DNA from: Longimicrobiales bacterium
GTDB taxonomy: Bacteria > Gemmatimonadota > Gemmatimonadetes > Longimicrobiales > Gaopeijiaceae
Direction: 5' to 3'
Assembly: GCA_965238005.1 (NCBI GenBank)
Contig: OZ250165.1
Location: 4,192,001 to 4,256,000, forward strand
Length of the DNA stretch: 64,000 nucleotides
Below, piece after piece: positions 1 through 64,000 of this stretch (its first letter is position 1; each line of letters begins with the position of its first letter). The notes below the pieces were generated by a model. That model was not told where the DNA came from and made no database searches. It was given only the letters and a program-made list of their open reading frames with translations. A program made the translations under genes and the position numbers.

Positions 1-33
1 GGGGCGGAACCGGGTGGCGAAGTAGGGGGGTCC

Positions 34-852
34 CTACACCAGCCGCTTGTAGTCGGCCAGATGGCGGAGCGCCTCCTTGGTCCGGCCCTGGATCTCGTAG
101 AGACGGGACAGGTTGTAGTGGGCCGACGCCATGTCCGGGTCCGAGCGTAGCGCCCTCTCGTAAGCCTCGATGGCGTCGCCGACCCGCTCCAGGTCCTCCA
201 ACGCCACACCGAGGTTGAAGGCGGCCATCGGCGATTCGGGCTCGGCGGCGAGAGCGTGGCGGTAGTGCGCCTCGGCCGACTCCACGTCCCCGCCTTCGTG
301 CAGCAGCCGGCCCAGGTTCAGATGCGCCCGGACGTGGCCCGGGTTGAGCGCAAGGGCTCGCCGGTAGGCGTCCGTGGCACGGTCCGTCGCAACGGGCTCC
401 AGGTCCAGCGCCAGTTCGTACCATCCGTCGGCCGAAAGCTCGGTGGACGCCGGCTTCGCTGAGGTGGCTCGGGCGATGGGCTCGACCTTCTCGGCCAACT
501 CCCGGACGGCGAAGTCGAGGTGGACCTGGCCCGACTGGGGGTCCCAGAGCGTACTCTCTTCCTTCACGACCACACTGTCCCCCTCAAACGTGATGTGGAG
601 GGCGCTCAGCGGCCCACCCTCGGGAAGCTGCTCTCGGAGGGCATGGAGAGCCTGCCGTACGCGCTGCATGGAGACGCCCGCGTCCCGGAGGTCCCGCGTG
701 GTGCGGAGAAGGATGATGTCCGAGAAGGAGAACCGGTATTGGTTCCCAGGACCCCTGGTCGGATCGAAGAAGCCGGATCTGGCAAAGGAACGGACGCGGG
801 CCGGGGGGATGCCGAGGATCTCGGCCACCTGCCTCGTGGTGTATCCTCTCAT
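34..852 (-). CDS. MerR-type HTH + tetratricopeptide repeat protein
   Basis: N-terminal YTTRQVAEILG...YRFSFSDIILLR (MerR-like HTH); C-terminal TPRs (AHLNLGRLLH, AAFNLGVALED, AHYNLSRLY). Start taken at ATG 852. Confidence 0.85.
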   Translation of the reverse strand: MRGYTTRQVAEILGIPPARVRSFARSGFFDPTRGPGNQYRFSFSDIILLRTTRDLRDAGVSMQRVRQALHALREQLPEGGPLSALHITFEGDSVVVKEESTLWDPQSGQVHLDFAVRELAEKVEPIARATSAKPASTELSADGWYELALDLEPVATDRATDAYRRALALNPGHVRAHLNLGRLLHEGGDVESAEAHYRHALAAEPESPMAAFNLGVALEDLERVGDAIEAYERALRSDPDMASAHYNLSRLYEIQGRTKEALRHLADYKRLV

Positions 853-892
853 CACGGGCGCCGCTGTGATGATTCCGGAGCGGTGCCGCCGG

Positions 893-1741
893 TCAGCCCG
901 AGGACGCCTTCTTGTTGGTGGCGGACTTCTTCCTACTGGATGCCTTCTTGGCCGGCATCCTCTCCTCTCCGTCATCGGCGAGGCTGGCCTTGAGGGCCGC
1001 CATCAGGTCGATGATCTGGGTCTGGGGCTCCTCGGTGACCGACGAGACGATCTCTTCGCCGTCCACCTTCTGCTGTATGAGCTCGAGCATGCGGTCACGG
1101 ACCTCGTCCTTGTAGTCCGCGGCCTGGAACTCATCCGAGGACGCCTGGTTCACGAGTTGAATGGCCAGCTTCAGCTCGGACTCGCTGACATCGCCCTCGG
1201 CTACCGGGACGTCGGCGAAATCCCGGACCTCGTCGGCGTAGCGGAGCTGCTCCAGAAGAAGGCCCTCCCCGAAGGGCCGCACCATGACCAGGTACTGCTT
1301 GCCGCGGGTGGCGTACTTGGCGATGGCCACACGCTCGGTTTGCTGCAGGGCCGCCGAGAGAAGCAGATACGCCCGAGCACCGCCCTTGTCGGGTCCGAGG
1401 TAATAGGCGCGATCCAGGAACAGGCGATCCACCTGGTCTGCGGGAACGAACTCGGTGATCTGGATGGAGTCGGTCTTGGGCTGCTCCACCGCCTTGAGCT
1501 CCTCGGGCGTGAAGAGCACGTACTGACCCTTGGCGAACTCGTACCCCTTCACCATGTCTTCCCGGGGAACGATCACGTCGTCCTTCGGGCAGATGTACTG
1601 CTGCTTCACACGGGTTCCACAGTCCTTGTGGACCATGTTGAAGGAGATGCGGGACTTGGATTCCCCGGTGGCGTACAGCTTCACCGGCACTGAGACCAGC
1701 CCAAACGAGATCGTCGAGGTGGAGATGGGACGTGCAGCCAT
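893..1741 (-). CDS. ku: NHEJ DNA end-binding protein Ku
   Basis: ISFGLVSVPVKLY, VKGYE, YYLGP, IIDLMAALKASL motifs and a Lys-rich tail; start ATG 1741 within the longer ORF. Confidence 0.96.
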   Translation of the reverse strand: MAARPISTSTISFGLVSVPVKLYATGESKSRISFNMVHKDCGTRVKQQYICPKDDVIVPREDMVKGYEFAKGQYVLFTPEELKAVEQPKTDSIQITEFVPADQVDRLFLDRAYYLGPDKGGARAYLLLSAALQQTERVAIAKYATRGKQYLVMVRPFGEGLLLEQLRYADEVRDFADVPVAEGDVSESELKLAIQLVNQASSDEFQAADYKDEVRDRMLELIQQKVDGEEIVSSVTEEPQTQIIDLMAALKASLADDGEERMPAKKASSRKKSATNKKASSG

Positions 1742-1780
1742 TGCGAAAAAACTCCCGTAAGCGAACTGAAGGTCGGAAGA

Positions 1781-1792
1781 AAACATATGTTC
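1781..1792. promoter_or_regulatory. Palindrome AAACATATGTTC, possible SOS/LexA-like operator between ku and ligD
   Basis: Perfect 10-bp palindrome AACATATGTT; one mismatch from GAAC-N4-GTTC. Confidence 0.35.
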
Positions 1793-1876
1793 ACCGAAGG
1801 AAAGAATGCAATGAAAAGGTGGGGCGGGTGCACGGCAAGGTGGTGTCAGCCCGCCCGCCACCGCTAACGTCTCTGC

Positions 1877-4402
1877 ATGGCACCGAGCTCCGACGACCGA
1901 CTCGAGCGCTATCGCAAGAAGCGCTCCGCCTCCGATACCCCCGAGCCGTTCGGAGGGATGGGATCGGCCGGTGACGCACGGCTGTTCGTGGTGCAGAAGC
2001 ACCATGCCAGCTCCCTGCACTGGGATCTGCGACTCGAGATGGGCGGGGCCCTGGAGTCTTGGGCCGTGCCCAAGGGCCCTTCCGCGGATACGGCGGACAA
2101 GCGTCTCGCCATGCACGTAGAGCCCCACCCGCTGGAGTATGCCGAGTTCGAGGGGGTCATCCCCGAAGGGCAGTACGGAGCCGGCCCGTCCATCTGCTGG
2201 GACAAGGGCATCTGGATCGAGATCCCCGGCGAGAAGCACGGTTTGGAGCACGGCAAGCTCCTCTTCGAGCTCAGAGGCTACAAGTTGCGCGGCCGCTGGA
2301 CGCTTGTGCACACGCCTAAGCGGGGGGACAACCACTGGCTCCTCATCAAGGAGCGGGACGGCTACGTGGACGAGCGGGGCACGGACGCGTACCCAGACGA
2401 CTCGATCTACTCGGGACTTCTGGTGGATCAGCTTTCCGACCCCGGCGAGCGAGATGCCGAGATCCTCGGGCGGGCTCGCGAGCTGGGCGCCGAGAAGGAG
2501 GCGCCCCCGGCCGAGAAGATGAAGGTCATGCTGGCCACGAGCCGCGAGGAGCCCTTCGACAAGGAAGGCTGGATTTTCGAGCTCAAGTACGACGGCTATC
2601 GGCTGATCGCGTCCCGGGAGACCGAGGAGCCCGTGCTCTGGTCCCGGAATGGGAACGACCTCACCGAGACCTTTCCCGACATCGCCCGGGCTCTCCACGG
2701 GCTGCCCTATGATGGCACGGTCCTGGACGGCGAGGTCGTGGTCCACGATGAGGCGGGCTTGCCGAGCTTCAGCCGCCTTCAGCGTAGAGGCCGCCTGCAG
2801 CGCCGCTCGGACATCCTGAAGGCGACGCTGGACCTGCCAGCCGTCTTCTACGCCTTCGATCTCTTGACCTTCGGGGGGCTCGATCTCCGCGATCTGCCCC
2901 TCGTGTCCAGGAAGGAGCTGCTTCGGGAGGTACTCCCCAGCGCGGGGCCCATCCGCTACTCGGACCCTATCCCGGTTCAGGGCGAGGCCATGTACCAGCA
3001 GGTGACCGACATGCGCCTCGAGGGGATCGTGGCCAAGAAGGCCGACAGCCCCTACCGCTCCGGGCGGTCGACCCATTGGTACAAGATCCGTACGGTTCAC
3101 ACCGACGACTTCGTGGTGGTGGGCTATACGGAGCCCAAAGGAGGACGGCCGGGTTTCGGGGCGCTCCACCTGGCCCAGTACGTCGACGGTGAGCTGACCT
3201 ACTCCGGGAGTGTCGGGACCGGCTTCAGCGACGATATGCTCGACGAGATCCTGGAGATGCTCGTGGATCTGGCTGGTGAGCCGGGCCCCCCGTGTGTCGG
3301 CCCGGCTCCCAAGGGGAAGACGCACCATTGGATCCAGCCGAAGCTCGTGGCGGACGTCCAGTACAAGGAGTTCACCGACGCCGGCGTGATCCGGCATCCC
3401 TCCTTCGTGAGGCTCCGGGACGACAAGCGGGCGGAGGAGTGCGTTCGGGAGGACGAGGGCGGAGGCGAGGCGCTCCCGGACCCGGTCCAGGTCGTCGATC
3501 GGACCGTGGAGCGAACGGTCCCGTTCACCAATCTGGACAAGGTCTTGTGGCCCGAGGAGGGATACACCAAGGGTGACCTCATCGAGTACTACCGCACCGT
3601 CTGGGAGTGGATCTCACCGTACCTGGCAGACCGGTGTCTGGTGCTCACCCGCTATCCGGACGGCGTCTATGGGAACTCGTTCTACCAGAAAAACGCCCCG
3701 GAGTGGGCCCCGGAGTGGCTTCGGAGAGAGCCGGTCTGGAGCGAGGACTCCGACAAGGTCCTCGACTACTTCGTGGTGGAAGACGTGGAGGCGCTCCTGT
3801 GGGTGGCCAACTCGGCGGCCATCCCGCTCCACATCTGGTCGAGTCGCATCTCGACCCTGAACAAGCCCGACTGGTGCATCCTGGACCTGGATCCCAAGGG
3901 TGCGCCCTTCGCCGACGTGGTGAAGGTGGCCAGGGTGATCCGCCAGGTGTGCCAGGAGATCGGGCTTCCCTCAAACGTGAAGACGAGTGGATCGTCCGGG
4001 CTCCACGTTCTGATTCCGCTGGGGGCGCAGCTCAGCTACGAGCAATCACGGATGCTGGGAAACCTGCTCGCCCGCGTCGTGGTGGGAGAGCTTCCCGAGA
4101 TCGCCACCGTCACCAGGGCCCTCAAGAGCCGGGAAGGGAAGGTCTACGTGGACTTCCTGCAGAACGCTTCCGGCCAGCTGCTGGTGGCCCCCTTCTGTGT
4201 CCGGCCTGTGCCGGAGGCCGCCGTGTCCACGCCCCTCAAGTGGAGCGAGGTGACGAGCAAGCTCGACATCCGCAAACACACCATCAAGACGGTGCCGGCC
4301 CGCATGAAGCGTCTCAAGGGGGGCGATCCCCTCCTGGGCGTGATGGACGACAAGCCCGACCTCATGGGCGCCTTGGAGCGCCTGGCGGGGCGCTCGGTTT
4401 GA
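1877..4402 (+). CDS. ligD: DNA ligase D (3'-phosphoesterase, ATP-dependent ligase and polymerase domains)
   Basis: FVVQKHHA..LHWDLRLE and SWAVPKGPS (phosphoesterase); ELKYDGYR and EGIVAK (ligase); RYPDG, DLDP, KTSGSSGLH (polymerase). Confidence 0.97.
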   Translation: MAPSSDDRLERYRKKRSASDTPEPFGGMGSAGDARLFVVQKHHASSLHWDLRLEMGGALESWAVPKGPSADTADKRLAMHVEPHPLEYAEFEGVIPEGQYGAGPSICWDKGIWIEIPGEKHGLEHGKLLFELRGYKLRGRWTLVHTPKRGDNHWLLIKERDGYVDERGTDAYPDDSIYSGLLVDQLSDPGERDAEILGRARELGAEKEAPPAEKMKVMLATSREEPFDKEGWIFELKYDGYRLIASRETEEPVLWSRNGNDLTETFPDIARALHGLPYDGTVLDGEVVVHDEAGLPSFSRLQRRGRLQRRSDILKATLDLPAVFYAFDLLTFGGLDLRDLPLVSRKELLREVLPSAGPIRYSDPIPVQGEAMYQQVTDMRLEGIVAKKADSPYRSGRSTHWYKIRTVHTDDFVVVGYTEPKGGRPGFGALHLAQYVDGELTYSGSVGTGFSDDMLDEILEMLVDLAGEPGPPCVGPAPKGKTHHWIQPKLVADVQYKEFTDAGVIRHPSFVRLRDDKRAEECVREDEGGGEALPDPVQVVDRTVERTVPFTNLDKVLWPEEGYTKGDLIEYYRTVWEWISPYLADRCLVLTRYPDGVYGNSFYQKNAPEWAPEWLRREPVWSEDSDKVLDYFVVEDVEALLWVANSAAIPLHIWSSRISTLNKPDWCILDLDPKGAPFADVVKVARVIRQVCQEIGLPSNVKTSGSSGLHVLIPLGAQLSYEQSRMLGNLLARVVVGELPEIATVTRALKSREGKVYVDFLQNASGQLLVAPFCVRPVPEAAVSTPLKWSEVTSKLDIRKHTIKTVPARMKRLKGGDPLLGVMDDKPDLMGALERLAGRSV

Positions 4403-4537
4403 GTGGGGACCGGCGGACCACCGAAGCCCGACGAAACCCTCGGCCCCTCTGATGCGTCATAAAGAGAGGGGGAATCGGCGATCGCTGGCGATTCGTCGCA
4501 CTTCCCGACGTTAATTCGTCCTTTTCAGGATTGGAAA

Positions 4538-4879
4538 ATGATCCAGTTTGCCGTCCATCTCCTGGTTACCGCCGCGCTCCTCGCCGTGGTCGGAAAGATG
4601 ATCTCCGGCATCGAAGTGGAAGACGCGAGCGCAGCCTTCGTCGGGGCCCTGGTTCTCGGCTTCGCCAACGCCGTGATTCGGCCCATCCTGGTCGTGCTCA
4701 CCATGCCCCTCACGATCCTCACGCTCGGCTTGTTCATCTGGGTCGTGAACGCGTTCATGCTCAAGCTCGCTGCGGCGTTCGTGCCGGGGTTCGAGGTCCG
4801 GGGATTCAAGGCGGCCCTGTTCGGGAGCCTGATGCTTGGGCTTCTCAACTTCGCGGTGTCGGTCTTCTTCGGGATCTAG
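4538..4879 (+). CDS. 4-TM phage holin family / YvlD (DUF360) membrane protein
   Basis: NAVIRPIL..LTMPLTILTLGLF..VVNA signature. Confidence 0.88.
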   Translation: MIQFAVHLLVTAALLAVVGKMISGIEVEDASAAFVGALVLGFANAVIRPILVVLTMPLTILTLGLFIWVVNAFMLKLAAAFVPGFEVRGFKAALFGSLMLGLLNFAVSVFFGI

Positions 4880-4970
4880 TGTTCCGCTGCCAAAGTTCGC
4901 GAGCCACCAAGAGGGCCGCGGATGCATCGTGCCCTCGACTGGCCGAGACACTTTGGCAACGGGACACTAG
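4876..4970 (+). mobile_element. MITE-like element, short copy (87 bp between CTAG sites)
   Basis: TIRs TGTTCCGCTGCCAAAGT / ACTTTGGCAACGGGACA (15/17 match); flanked by CTAG; inverted longer copy at 29728-29913. Confidence 0.8.
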
Positions 4971-5092
4971 GAGCCTGTCCGAGCAGTAGAGCTCGACGTA
5001 GTACGTTGCCAACCGGCGGACAGCCTTCTAATCATCAGAGCACCCTGGGACTGGTCACAGCTTCGCCCAGGCCGTCACCGGAGGTGATGATC

Positions 5093-7033
5093 ATGAAGAA
5101 GGCCGTGCTCGTTCCGTTCTTCGCGCTCGTCCTGGGAGCCGCAGGCGCCGGCCTCGCTCTCGGTCTCTTCACGCCGCAGGGCACCCCCGGGAGCGGGGCA
5201 GGCGGCCTCCTCCAGACCCTCTCCCCCTTCCGCAGCTACGGCCACGTCTACGACTCGGCTAACGTCGAAGCCATGCGCCCGCGGTTCATGGGGCGCCGCG
5301 GTGTCGTATCGACGGGGCACTATCTGGCGACCATGGCTGGCATGGACATGCTCAAACGGGGAGGTAACGCCTTCGACGCCGGGGTCACCGCCGCGATGGC
5401 CCTCAAAGTCACCAAGATGGACTACGCTGGGTGGACCGGCGTGGCGCCGTTGATCCTCTACAGCGCTGCCGAGGGGAGGGTCGTGACACGTGTCGGGGCC
5501 GGGACGTCACCCGCGGGAGCGACGCTCGAGTACTTCCTCGAGAACGGCAAGGACCCTGTGAATACGGCGCTCGTGCCCGCCGACATCGACGTGTGGCTGG
5601 CGGCCCTGGATCGCTACGGGACGATCAGCTTTGCCGAGGCCGCGGGTCCGGGTCTGGAGATCGCCGAGGAGGGCTACCACCTCTACAAGATGCAGAAGTG
5701 GCTGATCGACGATCAGACGGACCGGGTTCTGCGGTTTCCGTACAACCGCGACTTCTGGTTCCAGCACGGCGTGGGTGAGCAGGAGGTCGGTGACCTGATG
5801 GTGAACCCGGATCTGGCGCGGCTCATCCGGTACATGATGGACGCCGAGGAGCGGGCGCTGGCATCCGGAGGCACGCGCTCGGAGGGGATCCGGGCCGCCC
5901 GGGAGGCCTTCTACAAGGGAGATCCGGCCAGGGCGGTGGACGCTTTGTTCGGCGAGCTGGGGGGAATCGTCACCTACGACGACCTGGCGAGCTACCAAGG
6001 CAAGTGGATGGACCCGCTGCAGACGACGTTCATGGGGTACGACGTCTACGCCGGCGACGGCTGGTCCCAGGGCCCGCGCATGATCCTCATCCTCAACATG
6101 CTCGAGGGCATCGACCTGGAGGCCCTGGGCTACAACACGCCGGAGTACATCCACCTGATTTCCCAGGTCATCGACCTGGCCATGTCGGACAGCCACAAGT
6201 ACGTGGGCGATCCCGACGTGGTGGACACCCCGGAGGAGCTCTATACCAAGGAGTATGCCCGAGTCCGTGTCGCCCTGATCGACCGCGAGCGGGCCTTCCA
6301 GGACATGCCGCCCTGGGGTGATCCGGTTCGCATGCTCGCAGTGGCCGACGATTCACCCCGCTCGTTCGCGGCCACCAGCGCCGCGACGTCCGCGGGGGCT
6401 GCGGCCGCGGTCGGTGGGGGCGACACCGGCGCCGACGAGACACCAGTGTTCGACACGTCATCGCTGAACGTCATGGACGGAGACGGGAATCTCTTCTCCA
6501 TGACGGAGAGTGACGGGCACCTGTCTACCCCGCTGGTTCCGGGCTGGGGCTTCGGCCTCGGAGGCCGCATGGGCCAGTTCAACCTCGATCCGCGGCTAGC
6601 CAACGTGATGGCCCCGCGTAAGCGACCGAGAAACACGAACACCCCGCTCCTGGTGATGAAGGACGGAGAGCCGTTCATGGGGCTGTCCACGCCGGGAGCC
6701 GATCAGCAGCTCCAGTCGCTGCTACAGGTCTTCCTGAACGTGGTGGTGTGGGGGATGTCGCCCGAGCAGGCTCTCGATCAGCCCCGGTTCGGCAGCTACA
6801 ACTTCCCTACCACGGGCGACGAGATCAACCGCAATCCGGCTGGGCTCCGTCTGGAGGATCGCATCCCGGGTGAGACGGCTGACGTGCTGAGAGGTCTCGG
6901 TCACGACGTGGAATGGTGGGGCCTCTGGAACCTGAGGTCCGGCGCCCCGACGGTGACGTACCGTGATCCCGTGACGGGTGTGATGATCGCGGCCGGTGAC
7001 GTGCGCCGGGAGACCTCGTCTCTGGCTTGGTGA
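5093..7033 (+). CDS. Gamma-glutamyltransferase family protein (membrane-anchored or secreted)
   Basis: GGNAFDAGV, DTSSLNVMD (Thr nucleophile), TPGADQQ; GGAGG RBS before ATG 5093; N-terminal hydrophobic segment. Confidence 0.88.
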   Translation: MKKAVLVPFFALVLGAAGAGLALGLFTPQGTPGSGAGGLLQTLSPFRSYGHVYDSANVEAMRPRFMGRRGVVSTGHYLATMAGMDMLKRGGNAFDAGVTAAMALKVTKMDYAGWTGVAPLILYSAAEGRVVTRVGAGTSPAGATLEYFLENGKDPVNTALVPADIDVWLAALDRYGTISFAEAAGPGLEIAEEGYHLYKMQKWLIDDQTDRVLRFPYNRDFWFQHGVGEQEVGDLMVNPDLARLIRYMMDAEERALASGGTRSEGIRAAREAFYKGDPARAVDALFGELGGIVTYDDLASYQGKWMDPLQTTFMGYDVYAGDGWSQGPRMILILNMLEGIDLEALGYNTPEYIHLISQVIDLAMSDSHKYVGDPDVVDTPEELYTKEYARVRVALIDRERAFQDMPPWGDPVRMLAVADDSPRSFAATSAATSAGAAAAVGGGDTGADETPVFDTSSLNVMDGDGNLFSMTESDGHLSTPLVPGWGFGLGGRMGQFNLDPRLANVMAPRKRPRNTNTPLLVMKDGEPFMGLSTPGADQQLQSLLQVFLNVVVWGMSPEQALDQPRFGSYNFPTTGDEINRNPAGLRLEDRIPGETADVLRGLGHDVEWWGLWNLRSGAPTVTYRDPVTGVMIAAGDVRRETSSLAW

Positions 7034-7045
7034 GCCCGGAAGCCC

Positions 7046-7654
7046 TCAATCCGATCCGGGGGGGAAGAGCTCGTCCAAGACGGCTCGCATACGCCGGGTG
7101 TGGCTGCCCTCCCAGTAAATCCTCCGGCACCCCGGACAACGAGCGAGGGCTTGTTCCTGTTCCAGTACACGGGCGGGAACGTGGTCGCGAACGTCCGCCT
7201 CTTCCGCCGGAACGAGGGTGCTGTTGCATACGCGGCAGCGAGTGAAAAGGCGGAAGGGGCGCTCCAGGCCGAATGCACGAATCACCTCCCCGAGCTGCTC
7301 CAGGGGCTTCTCCGCCTCCAGCACCAGGCAGCCCTCCACGCGCCACTCTTCGGGAATCGAGCGGTCTCGGGTGAGGATGTGACGGCTCTCCGCCAGTGCC
7401 GTACGCACCAGCTCGGCGTTGGCTATGGCGTCGTCGTAGGCCGTGTCGTACCCCAGCGTTCTGAGCCACCTGGCCAGGCCGCCCAGCATGGCGTCGGCCA
7501 TGAAGCGTGGAGTGGTGGTGGAGAGGGGCGGGCCTATGCGCTGCTCGAGCCCCACCCGAGTGCCGCACGTACAGTGGATGGTGCGGCCGAACTGAAAGAG
7601 CGTCACGTCGTACTCGCGCCCACAGCAGGGACAGCGGATGGCCATCGTTGTCAC
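7046..7654 (-). CDS. Mut7-C RNase (DUF82) domain protein with an N-terminal Zn-ribbon
   Basis: DAMLGGLARWLR.LGYD, ILTRD, RCRVCN, CPGC.RIYWEGSH. Confidence 0.88.
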   Translation of the reverse strand: MTTMAIRCPCCGREYDVTLFQFGRTIHCTCGTRVGLEQRIGPPLSTTTPRFMADAMLGGLARWLRTLGYDTAYDDAIANAELVRTALAESRHILTRDRSIPEEWRVEGCLVLEAEKPLEQLGEVIRAFGLERPFRLFTRCRVCNSTLVPAEEADVRDHVPARVLEQEQALARCPGCRRIYWEGSHTRRMRAVLDELFPPGSD

Positions 7655-7732
7655 CTCGTCACAGCATCCCGTGCGCCCGAAGCCAGTGCATCGACATGGT
7701 GCTCAAGGAGTAGAGGTCCTGCCGACAATCGC

Positions 7733-9151
7733 CTAGCTGATCGTTCCGCTCAGGGCCTTCACCAGCCGGTACAGGAACTCCTGGCCCTCGAGGAACGACC
7801 TGATGAGAATCCGCTCGTCCTGGCCGTGGGCCCGGACGTCGTCCACGTCTAGGAAGACGCCCGACACGCCGTAGACCGGAATCCCCGCCCGCCTCAAGTA
7901 GAGACCGTCCGTTGCGCCGGTGCTCATGACCGGTACGACGGGCACGCCCGGCCACATCTCCTCGGTGATCCGCTCGATGGGGCCAAGGACCTCGGCGCTG
8001 AGGGGTGAAGGGGGACTGGGGTTGGGCGTTGCGTCCGGGGTGATCTCCACTGCGGATCCCGCGATGCGCCTCAGCGTGGCCAGGACCGCTGCCGGGTCTT
8101 GGTTCGGGAGGATCCGGCAATTCACCATCGCCTCGGCAGTCTGGGGAAGGGCGTTGTCGGCGTGGCCGCCGCTCAGGCGCGTGGCGACGCAGGTGGTTCT
8201 CATGCGGGCGTTGTAGTGGGGGAAGGCTTGCAGGCGCTCCACCGCCGGGGCGTTCCTGGGATCGGCGAGCATAGTGCGCATGGCGGCCGCGATAGGGCCG
8301 CCTTCCACCTCGGCCGTTCCCCTGAAGTACGCCTCCGTCACGTCGTTCAGTATGACCGGGAACCGATACTCGCTGATCCGCAGGAGCGCGTTCACCAGGT
8401 CGTAGATGGCGTTGTCGTCGCGGGGAAGGGAGCTGTGGCCCCCCGGGTTCGTAGCCCTGAGGTTGAAGCTCTGGTAGACCTTCTCGCTGGCCTGGACCGA
8501 GTTCAGCTGGTGCTCGCCGTCCTTGATGGCTCCCCCCCCGCCCTCGTTGAGGGCGTAACCGGCGTCGATGAGGTCGCGCCGGTTCTGGATGAGCCACTGC
8601 ACTCCGTTGAACTGGCCACCTTCCTCGTCCGCGGTTAGCGCCACGATGATGTCCCGGTCCGGCACGAACCCTTCCTGCTTGTAGCGAATCAGGTTGGCCG
8701 TGTAGATCGCCGCTTCGTCCTTGTCGTCAGTGACGCCTCGTCCGTAGTAGTAACCGTCCTGCTCGATGAACGTCCACGGATCCATGCTCCAGTCCGTGGG
8801 CAGGGCCTCCACGACGTCGAGGTGAGCCAGAAGGAGGATCGGTGGCCGTCCCGTTTCGGCCCCACGGAGGCGAGCCACCAGGTTCATCTTCCGCTCGTTG
8901 GGTCCCACCACCTGGACGTCCTCGGGCGGAAACCCGGCATCGAGTAGGCGCCGGGCCATCGCCTCCGCAGCGGCCGTCGTTCCGGCCGAGTCCACCGTGA
9001 TGATCTCGATGAGCTCGCGGAAGAGCTCGCGGGCCAGCTCCTGATGGGGCTCCAGGGTGATCTCCTGGGCGGTGGTGGGTGGCGTGGCGAAGGCGGCTCC
9101 GACCACTATTGCCGAGGCAGCCAGGAGTATCCGTGTCGGCCAGCTATTCAT
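7733..9151 (-). CDS. Secreted M20/M25/M40 family metallopeptidase
   Basis: HLDVV, GRGVTDDK, ADEE, GGHSS, GATD, AHGQDE; signal peptide. Confidence 0.92.
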   Translation of the reverse strand: MNSWPTRILLAASAIVVGAAFATPPTTAQEITLEPHQELARELFRELIEIITVDSAGTTAAAEAMARRLLDAGFPPEDVQVVGPNERKMNLVARLRGAETGRPPILLLAHLDVVEALPTDWSMDPWTFIEQDGYYYGRGVTDDKDEAAIYTANLIRYKQEGFVPDRDIIVALTADEEGGQFNGVQWLIQNRRDLIDAGYALNEGGGGAIKDGEHQLNSVQASEKVYQSFNLRATNPGGHSSLPRDDNAIYDLVNALLRISEYRFPVILNDVTEAYFRGTAEVEGGPIAAAMRTMLADPRNAPAVERLQAFPHYNARMRTTCVATRLSGGHADNALPQTAEAMVNCRILPNQDPAAVLATLRRIAGSAVEITPDATPNPSPPSPLSAEVLGPIERITEEMWPGVPVVPVMSTGATDGLYLRRAGIPVYGVSGVFLDVDDVRAHGQDERILIRSFLEGQEFLYRLVKALSGTIS

Positions 9152-9154
9152 GCG

Positions 9155-9844
9155 TTACGTCTCCGACTCCAAAACCGTATCGATCCATGCCCGTGTCGAG
9201 TCCACGAGCTCGTCCAGCACTTCTTCGTCGGTCCGCCCCGAGCGCTTCAGGACGTGGAAGCTGTGGTCGGCTCCCTCGACGAGGTGCAGCGTAGCCCTCT
9301 CTCCCAAACTTTCGCAAACCGGTGCCAGCAGGTCCATGGGGGCGAGCTTGTCGCGGGGCCCCTGGAGAAAGAGCATGGGGACCGTGACGTCCCTGAGGTG
9401 ATCGGCCCGTTCGACACCCGGCTTGCCCACGGGGTGGAGAGGGAAGCCGTAGAAGACGATGCCCCGCACGCCCTCCAGCGGCTCCCCGGCTGCGGCCATG
9501 GAGGTCATCCGCCCACCCATGGACTTGCCGCCGGCGAAAAGTGGTACGCCTCCGGCGATGTCACTGGCAGCCGCCACCGCGGACCGCACCGTTTTCAGCA
9601 AGACTGGTCGGTAGTCCGGTCTCCTGCTCCTCTTCTCCATGTAGGGAAACTGGTACCGGAACGTGGCGACACCTTGGTCCGCCAGCCGCTCCGCCGCGGC
9701 CTCCATGAAGCGGTGGCGCATGCCGGCACCGGCTCCGTGGCCGAAAACGAGGAAGCAGCGGGCCTCGGCCGGCTCGAGGAGCAGAGCCGAGACCTCCCCA
9801 GAGCCCTCCGTGGCCTGGAAGCGGTGCTCGCTAAGGGTGTGCAG
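9155..9844 (-). CDS. Alpha/beta hydrolase (dienelactone hydrolase-like); probable CTG start
   Basis: HGAGAGM, GKSMGG, GPRD, ADHSF; frame open up to an in-frame TAG at 9857-9859; GGAGG just upstream of CTG at 9844. Confidence 0.82.
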   Translation of the reverse strand: MHTLSEHRFQATEGSGEVSALLLEPAEARCFLVFGHGAGAGMRHRFMEAAAERLADQGVATFRYQFPYMEKRSRRPDYRPVLLKTVRSAVAAASDIAGGVPLFAGGKSMGGRMTSMAAAGEPLEGVRGIVFYGFPLHPVGKPGVERADHLRDVTVPMLFLQGPRDKLAPMDLLAPVCESLGERATLHLVEGADHSFHVLKRSGRTDEEVLDELVDSTRAWIDTVLESET

Positions 9845-9867
9845 CGGGCCCTCCGCCTACGGTCCGC

Positions 9868-11046
9868 TCACGGTACCTGGATCGCCACGGAGAACCGGGT
9901 GCGATCCCAATCGAGGTGGAGCATGCCGCCATCGGCTGTCTCCTCCAGCGAGATTGTGAAGCGCTCCAGCATCTCGGGGAGCGACGACATGCTCATCTCC
10001 ACCGTGGCGAGGTCGTTCGCGGGGTCATAGGCGGTTCCCCCCTGACCCGCCTCACTGTTGATGATCAGCTGCTGGGAGTCGGCGGAATACGTCGACCAAA
10101 GCGTGTAGCTTCCGGCCGGTACGTTCGCTCCCCCGATCACGAGGTCCCTGTCCGCCGTAAAGACCGTTGCCGCGTTCGCCCCTGTCCGCCACACCTCCCC
10201 GTGGGGCACCAGCCCTCCCCAGATGTCCCGGCCACGCTTGGCCGGCTGCGAGTAGGCGATCTCGATGGTGACACCCTGCACGGTTCCCTGGGTGGTAGCG
10301 GCGGGCGACGGGACACCGATGCCCTCACCGCGCGCGTCCATGCCCGCCCACGTGGCGGCCAGCCCGTCCAAGTCGAGCTCCGCCACCTTCTCGGTGACGA
10401 TGTCCACGGTGGTGGGCGTGGCGTCGGCGCCGAGAATGTTACCGTCCGCGTCGGCCCAGGCCTTCAGAGGGGCACCGAAGAAGGTGAGGGCCACCGTGTC
10501 GCCGGCCAAGCGCCCGACGGTGTTGTTCACGGGCCGGGGGCGGGTGGGGTACACGAACTCGACGGCGTATTCGTCGGCACCGGAGGCCTGGGCCTGCCGC
10601 ATCGCCTGCTCGAAGGCGAACATGGCGATGGAGGCCCCTCCCAGCGTCGGAATCGCTCCGGGCCCCACGTCGAAGACGTTCGTAACGGGGCTTTGCCCGC
10701 TGGGGTGATCCACTGTGGCGGTTCCGTTGCTGATGGTGGCCGTCCACGATTGGGGAGCGGCACCCTCCGGGTTCTCTGCCGGAGTGCTCATCTCGGCCTC
10801 CAGATAGGAGATGGTCCCATCCGGGCCCAGGTCCGCGGCATAGGTGATCCGACGGGTGTACGGCAGCCGTGTGACCAGCTGACCCTCGATCCGAGTATCC
10901 GTTCGCGTGAACGTCTCGATGGTGACGGTATCACTCCCCAACCTCGAGACGAACGTGGCCGGACCCGAATCCTCAGGCTCACACCCCATGCTCAATACGG
11001 TCAGGGCGATGACCCCCCAACCGAGATTCCTATTCACATATGACAT
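9868..11046 (-). CDS. DUF2911 domain lipoprotein
   Basis: C-terminal YSQPAKRGRDIWGGLVPHGEVWRTGANAAT; lipobox-like LSMGC. Confidence 0.85.
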   Translation of the reverse strand: MSYVNRNLGWGVIALTVLSMGCEPEDSGPATFVSRLGSDTVTIETFTRTDTRIEGQLVTRLPYTRRITYAADLGPDGTISYLEAEMSTPAENPEGAAPQSWTATISNGTATVDHPSGQSPVTNVFDVGPGAIPTLGGASIAMFAFEQAMRQAQASGADEYAVEFVYPTRPRPVNNTVGRLAGDTVALTFFGAPLKAWADADGNILGADATPTTVDIVTEKVAELDLDGLAATWAGMDARGEGIGVPSPAATTQGTVQGVTIEIAYSQPAKRGRDIWGGLVPHGEVWRTGANAATVFTADRDLVIGGANVPAGSYTLWSTYSADSQQLIINSEAGQGGTAYDPANDLATVEMSMSSLPEMLERFTISLEETADGGMLHLDWDRTRFSVAIQVP

Positions 11047-11071
11047 TTTCGCCTCCGTCGTGGGCAGCGGG

Positions 11072-11164
11072 TCATCCCCCAGCCGCCGCCGGTTTCGTAG
11101 CCTTCTTCACGCATTTGTCGTACCAGGCCAGGTACCGCTGCAGCCGGTCAGTGCGGTCCTCTAG
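11072..11164 (-). pseudogene. C-terminal remnant of a probable S9 family peptidase
   Basis: Reads RTDRLQRYLAWYDKCVKK...stop, resembling the terminal helix of S9 peptidases; begins at a CTAG. Confidence 0.45.
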
Positions 11165-11359
11165 TCTGGAGCGTCGTCGTGAATCCGGGCCTCACGGACC
11201 GGAATCCCCCTACCCTGAATCCACGATGTTGGGGATTGTGGCTCACAGGGCGAGAGCGTGCAAGCCGATGTCCGCCGTTCCACCGCCGCGGTCGTGCGCG
11301 CTCGCGTGGGTTGGCTCTAGGTTGTCGCAGCGAACAAACTCATCTACAGGAGGTACACC

Positions 11360-11818
11360 ATGCTTCGAGGAGCATTCGCGCTTGCCCTGACCGCCGCGGT
11401 CGTCGGTTACCAGCCACCCGCATCCGAGGCCGACGCCGCCGAGCCCGCCGTCCAGCAAGCCATTCCGGAGTACCTCACCCCGGGCGGCTCGAACCCGAGC
11501 AGTTCGCTCTCCGCTGGCGTCCGTTACGGAGGTCTGCTCTTCATGTCGGGCAAGCTGGGAGTCCGGCCCGAGCGGGGGATCGAGCCCGAGACTCGCGCGG
11601 CTCTCACGACGATGAAGAACCAGATCGAGGAGTTCGGATCCTCCATGGACCGGGTGCTGAAGTGCACGGTCTTCCTCGCCGACATGGCCGAGTGGGGCGC
11701 CATGAACGAGGTCTACAAAGAGTTCTTCCCGGAGAACAAGCCGGCCCGTGCCGCAGTCGGAGTCAACGGCTTGGCGGCCAACGCGCGCGTCGAGATCGAG
11801 TGTATCGCGGCTGCGTAG
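11360..11818 (+). CDS. RidA/YjgF family protein with signal peptide
   Basis: MSGKLG, KCTVFLADMAEW.AMNEVY, KPARA, VEIECIA; AGGAGG RBS. Confidence 0.9.
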   Translation: MLRGAFALALTAAVVGYQPPASEADAAEPAVQQAIPEYLTPGGSNPSSSLSAGVRYGGLLFMSGKLGVRPERGIEPETRAALTTMKNQIEEFGSSMDRVLKCTVFLADMAEWGAMNEVYKEFFPENKPARAAVGVNGLAANARVEIECIAAA

Positions 11819-11918
11819 GACCCCTTACCCGGGGCCCGCTCGGGGCCTCGGGGTCTGTGCTGCCGCGGGGAGGTAGGGACCATCGGCCGGGGGAATCCCG
11901 GACGGGACATTCAGAGGA

Positions 11919-12473
11919 GTGAGTCACATGAGTGATCGACCCTTGGAGGTCGCTACGCTAGGCGGCGGCTGCTTCTGGTGTCTAGAGGCCGTGTATGAGC
12001 TCCTCCAGGGCGTGGAAACCACCATCTCGGGGGCGTCCGGCGGCCACGTCCTGAACCCCACCTATCAGGATCTCTGCTCGGGACGCTCCGGGCACGCGGA
12101 GGTGGTCCGGGTCGAGTTCGACCCCGTTGTGACGAGCTATCGCGAGATCCTCGAGGTCTTGTTCGCCATCCACGACCCCACCACGCTCGATCGGCAAGGA
12201 GCCGACGTGGGGCCCCAGTACCGCTCCGTCATCTTCTATCACTCGCCCGAGCAGAAGGAGACGGCCGAGGCTGTCATTGCCGAGCTCACCGTCGACGGCG
12301 TCTGGAAGGACCCGATTGTCACCGAGGTGGTGCCCTTCGAGTCCTTCTATCCGGCCGAGGACTACCATCGGGGCTACTACCGGCAGAACGGGAACCAGCC
12401 CTACTGCAGGGTCGTCATCGATCCGAAGGTTGCGAAGCTTAGGGCCAGGTTCGCCCACAAGTTGAAGGCATAG
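11919..12473 (+). CDS. msrA: Peptide-methionine (S)-S-oxide reductase
   Basis: GGGCFWC, GHAEVV, HDPT, QYRSVIF, FYPAEDYH. Confidence 0.95.
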   Translation: MSHMSDRPLEVATLGGGCFWCLEAVYELLQGVETTISGASGGHVLNPTYQDLCSGRSGHAEVVRVEFDPVVTSYREILEVLFAIHDPTTLDRQGADVGPQYRSVIFYHSPEQKETAEAVIAELTVDGVWKDPIVTEVVPFESFYPAEDYHRGYYRQNGNQPYCRVVIDPKVAKLRARFAHKLKA

Positions 12474-12586
12474 CTGCTTGCCGTCGACGAGTTGATGGCT
12501 GCGTGTATGATGGCGGCAATCAAGTCCGATGCGCCGCGCCCCGGAGGCGACGAGCACGAGGCAGAGCGAGTAGGCTTCTTCCCCCC

Positions 12587-14488
12587 TCACCCGCCTTCGC
12601 CCGCCCAGGCCACGATGAAGCGCCCGACAGTGACGGCTTCGGGATAGCGAGCCTGTAGTGCCTCGAGCAGATCCGGCGCCACCGGACCCGAGTAGCTCGG
12701 CCGCCTGTTGACCACGATGACATCGACGCCGTGCTCGTCTATCTCGGCGAGGATGCGCTCGGTCCGACCCTCCGGGTCTTCGAAGAGGTCGTAGAAGGAG
12801 GCGAGCGGGTTCTTGAGACCCGTGAGGAAGTACACCTCGGGGCTGTCCGGAATGGCGAGAAGGTATTCGTTGCCGCCGTGCTCTTCGATGATCTCGACCA
12901 GCGTCTCGTACACGCTCTTCTCACCCGGCGACACGCGGATGCCCCGAGCCCGTTCGAGCGCGAAAGGCTCGGTCTGATCCGGTGGGCGAATGAACATCGG
13001 GTTCATGTGCAGGACGATCACTCCGAGTGCGAGCATGATACACACATGAACGCGTCCGCTTAGCCGGGTGTCGGCGTGGCCGCCGATCGAGAGGGTCAGC
13101 AGCACGGCGACCGGCGCGACGAAGAAGACGTACGGACTGGCGGGCGTGGGCAGGTGCACGAGCGTGAGCAGCGCCGTGGCCGCCAGCACGAGGAAGCGAA
13201 GAGGCGCGTCTGCCTCGCCCCTACCGTTTGCCAAGCCCTCACTAGCCGCCCGCCCCGCCGCAAGCGACCACGCGCCGGCCAGGACGAGCACGGGGACCAG
13301 CGCCCCGAGGTGGAGGATGACCTCGAAGTGGAGCCGCACGTTCCCCTCCAGCGCGAGCAGGGCGGCCAGCGCAGCGATCAGGACTGCCCCCGCGACCCGG
13401 CGAGCGGCGTCGCCCGAGCTCGGCGCTCGCGCGATGAGCCACACGGCGACGCCGGCGGCGAGGATGCCACGCGGGGTGGGGAATGGGGCCGTGACCCGCT
13501 CGAAACGCGCGAAGGGCAGCACCAGCACACCGTGCACCAGGTCGCCCAACGCGCCTGCGATCAGGTAGGGAACCGTGAGTACGAGAACGGGCAGGGCGGC
13601 GCCCGCGAGCAGAATCGAGGTCGACCGGGCGAGAACGGTGAATCTCGCGCCGGCCGAGCGGCCGGACGAAGTCCGCAGCCGGTCGAATAGCACCGCCACC
13701 ACCGTGAGGGTAGCCGTAGCGTAGTAGAGAATTCCCACGACTCCGCCGCTGCGGCGGGCGAACAGGAAGACGACGGCTACGAGCAGTCCGAGCATGACCG
13801 CGACGACGGCTCGGTACGACGTGTCCGAAGTGCGGGGTGGCTCGTCACCTCCGGTCGACCCAGCGGCGGCGGCTCCGGACGAGCTGCGGTCGTGTCCCGC
13901 GTGCTCCACGTAAACCAGGAAGAGAAAGGCCGCCGTCAGGAAGTAAAGGCCGATGATCTTGAAGGTGATGGACACGCCGCCTGCCAGACCCGCCACGAAG
14001 AGCCACGAGGCGCGTCCGGTGTCGAGATACCGGACCAGCGCCACCATGCCCCAGGTAGCCAGGAACAGGTTGTACCAGCTCGGCATGCCCTCCGAGTACA
14101 TGGGCAGGGTCAGCGCCGCTGCGAGCAGTGTGGCGGTCGCCGCCAGTAGGCGCGGGGCGTACCGGTTTGCCAGGTACCAGACCGCCGGAATCCAGAGCAC
14201 ATACGCGCCGTAGAGCACCCAGCGCATTGGCGCCATGCCGACCCCCGCGAGCGCGAACGCGAGTGCGTTCAGGAAGGCGAGGCCGCCGGTGTACACCTCG
14301 GTGAAGTCTCGGTGGGGGAGCTCGCCGGCGAGCACGCGTTCGGCGGCATGACCCAACGTGCCCGCGTCCCAAGGGAGCCACCCGCGGTAGAGATAGAGCA
14401 GGGCGTAGCCCGCGCAAGCGGCCCAGATGGCGAACGGAAGCCACCGTGCCGTGCTCAACCTTTCCAGCGACCGCTCCAAGCTCGCCAT
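12587..14488 (-). CDS. Polytopic GT-C fold (ArnT/PMT-like) glycosyltransferase
   Basis: More than 10 TM segments; DAG...GELPHRDF in the first outer loop; soluble C-terminal domain; same operon as a GT2. Confidence 0.6.
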   Translation of the reverse strand: MASLERSLERLSTARWLPFAIWAACAGYALLYLYRGWLPWDAGTLGHAAERVLAGELPHRDFTEVYTGGLAFLNALAFALAGVGMAPMRWVLYGAYVLWIPAVWYLANRYAPRLLAATATLLAAALTLPMYSEGMPSWYNLFLATWGMVALVRYLDTGRASWLFVAGLAGGVSITFKIIGLYFLTAAFLFLVYVEHAGHDRSSSGAAAAGSTGGDEPPRTSDTSYRAVVAVMLGLLVAVVFLFARRSGGVVGILYYATATLTVVAVLFDRLRTSSGRSAGARFTVLARSTSILLAGAALPVLVLTVPYLIAGALGDLVHGVLVLPFARFERVTAPFPTPRGILAAGVAVWLIARAPSSGDAARRVAGAVLIAALAALLALEGNVRLHFEVILHLGALVPVLVLAGAWSLAAGRAASEGLANGRGEADAPLRFLVLAATALLTLVHLPTPASPYVFFVAPVAVLLTLSIGGHADTRLSGRVHVCIMLALGVIVLHMNPMFIRPPDQTEPFALERARGIRVSPGEKSVYETLVEIIEEHGGNEYLLAIPDSPEVYFLTGLKNPLASFYDLFEDPEGRTERILAEIDEHGVDVIVVNRRPSYSGPVAPDLLEALQARYPEAVTVGRFIVAWAGEGG

Positions 14489-14489
14489 G

Positions 14490-15137
14490 TCAGTTGGAAC
14501 GTGTGCCGCGCACGAGCACGTGTGGATGCAGGTAGGCGCGGTCGAGGCGCTCGCCTACGACGTCGACGAATCCCGCATCTGAAACGTCGCGCGCGAGATC
14601 CTGCACGCTCTGGAAGTGGAGCTTGTCCCCCTCGGTGAGGTTTACCAGGCGCACCGCGAAGAACTCTTCTACAGCGGCGGGCCAGAACTTCCATCGGGGC
14701 CGAACGTCGAGTTCCTTCACCAGCAGGCTCCCTCCGGGTCGGAGGGCGTCTCGACACGCCCGCAGCACACTTCGCTTCTCCTCGGCGGGCAGCAGGTAGA
14801 GCACGTCGAAGATCGTGATGCAGTCGAAGTCGGCGCCGGGAATGTCCAGTGCTGAGCCTCGATGGAGGTCGAGGTCCGTGACGTTGGCACTTTGGGCGAT
14901 CTCGAGCTTTCTCGGGTCGGGATCAACGCCTGCCAGTTTCAGGTCAGGGCGTTCGAGTGAAAGGTAGGTGAGCCAAAGACCGGAACCGCAGCCCAGATCG
15001 AGCAGTCGGCCCCCTTCGGGCACGTGCGGCAGCACGGGATCGAACGGACTGATGCTCCAACGGATGAATCCGTAGGCGCGGGGGCCGAGGTCGAGGCCTC
15101 GGTACCTCGCGAGTACACGCCCCGCGCCCGCGGACAT
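14490..15137 (-). CDS. Class I SAM-dependent methyltransferase
   Basis: LLDLGCGSG, FDCITIFDVLY, LRPGG; ATG overlaps the upstream stop. Confidence 0.88.
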   Translation of the reverse strand: MSAGAGRVLARYRGLDLGPRAYGFIRWSISPFDPVLPHVPEGGRLLDLGCGSGLWLTYLSLERPDLKLAGVDPDPRKLEIAQSANVTDLDLHRGSALDIPGADFDCITIFDVLYLLPAEEKRSVLRACRDALRPGGSLLVKELDVRPRWKFWPAAVEEFFAVRLVNLTEGDKLHFQSVQDLARDVSDAGFVDVVGERLDRAYLHPHVLVRGTRSN

Positions 15138-15931
15138 CAGGCCGGCTCCGGGGTGGCTTCGTCGGACCGGCGTGCGCGAACGATCAGCCCGACACCCATT
15201 GGCAGGTCGCCGATGCGCATCAGTGACCCCTCGAGCGAGAGTAGTCCTGCCAGCATCTGGTTCACGGGCCACGGGGGCACGAAGAAGCCACTCATGCCTT
15301 CGTCGCCTTCCACGTTCTTCTTTGGCAACAGCCGCTGGAGCAGCCGCACCGTCGCGATCGCAGGGAACAGGAATGCGTTCACGTAGGTGAGCTGCTCGAT
15401 CTGCCAGCCGGTGTCGCGCACGCGTTGCTGCAGCTCGCGCCACCGATACCGCCGAACGTGGTGCACCGCGTCGTCGTGTGTGCTCCACAGCCACCTGTGC
15501 GCCGAGGTCATGAGCAATAGGTGCCCTCCGGGTTTGGTCACGCGGCGCATCTCCACGAGCATGCCGACGTCGTCGGGCACGTGCTCGATCACGCCGAGCG
15601 CGGTGACCAAGGCGAACGCCCGGTCTGGCATCGGGAGTTCGGTCGCCGAGCCCACCAGGACCTTCGGCCAGCCGCGGTCACGGGCGAACGCCGCGGCCGA
15701 CGGCGAGTAGTCGACGCCATACGGACGACCATAGGTCTCGAGCAGCGCGAGGTTGCCGCCGGTTCCACAACCCACGTCCAACACCTTCCGGGGCGGCTCG
15801 GTCTGCCGGCCCTCCCCCACTTCGCCCCACACGATCCGAGAGAGTTGCTTCCGGTAGATCTCCCGCATGCCGAGGAACCACCAATGGGATTCCTCGATCT
15901 CTCGGGTTTGCACGTACGCCAGTTCCTGCAT
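15137..15931 (-). CDS. Class I SAM-dependent methyltransferase
   Basis: EESHWWF, VLDVGCGTG, VIEH, KPGG, LWSTHDDAVHHVRRY. Confidence 0.9.
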   Translation of the reverse strand: MQELAYVQTREIEESHWWFLGMREIYRKQLSRIVWGEVGEGRQTEPPRKVLDVGCGTGGNLALLETYGRPYGVDYSPSAAAFARDRGWPKVLVGSATELPMPDRAFALVTALGVIEHVPDDVGMLVEMRRVTKPGGHLLLMTSAHRWLWSTHDDAVHHVRRYRWRELQQRVRDTGWQIEQLTYVNAFLFPAIATVRLLQRLLPKKNVEGDEGMSGFFVPPWPVNQMLAGLLSLEGSLMRIGDLPMGVGLIVRARRSDEATPEPA

Positions 15932-15934
15932 GGG

Positions 15935-16801
15935 TCAGGCGGCCAAGTCGGCGAAGGTGCTCAGCGAGTAGCCCTCTCGCTCGAGCGAGGTCCCTAGCTC
16001 CGGATCAGTCAGCGCGGCGGTCTCACCACTCCAGTCATATCCCCAATGGTACCGCTCCTGGAGTGAGCGCGACGTGACGCCCGGGTGCGCGACCAGCTCC
16101 GCGACCCCCCCACCGCCCTTCTCGGTTCTCAGGCCGCGCAGGATGCGATCGGTGCTCAGGTGTCCGCTGTGGCCCAACGCTGGGGTCGAGTCGGGCGAAC
16201 GGAGCGGCCGAAGCGAGGCGCGCCGCACGCTTTGCAGCACGTTCAGCCCGGATCTCATCACCATTAGAGTCTTGGTCGGCGTCCCGGCCCCGATCGGATC
16301 GAAGCGGGGAACGCGGATCCAGCGGATGTCGTTTTCGAGCGCCAGCTCCACGACGGCCGGCCAGATCGTGGGTAGTAGGTGAACGTGTTGGTGGGCGTCC
16401 AAATGGCTCGGCCGGATGCCGACCTCGAGCAGCTTGGCAAGTTGGGCCTCGATTTCGCGGCGCACCGCCTTTCCGGAGATCTGTCCGGTGAGCACCCGGC
16501 CGAACAGGGCCGAATGGTCCTTCGGAAACTGGCCGTCAGACCGGGCCAGTCCTCCCAGCGACTTCGCCGGCGAGAGCGGGCGCTCTTCGACCAGTGTGAG
16601 ATGCAGCCCGATATCCAAGTGGGGACACCGGGCACAGGTCGCTACGCCGTCCTCGAACGCCTCACCGACCACCGAGACCGAAGCGCTCGTGACGATGCCT
16701 TCCCGATGTGCCTTTTCGATGCCTCGGTTGATGTCCGTGTGCAAGCCGAGATCGTCGGCGTTCACGATGAGGATCCGATCGGCTGGGCCGGAGCCGGCCA
16801 C
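15935..16801 (-). CDS. YdjC/ChbG/HpnK family carbohydrate deacetylase
   Basis: IVNADDLG, GLHLTL, HLDAHQHVH, ELVAHPG. Confidence 0.92.
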   Translation of the reverse strand: MAGSGPADRILIVNADDLGLHTDINRGIEKAHREGIVTSASVSVVGEAFEDGVATCARCPHLDIGLHLTLVEERPLSPAKSLGGLARSDGQFPKDHSALFGRVLTGQISGKAVRREIEAQLAKLLEVGIRPSHLDAHQHVHLLPTIWPAVVELALENDIRWIRVPRFDPIGAGTPTKTLMVMRSGLNVLQSVRRASLRPLRSPDSTPALGHSGHLSTDRILRGLRTEKGGGGVAELVAHPGVTSRSLQERYHWGYDWSGETAALTDPELGTSLEREGYSLSTFADLAA

Positions 16802-17890
16802 TCACGCTTCCTTCACGGATGGACTGACGGGCTCGGGCTGGGACTCCGTCTCGGTCGTGGCTGGCTCTGGGGAGGGCCTCCCGGCGTCGGCCGCTTCCTC
16901 GGACGACGACGCGCGCACGACGTACGTCGGCCGACCCTTCGTCTGATCGTACGCACGCCCCAGGTATTCTCCGAGCAGCCCAATCCCAATGAGCTGAGCG
17001 CCACCGAGGAAAGTGATCGCGGCGGCTAGGGTCGCCCAGCCGGGCGGGGAGACGGCCGTCTCTCCCGTGATGAGCGCGTACGCACCCGCGACCACAGCGA
17101 CGACACCGTACGAGAACGAGAGGAAGGCGAGCGAGATACCGGCTACGGTGAAGAGTCGCAGCGGCAGGATCGAAAACGAAAAGACTCCGGTGGTCACCAG
17201 ACGGAGCAGCTGCCGCAAGGTGTACTTCCCCTCGCCGGCGAAGCGGGGGCGCACTTCGTAGTCGAGTCCGATCTGCCGGAAGCCGATCCAGTCGATGAGG
17301 CCGCGAAGGAACTTCTCGTGCTCCGGCATCGCAACGAGCGCGTCCACCACGGCCCGGTCGAGCAGACGGAAGTCGGACTGACCGAACTGCAGCTTCATCC
17401 CCGACACGAAGCGGAGCACACCGTACCCCATCTTCATGAGCAGGCGGCGGTGCAGCGAGAGCGCCTGCAGGGAGCCTCGTTTGATGGTGTACACGACGTC
17501 GTACCCGGACCTCCAGAGCTCCACCATCTCGGGCAGCAGCTCCGGCGGGTGCTGAAGGTCGGCGTCCATGGAGACCACGACGTCACCTCGTGCGTGCTCC
17601 AGCCCCGCCACGATGGCCGCCTGGTGTCCGAAACTCCGGGACAGCCTCAGGTATCGAACGTGCGGGTCACCCGCGTGCAGCTCTTTGAGAAGGGAGAGCG
17701 TGCCGTCCTCGCTGCCGTCATCCACGACGATGAGCTCGAAGTCGTCTGCGAGTTCAGTCAGGACCGCACACAACTCATTGACCAGCTGTTCGAGACCTTC
17801 GGCCTCATTCAGCGCCGGGGTGACGACCGTTAGCAGACGGGGGCGGGCCCGGCTCGGTGTTCCGGTGGGCGGGGAAGAGTTGTCGGACAA
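16802..17890 (-). CDS. GT2 polyprenol-phosphate glycosyltransferase (GtrB/ArnC-like)
   Basis: VDDGSED, RSFGHQAA, MDADLQHPP, DFRLLDR, two C-terminal TMs; TTG start after GGAG. Confidence 0.92.
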   Translation of the reverse strand: MSDNSSPPTGTPSRARPRLLTVVTPALNEAEGLEQLVNELCAVLTELADDFELIVVDDGSEDGTLSLLKELHAGDPHVRYLRLSRSFGHQAAIVAGLEHARGDVVVSMDADLQHPPELLPEMVELWRSGYDVVYTIKRGSLQALSLHRRLLMKMGYGVLRFVSGMKLQFGQSDFRLLDRAVVDALVAMPEHEKFLRGLIDWIGFRQIGLDYEVRPRFAGEGKYTLRQLLRLVTTGVFSFSILPLRLFTVAGISLAFLSFSYGVVAVVAGAYALITGETAVSPPGWATLAAAITFLGGAQLIGIGLLGEYLGRAYDQTKGRPTYVVRASSSEEAADAGRPSPEPATTETESQPEPVSPSVKEA

Positions 17891-17972
17891 GGGGATCTCC
17901 GGGTGCCGAGTGCAGTTCGGGGCGTGCCTACAATATGCGTCGCGCGACTCGAAGAAGGGTAGCAGTCTCCCC

Positions 17973-19721
17973 CTAGATCCTTGCCTGCACGGTGTAGAGC
18001 TGGTGATAGCGCCCGTCGACGGCGATGAGGTCATCGTGGCGCCCTCGCTCCACGATCTGCCCGTCCTCGATGACCAGGATCAGGTCGGCCCGCTGGATGG
18101 TCGAGAGCCGGTGCGCGATGACGAACGTGGTCCGGTCCTGGAGCAGCTGCCCCAGGCTCTCCTGGATGAACGCTTCGCTCTCGGTGTCGAGGCTGGACGT
18201 CGCCTCGTCGAGTAGGAGGATCCGCGGGTTCGACAGGATCGCCCGGGCGATGGTCACGCGCTGGCGCTGACCTCCCGAGAGCTTGACCCCCCGCTCGCCG
18301 ATCACGGTGTCCAGGCCCTCGGGGAAGCGATCCGTGAACTCGGTCACGTGGGCCTGCCGGGTGGCTGTGTCCAGATCCGCATCCGAAGCGCCTGCCCGGG
18401 CGAACAGCAGGTTCTCACGGATGGTTCCGTCGAAGAGGAAGTCGTCCTGGAGGACCAGGCCGAGCTGCTCCCGGTAGCTGGCCAGCTTCACGTTGGCGAG
18501 GTCGATGCCGTCGACGAGCACCCGCCCTGTGTCCGGCGTGAGGAAGGTGGCGGCCAGCCCGGCCAGGGTGGACTTTCCCGAGCCCGAGCTGCCCACCAGG
18601 GCGATGACCGTCCCCGAATCCGCCTCGAAGCTGATGCCCTTGAGAACGGGCTTGTCTTCATCGTACGCGAAGCACACATCCTCGAAGATCACGTGGCCCT
18701 CGATGGGAGGCATGATCTCGGTCCGGCGGGGATCGTCGTCCTCGCCCGGCCAGGAGAGGAGCTCTTCGGTGCGGTCGAGGCCGGCGAAGGCCTCGGTCAT
18801 CTGGGTGCCGATGTTGGACATCTGGACGATGGGTCCCACCAGGAAGCCCATGAACAGCGTGAAGGAGAATAGCTCTCCCAGCGTGAGGGAGCCCTGGAGG
18901 ATCATTCGGCCGCCGTACCCCACGACGAGCATGCTGGCGAGCCCCATGAAGAAGGTGCCCAGGCTGGTGACCGTGCTGGACGTGGTGAGCGTGGTCTTCA
19001 CGTTGTCGAAGATGCGGAGCACGCCGGCCTCGAAGATCTCGCCTTCCTTCTCCACGGCGTGGAAGCCCTTGATCACGCGGATCCCTCCCAGGGCCTCGGT
19101 CAGCCGCCCGGTGACCTCCGCCCGGATCTCGCCGCGTTGGCGGAAAGCGGGCCGGAGCGTCTGAAAGGCCCTTGTCGCGACAAAGCCGAAGAGCGCCAGC
19201 GGGACGAGGGCCAGGAGCGTCATGACCAAGTCGATCCGCACCAGGAACACGAAGGCCACCACGGCCGTGATGGTGCCGCCCACTAGCTGCACGAGCCCGG
19301 TGCCCACCAGGTTCCGCACGCCCTCCACGTCGTCCATGATCCGAGACACCAGCTCACCCGTCTTGGTGTCGTCGAACGTCCGGATGGGTAGCTGGAGCAC
19401 GTGCTTCTGTACCTGGGCCCTGAGATTCGCGATCAGGTGTTGGGCCTCGACGCTGAGGAGCATCGTCAGCAGAAACGCGGTACCGGCCTGAATGGCTATG
19501 GCAAAGGCGAGCAGGCCCAGCAGCTTGAAGAGGAGGTCGATCTGTCCCTGCCCCAGGACCTCGTCGATGAGGTACTTGGTGGAGGCTGGAAGGACGAGGC
19601 CGCTCAGGCGGTTGAGCAGGATGAGGAAGAGACCGAGGGAAATGAGCTTCCGGCGAGGCCAAATGATCTCGTGGAAGGCGTTTCGAAGGCTAGCGCCGGT
19701 GACCTTGGGTTTCTTTGACAT
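17973..19721 (-). CDS. ABC exporter, fused permease and ATPase
   Basis: GSSGSGKS, LSGGQRQR, LLLDEAT; N-terminal TMD. Confidence 0.94.
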   Translation of the reverse strand: MSKKPKVTGASLRNAFHEIIWPRRKLISLGLFLILLNRLSGLVLPASTKYLIDEVLGQGQIDLLFKLLGLLAFAIAIQAGTAFLLTMLLSVEAQHLIANLRAQVQKHVLQLPIRTFDDTKTGELVSRIMDDVEGVRNLVGTGLVQLVGGTITAVVAFVFLVRIDLVMTLLALVPLALFGFVATRAFQTLRPAFRQRGEIRAEVTGRLTEALGGIRVIKGFHAVEKEGEIFEAGVLRIFDNVKTTLTTSSTVTSLGTFFMGLASMLVVGYGGRMILQGSLTLGELFSFTLFMGFLVGPIVQMSNIGTQMTEAFAGLDRTEELLSWPGEDDDPRRTEIMPPIEGHVIFEDVCFAYDEDKPVLKGISFEADSGTVIALVGSSGSGKSTLAGLAATFLTPDTGRVLVDGIDLANVKLASYREQLGLVLQDDFLFDGTIRENLLFARAGASDADLDTATRQAHVTEFTDRFPEGLDTVIGERGVKLSGGQRQRVTIARAILSNPRILLLDEATSSLDTESEAFIQESLGQLLQDRTTFVIAHRLSTIQRADLILVIEDGQIVERGRHDDLIAVDGRYHQLYTVQARI

Positions 19722-19829
19722 GTCGCGGGGTCGGGGTGGGTTCGGCCTCGTGGCCTTCAATGGCGGCCTAAAGATAGTCCTCGAGGGCCCTCTGCGGTGA
19801 TGGAGACCGCTCGGCCCCGCTGAACAGGA

Positions 19830-20456
19830 CTAGGCCCCGCTGAGCAGGACCAGCCCCCACACCACGAGCGCTGCCCCGGCGAGCCTGCCGATCCGCTCGC
19901 CTCGGGGCGCGAGAGTCTCCACGGCGATCACCACCGTGAGGACCGCCATCCACGCCAGGTTCATCACGCCGAGGGCGAAGCCGGTGAGCATGAGGGCCCA
20001 GCAGCATCCCACGCAGAAAGCTCCGTGGGACAGGCCCATGCGGAACGCGCCGCCTGGGCCGTTACGCCACCGCGCGAGGAAGTAGCTCATCGGTGTACGG
20101 CAGTGCTCGAGGCACGCTGCCTTCGCCGGTGTCACCTGATAGAGCCCCGTACCCACGAGAACCAAACCGGCCAACGGCGCCAACAACGCAGAAGACGCTC
20201 CCAGGAGCCCCCATGAGCGGAGGCCGATCTGGAGCGACGCCCCCACCACGCTGAAGGCCAGCCACGCGGCGAGGTACCCGCAGCCGAACAGCGCCACCCA
20301 GCCGCCTCGGACCGCGCCCGACTCCCGGTCTCTGGCGAGGGCGGCGAAGCCGGTGAGCCACGGGAGGACGGCCGGCAGCATCATGACCACCATCATGAGC
20401 ATCCACATGGCGATGGTCGCCACGAGGCCGGCTCCATGGGATGTGGATGTGGTCAT
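19830..20456 (-). CDS. DUF2182 predicted metal-binding membrane protein
   Basis: WMLMMVVMMLP, YQVTPAK.ACL..CR, GCCWALM, MNLAWM. Confidence 0.88.
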   Translation of the reverse strand: MTTSTSHGAGLVATIAMWMLMMVVMMLPAVLPWLTGFAALARDRESGAVRGGWVALFGCGYLAAWLAFSVVGASLQIGLRSWGLLGASSALLAPLAGLVLVGTGLYQVTPAKAACLEHCRTPMSYFLARWRNGPGGAFRMGLSHGAFCVGCCWALMLTGFALGVMNLAWMAVLTVVIAVETLAPRGERIGRLAGAALVVWGLVLLSGA

Positions 20457-21127
20457 GCGGCGTCGACCGCCCAATCGAAGTCGGAGTAGAGGGCGTGGGT
20501 GCCCTCGTTCGCGACGACGATCTCGCCGTCGTCGTAGGTGGTGCTGCCCCGGGCGATGACCTGGGTGGGGGCGTGGATCTGGTTGAAGATGTTCTGGAAG
20601 GTGACCGGCCGATCCCGGTCCCTCCCCTGGATATTCTCCACAGTGCCTTCGAGAAGACCTTCGATGACGATCCGCTTCACCGCACCTTCGTCCGCGATGT
20701 CGATGGGGAGTGTGCGGGTGGGGAGCCTCCTTTCGACGAAGCGGTCCAGGACCTCCCACGGCCCACCCGCCTGGCCGGTGAGAATGGCCTCCGCCGCCGA
20801 GCGCTGTGCATCCGACGCGGCCTCGTCGAGGATGAGCACCTCGGTCCAACCGCCCGAGATCATGTGCTGGGGGGACTCGTACGCTATGACGGCGCTCACT
20901 CCGGCGAGGTCGACGTCTCCGTACGCGCCCTCGTCCACCCGGAGGGCCCAGTAGCCGAGGCAGCGCTCGTGGGTGCAGTTGTTGGAGAAGTGCATGTGTC
21001 CAGGGCACACCACCTGGCAGTTGCAGTTCTCGAAGAGAAGGCCCTTGGCCCACCACGAGATGCCAGCCGACCTCCCCTCATCCCTGGCGCCGCCGTCTCC
21101 GGACCCGTCAGTGGAAACATCCGTCAT
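20453..21127 (-). CDS. DUF1326 domain protein
   Basis: ENCNCQVVCP, GAYGDVDLAG, ILTGQAGG; ATGA overlap with the DUF2182 gene. Confidence 0.85.
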   Translation of the reverse strand: MTDVSTDGSGDGGARDEGRSAGISWWAKGLLFENCNCQVVCPGHMHFSNNCTHERCLGYWALRVDEGAYGDVDLAGVSAVIAYESPQHMISGGWTEVLILDEAASDAQRSAAEAILTGQAGGPWEVLDRFVERRLPTRTLPIDIADEGAVKRIVIEGLLEGTVENIQGRDRDRPVTFQNIFNQIHAPTQVIARGSTTYDDGEIVVANEGTHALYSDFDWAVDAA

Positions 21128-21128
21128 G

Positions 21129-22658
21129 CTATGCCTTGCCTTCTGCCCGGGTGACCGGGTCTCCGACACCCCGGGAGAGCTCGTCTCCAACCCGCAACAC
21201 CTCGTCCACGAGAAAGTCCACGTCGCTCACTTGGGTGCGGAAGCTCACGATGCAGGCTCGGAGAGAGTACCTCCCCTCCAGCTTGGTGGGTGACATGTAG
21301 CATCGCCCCTCCCTCACCAGCGTCTCGACAATCTCTCGGTTGACGGCGTCGACTCGCTTGACGACGTCGACGGTTTCGTCGCTGACGGCCTGCTCCGGCA
21401 CGTATCGGAAGCAGGAGATGCTAAGCTCGGAGCCCAGCGATTCGAGACGCGGATGATCCGCGATCCTCTGGTCGAGGTGTTTCCGGAGGGCGATGTCGTG
21501 TGAGATCGCTCCCCTGAGCCCCTCCACCCCCCGGGCCTTGAGGATGGTCCACACCTTGAGTCCCCGGAAGCGCCGCGACATCTCCAGGCCCCGGTCGAAG
21601 AGGGCGTAGCGCTCGATGGGGTCCGTCTGAGTGACCTCGGTATACTCGCTGAAGAGCGTGAAGGCCCTCCTCGCGTCATCGTCGTTCCGGACCAGGATGC
21701 AGCCGGCGTCCGCCGGTGCGTAGAGCCACTTGTGGGGATCCAGCGACAGGGAGTCGGCGCGGGAGAAGGCCCGGGCCATCCAGGCGTACTCCTCCGTGAG
21801 AACCGCCGGGGCTCCGTAGCATCCGTCGATGTGGAGCCACACACCGTGCTCCTCGGCGATGTCCGCGACCTCGTCCAGGGGATCGATGGCCCCCGTGTTC
21901 GCCGTACCGGCGGACACACCGATCAGGGCCGGCACCAGCCCGGCGGCTCGATCCTCCTGCAAGGCGTGCCAAAGGGCGTCGGGACGAAGGCGCCGGAGCG
22001 CGTCGATCTCCAGAAGGCGGACCTGAGCCGGCGGCACGCCCAAGAGCTTCGCGGCCTTGCGCATCGACACGTGCCCCTCTCTGGAGAGGTAGACGGTGAG
22101 TCGATGCCTCGACCCCGCTGCCAGACCCGCCTGCTCCTCGGCCCGGGTCACCGCGCAGGCCATCCCGTGGAAGTTCGCCGATGACCCGCCGCTCACCAGG
22201 AGCCCGCTGTCGTCACCGCCGAAGCCCACAAGCGCGTCGAGCCACCGCACCGCCAGGCGCTCGATCTCGGTGGCGCCGGGCGCCGAGCGCCAGGCGGTGA
22301 CGGGCTGGTTGAGGGCCGAAGCCATGGCATCGGCCAGGACTCCAAGAGGGTCGGCCGTCGTGCATACGTAGCCGAAGAATCGAGGGTGGCCGTTCCGGCG
22401 GCAGTAGGGGAGCAAATGGTCGCGCCACTGCGCGAGGATGTTATCGGGCGTCGAGCCCGCCTGTGGGAGGGGCTCATCGAGCAGGCCGCGCAGCTCTTCC
22501 CCCGATATGGAGCGGAGCACGGGCTCTGAGCGCTCGGCCTCGAAGGCCTCGAGCATCAGCTCGATGAGGCGCTCCCCCAGCCGCCCGAACTCATCCGGGG
22601 CAAGATCGAAGGACACGTGGTCGGTGGTCGGCTCGGACATCCCGTGGGTATGCCCCAC
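21129..22658 (-). CDS. Group II PLP-dependent amino-acid decarboxylase
   Basis: HPRFFGY, SGGS.AN, GTANTGAIDP, HIDGCYG, DPHKW. Confidence 0.92.
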   Translation of the reverse strand: MGHTHGMSEPTTDHVSFDLAPDEFGRLGERLIELMLEAFEAERSEPVLRSISGEELRGLLDEPLPQAGSTPDNILAQWRDHLLPYCRRNGHPRFFGYVCTTADPLGVLADAMASALNQPVTAWRSAPGATEIERLAVRWLDALVGFGGDDSGLLVSGGSSANFHGMACAVTRAEEQAGLAAGSRHRLTVYLSREGHVSMRKAAKLLGVPPAQVRLLEIDALRRLRPDALWHALQEDRAAGLVPALIGVSAGTANTGAIDPLDEVADIAEEHGVWLHIDGCYGAPAVLTEEYAWMARAFSRADSLSLDPHKWLYAPADAGCILVRNDDDARRAFTLFSEYTEVTQTDPIERYALFDRGLEMSRRFRGLKVWTILKARGVEGLRGAISHDIALRKHLDQRIADHPRLESLGSELSISCFRYVPEQAVSDETVDVVKRVDAVNREIVETLVREGRCYMSPTKLEGRYSLRACIVSFRTQVSDVDFLVDEVLRVGDELSRGVGDPVTRAEGKA

Positions 22659-22805
22659 CAGAGGCCATATGTCAACCGAACACCCGGTGGAACAGGAATT
22701 TGTTGGACGCCCATGCCAACGCCAGGTGGTTGGAGCGGCGTGCGTCGAAACAGCACTACAGCGGCAGCGAGCGCGAGCCGGCGCTCTACGGTCACGCCAG
22801 AGGTC

Positions 22806-23117
22806 CTACTCCTCGGCCTCGTCGGAGTCCGGCCCCCGCTCGACCTCGATGGAGCAGCTCGCGACGAGTGCCGCGACCGCGCCAATAGCCGCCCACATGG
22901 GAGCCAGCACGGCCCCCACCACGCCTACGGAGAGGGGCACCTCGATGAGTGACCTGCCCTCTTCGTTCTTGATGATGATCCGCCGTACGTTTCCTTGATG
23001 GATCAGCTCCTTGATCTTGCCGATCACTTTGTCGCCGCTGACCCTGTGCTCCTCGCGGGTCCTGCCTCCTGCGTCTCCCTCGATCTGACGCTCGGTTCCT
23101 GCGGTCGCATCGTCCAT
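22806..23117 (-). CDS. DUF4342 domain protein
   Basis: KIKELIHQGNVRRIIIK...LIEVP. Confidence 0.85.
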   Translation of the reverse strand: MDDATAGTERQIEGDAGGRTREEHRVSGDKVIGKIKELIHQGNVRRIIIKNEEGRSLIEVPLSVGVVGAVLAPMWAAIGAVAALVASCSIEVERGPDSDEAEE

Positions 23118-23260
23118 TTCGTCCACTCCTCGTGTTGGCCTTCGGCCGGCTCAGGCTCTCAGTGTGGCTGCGACGCCACACAAATTAACGCCACACAAGT
23201 CTAAGATCCGCCCGCGGATACCGCGATCATGCAAGAAGCCGGACCTGGTATCGCCGGGAT

Positions 23261-24985
23261 CTAGGCACTGATCTCGTGCGCCTCTCCGGCGCCTCTGGGC
23301 ACGCGGATTAGGTCGACCAGATGTGCGATTCTGGCCGGAGGCGGGGGGGTGAAGCGCGACACCGTCCACGCCACCGCGAAGTTCACGAGCATGCCCACGG
23401 TGCCGATCCCCTCAGGCGAGATCCCGAACCACCAATGCTCGGCCGTGTTGGCTGCGGGGTTCACGAACTTGAAGTAGACGATATACGCAGCCGTCAGCGA
23501 GATCCCAGAGATCATCCCTAGAACCGCGCCCTCCCGGTTCATGCGCTTCGAGAAGATCCCCATGATGAACGCCGGGAAGAACGATGCCGCCGCGAGCCCG
23601 AAGGCGAAGGCCACCACCTCAGCCACGAATCCGGGCGGGTTGATACCCAGGTAGCCCGCCACGATGACGGCAGCCCCCGCACTCACGCGAGCCGCGATGA
23701 GCTCCCCGCGCTCTGTGATATCCGGCTTGAAGCCCCGTTTCAACAGGTCGTGGCTCACCGCCGAGGAGACTACCAGAAGGAGTCCCGCCGCCGTCGAGAG
23801 GGCCGCGGCCAATCCGCCCGCCGCCACGAGCCCGATCACCCAGTTGGGGAGTCCCGAGATCTCCGGATTGGCCAGGACCATAATGTCCTGGTCGATGGTG
23901 AGCTCGTTCTCCACCGGGGAGCCTCCGGCGCCCATGGCCTCCGGACCCACGAACTGGATCAGGCCGTCGCCGTTCTTGTCGTCGAAGGAGATGAGGCCCG
24001 TCTCCTCCCACTTCGTGAACCACTCGGGCATCTCCGAGTAGGGCTGCTCGGAGACGGTGTTGATCAGATTCATGCGGGCGAACACCGCCACGGCAGGCGC
24101 GGCTGTATAGAGGAGGGCGATGAAGACCAGGGCCCACCCGACGCTGATGCGGGCGTCCCGAACCTTAGGCACCGTGTAGAAGCGGACCATGACGTGGGGA
24201 AGCCCCGCCGTCCCCACCATGAGGGCCGCGGTGATGGCGAACACGTCAATGGTGGTCTTCGTCCCTGAGGTGTATGGGGTGAATCCCAGCTCCTGGTGCA
24301 GCCCGTTGAGCCGATCGAGAAGGAAGGTCCCGCTCTCCTGGTCCATCCCCCCGAAGCCCAGCTGCGGTATGGCGTTTCCGGTGATGAGGAGGGAAAGGAA
24401 GATCGCCGGGACGAGGTACGCGAAGATCAGCACGCAGTACTGGGTGACCTGGGTATAGGTGATGCCCTTCATCCCTCCCAGGACCGCGTAAAAGAAGACG
24501 ATCCCCATGCCGATGAGCACGCCGATCTCCACCGGCACCTCCAGGAACCGACCGAAGACGATCCCCACACCCCTCATCTGGCCGGCCACGTACGTGAACG
24601 AAATGAAGATGGCGCAGACGACCGCCACCACTCGGGCCGCCTGCGAGTAGTAGCGGTCGCCCACGAAGTCGGGGACCGTGTAGGCTCCGAACTTCCGAAG
24701 GTAGGGGGCCAGAAGAAGGGCCAGGAGCACGTACCCTCCAGTCCATCCCATGAGGTAGACCGAGCCGTCGTAGCCTCGGAACGCGATGAGGCCGGCCATT
24801 GAGATGAACGACGCGGCAGACATCCAGTCGGCGGCCGTGGCCATGCCGTTGGCCAGGGGCGAGACGCCGGTGCCGGCGACGTAGAACTCCTTGGTGGAGC
24901 GCGCCTGCGACCACACGGCCACCCCGATGTACAGGGCGAAGGAGAGGCTCACCAGGACGAAGGTCCAGGCCTGGACGGTCATCAA
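23261..24985 (-). CDS. Sodium:solute symporter, ActP-like cation/acetate subfamily
   Basis: GMATAADWMSAASF, GGMKGITYTQ, GTAGLPHV, AAALSTAAGLLL. Confidence 0.92.
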   Translation of the reverse strand: MMTVQAWTFVLVSLSFALYIGVAVWSQARSTKEFYVAGTGVSPLANGMATAADWMSAASFISMAGLIAFRGYDGSVYLMGWTGGYVLLALLLAPYLRKFGAYTVPDFVGDRYYSQAARVVAVVCAIFISFTYVAGQMRGVGIVFGRFLEVPVEIGVLIGMGIVFFYAVLGGMKGITYTQVTQYCVLIFAYLVPAIFLSLLITGNAIPQLGFGGMDQESGTFLLDRLNGLHQELGFTPYTSGTKTTIDVFAITAALMVGTAGLPHVMVRFYTVPKVRDARISVGWALVFIALLYTAAPAVAVFARMNLINTVSEQPYSEMPEWFTKWEETGLISFDDKNGDGLIQFVGPEAMGAGGSPVENELTIDQDIMVLANPEISGLPNWVIGLVAAGGLAAALSTAAGLLLVVSSAVSHDLLKRGFKPDITERGELIAARVSAGAAVIVAGYLGINPPGFVAEVVAFAFGLAAASFFPAFIMGIFSKRMNREGAVLGMISGISLTAAYIVYFKFVNPAANTAEHWWFGISPEGIGTVGMLVNFAVAWTVSRFTPPPPARIAHLVDLIRVPRGAGEAHEISA

Positions 24986-25302
24986 TCGCCGTCCTCGTCC
25001 AGGCCGAACTTCCGGTCCAGGCGGTTCATGAGGACCACGTAGACGAAGATCAGGACGACGAAGGTGTAGATGGAGCCCTGTTGGGCGAACCAGAACCCCA
25101 GGGGAAAGCCCGTGCCCGGGATGCGGATGGCGTTGAGTTGCTCGACGAACAGGATTCCCGCCCCATACGAGACCAGGAACCAGATGGTGAGCAGAACCGC
25201 GACGTAGGTGAGGTTCCGGCGCCAGTAGGCGGTGGGGCTCGCTGCCGAGTCGTAGTCACCGTCTGTGGATGTCGGATCTCTCAAGCTGTACGCCTCTTCC
25301 AT
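24982..25302 (-). CDS. DUF4212 small symporter-accessory membrane protein
   Basis: YWRRNL, GFPLGFWFAQQGS; overlaps the symporter start. Confidence 0.9.
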   Translation of the reverse strand: MEEAYSLRDPTSTDGDYDSAASPTAYWRRNLTYVAVLLTIWFLVSYGAGILFVEQLNAIRIPGTGFPLGFWFAQQGSIYTFVVLIFVYVVLMNRLDRKFGLDEDGD

Positions 25303-25448
25303 GGGCCGTGTTGGACACAGGGCGCCGGTATGGTGTAGTGAAGGCTGGCGTCGCGCAAATCAGCCAGGATGGCCGAGGTCGAGGATTGCCAACTCCGTCG
25401 GGATGACGGCACGATTCGAGCCCGCCCAAAACCGGGGAGGAATAAGCC

Positions 25449-26623
25449 ATGAAGGAAGCGCTATCGACACGGGACGGGCTCGCTTCGTTCGAAATCATCG
25501 GCCGCGCCCTTGTAGTGGCGGCCATTGCCGGCGCGGCCCTGACGCTGTGCACGACGCCCGCCGAGACTCCCACAACCACGGTGGTCAGTTCGTCGCCCCT
25601 GCAGGTCGAGACCCTGGTGTCCGGTCTGGACACTCCCTGGGATCTGGCCTGGGGCCCCGACGGCTCCATGTGGGTGACCGAGCGGCCCGGACTGATCTCC
25701 AGGGTCGACCCGAGCACAGGAACGCTCACGCTCGTGGGTGAGATAGATGTCCTGGAGCGGGGAGAGAGCGGCCTCATGGGCATGGCATTCCACCCTGACT
25801 TCGCGAATCAGCCGTACGTATACCTGGCCCATTCCTACGGTGACGGAGGGGATATCAGGAATCGCCTGATTCGCATGCGATATGACGGCGTGAGGCTGGG
25901 CCAAACCGAGATTCTCATCGACGACATCCCGGTCGCAGCAACCACGACGGGTCGCGCTTGGCCGTCGGCCCTGATGGATATCTGTACATGACCATGGGAG
26001 ATGCGGGCCGGGCGAGCTCGGCCCAGGACCTGGGATCCCTTTCCGGAAAGGTTCTGCGCGTCATGCTGGACGGCCGTCCGGTGCCCGACAACCCTTTCGG
26101 CTCCCTGGTCTACTCCTACGGGCACCGCAACCCCCAGGGCATCGTGTTCCAACCGCGCACGGGAGATCTCTACGTGGCAGAGCACGGTCCCAGCGACAAC
26201 GACGAGGTCAGTCGGATCGTGAGGGGCGGCAACTTCGGCTGGCCCGACGTTCACGGCTTCTGTGACGGCGACACGTCGGGGGAGGAGGCCTTCTGCGCGA
26301 GCAACGTGGTGGAGGAGCCTCTGGAGGCGTGGACTCCCGCCATAGGGATCTCCGGGGCGGACTATTACGACGGCGATCTGATTCCCGAGTGGAAGGGGAG
26401 CCTGCTCGTCACGTCGCTCACTGGCGAGACGCTATACCGCCTCGAGCTCTCCGCAGACGGACGGCGGGTAGTGGGCCGTGAGGCCCTCTACCAAAGGGAG
26501 TTCGGGCGCCTCCGCGACGTTCTGGTGGGGCCAGGCGGGGAGGTGTATCTGGCTACGAGCAATCGCGATGGCCGTGGCAACCCTGCCGGCGACGACGATC
26601 GCATCCTGCTGATCAGGCCCTAG
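25449..26623 (+). pseudogene. PQQ-dependent sugar dehydrogenase (GSDH), frameshifted near 25931
   Basis: GLDTPW, ESGLMG..FHP in the first ORF; GHRNPQG, EHGP, GRLRDV in the second; adding one G restores DIPGRSNHDGSRL. Confidence 0.8.
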
Positions 26624-28225
26624 GAGTCTGCGCCGCAGAAGCACAGCTGACTGAGCCGAATGGTCATCGAGCCGTCCGCGGCGAGGCGGATCCGGGTGAT
26701 TGGGAGGTTGAGGACTTGTGTCTGCGACGGATCGGGAGAGCGGAATGGATGCGTTGGGGGGGGCAAGAGAGCTACGAGAGCCCTCGCGCCGGCAGATGCG
26801 GGTGAACCCTCGTGCAGTCATGCCGCCTGAAGGGTGTGCAGCCGCTTCACATTGAGTGCCAGGCACACGAGGGTCCACTCGGCCCGGACCTTCTCGAGGC
26901 CCCGGAAGCTGAATCGTCGAAAGCCCATCACTTCCTTGATCCAGCCGATGGGCGCCTCGGCCTGCGACTTTCGCCGTGCGTAGCGTCTGCGGCCATCTTC
27001 GCTCGCCAGCTTCTCCGCCATGCGGACTTTCGCCGGATATTCCTCCTTGTCAACCGTGGGGGCGGCCTTGCCCTCCCGGGCCAGCGCCACATACCCGTCG
27101 ATGTCTCGCTCTTCCAGTTCCTCGAGATCCCGCTCGTTGCAATAGCCCGTGTCCGCCAGCACCTGCGCCGGCGTCTCGCCGTACGCTTGCGCCACCGCGT
27201 CGACCATGGGCACCAGCTGGCCCTGGTCGCTCGCGTTGTCCGTCACCTCGGCCCCGACCACCAGCTGGTTCTCCCCCTCCACGACCGTCTGTGCGTTGTA
27301 GCACTGCTGGAACCCCTCCGAACTCGTCTTCATGATCCGGCTCTCAGGGTCCGTGAAGTTGCTCTGCGCCGCCTCGTCCGGCTCTCCGTACTCCCGCTTG
27401 TAGGGCCTGCCGCCCTTCGGGTTGCGCGTCTGCCCCGGCTTGCGGCCCCGTGCGTCGTCCGCCGCTCTCTGCTCGGCTTCCAGGCGCGCCTTCGCCTCCC
27501 GGATCGCCGCCAGCCGGTCCTCGCGCCGCTTGAGCTCCTCCGGCACCTCGTCTCCGCATGCTTCCTCGCCGTAGCGCTCGTCTTCCGCTTCGTCCACCGC
27601 CTCGGCCCTCTCCAACAGCCCCCGGATCTCCGCCTCCAGCCGAGGCTCCCCGGTCACCATCCGGCCGTAGCTCATCGCCTTGCGCTTGTTCGCGTTCGCC
27701 CGAACCTTCGTCCCGTCCACCGACACCCTGCCAAGCCCCGCCAGCCCCAAGGCCCGCGCGAGCATCACCACCTCCACAAACACCGCCCGGAAATCCCCGA
27801 GATGGCGCTTGCGGAACTCGCACAGCGTCCGGTGCTTCGGGAAGTTCTCCGCCGCCAGCATCCGAAACGCGACATCCTCCTCCAGCTTCCTCGCCATCTT
27901 CCGCGACGAGAAGGTGCCCGTCGCATACGCGTAGATCAGCACCTTGACCATCATCCGAGGGTCGTACGGCGAGTTGCGCCGCCCGTCCCCCCGGTACCGC
28001 CCGTAGAACGCGCTCAGCTCCACCGCGTCCACCAGGTCGCTCACATGGTGCGCCAAATGACCCTCCGACACCCACTCCCGAAGATCCGGAGGCAGCAACA
28101 ACATCTGCTCCGGATCGTACGGTCGAAATGTCGTTCCCATTCACCCCCCTCGGTGATCCGCAAGCCTTCCCAATGCCTTCGCTACCACCAAAGATAGCCG
28201 CCGCAGGGTTCTGCGGCGCAGACTC
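26624..28225 (-). mobile_element. IS1182-family insertion sequence
   Basis: Perfect 17-bp TIRs GAGTCTGCGCCGCAGAA / TTCTGCGGCGCAGACTC; CTAG duplicated at 26620-26623 and 28226-28229. Confidence 0.93.
26818..28140 (-). CDS. IS1182-family DDE transposase
   Basis: YDPRMMVKVLIYAY..G.FSSRK, VDGTKV.ANA, TDPESR, ADTGY, GFRRF..RG. Confidence 0.93.
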   Translation of the reverse strand: MGTTFRPYDPEQMLLLPPDLREWVSEGHLAHHVSDLVDAVELSAFYGRYRGDGRRNSPYDPRMMVKVLIYAYATGTFSSRKMARKLEEDVAFRMLAAENFPKHRTLCEFRKRHLGDFRAVFVEVVMLARALGLAGLGRVSVDGTKVRANANKRKAMSYGRMVTGEPRLEAEIRGLLERAEAVDEAEDERYGEEACGDEVPEELKRREDRLAAIREAKARLEAEQRAADDARGRKPGQTRNPKGGRPYKREYGEPDEAAQSNFTDPESRIMKTSSEGFQQCYNAQTVVEGENQLVVGAEVTDNASDQGQLVPMVDAVAQAYGETPAQVLADTGYCNERDLEELEERDIDGYVALAREGKAAPTVDKEEYPAKVRMAEKLASEDGRRRYARRKSQAEAPIGWIKEVMGFRRFSFRGLEKVRAEWTLVCLALNVKRLHTLQAA

Positions 28226-28231
28226 CTAGGT

Positions 28232-28765
28232 ATGGGTGAGCTTCCGCTTCCGGCGCTTTTCTTCCTCTTCGGGGCCTTCGCGCTCCTCTCAGCCGGCCTG
28301 AAAGGCCGCTCGAGCAGGCGTGCTGGCGGGGGCGTCTCGGTCTTGACGCTCGTAGAGGGTCTCGCGGGCGTCGTCCTGATGGTGACGACGCTGCCGGGGG
28401 TGTTCCCCGTACGCGTTACAGGCAGCGTCGGGATAGGGACCGCCGTGCTGGTTCTGCTCTCGACCGTGATGCACCTGGGACAGGTGCGGGCCCTGAGCCG
28501 GGCTCGAGAGGAGTCGGCGGGTCAGCGGCTCTACACCTCCATAAGGTATGGATCGGATGACGGCCCCGCGGAGGAGAGTGCTACCGAGCCTGAGGAGAGC
28601 CCCGCGGAGTCGGAGGCGGTGGATCCGATCGCGGCCGCCCTCCGGAGCGGGCACTTCGACGAGGAAGCCTTCCTGAGAAGCACCTCCGGTGAGAGGGGGA
28701 CCCAAGGAGACGGCGACGCCGTTCCGGCGGGTGAGGATCTCCCCGAAGGGGAAGAGGAGCCGTAA
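28232..28765 (+). CDS. Hypothetical 3-TM membrane protein with an acidic C-terminal tail
   Basis: Three hydrophobic segments and a Glu-rich tail; ATG 2 nt after the IS target duplication. Confidence 0.55.
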   Translation: MGELPLPALFFLFGAFALLSAGLKGRSSRRAGGGVSVLTLVEGLAGVVLMVTTLPGVFPVRVTGSVGIGTAVLVLLSTVMHLGQVRALSRAREESAGQRLYTSIRYGSDDGPAEESATEPEESPAESEAVDPIAAALRSGHFDEEAFLRSTSGERGTQGDGDAVPAGEDLPEGEEEP

Positions 28766-28838
28766 ACTCCCAGGGATCCCGATTTCCGTCCTCCTGCACC
28801 CTGAGACGGCCATTATTCCCGCTCCGGGCGATCTGTAT

Positions 28839-29192
28839 AACCTCGAGCGCCTGTCCAGGCGGGTGGTCATGGGGCTCGCTCGGACCGGATCCTACGCCGC
28901 CAACGGCTCCGGAGACTACGTGATCTCCTTCTCGACCTCGCCCGAGGTTCGCCGCGTCCGGTCGAATCGGGGACCCTGGCCCGGAGAGTCACTGCTGAAC
29001 GCGCAGCTGTCGCCGCTCTTCGCAGCCGCTGCCGAGGCCACGGAAGGGGCCATCTACAACGCCATGTTCAAGGCGACGACGGTCACGAGCGCTCGTGGGA
29101 CCGTGGAAGCCATCCCCCTGGAAGAGACGCCGGAGATCCTGCGGAAGTACAACGCGCTGAACTGGGACCGTCTCCGGCCACACGGGCGCTGA
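28839..29192 (+). pseudogene. C-terminal fragment of a DmpA/P1 (S58) aminopeptidase
   Basis: LERLSRR..MGLARTGS..ANGSGDY.ISFST, LF.AA.EATE.AIYNA; N-terminal part absent. Confidence 0.7.
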
Positions 29193-29248
29193 AATGAGTC
29201 GGTACAGGCATCCACAGGATCAACCTCTCTCGACACTAGGAGAAGATC

Positions 29249-29731
29249 ATGCTGAAGTCGACCCAACTGATGGTCGTTGCAATCACCCTTGGACTGATGG
29301 CGTGCCGGCCCCCCGCCCCTGACGCCGCCGCCGCGACCCAGACCGCCCTCGACATCGAGTACCTGACGACGCCGGAGATGCAGGGGTTGGGAGTTCCGTT
29401 CTCGGAGGCAGTGAGGGTTGGCTCGATGCTGTACCTGTCGGGGCAGTTGGGGAACGTCCCGGGGACCAGGGAGATGGCACCGGGGGGTATCCAAGGGGAG
29501 ACGCGCCAGACGATGGAGAACATCCGAGCCGTCCTGGAGCGCTACGGGTCGTCGATGGACCGGGTGGTGAAGTGCACGGCCATGATCGACGACATGGCTG
29601 AGTGGCCGGCGATGAACGAGGTCTACGCCGAGTTCTTCCCGGGGCCCAAGCCGGTTCGATCCGCCTTCGGTGCGGATGGTCTCGCTCTGGGAGCGAAGGT
29701 CGAGATCGAGTGCTGGGCCACGGTGGGTTAG
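29249..29731 (+). CDS. RidA family lipoprotein
   Basis: Lipobox LMAC; PFSEAVRVG, LSGQLG, KPVRS, VEIEC. Confidence 0.9.
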   Translation: MLKSTQLMVVAITLGLMACRPPAPDAAAATQTALDIEYLTTPEMQGLGVPFSEAVRVGSMLYLSGQLGNVPGTREMAPGGIQGETRQTMENIRAVLERYGSSMDRVVKCTAMIDDMAEWPAMNEVYAEFFPGPKPVRSAFGADGLALGAKVEIECWATVG

Positions 29732-29913
29732 TGTCCCGTTACCAAAGTGTCTCGGCCAGTCGAGGGCACGGTGCATCCGTGGGCTCGGCGTTGGAACTCC
29801 TTGTGACCACGCTTCGCGCGGTGCCCGCTTGCGCTACGCCGCGTCGTCCCGCCTTGATCCCCCGGCGCCCCGACCCTCTTGGTGGCTCGCGAACTTCGGA
29901 AACGGAACACTAG
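29728..29913 (-). mobile_element. MITE-like element, long copy (178 bp between TTAG and CTAG)
   Basis: Same termini as 4876-4970 in opposite orientation; 81/87 identity over the shared ends by manual alignment. Confidence 0.8.
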
Positions 29914-29916
29914 GTC

Positions 29917-31158
29917 CTAAAGCAGCGCCATCACGAGCCCGCTGCGGATCTTGGGCTCGAACCAGGTGGACTTCGGCGGCATGTGGCGATTCTGCCTGCA
30001 CACCTCGATGAACTGCTCTATGGTGACCGCCGGCAGCGTGACCGCATAGGCCGCCCGTCCCTCGTCTACGGCGGCCTGGAGCCAGACGGCGTCCTTGTTG
30101 CTTCCCACGAAGGTCAGTCGGGGGTCCCCTGCATCGTCGATCCCGAAGACCTCGGCGAAGAGGTTCCGCTGCACGATGTCGGCGTCGATGGCCTCCACGG
30201 CGTTCTTCGGATCGAAGGTGCCGGGGAGTGGGCGCAGATGCATCCAGCCCTGCTCGGGTGAATAGAGTCCGACCCGGTGGGTTTCGGTGGGCTGATAGGC
30301 AGCCGACTCCAGGGACCCTCCGATCTCGAACTTCCTCGCTACCGCGGCCGTCAGTCCCGAGGCCGGATCTCCCGCGTCAGTCACGAGACGGTTGTACGGG
30401 TAGATGCTCATGGTAGCGGCGGGGAAGAACACCGCGAGGAAACTCTCGTAACCGAGCATGGCCGCGGCGGCGCTCCGGTGATTCCCGTCCGCCACGTACG
30501 CGTGGGGCTCCTCGGCGAGAAGTTGCCGGAAGCGTCCCATGGCGCTCGGATCGTCCACGATCCAGACCCGGTGCCGGTTCCCGTGGTGATCGGTGGCCTC
30601 GAAGTCGGGCTCCGAGGCGGCAGTATGGGCCTCCAGCGCGGCCTGAATCTCACCGGAGGTGTCGTCGATGGCGCTGTTCACTATGCCGATGATGGCACCG
30701 GTGGCCTCGATGAGGTCGGCCCGGCCGCGGGCCTTGGGCTCGCGGATGCCCTCGTTCCGAATGATCGTTCCCCCGGGCGTTGCCCCGGTTCGGATCTGGG
30801 CCGTGCGCGCCATCCCGCCCAGTCCGATTTGGGGAGCGTCCGGGCGCCTCGGGTCCTGGATCTCGTAGACCCACAGCATGTTCCGGACTTCGCGTGTGAG
30901 GTCGCTCTCGATGAGCTCGTCCATGTTGAGCTTCGCCCGGGTCAGGGACGCCGCCGATTCCCCCGCTGTGATGTCGGTGCGCGAGGGCGTGTCGCAGTGG
31001 GCCATGGTGACCCGGAGGACACTCATAGGATTCCCCTGGAGGAGATCCCAGATCTCACGGTCGCCCTGGAATTCGTCGTAGTTGGGGGCGCTGATCCGGG
31101 CGGCAGCCTCCGAGTCGACGGGGACCAGGGCGTGGGGAACGGGGGTGATCGTGATCAA
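29917..31158 (-). CDS. DUF1015 family protein
   Basis: YVADGNHRSAAA, IYPYNRLV, MPPKSTWFEPK.RSGL; TTG start after GAGG. Confidence 0.88.
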   Translation of the reverse strand: MITITPVPHALVPVDSEAAARISAPNYDEFQGDREIWDLLQGNPMSVLRVTMAHCDTPSRTDITAGESAASLTRAKLNMDELIESDLTREVRNMLWVYEIQDPRRPDAPQIGLGGMARTAQIRTGATPGGTIIRNEGIREPKARGRADLIEATGAIIGIVNSAIDDTSGEIQAALEAHTAASEPDFEATDHHGNRHRVWIVDDPSAMGRFRQLLAEEPHAYVADGNHRSAAAAMLGYESFLAVFFPAATMSIYPYNRLVTDAGDPASGLTAAVARKFEIGGSLESAAYQPTETHRVGLYSPEQGWMHLRPLPGTFDPKNAVEAIDADIVQRNLFAEVFGIDDAGDPRLTFVGSNKDAVWLQAAVDEGRAAYAVTLPAVTIEQFIEVCRQNRHMPPKSTWFEPKIRSGLVMALL

Positions 31159-31314
31159 GGTCGCCTCATCGGGGGAGTTGTGGTCAGATGCCCTCCGCTT
31201 GCGACAGTTTGAGGGACTTCCCCGTCGTTCACCAGGGGCGGCGTCCACCAGGGGCGGATCGCCTCATCGCCTAGGAAAGATCGCCCCGTCACCCGCGAGG
31301 CGGTGCCAAGTGAG

Positions 31315-32508
31315 TCAGGACCCCGCCAGGGCGATCAAGGCGTCGAGGAACCGCCCCAGGACCTGACTCTGGGCGGCCCCGAAGAGGTTCCAGCTGTTGA
31401 CCACCCCGACCAGATCGTGCTCGGGGAGCACCAAGAGGTACTGACCCCCGTAGCCCAAGCCGGCCCACACCTCCGTCCCCCTTCGGTCCAGCCTCCACCA
31501 CTGGTAGCCGTACCCGCGACCTGATCGGTCGACTCGCTCGACGCGACGGTCCGTTGAGGCCTCGGTCCACCCCTCGGGCAGGATGCGCCGCCCGTTCCAG
31601 ACGCCGTCGTTCAGGTAGAGGTATCCGAACTTGGCGAGCTGCTCTGCTTCCAGGTACAGGCCACCCTCGGTATCGGGAAAACCCTTCGGTGTCTTCTTCC
31701 AGTGGTAATCCTGAATACCCAAGGGCCCGAACAGGTGGGCCTCGGCGTACTCGTCGACGTACAGGCCAGTGGCCGCCTTGATGACACCCGACATGAGGTG
31801 GCTGCCGCCGCTGTTGTAGACCCACTTGGTGCCTGGGTCCGCGTCCATGGGTTGATCGAGGGTGAACTGGATCCAGTCTTCACTGGCCTCGAGCTGGATC
31901 GTCGTGTTGGTGGAGTTCATAGGCCGGTCGGTCTCGTGCCACTCGATCCCGGAGCGCATGGTGAGGAGGTCGTCGAGGGTGGCGTCGCGCAGCCGCCGGT
32001 CCACCCTGGACAGGTCGTAGTCACCAAAGAACGACAGCAGGGGTGCGCCGGTGCCGTCGATCTCTCCCCGGCCGATGGCGATTCCGATGAGAGCCGAGGT
32101 GACCGATTTGGTCACGGACTGGAGGGAATGGACGTCGCGCCCCTGAAAGTAGGGGTGCCAGTCGGGGTGGTAGTAGTTGTATTGGTGGGGCGACATGTCC
32201 CGTCCGCGACTGGCCGCTCGGTAATCGTTCTCGTAGCGCTCATTCACGATCAGGTAGCCGTTCTTGACGACCACCATCCGGTCGATGTGGCCGTACGTTC
32301 CGTCTTCGATGGTCCGGTCCAGATCCGCGAAGAGCGTTCCGTTCAGGCCCTGAGCTTCGAGGGTGGACGTCGCCCATCCCTCGGTGGGCCAGGGAGCCTG
32401 CTGTGCCGAGGTGGCGGTCGTCGGGCCCAGGGCGAAGAGGGGGGAGGCCAGGCCGAGCGAGAGTAGAGCTGGGGCGGGGGTCCGATTCCATCGTGGCACT
32501 CTTGTCAT
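31315..32508 (-). CDS. Secreted beta-lactamase-like serine hydrolase
   Basis: SVTK, LLTMRSG, YNS, YGYQWW, GYGGQ; signal peptide. Confidence 0.9.
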   Translation of the reverse strand: MTRVPRWNRTPAPALLSLGLASPLFALGPTTATSAQQAPWPTEGWATSTLEAQGLNGTLFADLDRTIEDGTYGHIDRMVVVKNGYLIVNERYENDYRAASRGRDMSPHQYNYYHPDWHPYFQGRDVHSLQSVTKSVTSALIGIAIGRGEIDGTGAPLLSFFGDYDLSRVDRRLRDATLDDLLTMRSGIEWHETDRPMNSTNTTIQLEASEDWIQFTLDQPMDADPGTKWVYNSGGSHLMSGVIKAATGLYVDEYAEAHLFGPLGIQDYHWKKTPKGFPDTEGGLYLEAEQLAKFGYLYLNDGVWNGRRILPEGWTEASTDRRVERVDRSGRGYGYQWWRLDRRGTEVWAGLGYGGQYLLVLPEHDLVGVVNSWNLFGAAQSQVLGRFLDALIALAGS

Positions 32509-32829
32509 GATCGTTCCTGCCCCTCTATGGTGTTTTCCCTGACGTGCTCAACTCCCGGGCGTTTCCCCCAGGCGCTTCCGAGCAACGATGGTTCGGCTCC
32601 CGGTCTCCAGGGGGAACTCGGATCTTCAATGATAAGACCTCGCGCGGCTAGAGCCCCCATCACTGTCCGACTTCCTCTTCGGAGGGGCATACGTATCTTT
32701 ATATCCTGAGTATACGTACGGTTGCATGTCCAAGAAGGCTGACGGTGGGTCAGCCGTAGGCTCGCGGCCGAGGCACGGGGCATGTCGGGATCGCCAAGCC
32801 GCCCTGGTGGAGGACTGGTTCCAGTGAAC

Positions 32830-34548
32830 CTAATCTCCCCCGCCCGTCCAGCCCGGACCCTTGACCACCTGTCCTGGTAGCGCACCCGTGTGCTCGCCGT
32901 CAGCCAGAACCTGCGCGCCGTTCACGAACACGTGGACCATGCCGGTGGCGTACTGGTGGGGATCCTCATAGGTGGCGTGATCGATGATGGTCTCGGGGTC
33001 GAAGATCACCACGTCGGCGAAGTAGCCGGGCTCCAGGCTACCGCGACCGGCGATGCCGAGGTTGCCCGCCGGAAGTGAGGTGAGCTTTCTCACCGCCTCC
33101 TCGAGTGAGATGACCCGCTCCTCTCGCACGTACTTGCCCAGGAGGCGGGCGAAGTTGCCGTAGGCTCGTGGGTGGGTGCTGAAGTTCGAGAAGGGTGGCT
33201 CGGGAGACATGGAGCCGGCGTCGGAGTCGAAGGAGACCCACGGTATGGCGATCTGCTTCATCACGTTCTCTTCCGACATGAGAAAGTAGACCACCTGTAC
33301 CCGGCTCCCGTCCTCGATGACCAGGTCCATGGCCGTCTCCTGGGGACTCGTGCCCCGCTCCTCAACCACCTCCGCCAGGGTCTGTCCCGTATACCCACGC
33401 AGATCGGGGTTCATGAACCCCACGAGCAGTGTTCCCTCGGGCCCGGCGGCTCGCATGAGGTTCTCCCACTCGGCGGTGGGCGTCACCATCTCGCGGGCTA
33501 CCCTGGCCCGGATGTCCGGATCGCGAAGGCGCTCGGCCCAGGCGTCGTAGCCGCCCTCCTGCACCCACGGAGGCATTGATGCGTCCAGCCCCGTCGATCC
33601 GGCCGTATAAGTGTACATGTCGGCCGTGATGTGGAGACCCTCGGCCTGAGCTTCCTCCACTCGGGCGATCACCTGGTCCATCTTGGGCCAGTTCTGCATG
33701 CCTCCGGCCTTCAGGTGATAGATCTCTGCGGGAACGCCGGCTTCCCGGGCGATGGTGACGAGCTCCTCCACGGCCTCCATGAGCCCGTTACCCTCGCTCC
33801 GCATGTGGGAGATGTACATGCCGCCGTACTCCGCCGCGGCGCGGGTCAGCGCGATGAGCTCATCGGTATCCGCGTAGAATCCCGGCGCGTAGATGAGCGA
33901 GGATGCGATCCCCAAGGCGCCCTCCTCCATGGCCTGCCGGACGAGCCCCTCCATCCGCTCCAGCTCCTCGGCAGTGGGCGCTCGATCCTCGTAGCCGAGC
34001 TCGTGTACGCGCGGCGTGGCGGCGCCCAGGAAAGAGGCGACGTTCGTGGCGGTGCCTTCTGCCACCAGGTAGTCGAGGTACTCGCCCAGCGTGGTCCAAG
34101 GTACTTCGAGAGCACCCCCTAGAACCTCGGCCGTGGCTTCCTCGGAGCCCATGTAGGACACGAAGTCGTCCAGCCACTCCTGCTTCATGGCGTTGTTCAT
34201 GGGACCCATGGAGTTTCCTTCGCCGAATACCTCCAGGGTGACCCCCTGGCGGATGTCGCCCTGGGAACGACCGTCGATGATGAGGGACTCGGTGGCCCAG
34301 CTCAGCATGTTGATGAAGCCGGGAGCCACGGCCAGGCCTTCGGCGGCGACGACGGTCGTGGCTGTGGCGCCGGAGAGGTCGCCGACGGCCTCGACGGTCT
34401 CTCCGACGATGCCCACGTCTCCGACGAAGGGCGCCGCCCCGCTCCCGTCGTAGATCGTGCCGCCGCGGATGAGCACGTCGTACTCGGGGGTGCCTTCACA
34501 CGCCAGGAAGGCGAGGGTCGCCAGGGTCCAAGTCCACCGGAGCTTCAT
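32830..34548 (-). CDS. D-aminoacylase-like amidohydrolase lipoprotein
   Basis: Lipobox FLAC; APGFINM, SHMRSE, IYHLK, HPRAYGNF, ADVVIFDP. Confidence 0.9.
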   Translation of the reverse strand: MKLRWTWTLATLAFLACEGTPEYDVLIRGGTIYDGSGAAPFVGDVGIVGETVEAVGDLSGATATTVVAAEGLAVAPGFINMLSWATESLIIDGRSQGDIRQGVTLEVFGEGNSMGPMNNAMKQEWLDDFVSYMGSEEATAEVLGGALEVPWTTLGEYLDYLVAEGTATNVASFLGAATPRVHELGYEDRAPTAEELERMEGLVRQAMEEGALGIASSLIYAPGFYADTDELIALTRAAAEYGGMYISHMRSEGNGLMEAVEELVTIAREAGVPAEIYHLKAGGMQNWPKMDQVIARVEEAQAEGLHITADMYTYTAGSTGLDASMPPWVQEGGYDAWAERLRDPDIRARVAREMVTPTAEWENLMRAAGPEGTLLVGFMNPDLRGYTGQTLAEVVEERGTSPQETAMDLVIEDGSRVQVVYFLMSEENVMKQIAIPWVSFDSDAGSMSPEPPFSNFSTHPRAYGNFARLLGKYVREERVISLEEAVRKLTSLPAGNLGIAGRGSLEPGYFADVVIFDPETIIDHATYEDPHQYATGMVHVFVNGAQVLADGEHTGALPGQVVKGPGWTGGGD

Positions 34549-34682
34549 GTCACGGGTCCTTTCAGATCACGAGCCAATCGCGGGTCCCCACCATACCACG
34601 CGGCGGGCGTCGGCCATAGCGACTCAAGGGGAACTCACGTCGTGCCCTCGATATAGTGGAACGACGGATTCGAGGGCGTGGG

Positions 34683-34732
34683 ATCGCGGGGGGGAGTCGA
34701 AATCGCGGGGGGAGTCGAATTGGGGGGGGAGT
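34683..34732 (+). repeat. Short tandem repeat ATCGC-G(n)-AGTCGAA with G7, G6 and G8 tracts
   Basis: Two full units plus a degenerate third, seen directly. Confidence 0.7.
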
Positions 34733-34766
34733 GGCGGTGGAGGCTGAAAGACCCCAGCCTTCACCC

Positions 34767-35516
34767 ATGAACTCGAACCGAAGACCGTGCCTTGCCGGAG
34801 TGCTCCTCGCTGCGTTGTCGGTGGTCTCCTGTGCGACACGGCCCGGGCCCGAGGCGCCGGCCCCGACGGCGCGCGAAGATCCCCTGGCCATCCACTGGGC
34901 CCGCACGGCGGCGGAGCACTGGGCCGTATACGAGCAGACCTTCCGGTGGATCGGAGAGCGCGTGGCCGCCCAAGCACAGGGACGGGATCGGGGCTCATGG
35001 GCCGTGATCATGGATGCCGACGAGACGGTCCTGGACAACTCCGAGTATCAGCTTCGCCGGGCCCGCCAGGGCCTGGGTTACACTCCCGAGAGCTGGAACG
35101 CCTGGGTGCGGGAAGAGGCCGCACCGGCGCTCCCAGGGGCCGTGGCGCTCGTGCGCAGGATCCGTGAGATGGGAGGGCGCGTGGCCATCGTCAGCAATCG
35201 TGACGAGGAGGTGTGCGATCCGACGCGGCGTAACCTGGAGGCCGTGGGACTGGACGTTGATGTCGTGCTGTGCCGGCAGCGCCCCGGGGGCAAAGAGGGC
35301 CGGTTCCGTGCGGTTGCGGAGGGAGGCACGTCAGCCGGCCTGCCTCCACTCGAGGTCGTGGCCTGGGTGGGGGACAACATCCAGGACTTTCCGGGAGGAT
35401 CCCAGGAGCTCCGCGACGCGGAGCCCGAGTCGCTCGCCGATTTCGGGGTGCGTTTCTTCATCCTACCCAACCCCATGTACGGAAGCTGGGAGAGAAACCC
35501 CCCCCGAGATCCCTGA
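34767..35516 (+). CDS. Class C acid phosphatase / 5'-nucleotidase lipoprotein (HAD)
   Basis: MDADETVLDNS, SNR, VGDNIQDF, LPNPMYGSW; lipobox VVSC. Confidence 0.9.
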   Translation: MNSNRRPCLAGVLLAALSVVSCATRPGPEAPAPTAREDPLAIHWARTAAEHWAVYEQTFRWIGERVAAQAQGRDRGSWAVIMDADETVLDNSEYQLRRARQGLGYTPESWNAWVREEAAPALPGAVALVRRIREMGGRVAIVSNRDEEVCDPTRRNLEAVGLDVDVVLCRQRPGGKEGRFRAVAEGGTSAGLPPLEVVAWVGDNIQDFPGGSQELRDAEPESLADFGVRFFILPNPMYGSWERNPPRDP

Positions 35517-35608
35517 ACGCGCGTGTGGGCGCACCGAATGGTGGAGGAGGGAGGCGTCCGAGGTCGCCGAACGGGTGTCAGGGGGGCGCACCCGGAGTCG
35601 GCGGAACC

Positions 35609-38600
35609 TCAAGGCCCGTTCGTCTGCACCCCGCCGTTCCCCACCTTCACGAGCCGCACGCGTGCCTTCCCGAACATCTCCTGAAGCTCGCCCAGGGTTT
35701 CCCCACTGGGATCGACCTTCAGTGTCCGCGACCGGAGAAGTGGTGAGGGCGTGCCGTTGTCACTGCCCAGCGTGAGCTCCACGGGCGCTGTTCCGGGGTG
35801 GGCCACCAGGACCTCCTTGGCCCGTGCGAATACGTCGGCGTCCAGCTCGGCCCCGATGGGGAGCTCGATCTGAAGGGCCAGCTTGCCACTGTTGGCGAGC
35901 CCCTCCAGGACGACGGCCTCGTCGAGAAAGATGGGCGGATCCTCTTCGTCCCGCTCGCGTCCGCTGACTTTCCCGGAGATGAGCACCACAACGTCCTGCC
36001 GGAGGACTACCTTGTACTTTTGCCAGTTGTCCTTGAAGGCCAGGATGGTGGCGGTTCCGTGGAAGTCCTCTACGGTGATCTTCCCCCACTCCGAGTTGTC
36101 CCGGCGTGAGATCTGCCGCGCCACCTTGGTCACCACGCAAGCCAGCTGCACGGGCTGCCCGGCGTGGTCCTTGAGATTGCTCGAGTTCAGCAGGTCGAAG
36201 GCCCGGACCACGTCCCCATGGCGATCCAGCGGATGCCCGGAGATGAAGAAGCCCAGCGCCTCCTTCTCCCTCTTGAGGCGCTCCTGGTCGGGCCACTCGG
36301 GCACGCCCGGCAGGCCCGGATCGGATCTCTCGAGGGCCGTCTCACTGACTCCGAAAAGCGACGCCTGGCCGGCCTCCTCCTCGGCCTTCCGGGCGCTGAT
36401 CTCCGAGTACGCCGTGTCGAGGCCGGCCAGAAGCTGGGACCGGTGTCCGAACGAATCCAGGGCGCCCGCGGCGATCAGGGCTTCCGCCGCGCGCTTGTTC
36501 AAGGCCCGCAGGTCGACCCGCTCCAAGAAGTCGAACATGGTCTTGAAGGGCCCGTCGATGCGGGCGGCCAGGATCGAATTCACCCCGCTCGATCCGACGC
36601 CACGGACCGCGCCCAGCCCGAATCGGATCTGCGTCTGGCTCACCGCCGTGAACTTCCACCCCGACTCGTTCACATCCGGAGGGAGGACCTCGAGCCCGTC
36701 GTTCAGTTGTGGGAGGTACCGAGGCAGATCCCGGCACTCACCGATGTACTTCACGACGTCGTCGGTGTTGGAGAGCACCGCCGAGAGCATGGCCGCCATG
36801 AACTCGGCCGGGAAGTGCGCCTTGAGCCACGCCGTGTGATACGAGAGAAGCGAATACGCGACCGAGTGGGACAGGTTGAAGCCGTACCGCCCGAAGGTCT
36901 CGATCTGTTCGGCGAGGCTCTGCGCGACACGCTTGTCGACGCCCCGCTCCACCGACTTGTCGATGAACTGAGCGAGCTCCTCCCGGATGAGCTTGGCGAT
37001 CTTCTTTCCCATCGCCTTCCGGAGCACGTCCGCCTCGGCCATGTTGTAGCCTGCCAGGACGTTGGCGATGCGCATCACCTGTTCCTGATAGACGATGATG
37101 CCGTACGTGGACTCCAGGACGGGCTCGAGATCCGGATGGTCGTAGCGCACCGGCTCCTGGCCGACCTTGCGCCTGATGTATGCGTCGGTCATGCCCGAGT
37201 CGAGGGGGCCCGGCCGAATGAGGGCGTTGCTGGCCACCAGGTCATCGAAGCGGTCGCAGCGCATCGCTCGCAGCTTGTCCACCGCCAATCGTGACTCGAA
37301 CTGGAAGACGCCGGAGGTGCCGCCCCGAGCCAACATCCGGTAGACGGCGGGGTCGTCCCGGGGGATGTCGTCTATGGACTCGTAGACGTCGCCGCTCTCC
37401 GGGTGCCGGAGCTCTCCGAGCCGGGCCTTCACGGCCTCCACCGCGTCGTGGATGACCGTGAGGGTCTTGAGGCCCAGGAAGTCCATCTTGAGCATCCCGG
37501 CGTCCTCGAGGCAGTTCATGTCGTACTGTGTAACGTACATCGCTTCGGCGGCGTCGCCGTTCGACCCGCTCTTCCCGGTCTGGATACACACCGGCACGTA
37601 GTTGTCCAGCGGACCGGGGGCGATGACGACGCCGGCGGCGTGGACCGAGGAATGCCTCGAGAGGCCCTCCAGCGTCATCGAATAGTCGAAGAGCTGCTGG
37701 TATCGCCCCCCCTCCTCGTAGAGCTCCTTGACCTCCTTGAGCCCCTTCACGGCCTCCTCCACCGTGAAGGCTTGGCCGGGCGCGTTGGGGATCATCTTGG
37801 CGATGCGGTCGGTCTCGGACGGCTCGAACCCCAGAGTCCGGCCCACGTCCCTGATCACCGCCCGCGACTTCATGGTCCCGAAGGTGATGATCTGCCCGAC
37901 GGCGTTCTGACCGTACTTGTCCTTCACGTAGTCGATGACTTCTCCCCGACGCTCGTAGCAGAAGTCGATGTCGATGTCCGGCATCGAGATCCGCTCGGGG
38001 TTGAGGAAGCGCTCGAAGAGGAGGCCGAACTCCAGCGGATCCAGGTTGGTGATCCAGAGCGCGTAGGCCACGATGGACCCGGCGGCGGAGCCCCTTCCGG
38101 GACCCACGGGGATTCCGTGACGCCGGGCCCAGTCGATGAAGTCCCAGGTGATCAGGAAGTATCCGGCGTAGCCCGTCTCGGTGATGACGCCGAGCTCGTA
38201 GTCGAGCCGTTTCTGGACGGGCTCCGGCAGCGGGTCGCCGTAGCGCTTCTTGGCGCCCAGGGTCGCCAGGTGGATCAGGTACTCGTTCTCATCCTCCTGC
38301 CCCTCGGGAAGAGGGAACGCCGGTAGATGGTAGGTCTTCTTGAAGCCGAGGTTCACCTCGTCGGCGATCTTGAGCGTGTTCTCGAGGACGTCGGGCCGGT
38401 CCGGAAAGCGCTCGGCGATCTCCGGGGCGCTCTTGAAGTAGAGGCCCTGGTCGTAGCGCATGCGGCTCGGGTCGCTTCGGTCCTTCCCGAGGCCGATGCA
38501 CAGCAGCACGTCGTGGGCCTCGTGGTCCTCCGCCTGCAGGAAGTGGGCATCGTTCGTGGCGATGACTGGGAGCCCCATCTCCTCGCCCAGCTTGAAGATC

Positions 38601-39166
38601 CTGGAGTTGAGCTCGGCCTGTCCTTCGGAGTCGTGGGCCTGGACCTCCAGGTAGTAGCGGTCCCGGAAGAGGTTGGCGTACCAGTCGGCGGCTTCCCTGG
38701 CCCCCTCCCAGTTGTCGGCCATGAGGTTCCGGGCCACCTCCCCCGCCATGCAGGCGGAGCTGACGACGATGCCGCCGGAATACGCGGTCAGGACCTCCCG
38801 GTCCACCCGCGGCCTGTGATAGAAGCCCTCCGTGTACGCGATGGAGGAGAGCTTCACGAGGTTCTCGTAGCCCTCCATGTCCCGGGCCAGCAGGACCAGA
38901 TGGTAGTAGGCCCGTTCTCCCTGGCCGGCCTTCGAGCGGTCCCGGCGATCCCCGGGAGCCACGTAGGCCTCCATCCCGATAATGGGCTTGAGTCCTTCCT
39001 TGCTGGCCAGCTTGTGGAATGCCCAGGCGCCGAAGAGGCAGCCGTGGTCCGTAAGGGCCAGGCCGGGCATCTCGAATTCCTTGGCCCGGTGAACGAGGTC
39101 GGTGAGGCGGTTGGCTCCGTCGAGGAGGGAGTACTCGGAGTGTGTATGGAGGTGGACGAAGCTCAC
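35609..39166 (-). CDS. dnaE: DNA polymerase III alpha subunit
   Basis: FVHLHTHSEYSLLDG, GPGRGSAAGS, PDIDIDF, KMDFLGL, YGFN.SH. Confidence 0.97.
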   Translation of the reverse strand: MSFVHLHTHSEYSLLDGANRLTDLVHRAKEFEMPGLALTDHGCLFGAWAFHKLASKEGLKPIIGMEAYVAPGDRRDRSKAGQGERAYYHLVLLARDMEGYENLVKLSSIAYTEGFYHRPRVDREVLTAYSGGIVVSSACMAGEVARNLMADNWEGAREAADWYANLFRDRYYLEVQAHDSEGQAELNSRIFKLGEEMGLPVIATNDAHFLQAEDHEAHDVLLCIGLGKDRSDPSRMRYDQGLYFKSAPEIAERFPDRPDVLENTLKIADEVNLGFKKTYHLPAFPLPEGQEDENEYLIHLATLGAKKRYGDPLPEPVQKRLDYELGVITETGYAGYFLITWDFIDWARRHGIPVGPGRGSAAGSIVAYALWITNLDPLEFGLLFERFLNPERISMPDIDIDFCYERRGEVIDYVKDKYGQNAVGQIITFGTMKSRAVIRDVGRTLGFEPSETDRIAKMIPNAPGQAFTVEEAVKGLKEVKELYEEGGRYQQLFDYSMTLEGLSRHSSVHAAGVVIAPGPLDNYVPVCIQTGKSGSNGDAAEAMYVTQYDMNCLEDAGMLKMDFLGLKTLTVIHDAVEAVKARLGELRHPESGDVYESIDDIPRDDPAVYRMLARGGTSGVFQFESRLAVDKLRAMRCDRFDDLVASNALIRPGPLDSGMTDAYIRRKVGQEPVRYDHPDLEPVLESTYGIIVYQEQVMRIANVLAGYNMAEADVLRKAMGKKIAKLIREELAQFIDKSVERGVDKRVAQSLAEQIETFGRYGFNLSHSVAYSLLSYHTAWLKAHFPAEFMAAMLSAVLSNTDDVVKYIGECRDLPRYLPQLNDGLEVLPPDVNESGWKFTAVSQTQIRFGLGAVRGVGSSGVNSILAARIDGPFKTMFDFLERVDLRALNKRAAEALIAAGALDSFGHRSQLLAGLDTAYSEISARKAEEEAGQASLFGVSETALERSDPGLPGVPEWPDQERLKREKEALGFFISGHPLDRHGDVVRAFDLLNSSNLKDHAGQPVQLACVVTKVARQISRRDNSEWGKITVEDFHGTATILAFKDNWQKYKVVLRQDVVVLISGKVSGRERDEEDPPIFLDEAVVLEGLANSGKLALQIELPIGAELDADVFARAKEVLVAHPGTAPVELTLGSDNGTPSPLLRSRTLKVDPSGETLGELQEMFGKARVRLVKVGNGGVQTNGP

Positions 39167-39244
39167 AGCGCTCGGTTCACACAAAAAAGGTTGAGGGGGC
39201 GGCCGGGCACGCTTCTCAGCGACGAAAGCGGTCGACGACCCTCC

Positions 39245-39273
39245 ATTCTACACCGTGTGGGGAGAGGTCACAA
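39245..39273 (-). promoter_or_regulatory. Putative sigma70 promoter of dnaE
   Basis: TTGTGA-N17-TAGAAT on the minus strand. Confidence 0.55.
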
Positions 39274-39373
39274 AGGACCGGATGCGCCGATGGCGTAACC
39301 ACGCGCTTTAGGGTTCGAGAACTCCGCCGCTGGGAGGCTTCGAGTGCCGTGGGCCCCCGGGGTTGGTCCCTCG

Positions 39374-39796
39374 CTACTCGATGACCCAGCTGTACTTGTC
39401 CCCGGAGTTCCACTTGGGTGGGGGCAGGAGGTCCAGGAGCGTGAGGCCGAGCGTGGCGTCGGACGTGATGAGGGTCACGCCGATGGTGAAGGGCGTGCCA
39501 CCCCAGTTGTCGAAGTCCAGCACGTAGTCCGACTTCGTCAGGTTGAAGTCGCCGGGGAGGTACGCCTCCATGCCCGTGGGAACCACGCCCCGGCTGGCGT
39601 CGGGGGGCCAGGTGTTCTGATCCGCCTGGAACTCGAGGGCGGCGACGCGAACGACCGCCATGTCGGCATACGCGTCCGCCGCCCGCGCCTTCACCAGAAC
39701 GTCACTCAGCTTGGGCTGGGCGATGGCGGCCAGAATGCTGACGATGAGGACGACCACCAGCAGCTCGGCTAAAGAGAACCCTCTGCGATCGCTCAT
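39374..39796 (-). CDS. Type IV pilin / pseudopilin
   Basis: Class III signal RRG|FSLAELLVV followed by a hydrophobic helix. Confidence 0.85.
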   Translation of the reverse strand: MSDRRGFSLAELLVVVLIVSILAAIAQPKLSDVLVKARAADAYADMAVVRVAALEFQADQNTWPPDASRGVVPTGMEAYLPGDFNLTKSDYVLDFDNWGGTPFTIGVTLITSDATLGLTLLDLLPPPKWNSGDKYSWVIE

Positions 39797-40311
39797 CCGC
39801 CCGCCGCCTGTGTGGTTACGACATTTTTGGCATCCTGCAGGAGCTCCTCAACGGGTTGTGTGGAGACATAGTCGATGGTGACTCCGGAGACCCTCCCACG
39901 GAGTAGGAAGGCTGAGTCGGCCATGGTTATGTATTCGACGCCGGCCAGGACGTCCTCTTCCGTTTCCCGGAGCGAGCTGGGAAGCCTCCCGTTGTCCTTC
40001 ATGAACTTCTGGATGCGGCCGAGCTGGAGGTACATCTCGATCCGGAGCCCCGCCTCTTGCACGGCCACCGGCACCTGCGGGGGAGGGGTCGGCTGTAGAG
40101 CCGGCGGGGGGAAGACCCAGAGCCAGAAGGAGATGACCGCCAGCGCCGGCGCCAAGAGAGGACTGAGCTGGCGGCGCAGCGGATGCGCCGAGACCTGCTG
40201 GCGGCGGTCCGAGCGGCGCTGCTGATCGGCTATAACGTCCGATAGGGCGTCGCCGTATTCGCTACCGGTCTTGGCTTCCGGGCGAGAGGGGGGGCGCTTT
40301 TCTTCGGTCAT
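39793..40311 (-). CDS. Hypothetical single-TM protein
   Basis: One TM and a Pro-rich linker; ATGA overlap with the pilin gene. Confidence 0.6.
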   Translation of the reverse strand: MTEEKRPPSRPEAKTGSEYGDALSDVIADQQRRSDRRQQVSAHPLRRQLSPLLAPALAVISFWLWVFPPPALQPTPPPQVPVAVQEAGLRIEMYLQLGRIQKFMKDNGRLPSSLRETEEDVLAGVEYITMADSAFLLRGRVSGVTIDYVSTQPVEELLQDAKNVVTTQAAGG

Positions 40312-40508
40312 TCGGCCTGTCGGGCGGGGTTCCGATGTTCAACGGTCAGCGATGCGATCGGCGTGCACGCCATCATACAATGTACTACCGCTTCGGCGCG
40401 CAGCCCAAGAATAAACATCGGGCCCGGCTCCCGCGGCCTTGTGGGCGGCCGCCGAACCGCCTATCAAGGTTAGACGCCCGTCGTATCGAGCCGAATCCGG
40501 ACTTCGCC

Positions 40509-42053
40509 ATGTGGCTTTGGATCCTGGGAATCGCCCTGCTCCTGGTAGTGCTTTACGACGTCACGCAGAAGCGGCATGCCATCCTCAGGAACTTCCCCAT
40601 CATCGGCCACTTTCGGTACCTCCTGGAGTCCATCGGCCCCGAGCTCAGGCAGTACATCGTCACGGGCAACGACGAAGAGCGACCCTTCTCGCGGGACCAG
40701 CGGAGCTGGATCTACGCCTCCTCCAAGAAGGAGAACAACTACTTCGGATTCGGTACCGACAACGAGCTCGAGCGGACGTCCAACTACCTGATCATCAAGC
40801 ATCGGGTCATGGGCTCGGGCCCCAGCGCCGAGGGCAAGGCCTACGGGCAATCCGGGGGCGACGAGAGCTACAGGGTGCCCTGCGCAAAGGTGCTGGGAGG
40901 GCCGAGGCGCCGCCCGGGAGCGTTTCGGCCCCACTCGGTGGTCAACGTCTCCGGCATGAGCTTCGGCTCGCTCTCGGGCGCGGCGGTGGCAGCCATGAAC
41001 GAAGGTGCCAAGATCGCCGGCTGTCTACAGAACACCGGGGAGGGAGGGATCTCTCCGTACCATCAGCGGGGTGGCGAGCTCATCTGGCAGATCGGGACGG
41101 GGTACTTCGGCTGCAGGGACGGGCTTGGGTATTTCCACATGGAGCGGTTCCTGCAGGGTGTGGACGCGAATCCAGTCCGTGCCGTGGAGATCAAGCTCAG
41201 CCAGGGTGCCAAGCCGGGTCTCGGGGGATTGCTGCCCGGGGCCAAGGTCACCCCGGAGATCGCCGAGATCAGGGGCGTTCCCGTCGGCGAGGACGTCTAC
41301 AGTCCCGCGACCCACTCCGCATTCTCCAGCGTCGATGGCATGCTGGACTTCGTGGAGCGCCTGGCGGAGGCGAGTGGTCTACCCGTGGGGATCAAGTCCG
41401 CCGTCGGCGACCATCGCTTCTTCGAGGAGCTCGCGAACCTCATGTCCCGGGGCGATCGCGGGGTGGACTTCATCACCATCGACGGCGGGGAGGGGGGCAC
41501 GGGAGCCGCACCGCTCGCGTTCTCGGATCACGTGGCTCTGCCCTTCAAGATCGCCTTCAGCCGCGTCTACCGGATCCTGGCCGAGGCCGGAGTCCACGAG
41601 AACGTGGTCCTCATGGGATCCGGAAAGCTGGGCTTCCCGGCTGTTGGAATGCTTGCCTTCGCCCTCGGGTGCGACACGATCAACGTGGGTCGGGAGGCCA
41701 TGATGGCCGTGGGCTGCATCCAGGCGCAACGCTGCCACACGGACCACTGCCCCACCGGCGTGGCGACGCAGAACCGCTGGCTGGTCCGGGGCCTCGACCC
41801 GACGTCCAAGGCCGCTCGGCTGGCCAACTACGTGATCAGCCTGCGTAAGGAGATCCTCCAGCTGAGCCGAGCGTGTGGCGTGCCTCACCCGGGGCTGCTA
41901 TCGGGGGAGCACATCGAGATTCTGGACGGGCGCTTCGGGTCCTCCAACCTCTACGAGATGTTCGGCTATCGGCCCGAATGGGGCTTCCCGTCGGCCCGGG
42001 ACCAGGAGGAGATCCGGGCGGTGATGGCGGGGGCTGAGGGAGCGAGCAGGTAG
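40509..42053 (+). CDS. FMN-binding glutamate synthase family protein
   Basis: MSFGSLS, NTGEGG, EIKLSQGAKPG, DGGEGGTGAAP, GCIQAQRCHTDHCPTG. Confidence 0.92.
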   Translation: MWLWILGIALLLVVLYDVTQKRHAILRNFPIIGHFRYLLESIGPELRQYIVTGNDEERPFSRDQRSWIYASSKKENNYFGFGTDNELERTSNYLIIKHRVMGSGPSAEGKAYGQSGGDESYRVPCAKVLGGPRRRPGAFRPHSVVNVSGMSFGSLSGAAVAAMNEGAKIAGCLQNTGEGGISPYHQRGGELIWQIGTGYFGCRDGLGYFHMERFLQGVDANPVRAVEIKLSQGAKPGLGGLLPGAKVTPEIAEIRGVPVGEDVYSPATHSAFSSVDGMLDFVERLAEASGLPVGIKSAVGDHRFFEELANLMSRGDRGVDFITIDGGEGGTGAAPLAFSDHVALPFKIAFSRVYRILAEAGVHENVVLMGSGKLGFPAVGMLAFALGCDTINVGREAMMAVGCIQAQRCHTDHCPTGVATQNRWLVRGLDPTSKAARLANYVISLRKEILQLSRACGVPHPGLLSGEHIEILDGRFGSSNLYEMFGYRPEWGFPSARDQEEIRAVMAGAEGASR

Positions 42054-42130
42054 GCTCGCGATCTGTCATGGGTGGCGCCCGCCCCCTATTTTATCCTCAT
42101 CAATACAGGCGCTCGGTCCGGAGGAGTACC

Positions 42131-43480
42131 ATGAGCAGTCAGAGTCGACGGAGTTTCCTCGGTCATGTGGCGGGAGGCGTGGTCGCCTCGGCTTCGGTCC
42201 CCTCACTTCTGCGGGGGGAGGAGCCCACCGGTCTGGTAGATTCTCTCCCCACCGATCTCTTCTCCTCGGAAGCTCGTCATCGGATGGATCGTCTGCGCAG
42301 AGCCGCCATGCGCCTCGGCCCCGGGGACGCGGCCGACGAGGACTTCTGGCGGTTGGTAAAGAACGCGTTCCCCCTTCGTGACGGTCTGATCATCATGAAC
42401 GCGGCCAACCTCTGCCCCTCGCCCATCTCCGTGCAGCAGCGGGTCTTCGAGCTCACCAGGGACGTGGATCGAGACGCGTCGTTCAACAACCGCGGGAAGT
42501 TCGGTCAGCTGCGAGAAGACGCGCGCACCGGCCTCGCCCGCTACCTGGGGGCCGACGCCGACGAGATCGCCATCGTCCGCAACACCAGCGCTGCGAACGC
42601 CACGGTCGTGAACGGGCAGGATTTCGGGTCCGGAGACGAGGTGGTGCTCTGGGATCAGAACCATCCGACGAACAGCACGGCATGGGACGTCCGCGCCGTG
42701 CGGTACGGCTATACCGTGAAACGGGTGAGCACGCCGCCCCAGCCCACGACCGCGCAGGAGCTCCTGGATCCGTTCCTGGCGGCCATGACCTCCCGCACGC
42801 GGTTGGTCTCCTTCAGCCACGCCTCCAACATCTCGGGCGTCATGCTTCCGGCCCGCGACATCGTGGCGGCGGCCCACTCCCGGGGCGCCCTGGCCATGGT
42901 CGACGGTGCCCAGACCTACGGATGCCTCGAGGTCGATCTCCACGATATCGGATGCGACTTCTATACGGGGAGCGCCCACAAGTGGTTCGTGGGGCCCAAG
43001 GAGGCGGGGGTTCTATACGTGCGCGGCGAGGTGCAGGCGGACCTGTGGGCCACCCACGTCGGGGTCGGGTGGGCCAACGCCGTCAAAGGTGGGGCTCGCA
43101 AGTTCGAGAATCTGGGCCAGCGTGACGATGCCGCAGTATCCGCCGTGGGCACCACCGTCGACTTCCACGAGACGGTAGGCACGGAGAGGGTCGAGGCCCG
43201 GGTGAGAGAGCTGGCTGCCGCACTCAAGGACGGCGTAGCCGATCGGCTTCCGGGGACTCGCTTCCACACGCCCCGAGATCCCGCGCTCAGCGCCGGCGTC
43301 GTGGTGTTCCTGCCGCCGGGCCTCAACCCCCAGGAAGCATTGAACACGCTCTACACCGACCACACCATCGCGGGTGCGCCCAGGGGTGGGGAGTTCACCG
43401 GAATCCGGCTCTGTCCCCACATCTACAACACGCTTGCGGACGTGGAGACGGTGGTGGACGCCATCGCGTCACTCGCCTGA
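42131..43480 (+). CDS. Class V aminotransferase fold PLP enzyme with a Tat signal
   Basis: SRRSFL Tat motif; VDGAQ, SAHKW; GAGGAG RBS. Confidence 0.88.
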   Translation: MSSQSRRSFLGHVAGGVVASASVPSLLRGEEPTGLVDSLPTDLFSSEARHRMDRLRRAAMRLGPGDAADEDFWRLVKNAFPLRDGLIIMNAANLCPSPISVQQRVFELTRDVDRDASFNNRGKFGQLREDARTGLARYLGADADEIAIVRNTSAANATVVNGQDFGSGDEVVLWDQNHPTNSTAWDVRAVRYGYTVKRVSTPPQPTTAQELLDPFLAAMTSRTRLVSFSHASNISGVMLPARDIVAAAHSRGALAMVDGAQTYGCLEVDLHDIGCDFYTGSAHKWFVGPKEAGVLYVRGEVQADLWATHVGVGWANAVKGGARKFENLGQRDDAAVSAVGTTVDFHETVGTERVEARVRELAAALKDGVADRLPGTRFHTPRDPALSAGVVVFLPPGLNPQEALNTLYTDHTIAGAPRGGEFTGIRLCPHIYNTLADVETVVDAIASLA

Positions 43481-43483
43481 TCG

Positions 43484-43531
43484 GCGCCGGGCCAGGCGGC
43501 TTCCTCTTCCGGGGTCGCCGCTGGCCCGGCC
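43484..43531. terminator. GC-rich hairpin between convergent genes
   Basis: GCCGGGCCAG...CTGGCCCGGC inverted repeat; no U-tract. Confidence 0.4.
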
Positions 43532-43537
43532 CGCTCC

Positions 43538-45043
<1,506 letters not shown>

Positions 45044-45067
45044 GAGAAGGCGAAAAAGACTCTCGTA

Positions 45068-46018
45068 TCAGTTGGTCCTCGTCGCCGAGGCGACGAAGAG
45101 CAGGGGGCCCGACGCCTCGGGCCGGGCCGAAATGGGCTGGTAGGTGAAACAGGAAAACCCGGCCTCCCGGCTCCATCCCACCAGCGTGGCCTCGTCGAAG
45201 CCGGGCCAAACGTGGCCCATGTCCTCGAGAAAAGCCTCCCGCGAGTGCAGCCTCATGTCCACCATCAGCAGTCGGCCGCCGGGTGTGAGGGCTCTGTATG
45301 CCTCCTTCAGCACCGCCACAGGCTCCACGACGTAGTGGAGCACCAGGAGCAGGACCGCCAGGTCTACCTCTCCGTCGGCCACGGGGAGGTCCTCCAGCTC
45401 GCCCCGCCGCAGCTCCACGTTCGGGAAGCTGTCCAACCGGTGCCGCGCGGCCTCGAGCATCTCCTCGGAGCCGTCCACGGCGATAACGCGCTCCACGAAC
45501 GGTGCCAGGCGCACGCTGAAGTGTCCCGTGCCGGCGCCCAGATCGGCCACGGCCCAGCACGGGTCCAGAAAACCGAAGAGCGGAAGCAGCTCCGAGTCGG
45601 CGCCGAAGAGGTCGTCCCGGAGGGAATCCCATCGGTGGGCCGAAGACGCGAAGAACTCCTTGGAGCGCTCACGTCGCTCGGCGAGCACCGCCCGGGCCCT
45701 CTCCACGTCCTCCTCGGTGTACCCGGCTGACACTACGTCGGGTCGAACCAGCTCCCACAGCTCGCGGGCGGCATCGTGCAGGTCCGGTGCCATTCGGTAG
45801 TGTCGGCTCGTCCCGCTGGATCTGGACGTGACCCATCCGTCGTCGGCCAGGACCTTGAGGTGACGGCTCACGGTCGACTGGGGAAGCTGGAATACCTTCA
45901 CCAGCTCCGAGACGGTGAAGTCACCCTGCTCCAGGAGCACCAGGATGCGGCTGCGCGCCAGATCGCCCAGCGCGCTCATTCGGTCGAAGACCCGGGGTTC
46001 CCTCAGTAGAATATCCAT
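45068..46018 (-). CDS. sahR: ArsR-HTH + SAM-binding methyltransferase-domain regulator (SahR-like)
   Basis: QSTVSRHLKVL HTH and DLGAGTG; directly upstream of ahcY. Confidence 0.85.
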   Translation of the reverse strand: MDILLREPRVFDRMSALGDLARSRILVLLEQGDFTVSELVKVFQLPQSTVSRHLKVLADDGWVTSRSSGTSRHYRMAPDLHDAARELWELVRPDVVSAGYTEEDVERARAVLAERRERSKEFFASSAHRWDSLRDDLFGADSELLPLFGFLDPCWAVADLGAGTGHFSVRLAPFVERVIAVDGSEEMLEAARHRLDSFPNVELRRGELEDLPVADGEVDLAVLLLVLHYVVEPVAVLKEAYRALTPGGRLLMVDMRLHSREAFLEDMGHVWPGFDEATLVGWSREAGFSCFTYQPISARPEASGPLLFVASATRTN

Positions 46019-46060
46019 AAATCCGGATATAATGATATAACCCGCCACCGAGGGGCGCAA
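46011..46060 (-). promoter_or_regulatory. sahR-ahcY promoter with a 20-bp palindromic operator
   Basis: TTGCGC-N17-TATCAT (46060-46032); ATATCC-N8-GGATAT at 46011-46030. Confidence 0.7.
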
Positions 46061-46116
46061 GGTGGATCCGGTGAGGGTGCTGGTTGAATGAGGGGGACGG
46101 GCCGCGACCGCTCGCC

Positions 46117-47145
46117 TCAGAGGCTCGCGGTAACGGTCCCTCCCGGGGCGCGGCAGCGGAACGAGTTCAGGATGGTCTCGAGCTGCAGGATGTACTGGTA
46201 CTTGTCTCTGCCCGGTGCGTAGAGCCAGGCATCGACCAGGTAGTCCCGGCCCTGGTGCGGGCAGGGAATGGTCCGGGTGATCATGGGTCCGCCCGCCGGG
46301 AAAAGGTCTTCGGGAGGGTTGGCCCAGACGGCCCGGACCTCGTCCATGATGACGTCACCCTGCTGGAGTCGGCGCGTCTGAGCCAGCGAGAGGTCCAGAA
46401 CCTGGGGATATCCGAAGTGTCCGTCGGCCACCTCCTGGCGCCATGCCAGAAGCTCGTCTTCGGTAATGCCCTCAGGTGAATACGTCCGCCAGGTGACCGT
46501 GATTTGCCGGATGAGCTCGGACGGATCCGGATTGTCGTTACGGAACATGAACACCGAGTCCTCTTGCCTTCGCTTATACAGCTGGGGCAGCACGATGCTG
46601 AACTGGGCCAGATCCCAGAGGGAGTCGGCGAGTGCCTCGTTCTGGCCCGACATGAACATCCGGCTCCGCACCCACTCGCGATACTGCCCGTCCAGCAGGT
46701 CGTGGAGCTGCTCCATGAGCGGCTCGGCTCCTGCAGCGTCGCCGGACGTGAGCAGCAGGACGGTTGCGGTCTGACCTCGGGCCCACACGTCCTCCACCTG
46801 GAACATCTCCGGGGGATCGAACGAGGTGCGCTTCGTGAGAGCCAGCGCCTCGGTCATCCAGGGGTCGTCGGCCGTTCCGATGAGGAGGAGTTGCCGAAAG
46901 CGCTGCAGCCTCTCCCACTCGGGCCGGAAGGGATCCTGATGCGTGACCACGAAGGTCTTCTCGGGACGCACGGTCACGATCCGCGCCTCGAGGGTCGACT
47001 CCACCAGGTCCGAGACGGCTGCCCACTGCTCCTCCGACGTGGCGACGATGATGCTGCTCAGCTCCCCCCACGACCGGGGCTCCTCACACGCGGAGAGGAG
47101 GAATGTGAAGGTGCCTAGGAAGAGCAGAGTCGAGGTTTCGCGCAT
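46117..47145 (-). CDS. DUF4837-like lipoprotein
   Basis: Lipobox LSAC; DVWARGQ, AGGP, LYAPG.DK. Confidence 0.7.
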   Translation of the reverse strand: MRETSTLLFLGTFTFLLSACEEPRSWGELSSIIVATSEEQWAAVSDLVESTLEARIVTVRPEKTFVVTHQDPFRPEWERLQRFRQLLLIGTADDPWMTEALALTKRTSFDPPEMFQVEDVWARGQTATVLLLTSGDAAGAEPLMEQLHDLLDGQYREWVRSRMFMSGQNEALADSLWDLAQFSIVLPQLYKRRQEDSVFMFRNDNPDPSELIRQITVTWRTYSPEGITEDELLAWRQEVADGHFGYPQVLDLSLAQTRRLQQGDVIMDEVRAVWANPPEDLFPAGGPMITRTIPCPHQGRDYLVDAWLYAPGRDKYQYILQLETILNSFRCRAPGGTVTASL

Positions 47146-47310
47146 GGTCCGTGATCGGCAGAAGGAAGCAGGCACTCTCTCAGAGTACCGTGCCTGCCTC
47201 CCCTCCGTTCCCGCAGCCGGTGCCATGTTCGTTCCTCAGTCTACCGCCGCTGCACCCAGCAGCCCGATGACGAGCCCGAGCACGAACCGACCGCAACCGT
47301 CATCGGCGTG

Positions 47311-47456
47311 CTACCACGCGTAGTTGCCACCGCCACTGCCCGGCGTGCCCGGAAAATCGAAGGCGACGTCGTCGGTGAGCTCCGCGGGGAGCCCGGAGAG
47401 CCAGCTCGCGAGGTATCCGGACGCGCCGATGTATCCCTGACTCGACACGTTGTCTA
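47311..47456 (-). pseudogene. Internal remnant of a probable M28 peptidase
   Basis: VSSQG...WLSGLPAE....FPGTPGSGGGNYA resembles the segment before the M28 'GGSDY' motif; begins at a CTAG. Confidence 0.4.
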
Positions 47457-47614
47457 GACGCCTAGAGTGCTCTACTCGCTCCAGCTTCGTCGTGGCCCTT
47501 AGTTCCCTGCTTGCGCCCTCTTCTCTGCTCACGCGAGATTGTGCGCGACCGACTCGGTCGTGCTCCGAGATCAAGTCGGACGACTCCGGAATCGACCCGA
47601 ACCGAGGTGACCCC

Positions 47615-50200
47615 ATGTCCTGTTCATCCATTTGGCGGGCTACCGCCAGGCTCCTCCGACTCGCAGCCGTCCCGGCTCTCAGTGTGGCGGCCTCGGCCGG
47701 CCTCGCGCCCCCGGCCGTGGCACAGGAAGGCCCACTGCCCAGCATCGAAGAAAAGACCCAGAACGCCGATCGCATGGAGGGGTTCTTCAACCTCTACTGG
47801 GAGGATTCCAGCGGGTCTCTGTACTGGGAGATCGACGAGCTGGGTACCGAGTTCCTCTATCAGATCTCCATGGGGTCGGGACTCGGGAGCAATCCGGTCG
47901 GCATCGACAGGGGTCAGCTCAGGGGCACACACATTCTGGAGCCGAGGCGCATCGGCCCCCGAGTGCTCCTCATGGAGCCCAACTACCGGTTCCGGGCACG
48001 CAGCGATAACCCGACCGAAGCTCAGGCGGTGCGAGATGCCTTCGCACCCTCGGTGCACTGGGGCTTCGACATCGTGGCCGAGACCGGGGCCCGTGTTCTG
48101 GTAGATGCGACGGAGTTCTTCCTTCGTGACGCCCGCGGCGTCGTGGAGCAGATCGCACAGCGGAACCAAGGTCGGTTCGAGCTCGACCGGTCCCGGAGCG
48201 CCATCCACTTGCCCGCGACTCGATCCTTTCCGGAGAACACCGAGGTCGAAGCCATCCTCACCTTCACGAGCGCCCAGCCCGGGGCGCTGGTCCAGGGTGT
48301 GGCGGCGACCGGCGGCGCCATAACGCTCCGTCAGCATCACTCCTTCATCCAGCTGCCCGATGACGGCTACCGGACCCGCACCGCAGACCCGAGGGTGGGG
48401 GTGAACGGCCCCACCGTGTACGACTACGCCACCGCCATCGACGAGGATACGCGCCAGAGATGGGTGGCGCGCCATCGCCTGGAGAAGCGTAATCCCGGGC
48501 CCGGGCCGTCCGAGCCCGTCGAGCCCATCGTCTACTACGTGGATCCGGGCACGCCCGAGCCTGTTCGCAGCGCGTTGATCGACGGGGCGAGCTGGTGGAG
48601 CGAGGCCTTCGAGGCCGCCGGCTTCATCGACGCCTTCCGGGTGGAGGTGCTGCCCCAGGGTGTCGATCCGCAGGACATCCGCTACAACATGATCCACTGG
48701 ACCCACCGCCGAACCCGTGGCTACTCCTACGGGAACACCGTGGCGGACCCGCGCACGGGTGAGATCGTGCGCGGTGTGGTGAACCTCGGAAGCCTTCGGC
48801 TGCGGCAGGACTACCTTCACGGGCAGGGTATGGTGGCCCCCTTCCCCGGTGGTATCTCTTCAGCGGACGGTGGCGGGTACTTCGATTTCGCTGGGCGCCA
48901 GGACAGCGGCGGCACCTACTACGGGGCGGGCGAATCGGCGGCGGCGCCGAACTTCGAGTACCTGGCTCAGGTGGTGGACGAATCGGAGGCGGTCGAGATG
49001 GCGCTGGCGCGGGTTCGTCAGCTCTCGGCCCATGAGGTCGGCCATACGCTCGGATTCCCTCACAACTACATGGCGAGCACCTACGGACGGGAGAGCGTGA
49101 TGGACTATCCCGCGCCGCTGGTCGAGATCGATGACGATGGGAACCTCGATCTGTCCAACGCCTACGTGCAGCGGATCGGAGCGTACGACAAGCTCTCCGT
49201 GAACTGGCTCTACCGTGAATTTCCGCCCGGGACGGATGAAGCCAATGCGCTCACCCGGATCGCTCAGCAGGGGGTCGAGGACGGCCTCATCTACATGGGG
49301 CACACGAACAACAACTTCATCGGGGCAGGCCACCAGTATGCCAGCGTCTGGGACAACGGCGCCAACCTCGTCGACCACCTCAAGCTCGAGATCCGCGTGC
49401 GCGAGATCGGACTCGAACGGTTCGGGGCGGATGCGATTCGGACGGGCGAGCCACTGTCGAATCTGGAGTACGTGTTGCTCCCTCTGTACATGCATCACCG
49501 CTTTCAGCTGCGCTCGGCGGCCCAGAGCCTCGGGGGTGCCGACTACCGGAATGCAGTGAAGGGAGACGGCCAGACCCCCTTCACCATCGTCCCCGGAGAG
49601 GAGCAGCGAGACGCCCTGGAGACCATCCTGTCCACCCTTACGGTCGACTTCCTGGCGCTCTCCGAGGACATCGTGTCCATGATCCCGCCACCGGCCTACC
49701 GATATGGTGAAGGCGAGGCCTTTCCCGGCAATACGGAGCTCCTGTTCGATCCCCTGGCAGCCGCTGAAGCCGCGGCCAACTTCTCGGTGGGGGAGATCCT
49801 CCACCCGCAGCGGATGGCCCGGCTGGTGGTCTTCGGGAGCATGGGGGACTACCCCGACCTGGAGGAGGTCGCGGATCGGCTGATTGAGGCCACTTGGGAC
49901 GCGCCCCCGGCCGGGGACGAGTACCGGCAGCGCGTCCTCGATGGCGTTCAGCGCTCGGTGGCCGATCGGATGATGCGGCAGGCGAGCAGTGCCGGTAACC
50001 CTGCCGAGGTCTGTGCGGTCCTGTCCGATCGTCTCGATAGGCTCGCGGCGCGCATCGAGAGCACCTCGGCACCGTCACCGCACCAGCGACTCGTGGCCGC
50101 GGACATTCGGCGCTGGCAGGCGCGCATCGAGAACACCGTGCCCGGCCCGCAACTGCAGATGCCCGCCGGCGATCCGATCGGGGGAAGCAACCGGAACTGA
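47615..50200 (+). CDS. Secreted Zn metalloprotease (EcxA / DUF5117-DUF4953 type)
   Basis: HEVGHTLGFPHN, SVMDYP, DPRTGEI; signal peptide. Confidence 0.9.
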   Translation: MSCSSIWRATARLLRLAAVPALSVAASAGLAPPAVAQEGPLPSIEEKTQNADRMEGFFNLYWEDSSGSLYWEIDELGTEFLYQISMGSGLGSNPVGIDRGQLRGTHILEPRRIGPRVLLMEPNYRFRARSDNPTEAQAVRDAFAPSVHWGFDIVAETGARVLVDATEFFLRDARGVVEQIAQRNQGRFELDRSRSAIHLPATRSFPENTEVEAILTFTSAQPGALVQGVAATGGAITLRQHHSFIQLPDDGYRTRTADPRVGVNGPTVYDYATAIDEDTRQRWVARHRLEKRNPGPGPSEPVEPIVYYVDPGTPEPVRSALIDGASWWSEAFEAAGFIDAFRVEVLPQGVDPQDIRYNMIHWTHRRTRGYSYGNTVADPRTGEIVRGVVNLGSLRLRQDYLHGQGMVAPFPGGISSADGGGYFDFAGRQDSGGTYYGAGESAAAPNFEYLAQVVDESEAVEMALARVRQLSAHEVGHTLGFPHNYMASTYGRESVMDYPAPLVEIDDDGNLDLSNAYVQRIGAYDKLSVNWLYREFPPGTDEANALTRIAQQGVEDGLIYMGHTNNNFIGAGHQYASVWDNGANLVDHLKLEIRVREIGLERFGADAIRTGEPLSNLEYVLLPLYMHHRFQLRSAAQSLGGADYRNAVKGDGQTPFTIVPGEEQRDALETILSTLTVDFLALSEDIVSMIPPPAYRYGEGEAFPGNTELLFDPLAAAEAAANFSVGEILHPQRMARLVVFGSMGDYPDLEEVADRLIEATWDAPPAGDEYRQRVLDGVQRSVADRMMRQASSAGNPAEVCAVLSDRLDRLAARIESTSAPSPHQRLVAADIRRWQARIENTVPGPQLQMPAGDPIGGSNRN

Positions 50201-50234
50201 AGGCACCGGAAACTGAGGTGAGGCCGGGCCCTAC

Positions 50235-50462
50235 TCGCTCCTCGACGACGTGGCCGCGCCCCCCTTTAGTGAGCTGGTAGAACTTGGCGCGCCGTCCCGT
50301 CTCGGTGCGGCCCCACATGGCGTCAAGCAGACCGCGCGCTTGCAGCCGGTGGAGGGCGGGATAGAGGGCACCTTCCTCGACACGCGATACGCCCTGGCTG
50401 CTCTCCCGGATGACGCGGCCGATGGCATAGCCGTGCATGGGGTCATCCCGAAGGGTCTTCAA
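50235..50462 (-). pseudogene. Truncated PadR-family regulator
   Basis: PMHGYAI...VEEGALYPALHRL...GRRAKFYQLT; N-terminal helix and C-terminal helix/stop missing. Confidence 0.75.
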
Positions 50463-50468
50463 CAGCCC

Positions 50469-51935
50469 TCAAACGAAGTAGTCGGAAACCTTGATGAGGT
50501 ACTTGTCGGGATCCGTGACCTTGATGATGGATCTGCTGAATGATCCGTCCGCTTCGGTATCGGCGAGGTCCACCAGGGGCGGTTCATCGAGCCAGACGCC
50601 GTCGGCATCGCAGATGAGGCGTACGATGGGGCGGTGCACATGGGCGGCATCTGAGTTCGCTGCGTGCACGATGGCGAGCTCATGGGTATCGAGGATCACG
50701 CAGGTGCCTACAGGATAGATGCCCAGGAGGTTGATGAGGGCCTTTACGAGCACCGGGTCGTGCTCGTGGTTCGGATCGTCCCAGAGCTCTCGCAGGACGA
50801 CATCCGGCGACTTGGCGGCGGAATAGCTCCTGGTGCTGGTGGCAGCATCGAAGGCTGCTGCCGCTCCGACGATCTTCGCGAACATGGATGGTTTCCGGCG
50901 TCGTATGACCTTGGGGTATCCAGACAGATCGACCTTCATGTGGTGCTCGTATGCGGTGATCATGCCTCGGAAAGGGATGTCTCCGTAGTCCCGGAAGCGG
51001 TACACGCTGAGGGCTCCGAGCCACGTGTGGGCCTGCATCTTCGCGTGCTCCGCCTCCGTGAGCTCACCCTCCTTGGACACGATCTCCAAGGGGACACGGC
51101 TCTTCCCCACGTCATGCAGCAGGGCAGCCATTCCAAGATCGAAGAGCCTTGACTTGCTCAGGCCGAGCCGCCTGCCGATGGCGACGCTGAAGATGCAGAC
51201 GTTGACTGTATGGGCGAACGTATATCGGTCGTAGTCGTTGAGCGTCGTCAGCCCAACCGACGTGACCTCGTTGTTGAGCACCTGGTCGACGATGCTCCGT
51301 ACCGCATGCTTCATCTGCTTCAGGTGGACGCTCCGCCCCAACCTGGTGCTGCCGTATAGCTCCTTCGTGACCGCTACGGACTGCTCATAGGTCTGCTTGG
51401 CGACACGCTTGCGCTCCAGCTCGCCGGCGAATCTCGCTTCCCCTTCCATGGGCGATCCGACCTCGATGCTGGAGACGCCGCGATCACGGATGACCTGCCG
51501 GAACTCGTCGATGCCGTTCTCGCTGGGCTCACCGGCCGGGAACTTCAGGAGCTGGGAGACGAACGTCTTCCACTCACGGCTGCTGGCCGGCTTTTCCATC
51601 CGGATCCAGCCGATTCCGGCGTTCGAGAGCGTGCTGATCACATGTCCGAACGAGGCGAAGTTGTCGAGATCCAGGCGAAGCTGGCTCGAGTTCACGTAGA
51701 GTAGCTGGCCGCTGATTCGGGCCTCGAGCCCTCGCTCCTTGTCAAGAATCTCGCCAGCCACCGACGTTACGTCCTCTAGGGCCTGCCTGACTTCCGCATT
51801 CTCGATTGGATACGCCTTGACGGTTCTGAGGGCCTCGTAGAAGGCGAGCAGGAAGTTGCCACCCAGATCCTGCTTCGGGTCGTCCGCAGGGGGTCCCGTA
51901 CCGCCGCCGTCGGATCCGCCCGTCGGTGCCATCAT
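50469..51935 (-). CDS. HD-GYP domain protein
   Basis: HTVNV, LLHDVGK, HH...SGYP, FDA..S.RSY, LGIYPVG. Confidence 0.88.
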   Translation of the reverse strand: MMAPTGGSDGGGTGPPADDPKQDLGGNFLLAFYEALRTVKAYPIENAEVRQALEDVTSVAGEILDKERGLEARISGQLLYVNSSQLRLDLDNFASFGHVISTLSNAGIGWIRMEKPASSREWKTFVSQLLKFPAGEPSENGIDEFRQVIRDRGVSSIEVGSPMEGEARFAGELERKRVAKQTYEQSVAVTKELYGSTRLGRSVHLKQMKHAVRSIVDQVLNNEVTSVGLTTLNDYDRYTFAHTVNVCIFSVAIGRRLGLSKSRLFDLGMAALLHDVGKSRVPLEIVSKEGELTEAEHAKMQAHTWLGALSVYRFRDYGDIPFRGMITAYEHHMKVDLSGYPKVIRRRKPSMFAKIVGAAAAFDAATSTRSYSAAKSPDVVLRELWDDPNHEHDPVLVKALINLLGIYPVGTCVILDTHELAIVHAANSDAAHVHRPIVRLICDADGVWLDEPPLVDLADTEADGSFSRSIIKVTDPDKYLIKVSDYFV

Positions 51936-53617
51936 GGACCGACCTGTTGCAGGGCGCGGGCTGACGCGGTCCTGACGATCGGATCGCGATCTTTGACCGC
52001 CTTGCGTAGGAGTTCGCGTGAGGACCGGCTCGCCACTCGTCCGAGCGCCATGGCCGCGCAGGCTCGGGTATCGGGGTCCGCACGGCCGAGCCCAAACCCC
52101 TTGCCGAGAAGGAGTGTCTTGAGATTGTCCACGGCCTCCTCTCCCCCGATGGTTCCGTAGGCTTCGAAGAACGCTCGCCTCTCGGTCAGGTCCCCCTCCC
52201 GCATCTCGTCTCCCAGTACTGCCTGCTGGATGATCCGCAGGGCACCCTGGTAGCGCTTGGCCGACAGCGCCTTGACGGCCGCGATCCGGACATCCGGATC
52301 CGCGTCAACCAGAAGGGTCACCAGGGCCTTCATCGTACGAGACGTCGGCACGCTGGCCAGGGCCGCAACGAGTTCGATTCGAACACCGATGTCAGGGTGC
52401 TCCAGTAGCGGTTCCAGCTCGCCCTGGAGCTGTCGCAGCTCGCGCTCCTGAACCAGGCGTAGGGCCGCCAGAACCACGACCCGCTCCTGTGATTCCAGAG
52501 CGGCCCCCAACGCCTTGGGCTGAGTCTCGGCCATCCGTCCCGCGGCCATGTGCAGAATCCGCCGGGCGTGATCGTTCGAAAGCCTGTGAATCCACTTCAG
52601 GACTGTCACGAGGGCATCCGGCGTCAACTGCTTGAACAGCTCTTCGAGATCCTCCTCCGACGGCTGGACGCGGGCTTCGTCCAGGGCGTGGAGGAGTTGG
52701 GCCACCACCTCGGGTCTCGACAAGGCATGGGTGAGCTCCTGGAGGAGCTCGCGATGCTCGGGGAAGAGCGCCTGGTCCCTCCCGAGCACAATGCGCGTCT
52801 CGGAGATGAGATACGCCACGGATCCGAAGTCCCCGGAGGTGAGCAGGTTGGGCAGGAGATCGGCGAGAACTTCAATAACCTCCGACCGAACCTCGGTGTC
52901 CGTCTGCAGCTCGAAGGTGTCGAAGAGGAGCGACAGGACGCTGCGACCCAGATCCTGATCATACTCCCTTTCGATCTCCGCGCGCAGGTAGCTGAGCTCA
53001 CGGTCATCGAGGAAATAGAGGGTCGACTCGTACTCTTCCAGGTTGACGACGCCCTCAGGCATGAGCCCGGCCCGCTCGGGCTCCTCCACGGGCGCCCGGA
53101 CATCCTCATCCACCTGTTCGCGAACTTCCTGTGCTGTCCGCGGTTGGGGGACGGCCTCTCTTCTGAACTCGATCTCTTCGCCGACGTCCTCCGTCTCCGC
53201 CGCCTTGTAACGGATGTGCTGAAGGTCTGCCGTCCAGAGGAAGGCCAGGAGGTCATCGTCGTCCTCGTCGGTCAGCGTTTGTGCCCAACTGATGGCCCGC
53301 AAGAGGCTCGCGATCTCTTTCTGCTCCGCCCCCGGAGAGAACGAAACAAAGCGGATGCCAGCCCCGAAAAGAGCCCCTGCCAGACTCTCGGACCCCTCGT
53401 CGACCGCAAGAACCGTCTCGGCTTCCCACTCGAGCCCTTCCTCGGAGACGGTCATTGGTAGTCCTGGCAGCCGGCTCCAGATGTCGGTGAAGGCCGCTTG
53501 GATCTCCTCATCCGCCTGCTCCTGAATGGGATGATCCGCGCCGTACGTGGAAAGGGTCCGGAGGCGCTTCTCCATGAGGAGAAGGAGATTGTGGATTCGC
53601 GTGCCTTCGGTGGTCAT
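51932..53617 (-). CDS. HEAT-repeat protein
   Basis: DPDVRIAAVKAL, RACAAMALG, DPIVRTA; ATGA overlap with the HD-GYP gene. Confidence 0.82.
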   Translation of the reverse strand: MTTEGTRIHNLLLLMEKRLRTLSTYGADHPIQEQADEEIQAAFTDIWSRLPGLPMTVSEEGLEWEAETVLAVDEGSESLAGALFGAGIRFVSFSPGAEQKEIASLLRAISWAQTLTDEDDDDLLAFLWTADLQHIRYKAAETEDVGEEIEFRREAVPQPRTAQEVREQVDEDVRAPVEEPERAGLMPEGVVNLEEYESTLYFLDDRELSYLRAEIEREYDQDLGRSVLSLLFDTFELQTDTEVRSEVIEVLADLLPNLLTSGDFGSVAYLISETRIVLGRDQALFPEHRELLQELTHALSRPEVVAQLLHALDEARVQPSEEDLEELFKQLTPDALVTVLKWIHRLSNDHARRILHMAAGRMAETQPKALGAALESQERVVVLAALRLVQERELRQLQGELEPLLEHPDIGVRIELVAALASVPTSRTMKALVTLLVDADPDVRIAAVKALSAKRYQGALRIIQQAVLGDEMREGDLTERRAFFEAYGTIGGEEAVDNLKTLLLGKGFGLGRADPDTRACAAMALGRVASRSSRELLRKAVKDRDPIVRTASARALQQVGP

Positions 53618-53647
53618 CGTTAGGCTGAGCGGTTCAGGGACCGAGGG

Positions 53648-54415
53648 CTAAAGCGGCCTGATCTTGATGTTGCGGTAGCGTATCTCGTGGCCGTGGTCCT
53701 GGACGCCGATTCCACCTCGTGTGGCCATACCGTAGTGGTCGTAGGGCGCGAATTTGCTCTGGTCCACCAGCGCGTGCCACTCGGGCGAGCGGATCTCGTA
53801 CTCGACGGTGATCTGGCCGTTGAGCCAGTGCTCCACATGAGCTCCGTCCACGATGATGCGGCCGTGGTTCCATTCGCCGATGGGGTTGGAGGCCGCCACC
53901 ACCGAGGCGTGGAGGTCATAGTTGTCCCCTGTCAGGTGCTTGTGCAGGTCCATGGTGCGCATCTCGATGTAGGCCGTGTCGTCCAGCACCTGAAACTCGG
54001 GGGCCACCATCCACATTTCTTCGCCCGCGTGCTCCTCCACCAGATAGAACACGCCGCTGTTGCCCACGGGCGAGACCTGGAAGTCGAACGAGAGCTCGAA
54101 GTCGGAGAACTGGGCTTCCGTGACGATGTCCCCTCCCAGGCCCTCCTCGCTCCCGTCCGATGCGAAGACGATCAGGTTGCCGTCGGCGACTTCCCAGCCC
54201 TGCTCTGGGAACGTCTCTCGATCGTATCCCCGCCAGCCCTCGGTGGAGACGCCGTCGAAGAGGAGCTGCCAGCCGGCCGCCACCTCGTCGGGGGTCAGGG
54301 TGTTGTGCTCGGGGGCCGGCAGAATGGCGGCGTCGGACCCGGCGGGAGCGTCGCCCTGCGGTTCGCACCCGAGCGTAGCGAAGCAGACGATGGCCGCCAA
54401 GAGCACGAGCCTCAT
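53648..54415 (-). CDS. DUF1080 (3-keto-disaccharide hydrolase) lipoprotein
   Basis: GWQLLFDG, GNSGVFY, PEFQVLD, GEWN, QDHG....RNIKIR. Confidence 0.92.
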   Translation of the reverse strand: MRLVLLAAIVCFATLGCEPQGDAPAGSDAAILPAPEHNTLTPDEVAAGWQLLFDGVSTEGWRGYDRETFPEQGWEVADGNLIVFASDGSEEGLGGDIVTEAQFSDFELSFDFQVSPVGNSGVFYLVEEHAGEEMWMVAPEFQVLDDTAYIEMRTMDLHKHLTGDNYDLHASVVAASNPIGEWNHGRIIVDGAHVEHWLNGQITVEYEIRSPEWHALVDQSKFAPYDHYGMATRGGIGVQDHGHEIRYRNIKIRPL

Positions 54416-55773
54416 GGGACCCGCATCTCCTGCGGATCCCAGCGCATGATCCGCTCGTCGAAGTAACTGTCGTTGCAGGCGAGAGCGGGGGCGGCGGCCC
54501 TCAGGCCGAAGACGGCGTCTTCGGTGACCGGCGGGCCGTTTCGGACACCGTTGAAGAAGTTCACGAAGTGGGCTCCCAGGTATCCCCGCTCGGCCACGTA
54601 CACGCTCTCGGCCGGCGGGAGCATCTGCTTCCGTTCCGCGGGACGAGAGTCCATCTCGTCGCTCTTCATCTGGTTGAAGACGTCGGTCGGGCCAGTGACC
54701 TTGTTCCGCCGCAGGACGATCTCCTCCCAGTCCACGTCCATGGCCCCTTCGCTTCCCACTAGCCGGAGGAAGGTGCTGCCCGACGTGCCGTCCACGAAGT
54801 TGACCCGTAGGGAGAGGTTGAAGGGTGGGTGGGCCTCGGCCTCCGGGTAGTCGAACATGCCGAGGAGAACGTCGGGTACTTCCCGGCCGTCCTTCCAGTA
54901 TCGGAGGCCTCCCTGGGCCATCACCCGCTGCGGGCCCACGGAGGACGCGATGAAGTGCAGGCTGGAGAAGAGATGCACGAACAGGTCTCCGGCCACTCCC
55001 GTGCCGTAATCCCGATAGTTCCGCCAGCGGAACACCCGGAGGGGGTCGAAAGGCCGACGAGGGGCGCTCCCCTGGAACATCTCCCAGTCCACGGTCTCCT
55101 CCGACGCGTCCTCGGGGATGTCGTACTGCCAGGCCCCCACCGGCGAGTTCCGGGCCCAGAAGCCCTCGGCGTAGTTCAGCTCACCGATGGCGCCCTCCTC
55201 GAGGAGCTCCTTGGCCTTCTCGTTCCCGAGGGAGCTCATCCCCTGGCTGCCCACCTGGAAGGTCTTGCCCGATTCCTCCTGCGCCCGGATGACGTCGTGG
55301 CCATCCTCGATGTCGTGGACCATTGGCTTCTCGCAGTAGACCGACTTGCCGCTACGCAGCGCCTCCGACGAGATCCGAGCATGCCAATGGTCCGGCGTGC
55401 CTATGATGACGGCGTCGATGTCCTCCCGGGCTAGCACCTCCCGATAGTCCCGGGTGGTGGAGAGGTCGGCGCCATGCTTTTCGCGGGCGGCCTCCAGGCG
55501 GCCTTCGTAGCAGTCGGATGCAGCCACCAATCGCACGCCCGGGACCTCGAGCGCGGTATCCACGTCGGCCATGCCCATGCCGCCGGCGCCGATGACGGCG
55601 ATCTGGATGTCGTCGTTGGCAGAGACCCGCCTCGTAGATCGTAGGATCTGGGCCGAAGGGCGATGGGCCGCCGAGAGTATCGACGGAGTGGCGCCCGCCG
55701 CCAGAGCGCCGGCGGCCAGCTTGCCGATGAACCTGCGCCTAGTGTGGCGGGCGCTGCCCGGTTGGTCGGTCAT
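54412..55773 (-). CDS. Gfo/Idh/MocA oxidoreductase with a Tat signal
   Basis: TRRRFI, IGAGGMG, TPDHWH, CEKP. Confidence 0.92.
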   Translation of the reverse strand: MTDQPGSARHTRRRFIGKLAAGALAAGATPSILSAAHRPSAQILRSTRRVSANDDIQIAVIGAGGMGMADVDTALEVPGVRLVAASDCYEGRLEAAREKHGADLSTTRDYREVLAREDIDAVIIGTPDHWHARISSEALRSGKSVYCEKPMVHDIEDGHDVIRAQEESGKTFQVGSQGMSSLGNEKAKELLEEGAIGELNYAEGFWARNSPVGAWQYDIPEDASEETVDWEMFQGSAPRRPFDPLRVFRWRNYRDYGTGVAGDLFVHLFSSLHFIASSVGPQRVMAQGGLRYWKDGREVPDVLLGMFDYPEAEAHPPFNLSLRVNFVDGTSGSTFLRLVGSEGAMDVDWEEIVLRRNKVTGPTDVFNQMKSDEMDSRPAERKQMLPPAESVYVAERGYLGAHFVNFFNGVRNGPPVTEDAVFGLRAAAPALACNDSYFDERIMRWDPQEMRVP

Positions 55774-55874
55774 GGGAGTGCCTCCGATGGAGGTCTGCAC
55801 TGGGAGGGCGCCGGGGGCGGCCCGACCAACACCGGAACAGATGCCGACGTCCGGGCCGCCTGTGCCCACTCTAC

Positions 55875-56174
55875 CTACATGTGGGGCTCGAACAAGATCG
55901 CGTGGACATCCGTGTCGCCGATGTTCTCCACAATGTGCGTCCAGGCCTCGTGATACATCACGTGTCCATCGGGGATCTCAGCCTCCATCGAGTCGTCACC
56001 CACGTAGATCCGCAACTTGCCACCCTTGATGAAGTAGACGGTCTCGTTGGGGTGCGAGTGCTCGTTGTCCTTGGCACCCGCGGGCAGGGTCATCTCCACG
56101 ACTCTGAGATGCTCGTTGGAGAAGAGGACTCGATAGTGCTCCGGGGAAACCTCACAGGGATCGACGTACGCCAC
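55875..56174 (-). CDS. Cupin domain protein
   Basis: HSHP...E, H..EN.G. Confidence 0.8.
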   Translation of the reverse strand: MAYVDPCEVSPEHYRVLFSNEHLRVVEMTLPAGAKDNEHSHPNETVYFIKGGKLRIYVGDDSMEAEIPDGHVMYHEAWTHIVENIGDTDVHAILFEPHM

Positions 56175-56474
56175 GTGGTCCGTCCTGTCTCAGGGTCACA
56201 GCGACCCGCGGGGGCGAGGTCCACCCGCGCGGCGGCCGCGAAGGATGCAGGGCCCTACATGATACCAGTCGAGGAGTGCGAGTTCAAAGCCACGGCGACA
56301 GAAGGCCCCATTCCGATCGCTCCAGGACGAGCACGAACGAGGTACCCCGCCAGCTCGGGGCTCGCGGGGCTGGCTGACTGAGGAGGGCCTCGGCAACCAT
56401 CTCCGGTGCCTCGCGTACATTGCTTGGGAGGAAGCGTGATTGACCGATATCGGAGATGGTCGTGGTCGGTTTGG

Positions 56475-56840
56475 TCAGCCCGTTGCTTCCCGATCGAAAT
56501 CGGGGAACTCCGACTCGAAGTTCCGCACGATCTTCGCCACCTCGAATCCCGCGTCCTTCACGGTTTCCAGCAGCAGGTCGTTGGGGACGTCCACGTCTTG
56601 CTCCAGCGTCAGCGTCGCGAGCCCGGTGCTCAGCTCCACCTTCAGGTCCTCCACACCCTCGAGCCGCTGGAGCTTCTGCTGCACTCCATAGGCGCAGAAC
56701 GGGCAGCTCATCCCAAGGATGGTGACCTGGATCTGCCGCGGCGCGTGCTCCTGGGCCGCGGCCTCGTGTTGGGCCAGCACCGTCGGCGCTGCCGCGCCTA
56801 GCGCAAACGCCAGGGCAACTGCAGTTCGAAGCGCTTTCAT
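56475..56840 (-). CDS. Periplasmic heavy-metal-associated (MerP/CopZ-like) protein
   Basis: Signal peptide; GMSCPFC; DAGF. Confidence 0.88.
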   Translation of the reverse strand: MKALRTAVALAFALGAAAPTVLAQHEAAAQEHAPRQIQVTILGMSCPFCAYGVQQKLQRLEGVEDLKVELSTGLATLTLEQDVDVPNDLLLETVKDAGFEVAKIVRNFESEFPDFDREATG

Positions 56841-56907
56841 CGGTATTCTCCTGTGTTCCTGGTTTTCGAAATTCAGCAACTGCATCAACAATCCATCTGC
56901 TTACGGT

Positions 56908-57978
56908 TTACATCCCTGGTATCCCGGACATCCCCGACGGCTGGAACCAGTGGTGGAACCACGGCACGTCATTCGGTCTTAGGGTCGAGTGGATCAGCGT
57001 CTCGATCAGCTCCCGGAGGCCGACCGTCCCAGCGAGCCAATCCAGCCCCCACCACCACGCGGTGGCGACCAGCGCACCCGCCAAGAGAGCCACGACCAGC
57101 CAGACCACGACCTTCCTGCCCAATTCGACGCCGAGTAGCGCGAAGTAGCGCGGAAGCACAAAGGGCATGACCAGCGTTCCCAGGTAGAAGGCGGAAAGCC
57201 CTGAATACGTGATGAACTCCGCCTTCCACAGCCCGGCGGCGAAGAGCGCATTACCGACGAGTGGGGCACCCGTTACGTAGGCCAGAAGCAGCCCCACAGC
57301 GGCGTTGCCGACTTGAACCAGAGGCCCCTTTGAGCCCTGCAAGGAGATATAGGCGGTCGACTGCCCGAGGGCGAGAAAGAACCCGACCCCGAGGAGTCCG
57401 AAGACCATCGGCCACCAGAGCGAATAGACCTGTCCCACGAGGGACATGGGGAGCCGCGCCCAAACGGGTCCACGCCGGGCAATCGGCGGCGTGACGGTAT
57501 GGGGCAACTCCTTCGCGGCGCTCTCCCGCGCTGCTCGCCACAACCGCTCCGGCGTTCGCCGGAGCCCGTAGAGCAAAACCGCCAGTGCGGCGCCCACGGC
57601 AACGACCTGGCCGATTACCGGCTGAGGCCCATTCAGTTCGACGATGAGGACCAACAGCCAGATGAACAACGCCTGCGCCGAAACGAGGTACGCCATCACG
57701 CCCGCAGGGCTCACCCCGCGAGCCAGCAGCTCCCTCGCCTGCAGGAACATCCGGCTTCTGCTGGGCGGGCTCAGCACTCCGAGGACCACGGCGCGCCACA
57801 CCGTGCCCCAGCCGTCGTCCGGACGCTCCAGCAATCGTCGAAGCCGACCGCGGACCCAGAACGATTCGCTCAGCGCCGTCAGCACCACGGCCAGCCCCAA
57901 GATCCACCAGAACATGAAGATGAAGTGGCCGCCGGTGAGCGTCGCCCACTGCAACACGCTTTCTATGAAGGGTGGCAT
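56908..57978 (-). CDS. Polytopic permease, probably DUF318/ArsP-like, lacking cysteine
   Basis: About 8 TMs in two repeats; L.ARG.S...MAYLVS and VGN...AAGLW resemble DUF318. Confidence 0.55.
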   Translation of the reverse strand: MPPFIESVLQWATLTGGHFIFMFWWILGLAVVLTALSESFWVRGRLRRLLERPDDGWGTVWRAVVLGVLSPPSRSRMFLQARELLARGVSPAGVMAYLVSAQALFIWLLVLIVELNGPQPVIGQVVAVGAALAVLLYGLRRTPERLWRAARESAAKELPHTVTPPIARRGPVWARLPMSLVGQVYSLWWPMVFGLLGVGFFLALGQSTAYISLQGSKGPLVQVGNAAVGLLLAYVTGAPLVGNALFAAGLWKAEFITYSGLSAFYLGTLVMPFVLPRYFALLGVELGRKVVVWLVVALLAGALVATAWWWGLDWLAGTVGLRELIETLIHSTLRPNDVPWFHHWFQPSGMSGIPGM

Positions 57979-58019
57979 TTACTTCTCCCGCTATAGCTCT
58001 TCTCGCGTGATGCGAGTCT

Positions 58020-59048
58020 CTATCGAAAGACCGAGAACCGGACACGGGTGCCGAACTGGAACCGGCTGTCGTACTCGTGCTGGGTTCCGTTGAGGTCCTG
58101 CACGATGGGAAACTGGACCGAGCCCTCGAACAACAACCACGGTGTCGGAACCCACTGAAGATCCGGACTCAGGAACAGCAGGTGGCCTCCGGAGTCCGGA
58201 TCCGAGGCGCCGTCGACCTTGTTCCTCGCCGCTACCTCTCCGTTCAGCTCCAGGTAGAGGACGAACGTCTGGTCGGTGATGCTCTCGTAGACCCACGGAG
58301 CGAAGCGGAGGGCGGCGGCGACATCGTAGCTGAAGACATTGCCCGCTTTGAATCCGCCGTCCGTGGTCTTGATCCGGTAGCCCACGTTGGCCAGAAGCCC
58401 CTGGCGGCGCTGCGTCATGGTGAGCAGCGCCTTGAAGGGAAAGTCCCAGGCACCGGAACCCACCTGGAGCGGCCGTGGGGCGAGGGTGCCGTCAGGCAAC
58501 ATGGCGCTGGTCTTGCCCAAGGGAATCTTGACTCCGCCTTCGATCCCCAACCGCGTCGTGCCCCCCAGGCGGTTCTTGCTGAGGAAGATCCACTTGGTGT
58601 CCACGACCACGTCGCCCACCCCGTTGGTCGTATAGTTTAGGCGCCCGCCGTCAGGTGTCGTGAAGTCCATGGACTTGCGCACGAACGGCACGATCACACG
58701 CGTGGTCCACATGGGCGTGATGGCGAACGGCAGGACCGCTACCGGCTGAACGAAGACGTTGATGTCGCGCTCCATCGGGTCCGTGATCTCGTCTCCGTCC
58801 CGCAGCAGGCCGTACCGACCCAGGAATGATCCGAACGTACGTGCCGCGGATTCTTCGAAGCCGGTTGTGATCGCGGTCTCGGTGTGGAACGGCAGCGCCT
58901 GGGCTGAAAGGCCTGCGGAAGTCAGCAGGACTGCCGCCGACAGCCCCGCGACAAGCCCGGACGCCATTCGGACGCACGCGTTGTGACGTCCAGCGTGTTC
59001 CAGTTTGCCAGGGCCTGACCGCGTTCGATTGTTAACCATCGAATTCAT
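58020..59048 (-). CDS. Outer-membrane beta-barrel transporter (phenol MetA-like)
   Basis: Signal peptide; GVGDV, LQVGSGAWD, DSGG..LFLSP; C-terminal aromatic strand; start uncertain. Confidence 0.7.
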   Translation of the reverse strand: MNSMVNNRTRSGPGKLEHAGRHNACVRMASGLVAGLSAAVLLTSAGLSAQALPFHTETAITTGFEESAARTFGSFLGRYGLLRDGDEITDPMERDINVFVQPVAVLPFAITPMWTTRVIVPFVRKSMDFTTPDGGRLNYTTNGVGDVVVDTKWIFLSKNRLGGTTRLGIEGGVKIPLGKTSAMLPDGTLAPRPLQVGSGAWDFPFKALLTMTQRRQGLLANVGYRIKTTDGGFKAGNVFSYDVAAALRFAPWVYESITDQTFVLYLELNGEVAARNKVDGASDPDSGGHLLFLSPDLQWVPTPWLLFEGSVQFPIVQDLNGTQHEYDSRFQFGTRVRFSVFR

Positions 59049-59132
59049 CTAGCTCCACGTTACGTCGGTCGTACTCCACTGAAACTCCCCTGCAAGCACC
59101 GGCAAGCAGACGGGCTCCCTTGCGCTGCTGGC

Positions 59133-59164
59133 AAGGTAAACCTTAGAGCTTACTCCAAGGTAGA
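59133..59164 (-). promoter_or_regulatory. MerR-type promoter/operator for the channel-permease-HMA operon
   Basis: ACCTTAGAG-CTTA-CTCCAAGGT (59140-59161); TCTACC-N20-TACCTT on the minus strand. Confidence 0.72.
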
Positions 59165-59433
59165 GGCCCTGTCCGAACGCTGCTCGTGATGATCGTTCCC
59201 TACACCAGCGTCGCGTGGCTCGGGCAGGCCTCGGCCAGGCGTCGGACGACTGGCTTGCGCGAGAGCGTTCCGCCCACGGTTGTATGAGCAAGACGATGCA
59301 CGACGCGAGCGAGCCCGCGAGTAAGTGGTAGGGCGAAATGGCGATGTCTTCGGACGTGACTTCAAAGCCCTCTCCAGCCATCTCCAGCCATCTCCAGCCG
59401 AATCTTCAATTCACCTTCCAGAATCATCCTCAT
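59150..59433 (-). pseudogene. Degraded OsmC-like gene
   Basis: GAGG RBS and ATG; SPYHLLAGSLASC and, in another frame, LAEACPSHATL; 10-bp tandem duplication at 59371-59400 causes a frameshift. Confidence 0.65.
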
Positions 59434-59454
59434 TGCTCACCTCTCAGTTCTCAT

Positions 59455-61938
59455 TCACTCACGAACCGGCACATGGCCATTGCCATCGACGTGTTCGGTT
59501 CGCTGCACCCGGAAACCCGCGTTCGCCAACACTTCGGCGAGGCGCTCGCCGGCCTCCGCACCCCCCTCCCAGTCCACCCGTACCTCCTTGGTCTGAGGAT
59601 CCGCGGCCACGTCGGTCACTTCCTCGAGCCCGCCGAGGCGATCCTGGATGGTTCGGGCACAGCCCTCGCAGTGCATGTCCGGCACCTGAAGCAACAGCTT
59701 GGTCGGCGTCACTTCACGCTCGTCCGGTGGAGCCACCGGAGCTTCCTCCGCACCGTCAGCGCGACCTAGGAGCCTCCCCCAGAAGGAGTTTGCCAACACG
59801 GTGCTGACGCTCGCGACCATCGCGACCATCGCCCAGATGGGATGCACGACTCCCGTCGCGGCCAAGGGGATACCTACGCCGTTGAATGCGAACGCCAGGG
59901 TCAGGTTCTGCACGGTCTTCCGGTACGAGGTGCGACCGATGGCGATGGCGTCGCTCACCCCCTCTAGTCGGCTGTGGATGAGCACGACATCGGCCGACTC
60001 GATGGCGATGTCTGTCCCGGCACCGATCGCGATCCCCACGTCGGCCTGCGTGAGTGCCGGCGCGTCGTTGATCCCGTCGCCCACCATGGCCACGCGAACG
60101 CCGGTCGCCTGGAGCTCGCGGATCTTGGCCGCTTTCTCCTCGGGCAACACTTCGGCGATCACATTCTCGATCCCGATCTCGCGTGCCACGATGGCGGCTG
60201 TCTGCCGGTTGTCGCCGGTTAGCATCGTCGGCTCAATACCAGCCTGCTTCAGGCGCGTGATCGCCTCCGCGGCGCCGTCCTTGACCGTGTCGGCGATGGC
60301 AATGAGTCCGATGACCTGTCCGCTTCGCGCGACGCCTACGACGGTCTGCCCACGGCCCTCAAGCTCGTCGAGCGTCTCTCGGGCGCCGGCATGAAACTGG
60401 ACCTCGCGTTCTTCGAGCAGCTTGCGACATCCCACGACGATGCGTTCGCCGGCCACCTGGGCCACCACGCCCCGGCCGGTCACGGACTCGAACGAATCGG
60501 GCGCCTCAACGTCGAGGCCCCAGTGCTCGGCATGGGCCACAATCGCTTGGCCCAGGAAGTGTTCGGACAGCAGTTCGGCAGAGGCGGCCACGCCGAGGAC
60601 GTCGTGTCTCGACACGTCGCCAACGGCTACCACATCCACCACAGCGGGATCGCCCTCGGTAATGGTGCCGGTCTTATCCAGCACGACCGCGCTAACGTCT
60701 TTCATGATCTGGAACGCCTCGGCGCTCCGGATGAGCACGCCCCGCTCGGCGGCCAACCCGCCGCCGCGAATGAGCGCGAGTGGCGTCGCCATCCCGAGGG
60801 CGCACGGATAGCCCATGACCAACACGCTGAGCGCAGCGAAGATCGCTCGCGTCCAGTCCGGCGAGCCCATTACGATCCACGCGCCGGCGGTCCAGATGAG
60901 GAAGGCTAGGGCAGACACCGCCAGCACGCCGGGCACGAAGTACGTGAGGATCGCGTCGACGAGCTGAATGATGCCCGGCTTCATCGCGCGCGCTTCCTGC
61001 ACATGCTTGGCCACCCGGCGGAGGAAGGTCTCCTCGCCCACGCGGGTGACTTCGATCAGGAGCGAGCCGGCTTTATTCACCGAACCGCCGATCGCCTCAG
61101 CACCCGGCGCCTTCTCGACGGGCAGTGGCTCTCCGGTCACGATCGACTCGTCCACGGCGGAGAAACCGTCGACCACCTTCCCATCCCCGGGAATGCGCTC
61201 GCCCGGACGTACCCGCACGCGATCGCCCACCCGGATCTCTTCGATAGGGACCTCGATCTCGTCGCCGTCCCGGATCACGCGCGCCGTGTCCGGCTGGAGC
61301 TCCAGCAGCTTGCGCACAGCCTCCTGGCTCCGGGCCCGAACGGTGGTGGAGACGTAGCCACTCAGAAGGTGGTACGTCATGAGAAAGGTCGCGGCCACGA
61401 AGAAGTCGGCGGGAAAGGCGGGAGCAACGAATCCCAGCAACCCCGCGACGTAGGCACCCGACGCACCAAAGGACAGCAGCACGTGCTGGTTGAAGATCCG
61501 CCGCCGCAGGCTGCCCCACGCCATGCGGAGGACGTGCGAGCCCACCCCGAAGACGGCGACCGTCGCGATGGCGGCCTGAAGGATACGACTTCCCGGGAGG
61601 TGGACACCGAACCACATCAGCGCCATCAACACGATGGCGACTGTGGCAAGTGCGGCGTTCACAAAGAGCTTACGCCTCTCGCGCCGCAACTCCTCCTGCT
61701 GCTCTTCGTACGCCCGCACCCGGTTCGGATCTCGGACGGTGTAGCCCAGGTCGCGCAGCACGTCTTTCACACGTGCTTCATCGATTCGCTCGGCGTCGTA
61801 CTCGATCAGCGCCTCTTCGTGAGCCACGCTGACGGCGGCGTTCACGACCCCTTCCGTGTTCTCGAAGGCGCGGTGGATGCTCTCCTGGCAGAAGGAGCAG
61901 TGCATCCCGCCGACATTGATCTGCAGTTTGTTGGTCAT
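59455..61938 (-). CDS. Heavy-metal P1B-type ATPase with N- and C-terminal HMA domains and a YPC motif
   Basis: GMHCSFC, TGE, YPCALG, DKTGT, GDGINDAP, DMHCEGC. Confidence 0.95.
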   Translation of the reverse strand: MTNKLQINVGGMHCSFCQESIHRAFENTEGVVNAAVSVAHEEALIEYDAERIDEARVKDVLRDLGYTVRDPNRVRAYEEQQEELRRERRKLFVNAALATVAIVLMALMWFGVHLPGSRILQAAIATVAVFGVGSHVLRMAWGSLRRRIFNQHVLLSFGASGAYVAGLLGFVAPAFPADFFVAATFLMTYHLLSGYVSTTVRARSQEAVRKLLELQPDTARVIRDGDEIEVPIEEIRVGDRVRVRPGERIPGDGKVVDGFSAVDESIVTGEPLPVEKAPGAEAIGGSVNKAGSLLIEVTRVGEETFLRRVAKHVQEARAMKPGIIQLVDAILTYFVPGVLAVSALAFLIWTAGAWIVMGSPDWTRAIFAALSVLVMGYPCALGMATPLALIRGGGLAAERGVLIRSAEAFQIMKDVSAVVLDKTGTITEGDPAVVDVVAVGDVSRHDVLGVAASAELLSEHFLGQAIVAHAEHWGLDVEAPDSFESVTGRGVVAQVAGERIVVGCRKLLEEREVQFHAGARETLDELEGRGQTVVGVARSGQVIGLIAIADTVKDGAAEAITRLKQAGIEPTMLTGDNRQTAAIVAREIGIENVIAEVLPEEKAAKIRELQATGVRVAMVGDGINDAPALTQADVGIAIGAGTDIAIESADVVLIHSRLEGVSDAIAIGRTSYRKTVQNLTLAFAFNGVGIPLAATGVVHPIWAMVAMVASVSTVLANSFWGRLLGRADGAEEAPVAPPDEREVTPTKLLLQVPDMHCEGCARTIQDRLGGLEEVTDVAADPQTKEVRVDWEGGAEAGERLAEVLANAGFRVQRTEHVDGNGHVPVRE

Positions 61939-61969
61939 CAGACTCTCCCGGTCATTCCGACTTCTAGCC

Positions 61970-62001
61970 AATCTAAACCTTGGAGTTTACTCAAGAGTCA
62001 A
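61970..62001 (-). promoter_or_regulatory. MerR-type promoter of the ATPase
   Basis: TTGACT-N20-TAGATT with operator ACCTTGGAG-TTTA-CTCAAGAGT (61977-61998). Confidence 0.85.
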
Positions 62002-62057
62002 GGCCTCGCATGGACCTACAGATTGGGCCCCAGAGTCCCGCCCTTGCTGTCGTAATA

Positions 62058-62079
62058 ACCTTTGTGTATACTCCAAGGT
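62058..62079. promoter_or_regulatory. Third MerR operator, probably autoregulatory
   Basis: ACCTTTGTG-TATA-CTCCAAGGT upstream of the regulator gene. Confidence 0.7.
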
Positions 62080-62115
62080 TCTAAGATGCGTCGCGCTACA
62101 CTTGGAGGACACGAA

Positions 62116-62508
62116 ATGCGGATTGGAGAGCTCGCGAAGTCGGCGGGAGTGACTCCCGACACTATTAGGTATTACGAGCGTGAAGGACTGCTGCCTCTCG
62201 CAGACCGCACGCCGAGCGGTTACCGGGACTACGGGCTGGAGGTGGTCGACGACCTGCGATTCATCAAGAAGGCGCAAGCGCTAGGGCTCAAGCTGGGTGA
62301 CGTCCGCGAGGTCCTGGAAATCTCTGCGGGGGGGAAACCACCGTGCGAGCACGTGCGCGCGACCGTCAGCGCACGGCTCACGGAGGTAGAGCAGCGGCTA
62401 AAGGACCTCAGGGCGCTGCGCTCAACGCTGCGCGAGACGCTGGAACGCCTCGATCGTGCGCCGCCGCCAAAGGCAGGATGCCGCTGCGCGGTGATCGAAT
62501 CGGCTTAG
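62116..62508 (+). CDS. Metal-responsive MerR-family regulator
   Basis: MRIGELAK...TIRYYE..GLL...GYR.Y; C77, C122, C124; GGAGG RBS. Confidence 0.93.
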   Translation: MRIGELAKSAGVTPDTIRYYEREGLLPLADRTPSGYRDYGLEVVDDLRFIKKAQALGLKLGDVREVLEISAGGKPPCEHVRATVSARLTEVEQRLKDLRALRSTLRETLERLDRAPPPKAGCRCAVIESA

Positions 62509-62526
62509 AGACCGCCGCCGGGCACC

Positions 62527-64000
62527 CTACATGGTCACCTCCCTCCTCCGCCACAGGTAGTACAGCACCGGAATCACCAGCAACGTGAGCACCGACGAGG
62601 TGATCATGCCCCCGATCATCGGGGCGGCGATCCTCTGTATGACGGACGCTCCCGACCCGTGAGCCCACATGAGGGGAAGCAGTCCGGCAACGATGGCGGC
62701 GACGGTCATGAGCACGGGTCGAACCCGCCCCACGGCTCCTTCCCTGATGGCGGCCATCAGCCCCTCGATGCCCACCGGCCCCGAGACTGTGGCCTGGCTC
62801 CAGGCCTGATCCAGGTACAGGAGCATCACCACACCGGTCTGCGCCGCGAGACCCCCCAATGCGATGAAGCCGACCGCCACGGCTACCGAGAAATCATAGT
62901 CCAGTACCCACATGAGCCATACGCCTCCAACCAGCGCGAAGGGTAGGGAGAACATGACGATTCCCACTTCGGCCATATTGAGAAAGTTGAAGTAGAGCAG
63001 CAGCGCTATGATCCCCAGCGTGACCGGAACCATGATCATCAGTCGCGCCTTGACTCGCTCCATCGCCTCGTACTGCCCGCTCCACTCAAGGCGGTAACCA
63101 GCGGGCAGGGTGAGTCGCTCGTCGACCAGGCGGCGCGCTTCCGCCACGTAGCTGCCCACATCGCGATCACGCACGTCGATGAACACCATCCCGACGAGCT
63201 GTCCGTTCTCGCTCTTGATCACCGGAGCACCGGCGCTGAATCCCACTTCGGCGAGCTGGCTCAGGGACACCTGCGGTCCGGCCGGCGTGGCCACGAGCAC
63301 CTGGCTGAGGCGGGAGAGGTCGTCGCGTAATTCCCGAGCATACCTCACCTGCACCGGATACCGTTCTCGCCCTTCCACCGTCGTCGTCACGTTCCGGCCT
63401 CCCACAGCCGTCGCGACCACGTTCTGAACGTCTCCCACACTCAGGCCGTATCGTGCCAACGCCTTCCTGTCCGGCCGGATATCGAGGTAGCGGCCGCCAA
63501 AGGACCGTTCCGCGAAGATGCTGGCGGTTCCCTCCAGCGGCGCGAGCAACGCTTCGATTTCAGCTCCGACGGCTTGGATGGTCACGAGGTCCGGCCCGAA
63601 CACCTTGACTCCCAGCGTGGTGCGGATGCCGGTCGAGAGCATGTCGGTCCGGTTCTTGATGGGCATCGTCCAGCTGTTGATCAGCCCGGTGAAACGAAGC
63701 TCTCGGTCCATCTTGGCGATGAGCTGCTCCTGGGTGAGCCGTTCGGGCCACTCGGCGGGGTCTTTGAGGTTGACGATGGTCTCCACCATGGAGAGAGGCG
63801 CCGGGTCGGTGGCGGAGTTCACCCGGCCCACCTTCCCCCAGACCGACTCCACTTCGGGAAAGGTCATCAGAATACTGTCTTGACGCTGTAGTAGCCGCCT
63901 TTGCTCGCCAATGGAGATGCCCGGGATCGAGTTGGGCATGTACATGAGCGATCCCTCGTCGAGCGGGGGCATGAACTCGCTCCCCAGGCGCGTGAGCGGC
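62527..64000 (-). CDS. cusA: CusA/SilA-type heavy-metal RND efflux permease (5' end outside the window)
   Basis: EFMPPLDEG, DPAPLSMVET, MPIKNRTDML.TG, RVRPVLMT, IAAPMIGG. Confidence 0.9.
   Translation of the reverse strand, partial: PLTRLGSEFMPPLDEGSLMYMPNSIPGISIGEQRRLLQRQDSILMTFPEVESVWGKVGRVNSATDPAPLSMVETIVNLKDPAEWPERLTQEQLIAKMDRELRFTGLINSWTMPIKNRTDMLSTGIRTTLGVKVFGPDLVTIQAVGAEIEALLAPLEGTASIFAERSFGGRYLDIRPDRKALARYGLSVGDVQNVVATAVGGRNVTTTVEGRERYPVQVRYARELRDDLSRLSQVLVATPAGPQVSLSQLAEVGFSAGAPVIKSENGQLVGMVFIDVRDRDVGSYVAEARRLVDERLTLPAGYRLEWSGQYEAMERVKARLMIMVPVTLGIIALLLYFNFLNMAEVGIVMFSLPFALVGGVWLMWVLDYDFSVAVAVGFIALGGLAAQTGVVMLLYLDQAWSQATVSGPVGIEGLMAAIREGAVGRVRPVLMTVAAIVAGLLPLMWAHGSGASVIQRIAAPMIGGMITSSVLTLLVIPVLYYLWRRREVTM

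Follow-up and report, generated by a model that had tools for sequence, protein, structure and literature searches.

A conserved MerR-type regulon linked to mercury-resistance genes in Gemmatimonadota: a candidate accessory transport arm

Overview and conservation of the gene set

The window (the whole 64,000 bp stretch of Longimicrobiales DNA that was analyzed) carries at positions 56475-62508 a MerR-type regulator gene, three operators, the gene for an atypical P1B-type ATPase and an operon for an outer-membrane β-barrel, a permease and a periplasmic HMA protein, and this anatomy, first proposed in a sequence-only reading, is upheld here. It is best read as a metal-activated regulon that forms an accessory transport arm of mercury resistance; we give this reading a probability of roughly 0.55, with Hg(II) the most likely metal and other thiophilic divalent metals possible. 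The set looks like an undescribed mer accessory arm, in which an unusual ATPase is combined with a channel in the outer membrane, a permease and a metal-binding protein of the periplasm.

The genes and their dyads are conserved across Gemmatimonadota loci. Among 24 such loci surveyed, the barrel gene lies upstream of the permease gene in all 21 with upstream DNA and the HMA gene downstream of it in 22 of the 23 with downstream DNA; the complete order merR, ATPase, barrel, permease, HMA is found in seven. Co-occurrence elsewhere, which the sequence-only reading had named as a check on its regulon, is therefore borne out, and the dyads are conserved alongside the genes.

The MerR-family regulator

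The regulator gene (62116-62508, plus strand) encodes a predicted MerR-family metal sensor of 130 amino acids beginning MRIGELA. The protein scores above the cut-offs of Pfam MerR_1 (PF13411, 69.8 bits), MerR-DNA-bind (PF09278, 62.8 bits) and MerR (PF00376, 59.2 bits), and has the HTH and dimerisation helix of COG0789. The NCBIfam MerR (101.6 bits) and ZntR (100.7 bits) models tie for it, and every equivalog cut-off is missed: it scores 101.6 against 150.85 bits for the Hg(II)-sensing MerR equivalog TIGR02051, and 97.5 against 167.95 and 100.7 against 143 for the ZntR models TIGR02043 and PRK09514, respectively. Its closest solved relative is Bacillus MerR (4ua1, E 7e-21), and in that alignment its Cys76 occupies the position of MerR Cys79, where monovalent-metal MerR sensors carry Ser.

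The C-terminus reads G-C-R-C-A-V-I-E in place of the usual C-x8-C loop; relative to 4ua1, the C114 position is Ala and the second Cys of C-R-C aligns with C123. Three cysteines are present, but their spacing differs from the long-helix Cys plus C-x8-C of Hg sensors, and this C-x-C loop, unlike that of characterized Hg sensors, speaks against mercury as the ligand. The CEH and GCRC motifs are retained in all eight complete cassette-linked orthologues. Canonical Hg-type MerR paralogues adjoin merTA in two of the loci (L014 and L068), so the CRC regulator may sense another ligand. For regulators that adjoin Y-P-C ATPases (see below), the top-scoring model is of the MerR, ZntR or CadR type and in no case CueR.

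Operators and promoters

Three matches to the dyad ACCTTGGAG-N4-CTCCAAGGT lie at 59140-59161, 61977-61998 and 62058-62079, where the sequence-only reading had placed them; all are imperfect, with 1, 3 and 2 mismatches, respectively. Dinucleotide-preserving shuffles, 100 in number, averaged 0.01 matches, and none reached three. A motif scan of the whole 4.84 Mb genome, allowing up to 3 mismatches and suggested by that same reading, found just three sites beyond the locus, each with 3 mismatches and a G+C-rich center, and a reversed-pattern control gave 1 match per strand; hence the motif is restricted to the locus. The set had also been placed beside a CusA pump, and a CusA/CzcA-type RND gene does adjoin the cassette, but it is convergent with merR and the scan found no operator near the RND operon.

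Two of the dyads lie in minus-strand promoters with over-long spacers, as had been claimed. Operator 1 (59133-59164, with its promoter) is in front of the barrel-permease-HMA operon, between TCTACC (59164-59159) and TACCTT (59138-59133), and operator 2 (61970-62001) is in front of the ATPase gene, between TTGACT (62001-61996) and TAGATT (61975-61970); both spacers are 20 bp, and the likely ATPase ATG (61938) is 32 bp downstream of its promoter. Operator 3 (62044-62079, plus strand) sits outside both of these and covers the -10 element of the plus-strand merR promoter (TTGCTG-17 bp-TATACT, 62044-62072); by analogy with the classical merR promoter, it would serve merR autorepression. All three arrangements recur in relatives. 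The operator 1 dyad, with cTTGACC and TTAC[GC]TT boxes, precedes the barrel gene in three loci, and a locus in which the ATPase gene is missing has a dyad of this type between merR and the barrel gene; the operator 2 layout cTTGAC-dyad-TTA[GC]NTT is found in nine loci, and the operator 3 layout TTGC[AT]G-16/17 bp-TA[TCG][AC]CT in four.

Spacers of 19-20 bp have been published for MerR-family promoters, and the architecture here agrees with them (PMC1526738). The likeness to ZntR/PzntA that had been pointed out holds as well: the ZntR operator is described in that paper as a 22 bp dyad within a 20 bp spacer with the consensus ACTCTGGAG-N4-CTCCAGAGT, from which the window dyad differs at two positions per arm.

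The Y-P-C ATPase

The ATPase gene (59455-61938, minus strand) encodes a P1B-type protein with HMA domains at its N- and C-termini (CSFC and CEGC, respectively). Its nearest solved chain is Archaeoglobus fulgidus CopA (3j09, E 3.9e-155). P1B-1 Cu(I)-ATPases are defined by C-P-C in TM4, Y-N in TM5 and M-x2-S-S in TM6, and in CopA the leading Cys of CPC and the Tyr in YN are among the Cu(I) ligands. In the window protein TM4 has GYPCALGMATP, TM5 has FN and TM6 has M-x2-S-V-S, with YPC aligned to the CPC of 3j09 and FN to its YN; YPC, FN and M-V-A-S-V-S are present in all orthologues read. Y-P-C is carried by 115 of the 120 best homologues, and the window protein falls in a widespread, uncharacterized clade in which Y-P-C replaces the C-P-C metal site. 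The protein passes the copper-subfamily model TIGR01511 (478.4 against a cut-off of 397) and the broader TIGR01512 (381.7 against 313.5), and falls short of the CopA equivalog PRK10671 (489.8 against 1316). This nearness to Cu(I) pumps, TIGR01511 included, counts against the mercury reading. The genome has one separate canonical CopA (CPC, YN, MSLSS), and no P1B ATPase was found in it besides these two. A metagenomic Y-P-C ATPase with HMA domains at both ends has been described as making E. coli without copA less resistant to copper and richer in it (PMC11082258). That clone, a possible relative of the window ATPase, fits neither simple efflux nor mercury.

These data bear on a system for Cu(I)/Ag(I)/Au(I) on the pattern of CueR-CopA or Salmonella Gol, in which a MerR-type sensor would act through several operators on a pump and a chaperone beside an RND pump. 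The closeness of the ATPase to CopA, the CusA-family neighbor, the altered copper handling of E. coli, the best score of the HMA protein (with CopZ, see below) and the CsoR and DUF411 genes that adjoin the cassette in one locus (L025) all point that way. We nonetheless consider it improbable, since both CopA ligands named above are replaced in every orthologue, a canonical CopA is encoded elsewhere, the regulator has Cys where monovalent sensors have Ser, CueR is never the best model for regulators of the clade, the annotated recurrent neighbors include no copper-specific family, and the tested clone reduced copper resistance.

A ZntR/CadR-like regulon for the efflux of Zn(II)/Cd(II)/Pb(II), with the Y-P-C ATPase replacing the ZntA/CadA pump missing from the genome, is also unlikely. 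P1B-2 Zn/Cd/Pb-ATPases are defined by CPC plus a conserved TM5 Lys and TM6 Asp; the window ATPase has neither (QNLTLAFAFNGVGIP / PIWAMVAMVASVSTVLANS), keeps the P1B-1-type TM5 Asn and TM6 Met/Ser, and scores 376.4 against the cut-off of 1240 of the ZntA equivalog NF033775, and the recurrent neighbors are MerA, MerT, CcdA-like and thioredoxin-like proteins and not Zn/Cd genes. What the Zn/Cd/Pb alternative does explain is the near-ZntR dyad in its 20 bp spacer, a regulator that scores as high with ZntR as with MerR, the several Y-P-C-adjoining regulators that score best as ZntR or CadR-PbrR, the lack of a second divalent-type P1B ATPase in the genome and the adjoining CusA/CzcA-family pump.

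The envelope operon

The first gene of the operon (58020-58967, minus strand) encodes an outer-membrane β-barrel of the Phenol_MetA_deg / COG4313 type (PF13557, 36.2 bits against a cut-off of 22). Its reading frame is open to 59048, and the likely start is at the signal peptide MASGL...; the AF2 model has about 12 strands at low confidence (pLDDT 52.5). A solved structure is available for a COG4313 channel, and the family is implicated in taking up hydrophobic molecules (PMC4493636).

The second gene (56908-57978, minus strand) encodes an inner-membrane permease of 356 amino acids with no Cys, an odd partner for Hg(II) hand-off. Its match to Pfam ArsP_1 (PF03773; E 0.003, 17.1 bits) is below the gathering score of 32.3, but all 30 of its ESM Atlas matches are ArsP_1 (top score 0.94) and some of its 104 homologue clusters, whose source names are all Gemmatimonadota-type or generic, carry PF03773; the protein is read for these reasons as a putative divergent member of ArsP_1/UPF0718. 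The invariant residues fall on two helical hairpins (S70-P72-R74 and P239-G242-N243). The AF2 model (pLDDT 78.5, pTM 0.80) predicts an elevator-type fold of the Ion-Transporter superfamily (ArsB/INDY-type), and the top 13 chains in VIA-align (Z 12.6-7.2) are all YdaH, INDY, ArsB, SLC13, TRAP-QM, CNT, Pho90 or DiT1, the next having Z 4.3. An assignment to MerT (PF02411), a small three-helix protein with Cys pairs, was rejected on length, absence of Cys and fold.

The last gene (56475-56840, minus strand) encodes an HMA protein (Pfam HMA, 35.5 bits against 24.8) with a signal peptide (MKALRTAVALAFALGAAAPTVLAQ), a GMSCPFC metal site in which C22, P23, F24 and C25 are invariant in a 20-row alignment, and a conserved acidic/aromatic tail, RNFESEFPDF. 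In NCBIfam it scores 41.6 bits with CopZ and 31.6 with MerP, both far under the cut-offs (92.55 for the MerP equivalog TIGR02052). A predicted HMA-permease contact scored 0.46 against 0.01 for the best of three controls, with contact agreement of at least 51% and partner pLDDT of at least 74 among the runs. Solved complexes passed the mark in 116 of 157 cases and mismatched pairs in 2 of 215, although at scores of 0.60 or below just 18 of the 157 passed it, together with both passing mismatches, and these counts apply only roughly here since custom alignments were used; the prediction hints that the two proteins may touch. A cupin gene downstream of the HMA gene has a promoter-like site of its own.

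Linkage to mercury-resistance genes

The window's genome encodes a MerA (551.6 bits, cut-off 454.45) 8.5 kb from the ATPase gene and a true MerT (68.1 bits) 11 kb from it, outside the window; this merT comes after an IS. In genome G070 (locus L127) an orthologous merR (85% identity) is followed directly by merA (88%), with the ATPase gene divergent and two dyads between. In L068, merT-merA is divergent from CRC-merR-permease-HMA-barrel-ATPase; in L005, MerA and MerT are encoded 1.5 kb downstream together with an HMA protein, and the cassette is accompanied by MerA in L014 and by MerB in L016. In the window's genome no dyad with up to 3 mismatches was found near merT or merA, a point against the mercury reading; in G070, however, the position of merA behind merR would suit control by the cassette regulator. 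Our literature search found no paper that describes the gene set, and the sequence-only reading had not recognized it as mer, cop, cad, pbr or znt; its ties to mer in its own genome, in G070 and in L068 leave the first of these only half right.

The Y-P-C clade is embedded in mer operons of other phyla as well. MerA above the cut-off lies within 10 kb of the ATPase gene in 14 of 80 metagenome loci, and in 8 of the 19 among them whose flanks reach 15 kb or more. An unbiased clustering of neighbors in 67 dereplicated groups gave MerR-family proteins in 47, DUF7482 in 34, CcdA/DsbD-like proteins in 18 and 16, MerA-type in 17, thioredoxin-like in 11, MerT in 8 and Phenol_MetA_deg in 7; the recurrent clusters with an annotation include no copper-specific family, and several clusters of smaller size are without a Pfam match. 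The MerR-type, DUF7482, CcdA-like, thioredoxin, MerA and MerT neighbors recur in bacteria and archaea. The order in L109 is merR-merA-ATPase, two further loci (L093 and L113) are likewise mer cases at the operon level, and on Haloarcula pNG600 an annotated merA is 2 kb from a Y-P-C ATPase gene. Within the phylum, 32 of 301 genomes (four of them, G057, G097, G157 and G182, unpublished) have MerA above the cut-off, and 4 of 7 identified Y-P-C-type ATPases are within 10 kb of MerA; among the other P1B ATPases in the 150 of 643 matches listed, the closest to MerA is 12.9 kb away. Part of this linkage may be an island effect, since metal islands cluster unrelated systems. The pairing with CsoR and DUF411 in L025 and the cassette of G142, a genome with no MerA at E ≤ 1e-120, also weigh against the mercury reading.

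The same linkage could reflect uptake, as in the MerP/MerT logic put forward in the sequence-only reading, with barrel, periplasmic HMA protein and permease, maybe aided by the ATPase, importing Hg(II) or organomercury for reduction by MerA. In addition to the adjoining mer genes, such a role would suit the implication of COG4313 channels in hydrophobic uptake, the presence of MerB near three loci (L016, L064 and L083), loci with MerA and a Y-P-C ATPase but no MerT match (L109 and L079) and the increased metal content of E. coli with the Y-P-C clone. It is only tentatively entertained: the permease has no Cys and is not MerT-like, ArsP, to our knowledge the single characterized member of its Pfam family, is an exporter, as are all well-characterized P1B pumps that we know of, merT is already present in the genome, and one genome (G142) keeps the cassette with no MerA at E ≤ 1e-120, though there are signs of decay there.

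Proposed mechanism

Anatomy, conservation and mer linkage are observed; which metal is involved, that the regulator activates and which way each transport step runs are inferred, as follows. When metal is absent, the regulator would occupy the three dyads, two in the over-spaced promoters and the third over its own -10. Metal would be held in a three-Cys site formed by Cys76 of one subunit and the C-R-C of the other, and the loaded regulator would remodel both 20 bp spacer promoters and induce the pump gene along with the envelope operon of three genes. The Y-P-C ATPase could then receive cytoplasmic metal through its two cytosolic HMA domains and pump it to the periplasm, where the secreted HMA protein would bind it; acting jointly with the COG4313-type barrel and the permease of elevator type, this protein may carry the metal across the envelope, either as such or complexed with a thiol.

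Comparison with known systems

The regulon shares with classical mer (Tn21/Tn501 merR-merTP(C)A(D); Bacillus mer) a sensor Cys at the C79/C82 position, a dyad in an over-spaced promoter, an operator over the divergent merR promoter, a secreted CxxC HMA protein resembling MerP, and physical linkage to merA and merT. It differs in that merA and merT lie outside the window regulon, the regulator has C-x-C and not C-x8-C and is under the TIGR02051 cut-off, the HMA protein is under the MerP cut-off, and the cargo (P-type ATPase, COG4313 barrel and ArsP-like permease) includes no classical mer gene. E. coli ZntR/PzntA has the same 22 bp (9-4-9) dyad in a 20 bp spacer with a very similar half-site (PMC1526738). 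There too a single regulator has a P1B ATPase target, although activation is inferred for the window, whose ATPase is without the P1B-2 signature and which has two extra operators, an envelope operon and mer neighbors.

Like the P1B-1 Cu(I) ATPases (CopA of A. fulgidus, 3j09, and of Legionella pneumophila, 3rfu), the pump has the eight-helix P1B architecture and DKTGT; its best sequence match is among them, it passes the subfamily HMM, and HMA domains stand at both ends as in A. fulgidus CopA. The clade-wide changes CPC to YPC, YN to FN and MxxSS to MxxSVS set it apart, as do its genomic partners, which are mer, CcdA and thioredoxin and not cop or cus. In the Salmonella Gol regulon (GolS, GolT, GolB, GesABC), too, one MerR-type sensor acts through several operators on a P1B pump and on a small protein of the HMA type, and an RND pump is nearby. 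However, GolS is a CueR-type monovalent sensor, GolB is cytoplasmic, and Gol is without the barrel and permease of the window, where no operator was found at the RND operon. Finally, the permease resembles the ArsP/ArsB permeases in that ArsP_1 is its nearest Pfam family and that ArsB (10tp_A, Z 11.5), like further elevators of the Ion-Transporter superfamily, can be aligned with its model. ArsP carries a vicinal Cys pair, whereas the window permease has zero Cys, is sub-threshold in Pfam and belongs to a type whose gene nearly always has genes for a barrel and for a secreted HMA protein as neighbors.

Gene content and borders of the cassette

The cassette (56475..62508) consists of a merR gene (+), recognized by profile searches, and four (-) strand genes that encode a P1B ATPase bearing HMA domains at both ends, a barrel protein of the Phenol_MetA_deg/COG4313 family (36.2 bits, cut-off 22), a 356 amino acid permease that matches no Pfam family above threshold, and a secreted HMA protein with the motif GMSCPFC. 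The cupin gene beyond the HMA gene (55875-56174) was dropped as an operon member, as a promoter-like site of its own precedes it and relatives do not conserve it; likewise the 110-aa ORF at 59049-59381 was dropped as a gene because it overlaps a promoter. The RND pump gene on the other flank, which runs convergently to merR and lacks a dyad, was not retained in the regulon. It belongs to a CusC-CusB-CusA/CzcA-type operon that occupies window positions 62527-64000 (-) and continues through L039:1-5104 (L039 is the adjoining stretch of the same genome), shares its strand with merT-merA and the ABC-2 genes, and has its end 19 bp away from the convergent merR stop codon; in the related locus L014, by contrast, an OEP gene follows merR on the same strand.

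Operators and promoters

A pattern search of the window found the three copies of the dyad ACCTTGGAG-N4-CTCCAAGGT where the sequence-only reading had placed them, at 59140-59161 (operator 1, one mismatch), 61977-61998 (operator 2, three mismatches) and 62058-62079 (operator 3, two mismatches), and in 100 shuffled versions of the window three matches were never reached. The further claim that two of them lie within minus-strand promoters with 20-bp spacers also held when that strand was read: operator 1 is in the barrel operon promoter (TCTACC-20 bp-TACCTT), which precedes the barrel gene, and operator 2 is in the ATPase promoter (TTGACT-20 bp-TAGATT), 32 bp 5′ of the likely ATPase start (ATG 61938 (-), with GGGAGAG just before it). 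Operator 3 lies over the -10 element of the (+) strand merR promoter (TTGCTG-17 bp-TATACT), 37 bp 5′ of the likely merR start at 62116 (MRIGELA). A generic promoter scan, which sees only 16-18-bp spacers and is thus blind to MerR-type promoters, returned a single, unrelated site ahead of the cupin gene; in the same scan, terminator-like sites were no more than expected by chance. Three tandem copies of the 10-mer TGGCTGGAGA (59371-59400 (-)) lie just 3′ of the ATPase stop codon, in the 400-bp gap ahead of the barrel operon.

A scan of the 4.84-Mb genome for the dyad, proposed as a check when the motif was first noticed, found only three further sites at ≤3 mismatches, all with three mismatches and G+C-rich centers, so the motif is local to this locus; the reversed pattern, used as a genome-wide control, gave one match per strand.

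Conservation of the cassette and its dyads

The proposed grouping of these genes is borne out by their co-occurrence elsewhere, at 24 loci in species genomes. In that scan the barrel gene lies 5′ of the permease gene in all 21 loci with DNA there, and the HMA gene lies 3′ of it in 22 of 23; the sole exception (L028) is at a contig end, where just 81 residues of the permease remain. Seven loci show the complete order merR, ATPase, barrel, permease, HMA. The dyads travel with the cassette genes across related loci: L005, L006, L008, L010, L011, L014 and L015 have one or two copies in the interval from merR to the ATPase gene, three of them (L008, L010 and L011) have an extra copy 5′ of the barrel gene, and in L018 just a dyad, and no ATPase gene, separates merR from the barrel operon facing it. 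In the two-copy loci the merR-proximal dyad is again over a TTGC[AT]G-16/17-TAnnCT promoter. Permease homologs form 104 clusters whose source names, where given, are Gemmatimonadota-type or generic, and the cassette of barrel, ArsP-like permease and secreted HMA protein appears to be specific to Gemmatimonadota.

The cassette looks worn in the one complete relative that has no MerA at E ≤ 1e-120 (L006:4481-7959, genome G142); its ATPase has YSFC instead of CSFC at the N-terminal HMA site and ...GMATS instead of ...GMATP in TM4, and its barrel gene has an in-frame stop.

The regulator

The closest solved relative of the regulator is the Hg-bound Bacillus MerR (4ua1, E 7e-21). Regulator Cys76 aligns with Cys79 of that protein, Ala stands in place of Cys114, and at the end of the loop is C-R-C, the second Cys of which aligns with Cys123. 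A Cys at the helix position of Cys76 is a mark of divalent-metal sensors. The PCEH and GCRC motifs are retained in 8/8 complete cassette-linked orthologs and also occur in metagenome loci L043, L052, L063, L068 and L090. The protein scores below all NCBIfam cut-offs, with MerR (101.6) and ZntR (100.7) in a virtual tie and CueR lower (83.2). Among the regulators scored beside ATPases of this type in metagenome loci, the best models are MerR, ZntR or CadR types, never CueR, and none passes any cut-off.

Other regulator types occur near such ATPases. L113:5900-6577 and L073:7367-8023 are MerR-family regulators fused to a C-terminal HMA domain and lie upstream of CcdA-like and YPC ATPase genes; the one in L073 is interrupted by an in-frame stop. 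CsoR-family (Trns_repr_metal) genes lie beside merT-HMA-merA (L005:14303-14833) and beside the ATPase gene (L025:1858-2160), and they may regulate these modules.

The YPC ATPase

The best alignment of the ATPase is to Archaeoglobus fulgidus CopA (3j09, E 3.9e-155), which likewise has metal-binding domains at both ends, but the CPC of TM4 is replaced by YPC, YN by FN, and MxxSS by M-V-A-S-V-S. YPC was recognized by pattern in 115 of the 120 best homologs (the other five failed the pattern match) and, as judged from these sequences, is a trait of the clade. The sources include Binatia, Deltaproteobacteria and Bacteroidota, and the best plasmid matches are Deinococcus peraridilitoris pDEIPE01, a Leisingera plasmid and ∼20 haloarchaeal plasmids; all three plasmid ATPases read are YPC. 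The only other P1B ATPase in the genome is a canonical CopA (CPC/YN/MSLSS) 35 kb away. A YPC clone of uncertain kinship to the window ATPase (the supplements of the paper have no entry for CopAL6) is reported to have raised copper content and sensitivity in E. coli (PMC11082258).

In P0122 (1039 aa) and P0131 (872 aa) a YPC ATPase and a Phenol_MetA_deg barrel are joined in a single gene call; these are probably read-through calls, yet as such they show this adjacency in further assemblies. A deeper YPC clade (38-39% identity, GYPCALG[IL]TTP, HMA domains at both ends) is represented by L126:3123-5462 (genome G092) and L125:3139-5490 (G074), which also adjoin merR-merA(-merT), and L126 has, at its position 5631, a dyad resembling that of the cassette, cTTGACTCTGGAGCGCGCTCTATGGTGTACTC.

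The envelope proteins

The permease matches Pfam ArsP_1 at E 0.003 and its ESM Atlas neighbors are ArsP_1 in 30 of 30 cases; by these comparisons it is a divergent ArsP_1 relative. Its AF2 model (pLDDT 78.5) is matched by VIA-align solely to elevators of the Ion-Transporter superfamily (Z from 12.6 for YdaH, 11.6 for VcINDY and 11.5 for ArsB down to 7.2 for DiT1; the next row is 4.3). Foldseek found no PDB match to it at E ≤ 0.001; the fold assignment is that of VIA-align. The protein has no cysteine. Its invariant residues S70, P72, R74 and P239, G242, N243 fall in two predicted helical hairpins, 57-86 and 240-270, and would form the substrate site; the invariant Arg suggests an anionic or complexed substrate.

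The secreted HMA protein retains GMSCPFC and the tail RNFESE[FY]PDF in relatives, and among solved chains it matches generic HMA domains alone, MerP and CopZ not being separated. A predicted complex with the permease, built from custom alignments, scored 0.46 (best control 0.01), with contact agreement of at least 51% and partner pLDDT of at least 74. The score mark was reached by 116/157 solved complexes and 2/215 mismatches in a benchmark, in which the range at or below 0.60 holds just 18 solved complexes and both passing mismatches, and the model is weak support for contact between the two proteins.

The barrel sequence had no match among solved chains at E ≤ 1, and its AF2 model (pLDDT 52.5) was too poor as a fold-search query. 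The three proteins would handle a metal or metal-thiol complex in the envelope. COG4313 channels are implicated in uptake of hydrophobic molecules (PMC4493636). As to direction, we rate export by the three proteins as somewhat less than an even chance and uptake towards MerA as less likely than that, with a sizeable share of the probability given to neither.

Linkage to mercury resistance genes

The same genome encodes a MerA with a YHS-type N-terminus (551.6 bits, cut-off 454.45) at 8.5 kb from the ATPase and a MerT at 11 kb, both beyond the cusCBA-like operon and an ABC-2 transporter. In G070, merA (88% identical) directly follows the orthologous CRC-type merR (85%), and two dyads separate the pair from the ATPase gene, which is transcribed divergently. 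L068 has CRC-merR-permease-HMA-barrel-ATPase and a divergent merT-merA; genes for MerA, an HMA protein and MerT are found 1.5 kb past the cassette in L005; L014 has MerA, and L016 has MerB. Several observations count against the mercury reading: the genome-wide scan found no dyad at merT or merA in the window's own genome; canonical Hg-type MerR paralogs lie beside merTA in L014 and L068; the L025 cassette is flanked by CsoR and DUF411; no equivalog cut-off is passed; the pump's kin are copper pumps; and the YPC clone mentioned above affected copper handling in E. coli.

No regulator gene lies beside the merT-merA of this genome, and merT is directly 3′ of a DDE transposase gene (PF01609; L039:10089-12004, G000:C1 ∼4265089-4267004, outside the window), so an IS may have displaced the mer regulator. 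Two ORFs of 193 and 104 aa (L039:6431-7363) make up the ABC ATPase gene that separates merA from the ABC-2 permease gene; a frameshift or an error in the sequence may account for the split. MerA here (L039:7390-9192) and in L014 (14234-16033) has an N-terminal Cys-rich YHS-type domain rather than the usual HMA (NmerA); the L005 MerA is of the HMA form.

Searching metagenomes with the YPC segment yielded at least 481 relatives, and 80 loci were retained. A MerA above cut-off is no more than 10 kb away in 14 of these 80; the figure is 13/44 for loci with flanks of ≥6 kb and 8/19 for those with ≥15 kb. When flanking ORFs were clustered without prior labels (67 dereplicated groups), the recurrent neighbors were MerR-family regulators (47 groups), DUF7482 (34), two CcdA/DsbD-like clusters (18 and 16), a MerA-type cluster (17), thioredoxin-like proteins (11), ABC ATPases (9), MerT (8), and MacB/FtsX, DedA and the Phenol_MetA_deg barrel family, here beside YPC pumps outside Gemmatimonadota (7 each). 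No copper-specific family is among the annotated neighbor clusters, several smaller clusters being without a Pfam match. Linkage reaches the operon level in, for example, L109 (merR-merA-ATPase, 92-bp gap), L093 and L113. Genes for FAD-dependent disulfide oxidoreductases that are not MerA by score adjoin YPC ATPases at L099:5934-7415, L101:11484-12965 and L083:5710-7113; each has a single in-frame stop near its N-terminus, possibly selenocysteine or a broken gene.

MerA above cut-off is present in 32 of 301 Gemmatimonadota genomes (tallies that include the unpublished G057, G097, G157 and G182). Seven YPC-type pumps were identified in them, five at ≥58% identity and two of the deeper GYPCALG[IL]TTP clade, and MerA lies within 10 kb of four (G000, the window's own genome, G070, G074 and G092); of the rest, two are on short contigs and one is in G142, which has no MerA. 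Among the other ATPases, of whatever motif, in a listing of 150 of 643 rows, the closest to a MerA is 12.9 kb away, and this comparison is a rough control.

Comparison with known mercury resistance systems

The anatomy, conservation and mer linkage of the cassette are observed. In the proposed mechanism the regulator would bind a thiophilic divalent metal, with Hg(II) the likeliest, activate the two 20-bp-spacer promoters and repress its own. The ATPase would pump the metal outward from the cytoplasm, export being the default direction of P1B pumps. In its widest form, to which we give a probability of roughly 0.3, this reading makes the YPC ATPases the missing ATP-driven exporters of Hg(II) or Hg-thiolate in bacteria and haloarchaea, to which Gemmatimonadota would add a dedicated carrier in the periplasm, an elevator-type permease and an outer-membrane channel for full trans-envelope efflux, beside or without MerA reduction. 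If it is true, Y-P-C and F-N offer a handle to re-annotate thousands of genes now called copper ATPases, there is a candidate for a new metal-selectivity rule in P1B pumps and another in MerR sensors (Cys plus C-x-C), and the genes are new parts for mercury biosensing and bioremediation.

Our search of the openly available literature found no description of this gene set or of a mercury role for YPC pumps, and the words "ATPase" and "efflux" are both absent from the text of Christakis et al. 2021 (PMC8261052). The cassette is distinctive in its CRC-type sensor with three operators and its barrel, ArsP-like permease and secreted HMA protein. Textbook mercury resistance consists of uptake and reduction, and two reviews say explicitly that it is unlike other metal systems in having no ATPase pumps (PMC11227200, PMC12195606). 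An uncharacterized ATPase clade wired into mer operons across phyla, and here equipped with its own sensor variant, three operators and envelope-spanning partners, would extend that paradigm by a transport arm.
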